IMG/VR virus record: IMGVR_UViG_2737471857_000007
Coordinates: 1 to 15,126 of that record
Strand: one strand, 5' to 3'
From: a virus
Lineage: Duplodnaviria > Heunggongvirae > Uroviricota > Caudoviricetes
Length of the DNA stretch: 15,126 nucleotides
A program made the translations under genes and the position numbers. This document shows, one piece after another, positions 1-15,126 of the stretch (the stretch's first letter is position 1; each line of letters begins with the position of its first letter). The notes below the pieces were generated by a model. The model ran no database searches and was not told the DNA's origin. It saw nothing but the letters and a program-made list of their open reading frames with translations.

Positions 1-6479: not shown

Positions 6480-8085
6480 TTTATCGCATATTGCCGCCAT
6501 GGCATTTAATGAGCCGCTTTTACTGGAACCCGCCTATGCGCGGGTTTTCTTTTGCGCGCTGGGTAAAGAGATGGGGGCCGGCAGCCTTGCCGTTCCTCAG
6601 CAGGCTGTTCAGCTTGATGCTGATGGTATGCAGCTGGCTGTGACTGACTATATGGCGGGTGGTCAGCGTCCGGCAAAGAGTTACCAGGTGAAGAATGGCA
6701 TTGCCATTCTGCCGGTGAGCGGCACGCTGGTGCATAAACTGGGTACCCTGCGGCCTTACTCCGGCATGACAGGCTATGACGGCCTGACGGCCCGCCTTCA
6801 GATGGCAGTGAATGATCCGGATGTGCGCGGCATTTTGCTGGATATCGACAGCCCGGGCGGTCAGGCTGCCGGGGCGTTTGACTGTGCTGACATGATTTAC
6901 CGTCTGCGGGAACAGAAGCCCGTGTGGGCGCTGTGTAATGACATGGCCTGTTCAGCCGCCATGTTGCTGGCGGCAGCCTGTACGCGTCGGCTGGTCACGC
7001 AGACGGCAAAAATTGGTTCGATTGGTGTGATGATGGCGCACACCAGTTACGAGAAACAACTGGCACAGGAAGGGGTGGACATCACGCTGATTTACTCCGG
7101 GCAGCACAAGGTTGACGGCAACAGTATTCAGGCATTGCCGGCAGGTGTGCGTGCAGATTTTCAGCGCCGTATTGATGAGGCCCGCCGGATGTTTGTCGAC
7201 AAGGTGGCGCTTTATACGGGGCTGAGTTCAGAGGCGGTGATGAATACCGAGGCTGCCGTTTATGACGGTCAGGCAGGGATTGATGCAGGCCTGGCTGATC
7301 AACTGATTAATGCTGCAGATGCCGTTGAAGTGATGGTTTCTGCAATAAATAAAGAAATTAATAGAGAGGTAAATATGTCGCAAACGAATGTTTCGATCAT
7401 TGAGGCTGTGGCCCAGGAAAATCAGCGCGTGATGGAGATCCTGAATTGTCAGGAGGCAAAAGGACGCGAACAACTGGCGAAGATGCTGGCAGGGCAACCA
7501 GGAATGTCGGTTGAGCAGGCGAAAGCTTTCCTGGCTGCTGTGCCTGCTGCCAGTGTGGCAAATACAGGTGATCAGATTATGGCGCTGCCGGAAGCAAAAG
7601 GGCGTGAACAGCTGGCGCAGATGCTGGCAGGTCAGCCGGGAATGACGGTGGAGCAGGCGAAAGCGTTTCTGGCGGCAGCCCCTGCTGCCAGTACTGCAGG
7701 CACAGGCGATCAGATTATGGCGCTGCCGGAAGCAAAAGGGCGTGAACAACTGGCACAGGCACTGGCTGAACAGCCGGGAATGACCGTTGACCAGGCAAAA
7801 ACGTTACTGGCGGCGGCACCGGTTGCGGGTTCTGTAAGTGTTGGCGGGCAGATTATGGCACTACCGGAGGCGAAAGGGCGCGAACAACTTGCACAGGCAC
7901 TGACAGAACAGCCAGGAATGACGGTGGCGCAGGCGAAAACACTGCTGGCAGCCGTGCCGGCGGCATCGCAACCGTCACAGGAAACACTTTTTGATCGCTT
8001 TATGGCCCAGCATGCTGCCAGTGCGGTTTCCGGTGGCGGAACTGCCGGGCGCGGGGAGGAAGACCTGCTGATGAGTATGCCGTAA
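6469..8085 (+). CDS. C: prohead protease / scaffold polyprotein (lambda gpC-like, S49 ClpP-type peptidase) with expanded C-terminal scaffold domain
   Basis: N-terminal ~300 aa match lambda gpC (HIAAMAFNEPLLLEPAYARVFFCAL, SYQV.NGIA.LPVSGTLV, GSIGVMMAH, ITLIYSG.HKVDGN, TEAAVY.GQ..IDAGLAD). The C-terminal part holds ~3.7 tandem copies of a 46-aa unit; total 538 aa versus 439 in lambda. Start overlaps the B 3' end. Confidence 0.9.
   Translation: MRRNLSHIAAMAFNEPLLLEPAYARVFFCALGKEMGAGSLAVPQQAVQLDADGMQLAVTDYMAGGQRPAKSYQVKNGIAILPVSGTLVHKLGTLRPYSGMTGYDGLTARLQMAVNDPDVRGILLDIDSPGGQAAGAFDCADMIYRLREQKPVWALCNDMACSAAMLLAAACTRRLVTQTAKIGSIGVMMAHTSYEKQLAQEGVDITLIYSGQHKVDGNSIQALPAGVRADFQRRIDEARRMFVDKVALYTGLSSEAVMNTEAAVYDGQAGIDAGLADQLINAADAVEVMVSAINKEINREVNMSQTNVSIIEAVAQENQRVMEILNCQEAKGREQLAKMLAGQPGMSVEQAKAFLAAVPAASVANTGDQIMALPEAKGREQLAQMLAGQPGMTVEQAKAFLAAAPAASTAGTGDQIMALPEAKGREQLAQALAEQPGMTVDQAKTLLAAAPVAGSVSVGGQIMALPEAKGREQLAQALTEQPGMTVAQAKTLLAAVPAASQPSQETLFDRFMAQHAASAVSGGGTAGRGEEDLLMSMP
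7375..8085 (+). CDS. Nu3: putative in-frame nested scaffold protein (lambda Nu3-like)
   Basis: Internal ATG at 7375 in the C frame, preceded by AGAGAGG (7363-7369) at 5-nt spacing. The downstream sequence (..AVAQENQRVMEILNCQEAKGRE..) matches the lambda Nu3 region (..AVAAENSRIMGILNCEEAHGRE..). Placement mirrors the lambda C/Nu3 nested arrangement. Confidence 0.5.
   Translation: MSQTNVSIIEAVAQENQRVMEILNCQEAKGREQLAKMLAGQPGMSVEQAKAFLAAVPAASVANTGDQIMALPEAKGREQLAQMLAGQPGMTVEQAKAFLAAAPAASTAGTGDQIMALPEAKGREQLAQALAEQPGMTVDQAKTLLAAAPVAGSVSVGGQIMALPEAKGREQLAQALTEQPGMTVAQAKTLLAAVPAASQPSQETLFDRFMAQHAASAVSGGGTAGRGEEDLLMSMP
7453..7968 (+). repeat. in-frame 138-bp (46-codon) tandem repeat, about 3.7 copies, inside C/Nu3
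   Basis: Units at 7453-7590, 7591-7728, 7729-7866 and a partial unit at 7867-7968, each encoding EAKGREQLAQ(M/A)LA(G/E)QPGM(S/T)V(E/D/A)QAK(A/T)(F/L)LAA.P.A....G.QIMALP. Lambda carries a single related copy. Confidence 0.9.
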
Positions 8086-8123
8086 GCGGTATCCGGAATT
8101 CAGATAAATCAGGAGACTGAAAA

Positions 8124-8459
8124 ATGATTAAAACCACCACGGAAAAGCGTGCAGATGTGCATATTTTTGCCGGAAGCGATCCGGCGCATACCGCAACTGC
8201 CACCAGTGGTATCAGTGCCGCCACGCCAGCACTGACACCGCTGATGCTGGATGACACCACCGGTAAAATGGTGGCATGGGATGGTCAGAAAGCCGGAACG
8301 GCAGTGGGTGTGCTGGCTCTGGCGCTTACCGGAACAGAACCCATGCTGACGTACTACAAAAGCGGTACGTTTGCCACTGAGTCGCTGGTCTGGCCTGACT
8401 CTGTGGATGCGGTGAAAAAAGCCAACGCATTTGTGGGAAGTGCCATCAGCCACGCCTGA
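8124..8459 (+). CDS. D: head decoration protein (lambda gpD-like)
   Basis: 111 aa. SDPAHTATA, TPLMLD, VAWDG and YKSGTF blocks match lambda gpD (110 aa). AGGAG at 8111-8115 lies 8 nt upstream of the ATG. Confidence 0.9.
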   Translation: MIKTTTEKRADVHIFAGSDPAHTATATSGISAATPALTPLMLDDTTGKMVAWDGQKAGTAVGVLALALTGTEPMLTYYKSGTFATESLVWPDSVDAVKKANAFVGSAISHA

Positions 8460-8480
8460 TGGTGAAGTGATTAACTGAAA

Positions 8481-8510
8481 AACGGGTCGCGATGCGGCCC
8501 GTTTGTGTTT
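8481..8510 (+). terminator. intercistronic stem-loop with T-rich tail between D and E (possible attenuator or RNA-stability element)
   Basis: AACGGGTCGC-GAT-GCGGCCCGTT forms a 10-bp stem (one G-U pair) with a 3-nt loop, followed by TGTGTTTCTG. Confidence 0.4.
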
Positions 8511-8527
8511 CTGAAGGAATATAAATT

Positions 8528-9556
8528 ATGGGGTTATTTACCACGCGTCAGTTACTCGGGTACACCGAGCAGAAAGTGAAATTTCGTGCGCTGTTTCTGG
8601 AGCTGTTCTTTCGTCGCACGATCACTTTCCATACTCAGGAAGTCATGCTGGATAAAATTACCGGCAAAACACCGGTTGCGGCGTATGTGTCTCCGGTGGT
8701 GTCAGGCAAAGTGCTGCGCAGCCGTGGTGGTGAAACCCGTGTGTTACGTCCTGGTTATGTAAAACCAAAACACCGCTTTGATTATCAGCAGGCAGTGGAA
8801 CGTCTTCCGGGAGAAGATCCGGCCCGCCTTAATGACCCGGCTTACCGCCGTTTGCGTATTCTGACGGACAACCTGAAACAGGAAGAGCAGGCGATTGTGC
8901 AGGTGGAAGAAATGCAGGCGGTCAGTGCCGTTCTGCAGGGTAAATACACCATGAGTGGCGAGCAGTTTGAAACGGTGGAAGTGGATTTTGGGCGTTCTGC
9001 CGCCAATAACATTACGCAGGCTGGCGGACGCGAATGGTCACAGCAGAATGCTGACACCTTCGATCCGACGCATGATCTGGATGCGTACTGCGATTTCGCT
9101 TCCGGCACCATCAATATCGCGATTATGGACGGCACGGTCTGGCGTATGCTGAACGGTTTTAAACTGTTCCGTGAGAAACTGGATACCAGCCGCGGCTCCA
9201 AATCTGAGCTGGAAACCGCACTGAAAGACCTGGGCTCCGTGGTTTCCTTTAAAGGTCATTACGGCGATCTGGCCATTGTGGTGGCGAAGACAACGTATGT
9301 TGACGAAAACGGGGATGAACAGCGTTATCTGCCGGAAGGTACACTGATTCTGGGGAACACTCAGGCGGAGGGCGTCCGTTGCTATGGCGCAATCCAGGAT
9401 AATCAGGCGCTGAGTGAAGGGATCACCTCTGCAACGCGTTATCCGAAACACTGGGAGGTTATTGGCGATCCAAGTTGTGAATATACCATGACGCAGTCTG
9501 CGCCGTTGATGGTGTTGCCGGATCCGGATGCGTTTGTGGTGGTTCAGGTGAAATAA
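8528..9556 (+). CDS. E: major capsid protein (lambda gpE-like)
   Basis: 342 aa versus 341 in lambda. Shared blocks: LRPGYVKPKH, DPAYRR.RI, VEEMQAVSAVLQGKYTMSGE, TRYPKHW, DP..E.TM.QSAPLM.L.DPD.FV.VQ. Confidence 0.95.
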   Translation: MGLFTTRQLLGYTEQKVKFRALFLELFFRRTITFHTQEVMLDKITGKTPVAAYVSPVVSGKVLRSRGGETRVLRPGYVKPKHRFDYQQAVERLPGEDPARLNDPAYRRLRILTDNLKQEEQAIVQVEEMQAVSAVLQGKYTMSGEQFETVEVDFGRSAANNITQAGGREWSQQNADTFDPTHDLDAYCDFASGTINIAIMDGTVWRMLNGFKLFREKLDTSRGSKSELETALKDLGSVVSFKGHYGDLAIVVAKTTYVDENGDEQRYLPEGTLILGNTQAEGVRCYGAIQDNQALSEGITSATRYPKHWEVIGDPSCEYTMTQSAPLMVLPDPDAFVVVQVK

Positions 9557-9560
9557 GACG

Positions 9561-9588
9561 GGGCGGGATATTCCCGCCTTTTTCTTTA
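9561..9588 (+). terminator. rho-independent terminator-like hairpin after the capsid gene
   Basis: GGCGGGA-TAT-TCCCGCC (7-bp stem, 3-nt loop) followed by TTTTTCTTT, starting 5 nt after the E stop. Probably a partial terminator, since the late genes continue downstream. Confidence 0.55.
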
Positions 9589-9606
9589 GCGCACGGGAGA
9601 GATGTG

Positions 9607-9972
9607 ATGACAAAAGAGCAGATGACTGAACGTTTGCAGGAACTGGCAGTGATTCTGGGGCGTGAAGCAGATATTTCAGGTTCAAAAGCCGATCTTGAGC
9701 AGCGCCTGGCGGAATGGGAAGAGGAGGCCGCCGGATTCGATGGGGAGGAAACAGGGAAGGAAGAGGTGGGCAACGATGCATCCGGCGACGGAATGCATTC
9801 TGAGCGGGGACTCGCCCGGGTGCGTATGCTGAAAACGGCGCATATGCCAGCCTGTGATGCTGTGACGGGAAAAATGTTGATGTTTGCCCGGGCCTCGAGT
9901 GTTGTGTTGGTTAATGAAGCCGCAGTTCCTGCGTTGCTGGCGGACGGTCTGGCAGAAAAAATCCGGGAGTGA
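9607..9972 (+). CDS. FI: DNA-packaging / head assembly protein (lambda gpFI-like)
   Basis: MTKEQMTERLQELAVILGRE..SGSKADLEQRLAEWEEE resembles the lambda FI N-terminus (MTKDELIARLRSLGEQLNRD..TGTKEELALRVAELKEE), and a C-terminal ERGLAR motif is shared. GGGAGAG at 9593-9599 precedes the ATG. Confidence 0.75.
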   Translation: MTKEQMTERLQELAVILGREADISGSKADLEQRLAEWEEEAAGFDGEETGKEEVGNDASGDGMHSERGLARVRMLKTAHMPACDAVTGKMLMFARASSVVLVNEAAVPALLADGLAEKIRE

Positions 9973-10376
9973 TGATGTTCGATAATCTGTTCGATCAGGC
10001 CATGAGTGATGCGGATGACATCATCCTGGATACGATGGGGACGGAAATCAGCATATATCCGGGCGGCACGGAAAGAAGAATCCGTGCCGTTTTTGATGCT
10101 CCGGCAGATAACACCGGGATGAACACTGGCAGCGGCGAAATTCGTGATACTGCGCCTGTATTATTTACCCGGAGCGTATGGGCCGCCGGTCTGAAAAAAT
10201 ATGACAGGGTCATGATCCACGGCGAACCCTATCAGGTAGTCGATCCAGGCTGGGATGAGTCAGGCACTGCGGGTCAGGGGGTGATTACCATCATCCTCGC
10301 GCGGGGAGAGCCGGGGAGAAATACACCTGCTGCACCGGAACGACCGAGTAAACGTTATGGCAGTCAGAGAGCATGA
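9972..10376 (+). CDS. FII: head-tail connector / head completion protein (lambda gpFII-like)
   Basis: MMFDNLFDQAMSDADDIILDTMGTE..RAVFD resembles lambda FII (MADFDNLFDAAIARADETIRGYMGT..RGVFD). Start overlaps the FI stop (TGATG). About 18 aa longer than lambda FII at the C-terminus. Confidence 0.7.
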   Translation: MMFDNLFDQAMSDADDIILDTMGTEISIYPGGTERRIRAVFDAPADNTGMNTGSGEIRDTAPVLFTRSVWAAGLKKYDRVMIHGEPYQVVDPGWDESGTAGQGVITIILARGEPGRNTPAAPERPSKRYGSQRA

Positions 10377-11079
10377 ACGAAGCAGTGCCCGGCAGCGACG
10401 GCTGGCACGAAACCTCGTCGTCGATATTGATGAAGATGAGGTGCTGAAAATTATCGCTAAACTGGGTGGTTCAAAAAGCCAGATCCGTAAAGCCTGGGGC
10501 GTGGCGCTGAAAAGAGCCGCGTCCGCACTGCGGATGAAGGCCATGGCAGAGTTTAAAAAACAGGTTGCCCCACGCAGTCAGAAAATGATCGGAAGGCGTG
10601 TGCTGCGTGATTTTGTCATTCGTAGAAACGGCGATGAGTTTGACGAGGCAAAGGTATGGTTCGGCCTGAACGCCATCAAAGTACGCGATCTGCGCGGACG
10701 CATCAGTGGTGGACGACGCGGCGAACGCCATCAGTTGCGTGATGTGCGGGGACGTTTTGCTCCAGCTTCACGCAGCAGGAAGGCGAGGGAGATCCGTTTT
10801 AAACCTGCCGGTGAGGCAATACCGGTCACCACCTGGTCAGGTGATGAGGCCTTCATTAATGAATTTGAGTCTGAAAACCGGCGCGGACGTATTTCACGGC
10901 GTAAGACTGTCCTGGTCCGTCAGGTATCAGGACGACGAAGGGTGCGTGAAGCGGAAATTGATATTTACGAAGCCATGCTGAACCGTATAGAGGATTTTGT
11001 TTTTCCGGATGCGGAAGCACTGATCCTGAAAAATTTTGAGCATGAACTGAAATTCCGGGTATTTAAGGGGCTGGAGTGA
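10357..11079 (+). CDS. putative tail-completion / head-tail adaptor protein (basic, Arg-rich; possibly lambda gpZ-like)
   Basis: 240-aa ORF overlapping the FII 3' end by 20 nt. Very basic middle region (RGRISGGRRGERHQLRDVRGR..SRSRKAR) recalling the Arg/Lys-rich core of lambda gpZ. Assigned mainly by position between the head completion genes and the baseplate genes. Confidence 0.4.
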   Translation: MAVREHERSSARQRRLARNLVVDIDEDEVLKIIAKLGGSKSQIRKAWGVALKRAASALRMKAMAEFKKQVAPRSQKMIGRRVLRDFVIRRNGDEFDEAKVWFGLNAIKVRDLRGRISGGRRGERHQLRDVRGRFAPASRSRKAREIRFKPAGEAIPVTTWSGDEAFINEFESENRRGRISRRKTVLVRQVSGRRRVREAEIDIYEAMLNRIEDFVFPDAEALILKNFEHELKFRVFKGLE

Positions 11080-11642
11080 TGGAGCCATTAATGATGGGCG
11101 CCTGGCATCAGGCGGTTATTGACAGTCTGAAACAAATTCCCTGGGTGGAAGATGCCGATGAGTACCCGGAAAAAGAGACGCAACTGGTGACGCCTGCCGT
11201 GTTTGTTGATGTGCCCGGCTGGGACAAGGCCCAGTTTGCCGACGGGCAGACACGGGTCACGCTGAAATGCGATCTGTTTGTGGTGACAGACCGGGCCGGG
11301 AAGACGGAGAACGTGCCAAAACCGCAGATATTTGCCCGTTGTCTGGCGATGGATTTGTCCGACTGGATTGAGGGAGCCACGTTCGGGCTGGATAACGTTG
11401 ACCCGGCCATTTTTATTGATGCTGAAGTGGATACCTTCGACCGCCTGCTGGATGACTACATCGTTTTCCGCGTTTCTTTTGAACAGGATATTCCGGTCGG
11501 GGAAGATCCGTTCGATGTTCCGGCTGGTGCGCCATTACAGGAAGTCTGGCTGGGGAAAGTACCGGAAACCGGCAAGAGACATGAGCAGGATTATCGTCTT
11601 ATCTGGAAATCGGAGGGCACCGGTGATGAGTCTGGCAGATGA
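11079..11642 (+). CDS. putative tail terminator / tail-completion protein (gpU or P2 gpR-like)
   Basis: About 187 aa, acidic, start overlapping the upstream stop (TGATG). Weak resemblance to the lambda gpU N-terminus (AAVLDALEK..PAVAVYL versus AVIDSLKQ..PAVFVDV). Assigned mainly by position immediately upstream of baseplate gene V. Confidence 0.35.
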   Translation: MEPLMMGAWHQAVIDSLKQIPWVEDADEYPEKETQLVTPAVFVDVPGWDKAQFADGQTRVTLKCDLFVVTDRAGKTENVPKPQIFARCLAMDLSDWIEGATFGLDNVDPAIFIDAEVDTFDRLLDDYIVFRVSFEQDIPVGEDPFDVPAGAPLQEVWLGKVPETGKRHEQDYRLIWKSEGTGDESGR

Positions 11643-12249
11643 AGTGGCAGAGTTACGCCGCAGGGTGGCGGATATGGTCCGGCGTGGTGTGGTGGAGGAT
11701 GTGATCCCGGGCAGCCCGGTGATGGTCCGGGTGGATATCGGGGATGTGCTTTCGCCGCCTTTGCCCTGGATTCAGGTACAGTCCGGGCGCTACATGCAGG
11801 TCAGTAATTATCCGGCCCCCGGCGATGCCGTTACAGTGATATCGGAGGCGGGCGATTTGCGTAATGGTCGGGTGTATCCGGGGGCCAATATTGACGCCAT
11901 TCCTGTCCCTGAGGGCAGTGAATACGAACATGTTATTTTGTTTGATACCGGAACGGAAATCCGTTACGACCGTCAGGCTAATGCCCTGTCCATCACGCTG
12001 GCTGAAGGCGGCAGCTATAAAATTACAGGCAGGGGAACCCTGGACGGTCCGGTAGAAATCACAGATACCCTGACCGTACAGGGTAAAGCAATCATGAATG
12101 CTGAGGCGGTGGTTAAGGCGGATCTGATGGTCGGTGGTGAGGTTTCTGATTATCACGGAACGATGAGTCAAATCAGAATTGTCTATAACGGTCACAATCA
12201 CCGGGGCGACAGTGGTGGCAGCACCGGACAGCCTGGTCAGCAAATGTAA
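11626..12249 (+). CDS. V: baseplate assembly protein V (P2 gpV-like baseplate hub/spike)
   Basis: ATG 11626 preceded by GGAGGG, overlapping the upstream gene by 17 nt. C-terminal NGHNHRGDSGGSTGQP matches the P2 gpV C-terminus (HTHKHPGDSGGTTGSP); overall length (207 aa) is close to P2 gpV (211 aa). Confidence 0.85.
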   Translation: MSLADEVAELRRRVADMVRRGVVEDVIPGSPVMVRVDIGDVLSPPLPWIQVQSGRYMQVSNYPAPGDAVTVISEAGDLRNGRVYPGANIDAIPVPEGSEYEHVILFDTGTEIRYDRQANALSITLAEGGSYKITGRGTLDGPVEITDTLTVQGKAIMNAEAVVKADLMVGGEVSDYHGTMSQIRIVYNGHNHRGDSGGSTGQPGQQM

Positions 12250-12282
12250 TCTCCTTTCAGTTCTTTTTCCGGAATAAACAAC

Positions 12283-12639
12283 ATGATTGGTATTGATTCA
12301 GCCACCGGCAGATATCTGCACGGTAACGAACATCTGCGCCAGTCCGTCACCGATATTTTGTCAACACCGGTCGGCAGCCGGGTCCTGCTCAGGGAATACG
12401 GCAGCAGACTTTTCAGTCTGCTTGATAACCCACAGGATGATTTCACGCGGGTGAGAATTGTGCGTGAAACGGTAACCGCCCTTGAACGCTGGGAACCCCG
12501 CCTGACTCTCCGGCGGGTGGAAGTGACGTGGACAGGAGAAGGAAGCGCGTGGCTGACGCTTGTCGGGGTGAACAACGAAACTCAGGATACGATTCGACTC
12601 GAGGAGATAAAAATTGGCAACGTCTCAGGCAATCATTGA
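12283..12639 (+). CDS. W: baseplate wedge protein W (P2 gpW / gp25-like)
   Basis: 118 aa. SVTDILSTPVGSRVLLREYGSRLFSLLD..ERWEPRLTL parallels P2 gpW (SIGDILRTPVGSRVMRRDYGSLLASMID..LKWEPRVTL). Confidence 0.85.
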   Translation: MIGIDSATGRYLHGNEHLRQSVTDILSTPVGSRVLLREYGSRLFSLLDNPQDDFTRVRIVRETVTALERWEPRLTLRRVEVTWTGEGSAWLTLVGVNNETQDTIRLEEIKIGNVSGNH

Positions 12640-13528
12640 TCTGTCCGCGATACCGGTACCGGATGCGGTGGAAGTGCCGGATACCGCAATGCTGGTCACT
12701 CAGATAGTGGCGAAGTATCAGGAACTGGATACGTTGTTTTCGGCTCTGGTGGAATCTGATCCCGCGTATAAATGGGCAGAGGCGCTGGCTTTTCGGGTGG
12801 CGCTGATGCGCCAGCAGATAAATGATGCTGTCCGTGCTGTACTGCTTGCCAGTGCCGGTGGGAGCGATCTGGATCAGGTTGGTGCGAATTATCAGGTTCA
12901 GCGGCTGGTCATTACCCCGGCAGACGACAGCACCATTCCGCCCACGCCGGCGGTGTATGAAGATGATGACGCTTTTCGCGAACGTATCCAGTTGTCGTGG
13001 GCACGGCTCAGCACCGCCGGCGCGAAAAATGCGTATCACTATTTTGCACAAAGTGCTGATCCTGATGTGCTGGATGTGAAGGCTTACGGGCCGGAAACGC
13101 ACTCGCAGGAAGGCCGCGTTTTTCTTTATGTTTTATCCCGGTCAGGAAATGGCAGCGCATCACAACCCCTGCTGGATAAGGTGGCAGCATCAGTCAGTGA
13201 TGATGAAACCCGTCCCCTGACGGATTTTGTCAGTGTCCGGACGGCAGAAATTATTCCCTACGATGTGGTGGCGGATATTCATATTCCCTACGGACTGGAT
13301 GGTGAACTGGTTATGGCAAATGCCCGCAAGGCGCTGCAGTCATACACTGACAGCGTCCACCGGATTGGCTCGGTGGCATCCCGTTCTGGCATGGATGGTG
13401 CCTTTCACCAGACCGGGGTGATTACTGTGAATCTGACCTCTCCGGGCAGTGATATCGTTCCTGCGATGGGGCAGGCACCGTGGTGCCGTAAGGTAACGCT
13501 GAATAAGGTGGAGACAACTGATGAATGA
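12614..13528 (+). CDS. J: baseplate assembly protein J (P2 gpJ-like)
   Basis: 304 aa versus 302 in P2. IIDLSAIPVPD, LVITPADDSTIPPTPAV and GANYQV blocks match P2 gpJ (IIDLNQLPAPD, LTITPADDSTIPPTPAV, GANYN). The frame has a TAA at 12608-12610, so initiation must be at TTG 12614, which has GAGGAG 7 nt upstream. Overlaps the W 3' end by 26 nt. Confidence 0.9.
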   Translation: MATSQAIIDLSAIPVPDAVEVPDTAMLVTQIVAKYQELDTLFSALVESDPAYKWAEALAFRVALMRQQINDAVRAVLLASAGGSDLDQVGANYQVQRLVITPADDSTIPPTPAVYEDDDAFRERIQLSWARLSTAGAKNAYHYFAQSADPDVLDVKAYGPETHSQEGRVFLYVLSRSGNGSASQPLLDKVAASVSDDETRPLTDFVSVRTAEIIPYDVVADIHIPYGLDGELVMANARKALQSYTDSVHRIGSVASRSGMDGAFHQTGVITVNLTSPGSDIVPAMGQAPWCRKVTLNKVETTDE

Positions 13529-14111
13529 CGATATCAGGAGCATACTGCCGGTCAGTGCCAGCCGGGCGGAGCGGGTGGTGGACTGTGTCGCCGGAGATAT
13601 GCTGTCAGATATAGCGGTCTGCCTGATCCGCTATGTGAAAAATCCCGATTTATGTCCTGCTGAATTGCTGCCATGGCTGGCCTGGGAAATGGCGGTGGAC
13701 ACCTGGAATGAACACTGGACGGAGGCGGAAAAACGGTCTGCGATAAAACGTGCTGCTTACATCCACCGCCACAGAGGGACTAAAGCGGCGCTGATGGCAT
13801 CGCTGGCTGACAGTCCCTTCCGGTCGCAGATTGTTGAGTGGTATGAGCAGACCCCACCCGGGGAGCCGTATACCTTTCGTCTGAACGTGGAGCAGAAGGA
13901 TTTACCGGTACTGATGAATGATCATCAGGATCTGAAGCATGCGGTACTCCGTGCCAAAAATCTGCGCAGCTGGTTCAGTATTCACGTCTACGGGAACAGC
14001 ACAGGGCGGGGATTTGGTTACGGCTATGTGATGGCGACAGAAAAAATCAGAAGTACCGGTGTGATAACAAAGACAGTGCCCACTGAAGGGCAGAGTGAGG
14101 CAGGAGTATGA
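13521..14111 (+). CDS. I: baseplate / tail protein I (P2 gpI-like)
   Basis: 196 aa. VCLIRYVKNPDLCPAELLPWLAWEMAVDTWNEHWTEAEKR resembles P2 gpI (..CLIR.SKNP.TCPASLLPWLAWEWGVDTW.DDWTEEQKR). ATG 13521 preceded by AAGGTGGAG; overlaps the J 3' end by 8 nt. Confidence 0.8.
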   Translation: MNDDIRSILPVSASRAERVVDCVAGDMLSDIAVCLIRYVKNPDLCPAELLPWLAWEMAVDTWNEHWTEAEKRSAIKRAAYIHRHRGTKAALMASLADSPFRSQIVEWYEQTPPGEPYTFRLNVEQKDLPVLMNDHQDLKHAVLRAKNLRSWFSIHVYGNSTGRGFGYGYVMATEKIRSTGVITKTVPTEGQSEAGV

Positions 14112-15126
14112 ATGGACTGATTCTGACAACGTCCGGCGCAGCAGAAATTGAAGCAGCATATCAGAACGGGCAAACCGTGACCGTCCGGCATGTTCTGCTT
14201 GGTGACGGGGGCGGGCAGGCATTGCCATCCACGCCGGATGAAATGGCAGCAATGACATCATTGTACGGCGAATTCGGGCAGGAACCCTTTTCCGACGGTG
14301 CGGTGGAGGAGGGCTTCATCAGCGGGGATATTGTGATTGACTGTAAATCATACCCCGGTAAAACCCTTCGTGAACTGGGGATGATCAGCGACAGAGGTAC
14401 GCTTATCGCGTACGGACGTTATCCGGACACCTTTTTACCAGACCAGACGGATTCCGTTATTAAGGAAGTTATTCTGACGCTGGTTCTTGGACTGACGCAC
14501 GCGCAAAGCGTGGTGCTGGAGGTTGATCCGGACAGAGCCATTATTACTCAGGAAATCGGAGACAGACGCTATCTGCAACGAAAAAATAATCTTTCGGATG
14601 TGGAAGACAAGGATGAGTCTGTTGAAAACCTCGGATTAAAACCCACGGTGGATAAGGCAAAAAATGCCGTTCAGCGTGATGGTGACACCATGAGCGGGGA
14701 ACTGAAAATCCGTGGTGTTAATGCGCTGAGGATTTTCAACGAAGCCTTTGGTCTGATTTTTCGCCGTTCGGAAGAGTGCCTGCACCTTATTCCTACCAGT
14801 GAAGGTCAGGGTGAAAATGGTGATATTGGCTCATTGCGCCCGTTCAGTATTGACTTGCGGACGGGGGAGATATCCATGTCGCACAAAGTGTCTGTTGGCG
14901 GTGGCTCTCAGGTGAATGGTGCGCTGGGTATCGGTGTTCAGAATGCGCTGGGTGGTAACTCAATTGCAATTGGTGACAGTGATACTGGCTTTAAACAGAA
15001 TGGTGACGGCCTGCTGGATGTTTATGCCAATGGTCAGCACGTATTCCGTTTTCAGAATGGCGAGTTACAAAGTAACCGGGCAGTGAATGTTTCAGGGCGG
15101 GTGACACCGTCAGACTACGGAAACTT
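14108..15126 (+). CDS. H: tail fibre protein (P2 gpH-like), 5' portion only, truncated by the window end
   Basis: ATG 14108 overlaps the I stop (ATGA). N-terminus MNGLILTTSGAAEIEAAY..VLLGDGGG resembles P2 gpH (..VITTAGAAKLAAA..MAVGDGGG). Downstream blocks AVQRDGDTMSGEL and NALGGNSIAIGDSDTGFKQNGDGLLDVYANGQHVFRFQNG match conserved P2 gpH motifs (AVQKNGDTLSGGL; NALGGSSIVLGDNDTGFKQNGDGILDVYANSQRVFRFQNG). No stop before the window end; this ORF is absent from the supplied track for that reason. Confidence 0.85.
   Translation, partial: MNGLILTTSGAAEIEAAYQNGQTVTVRHVLLGDGGGQALPSTPDEMAAMTSLYGEFGQEPFSDGAVEEGFISGDIVIDCKSYPGKTLRELGMISDRGTLIAYGRYPDTFLPDQTDSVIKEVILTLVLGLTHAQSVVLEVDPDRAIITQEIGDRRYLQRKNNLSDVEDKDESVENLGLKPTVDKAKNAVQRDGDTMSGELKIRGVNALRIFNEAFGLIFRRSEECLHLIPTSEGQGENGDIGSLRPFSIDLRTGEISMSHKVSVGGGSQVNGALGIGVQNALGGNSIAIGDSDTGFKQNGDGLLDVYANGQHVFRFQNGELQSNRAVNVSGRVTPSDYGN

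Follow-up and report, generated by a model that had tools for sequence, protein, structure and literature searches.

The protease/scaffold gene of this lambda-like Escherichia coli prophage carries, in its 3' part, four consecutive modules of approximately 41 amino acids. We consider it probable that the gene is an equivalent of lambda C/Nu3, with four selected modules that dock onto a procapsid of gpE type and make both the scaffold and the protease multivalent, capsid size being unchanged. Repeated boxes in such a gene were already annotated when the sequence of phage 21 was deposited; new here are the four- and five-unit forms, the purifying selection detected on every unit and the apparently lineage-specific origin of units 2-4.

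A gpC/Nu3-like gene among lambda-type head genes

The window (the whole stretch of 15,126 nt that was analysed) contains on its plus strand, to which all the features given below belong, a gpC-like gene (6469..8085, 538 aa) in which an S49 prohead protease is followed by a hinge, by four scaffold units and finally by the C-terminal tail. The S49/SppA-type peptidase corresponds to the N-terminal 295 residues. Within it, the S49 (SppA-like) domain (6904..7338, aa 146-290) is matched by Pfam Peptidase_S49 (PF01343, E=1.9e-33, 116 bits against a cut-off of 24.9), and the protease part also matches the SppA structures 4kwb and 3rst (E=1.4e-16). Residues S162 and K214 are invariant across the relatives (alignment A2) and are the candidate catalytic dyad. 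Upstream of this gene are found Nu1, gpA, gpW and a portal of the lambda family (Pfam Phage_portal_2), and downstream a gpD-type head decoration gene (8124..8459, Pfam HDPD), a gpE-type major capsid protein gene (8528..9556, Pfam Phage_cap_E), whose product is the putative partner of the units, FI and FII. Given these neighbours, the gene at 6469-8085 is the lambda C/Nu3 equivalent. The Pfam matches and the gene order agree with the sequence-only reading, which had located a repeat in the Nu3-like C-terminal region of the protease/scaffold gene C.

The gpC-like protein is 100% identical to WP_042966183.1, annotated as 'S49 family peptidase', from Escherichia coli 08-00022. Positions 2035-15126 of the window match this genome at 99.9% with a single gap; in the left 2 kb the two are different. 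The prophage of E. coli 08-00022 is inserted in ompW, has approximately 49 kb including an IS66 insertion and combines these head genes of lambda type with a contractile tail of P2 type. Some other Pfam families reached their cut-offs in the scaffold part (Peptidase_C23, DUF732, Bac_DNA_binding and T2SSK) and were discarded as artefacts, the cut-offs being attained by summing four weak matches to the repeats, with 0-2 significant stretches for each family.

A second translation product is predicted inside the gene. A Shine-Dalgarno-like GAGAGG (7364..7369) is located 5 nt ahead of an internal in-frame ATG, from which a nested Nu3/gp6-like scaffold ORF would extend in the gene C frame (7375..8085, 236 aa), at the position of the annotated gene 6 of phage 21. 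Both signals keep a constant position in the diverged alleles and in phage 21, and the hinge around them is saturated with substitutions. Because they have been preserved in a region otherwise saturated, the signals at 7364-7377 probably also yield a 236-aa scaffold that shares the C-terminus of gpC. The nested ORF matched the PHROG categories 'head scaffolding protein' and 'capsid assembly protein', in four stretches each. With regard to length, the approximately 100 residues that the repeat had been thought to add to the scaffold are found in the gpC-like protein, which is 99 aa longer than that of lambda (538 vs 439 aa), but the Nu3-type product (236 aa in the window, 201 in lambda and 200 in phage 21) gains only about 35.

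Four complete units, old and diverged

Tandem Repeats Finder identified a single array in the window, at 7452-7938, with a period of 138 bp, 3.5 copies, 81% matches, 0% indels and a score of 533. The array is in frame with the plus-strand ORF 6469-8085 (538 aa), and a motif HMM built from the units located four copies of the core EAKGREQLAxxLxxQPGMTVxQAKxxLAAxP at a spacing of 46 aa (aa 329-360, 375-406, 421-452 and 467-498, i.e., nt 7453-7962), confirming the tandem, in-frame 138-bp repeat and its four consecutive units. A short conserved hydrophobic segment precedes every core, RVMEILNCQ in the first and QIMALP in the other three. When this upstream short helix is counted, the array consists of four complete units of approximately 41 aa, joined by 5-residue linkers of Ala, Ser, Thr and Gly, and the count of 3.7 copies given before gives way to four functional units. 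Unit 1 (7426..7548, aa 320-360, an HMM match) reads RVMEILNCQ-EAKGREQLAKMLAGQPGMSVEQAKAFLAAVPA, followed by unit 2 (7564..7686, aa 366-406), unit 3 (7702..7824, aa 412-452) and unit 4 (7840..7962, aa 458-498), after which comes the non-repeated C-terminal tail SQPSQETLFDRFMAQHAASAVSGGGTAGRGEEDLLMSMP (7963..8082), homologous to the tail of phage 21 gp5/gp6 (alignment A2). The variable linkers are at 7549..7563, 7687-7701 and 7825-7839.

The units had been described as near-identical, even perfect, a description that does not survive their comparison. Pairwise identities range from 70 to 83% in DNA and from 67 to 89% in protein, and synonymous divergence between units is close to saturation (dS 0.6-1.5). 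Neighbouring units share no exact match longer than a single tract of 41 bp (7570..7610, identical to 7708-7748), and exact runs do not exceed 13 bp at an offset of two units or 11 bp at an offset of three. To judge from these run lengths, the 41-bp tract is the only stretch that would suffice for efficient homologous unequal exchange among the units. 

The models obtained with AlphaFold2 for the 236-aa product are four helical beads (pLDDT 80-90; unit 2, for example, appears as a helix-loop-helix in this range) separated by linkers of low confidence. The low pTM of 0.31 indicates that the beads have no fixed mutual arrangement. A single unit modelled separately was also predicted as a helix-loop-helix, with moderate confidence (pLDDT 66), and fold searches returned nothing specific.

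Every unit is selected

A way to assess whether additional units are anything other than filler is to look at the substitutions they have accumulated. Most of the differences, both between units (112 of 175) and between alleles (373 of 575), fall at third codon positions when read in the gene C frame. An antisense ORF at 7228-7749 (173 aa) was considered and rejected as a gene, given that stops disrupt it in three of four other alleles and that the substitutions fit the plus frame. The third-position bias and the antisense stops together identify the plus frame as the coding one.

Between the units of the window dN/dS was 0.04-0.20. Between alleles, the values for each unit fell within 0-0.20 (0.09-0.18 for unit 1, 0-0.20 for unit 2, 0-0.12 for unit 3 and 0.12-0.14 for unit 4), comparable to the 0.10-0.16 of the protease domain. 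The linkers and the hinge evolve much faster than the units, the linkers having a high dN, and the allele of OkiPb tolerates a linker deletion of 9 bp. Judged by these ratios, every module is under purifying selection, and their low values argue that the extra units are not neutral filler. The repeats, which had been considered perfect and fragile, appear instead to be old, diverged and selected.

Four- and five-unit alleles in Escherichia coli

A query anchored in both flanks (7300-8100) was compared with the complete E. coli genomes, of which 105 were matched. Among the matches listed, this region was recovered as a single piece spanning 792-801 bp, at identities from 100% down to 81%. Four-unit alleles were present in approximately 96 complete genomes (81-100% identity), and the five alleles that were inspected all had four units, one of them with the 9-bp linker deletion. 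A five-unit allele (584 aa) was found, identical, in nine STEC genomes. Its units 1-3 are 92-96% identical in DNA, as expected from a recent duplication, and its very existence implies that amplification is still going on. STEC383, one of these nine genomes, contains two such prophages, one with four units and one with five. The array is thus genuine, has been stable for a long time and can still gain units.

The gene of UMNF18 is truncated within the repeat, and one STEC711 record ends there as well.

Phage 21, lambda and the wider distribution of the unit

The closest described precedent is phage 21. In its GenBank record (M81255.1) gene 6, within gene 5/6, is annotated with a 'Tri1 box', a 'Tri box' and a 'Tri3 box', under the note 'function unknown; putative'. 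The coordinates of these boxes coincide with the three HMM matches of phage 21, which have the same motif as the units of the window, and the window contains tandem I[ML]xxxEAxGRExLAxxLAxxPGMTxExAxxxLAAxP units in its gene 5/6 equivalent just as phage 21 does. The novelty implied by the sequence-only reading is thus reduced, three such boxes being already annotated. A description of them was found only in the GenBank feature table and in none of the literature searched (on the boxes, the domain mapping of gpNu3 and lambda procapsid structures); a paper on JBD30 was likewise silent on the motif. Phage 21 5/6 and the gene of the window share the gene position, the S49 protease with a nested scaffold (predicted in the window), the C-terminal tail, the motif of approximately 46 aa and the period of approximately 140 bp. 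They differ in that the three units of phage 21 are strongly diverged among themselves, whereas the window has four, of which units 2-4 form a clade of their own. Also unlike phage 21 with its three units, the lineage of the window includes a five-unit allele, and here the heads are joined to a contractile tail of P2 type.

Lambda gpC is homologous across the whole protease domain, with 56% identity to the protein of the window (alignment A2). Lambda gpC/gpNu3 shares the principle of the nested genes (predicted for the window), the neighbours B, D and E and one motif copy, ILNCEEAHGREEQARVLAETPGMTVKTARRILAAAP; that this related copy is the only one in lambda, as had been stated, was confirmed. 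In contrast to the window, lambda contains only one unit, its hinge is much longer, and the annotated start of Nu3 lies within the protease domain, at gpC residue 239.

In a neighbour-joining tree of the units, a weak one given that it was built on 41 residues, unit 1 of the window was placed with the units that come first in other phages, those of phage 21 and Trabulsiella among them, and units 2-4 clustered together, near the class of third units. A one-to-one correspondence with Tri1, Tri2 and Tri3 was not found in this tree, in which only unit 1 groups with the Tri1 type. The clade formed by units 2-4 suggests that they were amplified within this prophage lineage, unit 1 being the ancestral first module, and that the array is not simply phage 21 plus one.

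Most gpC homologues in species-representative genomes are single-copy, and three copies were found in E. albertii, Trabulsiella and Providencia. In a collection of 5.8 billion proteins there were matches with one, two, three or four copies. When 1.84 billion cluster representatives were searched exhaustively with the profile, 400 proteins were retrieved at E<=0.001; of the 150 best-scoring ones nearly all had one copy, a few had two or three and none had more than three. Copy number therefore does vary among related phages, a question that the sequence-only reading had raised, with one, two, three, four and five units observed. The motif is not restricted to proteins with an S49 protease. It was also detected at the C-terminus of prohead proteases of the ClpP family, directly followed by HDPD and Phage_cap_E genes in the two loci examined (2/2), where the portal is likewise of the lambda family, and in stand-alone proteins of 130-230 aa. 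In Bradyrhizobium elements the 297-aa neighbour of the two-unit protein had no Pfam, PHROG or BLASTP similarity to gpE, so that the rule of the motif always lying beside an E-type capsid gene fails there.

What the units may do

For lambda, two-hybrid and genetic data have provided evidence of Nu3-E, Nu3-Nu3, Nu3-B and C-Nu3 contacts, Nu3 is needed for the incorporation of B, and C is thought to degrade Nu3 (PMC3224144). The contact of lambda-type scaffolds such as Nu3 with the shell is poorly defined, and the Tri boxes of phage 21 carry in GenBank the label of unknown function already mentioned. That the box is a widely conserved module, usually in single copy, that its extra copies are selected and that from one to five of them occur on very similar heads points to a functional contact element.

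In the reading that we prefer, each module would dock onto the inside of the gpE-type procapsid shell, its putative partner, or onto other scaffold chains lying on the shell, and a scaffold or protease chain with several modules could bind several capsid subunits simultaneously. Such multivalency might substitute for oligomerisation of the scaffold and ensure co-assembly of the protease. The linkers would act as spacers and as probable cleavage regions, and once assembly is completed the protease would cut the chain, allowing the fragments to leave. More tentatively, and with less confidence than in the docking itself, we suggest as a possibility that the unit of approximately 41 aa is a portable module for docking to the capsid, the number of its copies determining the valency of scaffold and protease, in a series from one to five units on homologous lambda-type T=7 heads, with four and five units segregating in E. 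coli prophages. A possible functional analogue is the coat-binding domain of P22 gp8, a C-terminal helix-turn-helix with basic residues that is present once per chain, in a mostly flexible scaffold with no fused protease. No similarity of sequence or fold was found between the units of the window and this domain. Apart from gpE, the candidate partners are the portal, other scaffold chains and the protease.

A serious rival, although we regard it as unlikely, is that the unit mediates self-association of the scaffold or recruitment of the portal (gpB) instead of binding to the capsid protein, extra copies leading to a larger core or nucleation complex. The Nu3-Nu3, Nu3-B and C-Nu3 contacts of lambda and the dependence of B incorporation on Nu3 all fit this explanation, as does the fact that the motif is the most conserved part of the Nu3 region, but a Nu3-E contact is described in the same paper (PMC3224144). 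The motif also travels with gpD/gpE-type genes across protease families, and because a lambda-family portal is found in those loci too, this association does not separate self-association or portal binding from docking to the shell. Weaker, and in our opinion improbable, is the proposal that the S49 protease uses every unit as a substrate or recognition site, more cuts producing smaller fragments that escape more easily from the procapsid. The scaffold has to be degraded ahead of DNA packaging, a task for which lambda C is the presumed agent in the case of Nu3, and regularly spaced structured beads with exposed linkers would give a regular cleavage. Yet what is conserved is the helical core, and the linkers, the easiest parts to cut, are the most variable; moreover, the only annotated gpC-dependent cleavage of lambda, at gpB residue 22/23 (NC_001416), had no resemblance to the units by eye.

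Two further explanations are less probable than docking, self-association or protease recognition. Scaffold proteins do fix capsid size in other systems, P4 Sid and SaPI CpmB being examples, and the length of the scaffold, to which the sequence-only reading had attributed an influence on procapsid assembly, might give the phages of this lineage heads of another size or T number. However, the major capsid protein is practically as long as lambda gpE (342 vs 341 aa) and 59% identical to it over its full length, a gpD homologue is present, and genome size follows no trend with the number of units (lambda 48.5 kb with one, phage 21 42.9 kb with three, PhiR12_2 51.9 kb with three and this prophage approximately 46-49 kb with four). 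Both the capsid protein and the genome are thus lambda-like whether there are one, three or four units, for which reason we reject the capsid-size hypothesis as very unlikely: to judge from these comparisons capsid size is probably unchanged and a changed T number unlikely. Neither does the capsid protein contain a delta domain of HK97 type, a term that had been applied to this region, since its alignment with lambda gpE covers the entire length (residues 1-341) and it lacks an N-terminal extension of approximately 100 aa. Least credible of all is that the array is an assembly artefact or an unstable neutral expansion, with fewer true units or with tolerated filler in a disordered scaffold. 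Tandem repeats can be misassembled, and many partial homologues end in units; the UMNF18 gene and one STEC711 record also stop inside the repeat. Against this, approximately 96 complete E. coli genomes, independent of one another, have the full four-unit gene at equal length, with alleles diverged down to 81% identity, the units differ by 17-30% in DNA, which makes the reads unambiguous, and dN/dS is at most 0.2 for every unit, whether compared between units or between alleles. The artefact or neutral-expansion explanation, and with it the earlier concern about a collapsed or artefactual copy number, is largely refuted.

Uses of a natural copy-number series

The general picture of phage head assembly is unchanged by these results, which represent a modest variation on a known theme. 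The natural series of one to five units amounts to a set of ready-made constructs for studies of scaffold valency, and, if the units are indeed docking modules, it would allow a direct test of how valency relates to procapsid nucleation, to fidelity and to the stoichiometry of scaffold and coat. Annotators, on their side, should be prepared for gpC-like genes of 440-585 aa and for short-read contigs breaking inside them. Short-read assemblies do break in the repeat, and many of the relatives in the databases are partial: they come from short contigs and stop within a unit.

Variation within the gpC-like gene

Synonymous divergence between alleles of the gpC-like gene (6469-8085, plus strand) is unevenly distributed, with dS of 0.25-0.55 in the repeat region (7426-7962) versus 0.06-0.24 in the protease domain, i.e., 2-4 times higher in the repeat. 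In addition, segments of the units appear to have been swapped between positions: some alleles, for example, have AKTLLAAAPVAGTDSTG at the end of unit 1. This suggests occasional gene conversion among the units.

The hinge between the protease and unit 1 (7354-7425, aa 296-319), which bears the internal start, is completely unlike the hinge common to the other four-unit alleles (dS 1.8, dN 0.49), whereas its flanks are 94-99% identical. It looks like a small mosaic replacement in which the position of the SD and ATG was retained.

The number of units also varies. An allele with five units (584 aa) is found in E. coli STEC005 (NZ_CP041437.1, 2,733,633-2,735,387) and is identical across nine STEC genomes, whose sources are goat, mutton, beef and pig. 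Two prophages are present in STEC383, one with four units and the other with five. Incomplete copies were found as well: in E. coli UMNF18 the S49 gene ends within the repeat, adjoining a fragment of a shikimate transporter, and the end of the 306-kb STEC711 record (NZ_CP041417.1) also falls within the repeat. Both cases are likely to reflect either the assembly, joined or broken at the repeat, or real truncations of the prophages.

Genomic context of the prophage

Positions 2035-15126 of the window match E. coli 08-00022 at 99.89% with a single 1-bp gap, but the left 2 kb (1-2034) differs from this strain, and the window is not identical to it. Strain RM9088 matches positions 1-14705 at 97.8%. 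The large terminase of the window (2741-4699) is an open ORF of 652 aa with both gpA domains present, unlike that of 08-00022, which was labelled 'frameshifted' by PGAP; the 1-bp gap may correspond to this frameshift call.

Seen over 10357-15126 of the window and over NZ_CP013662.1, 1,484,000-1,533,000, the prophage is a hybrid of ~49 kb integrated in ompW, with an IS66 insertion close to its right end. Lambda-type packaging and head genes (Nu1, A, W, B, C, D, E, FI and FII) lie upstream of the genes of a P2-type contractile tail (baseplate V/W/J/I, sheath, tube, gpX and gpD-like).

The scaffold motif in Bradyrhizobium elements

Two copies of the scaffold motif are present in a stand-alone protein of 197-223 aa encoded in small integrase-containing elements of Bradyrhizobium (comparison loci L085, 6001-10120, L099, L100 and L101). 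Each element contains DUF6074 proteins, the two-copy protein, an adjacent 297-aa protein and then a PhageMin_Tail protein. The 297-aa neighbour matched no family in Pfam or PHROG, and BLASTP found no similarity between it and gpE. Possible identities for these elements are phage satellites and defective prophages whose capsid protein went unrecognised.
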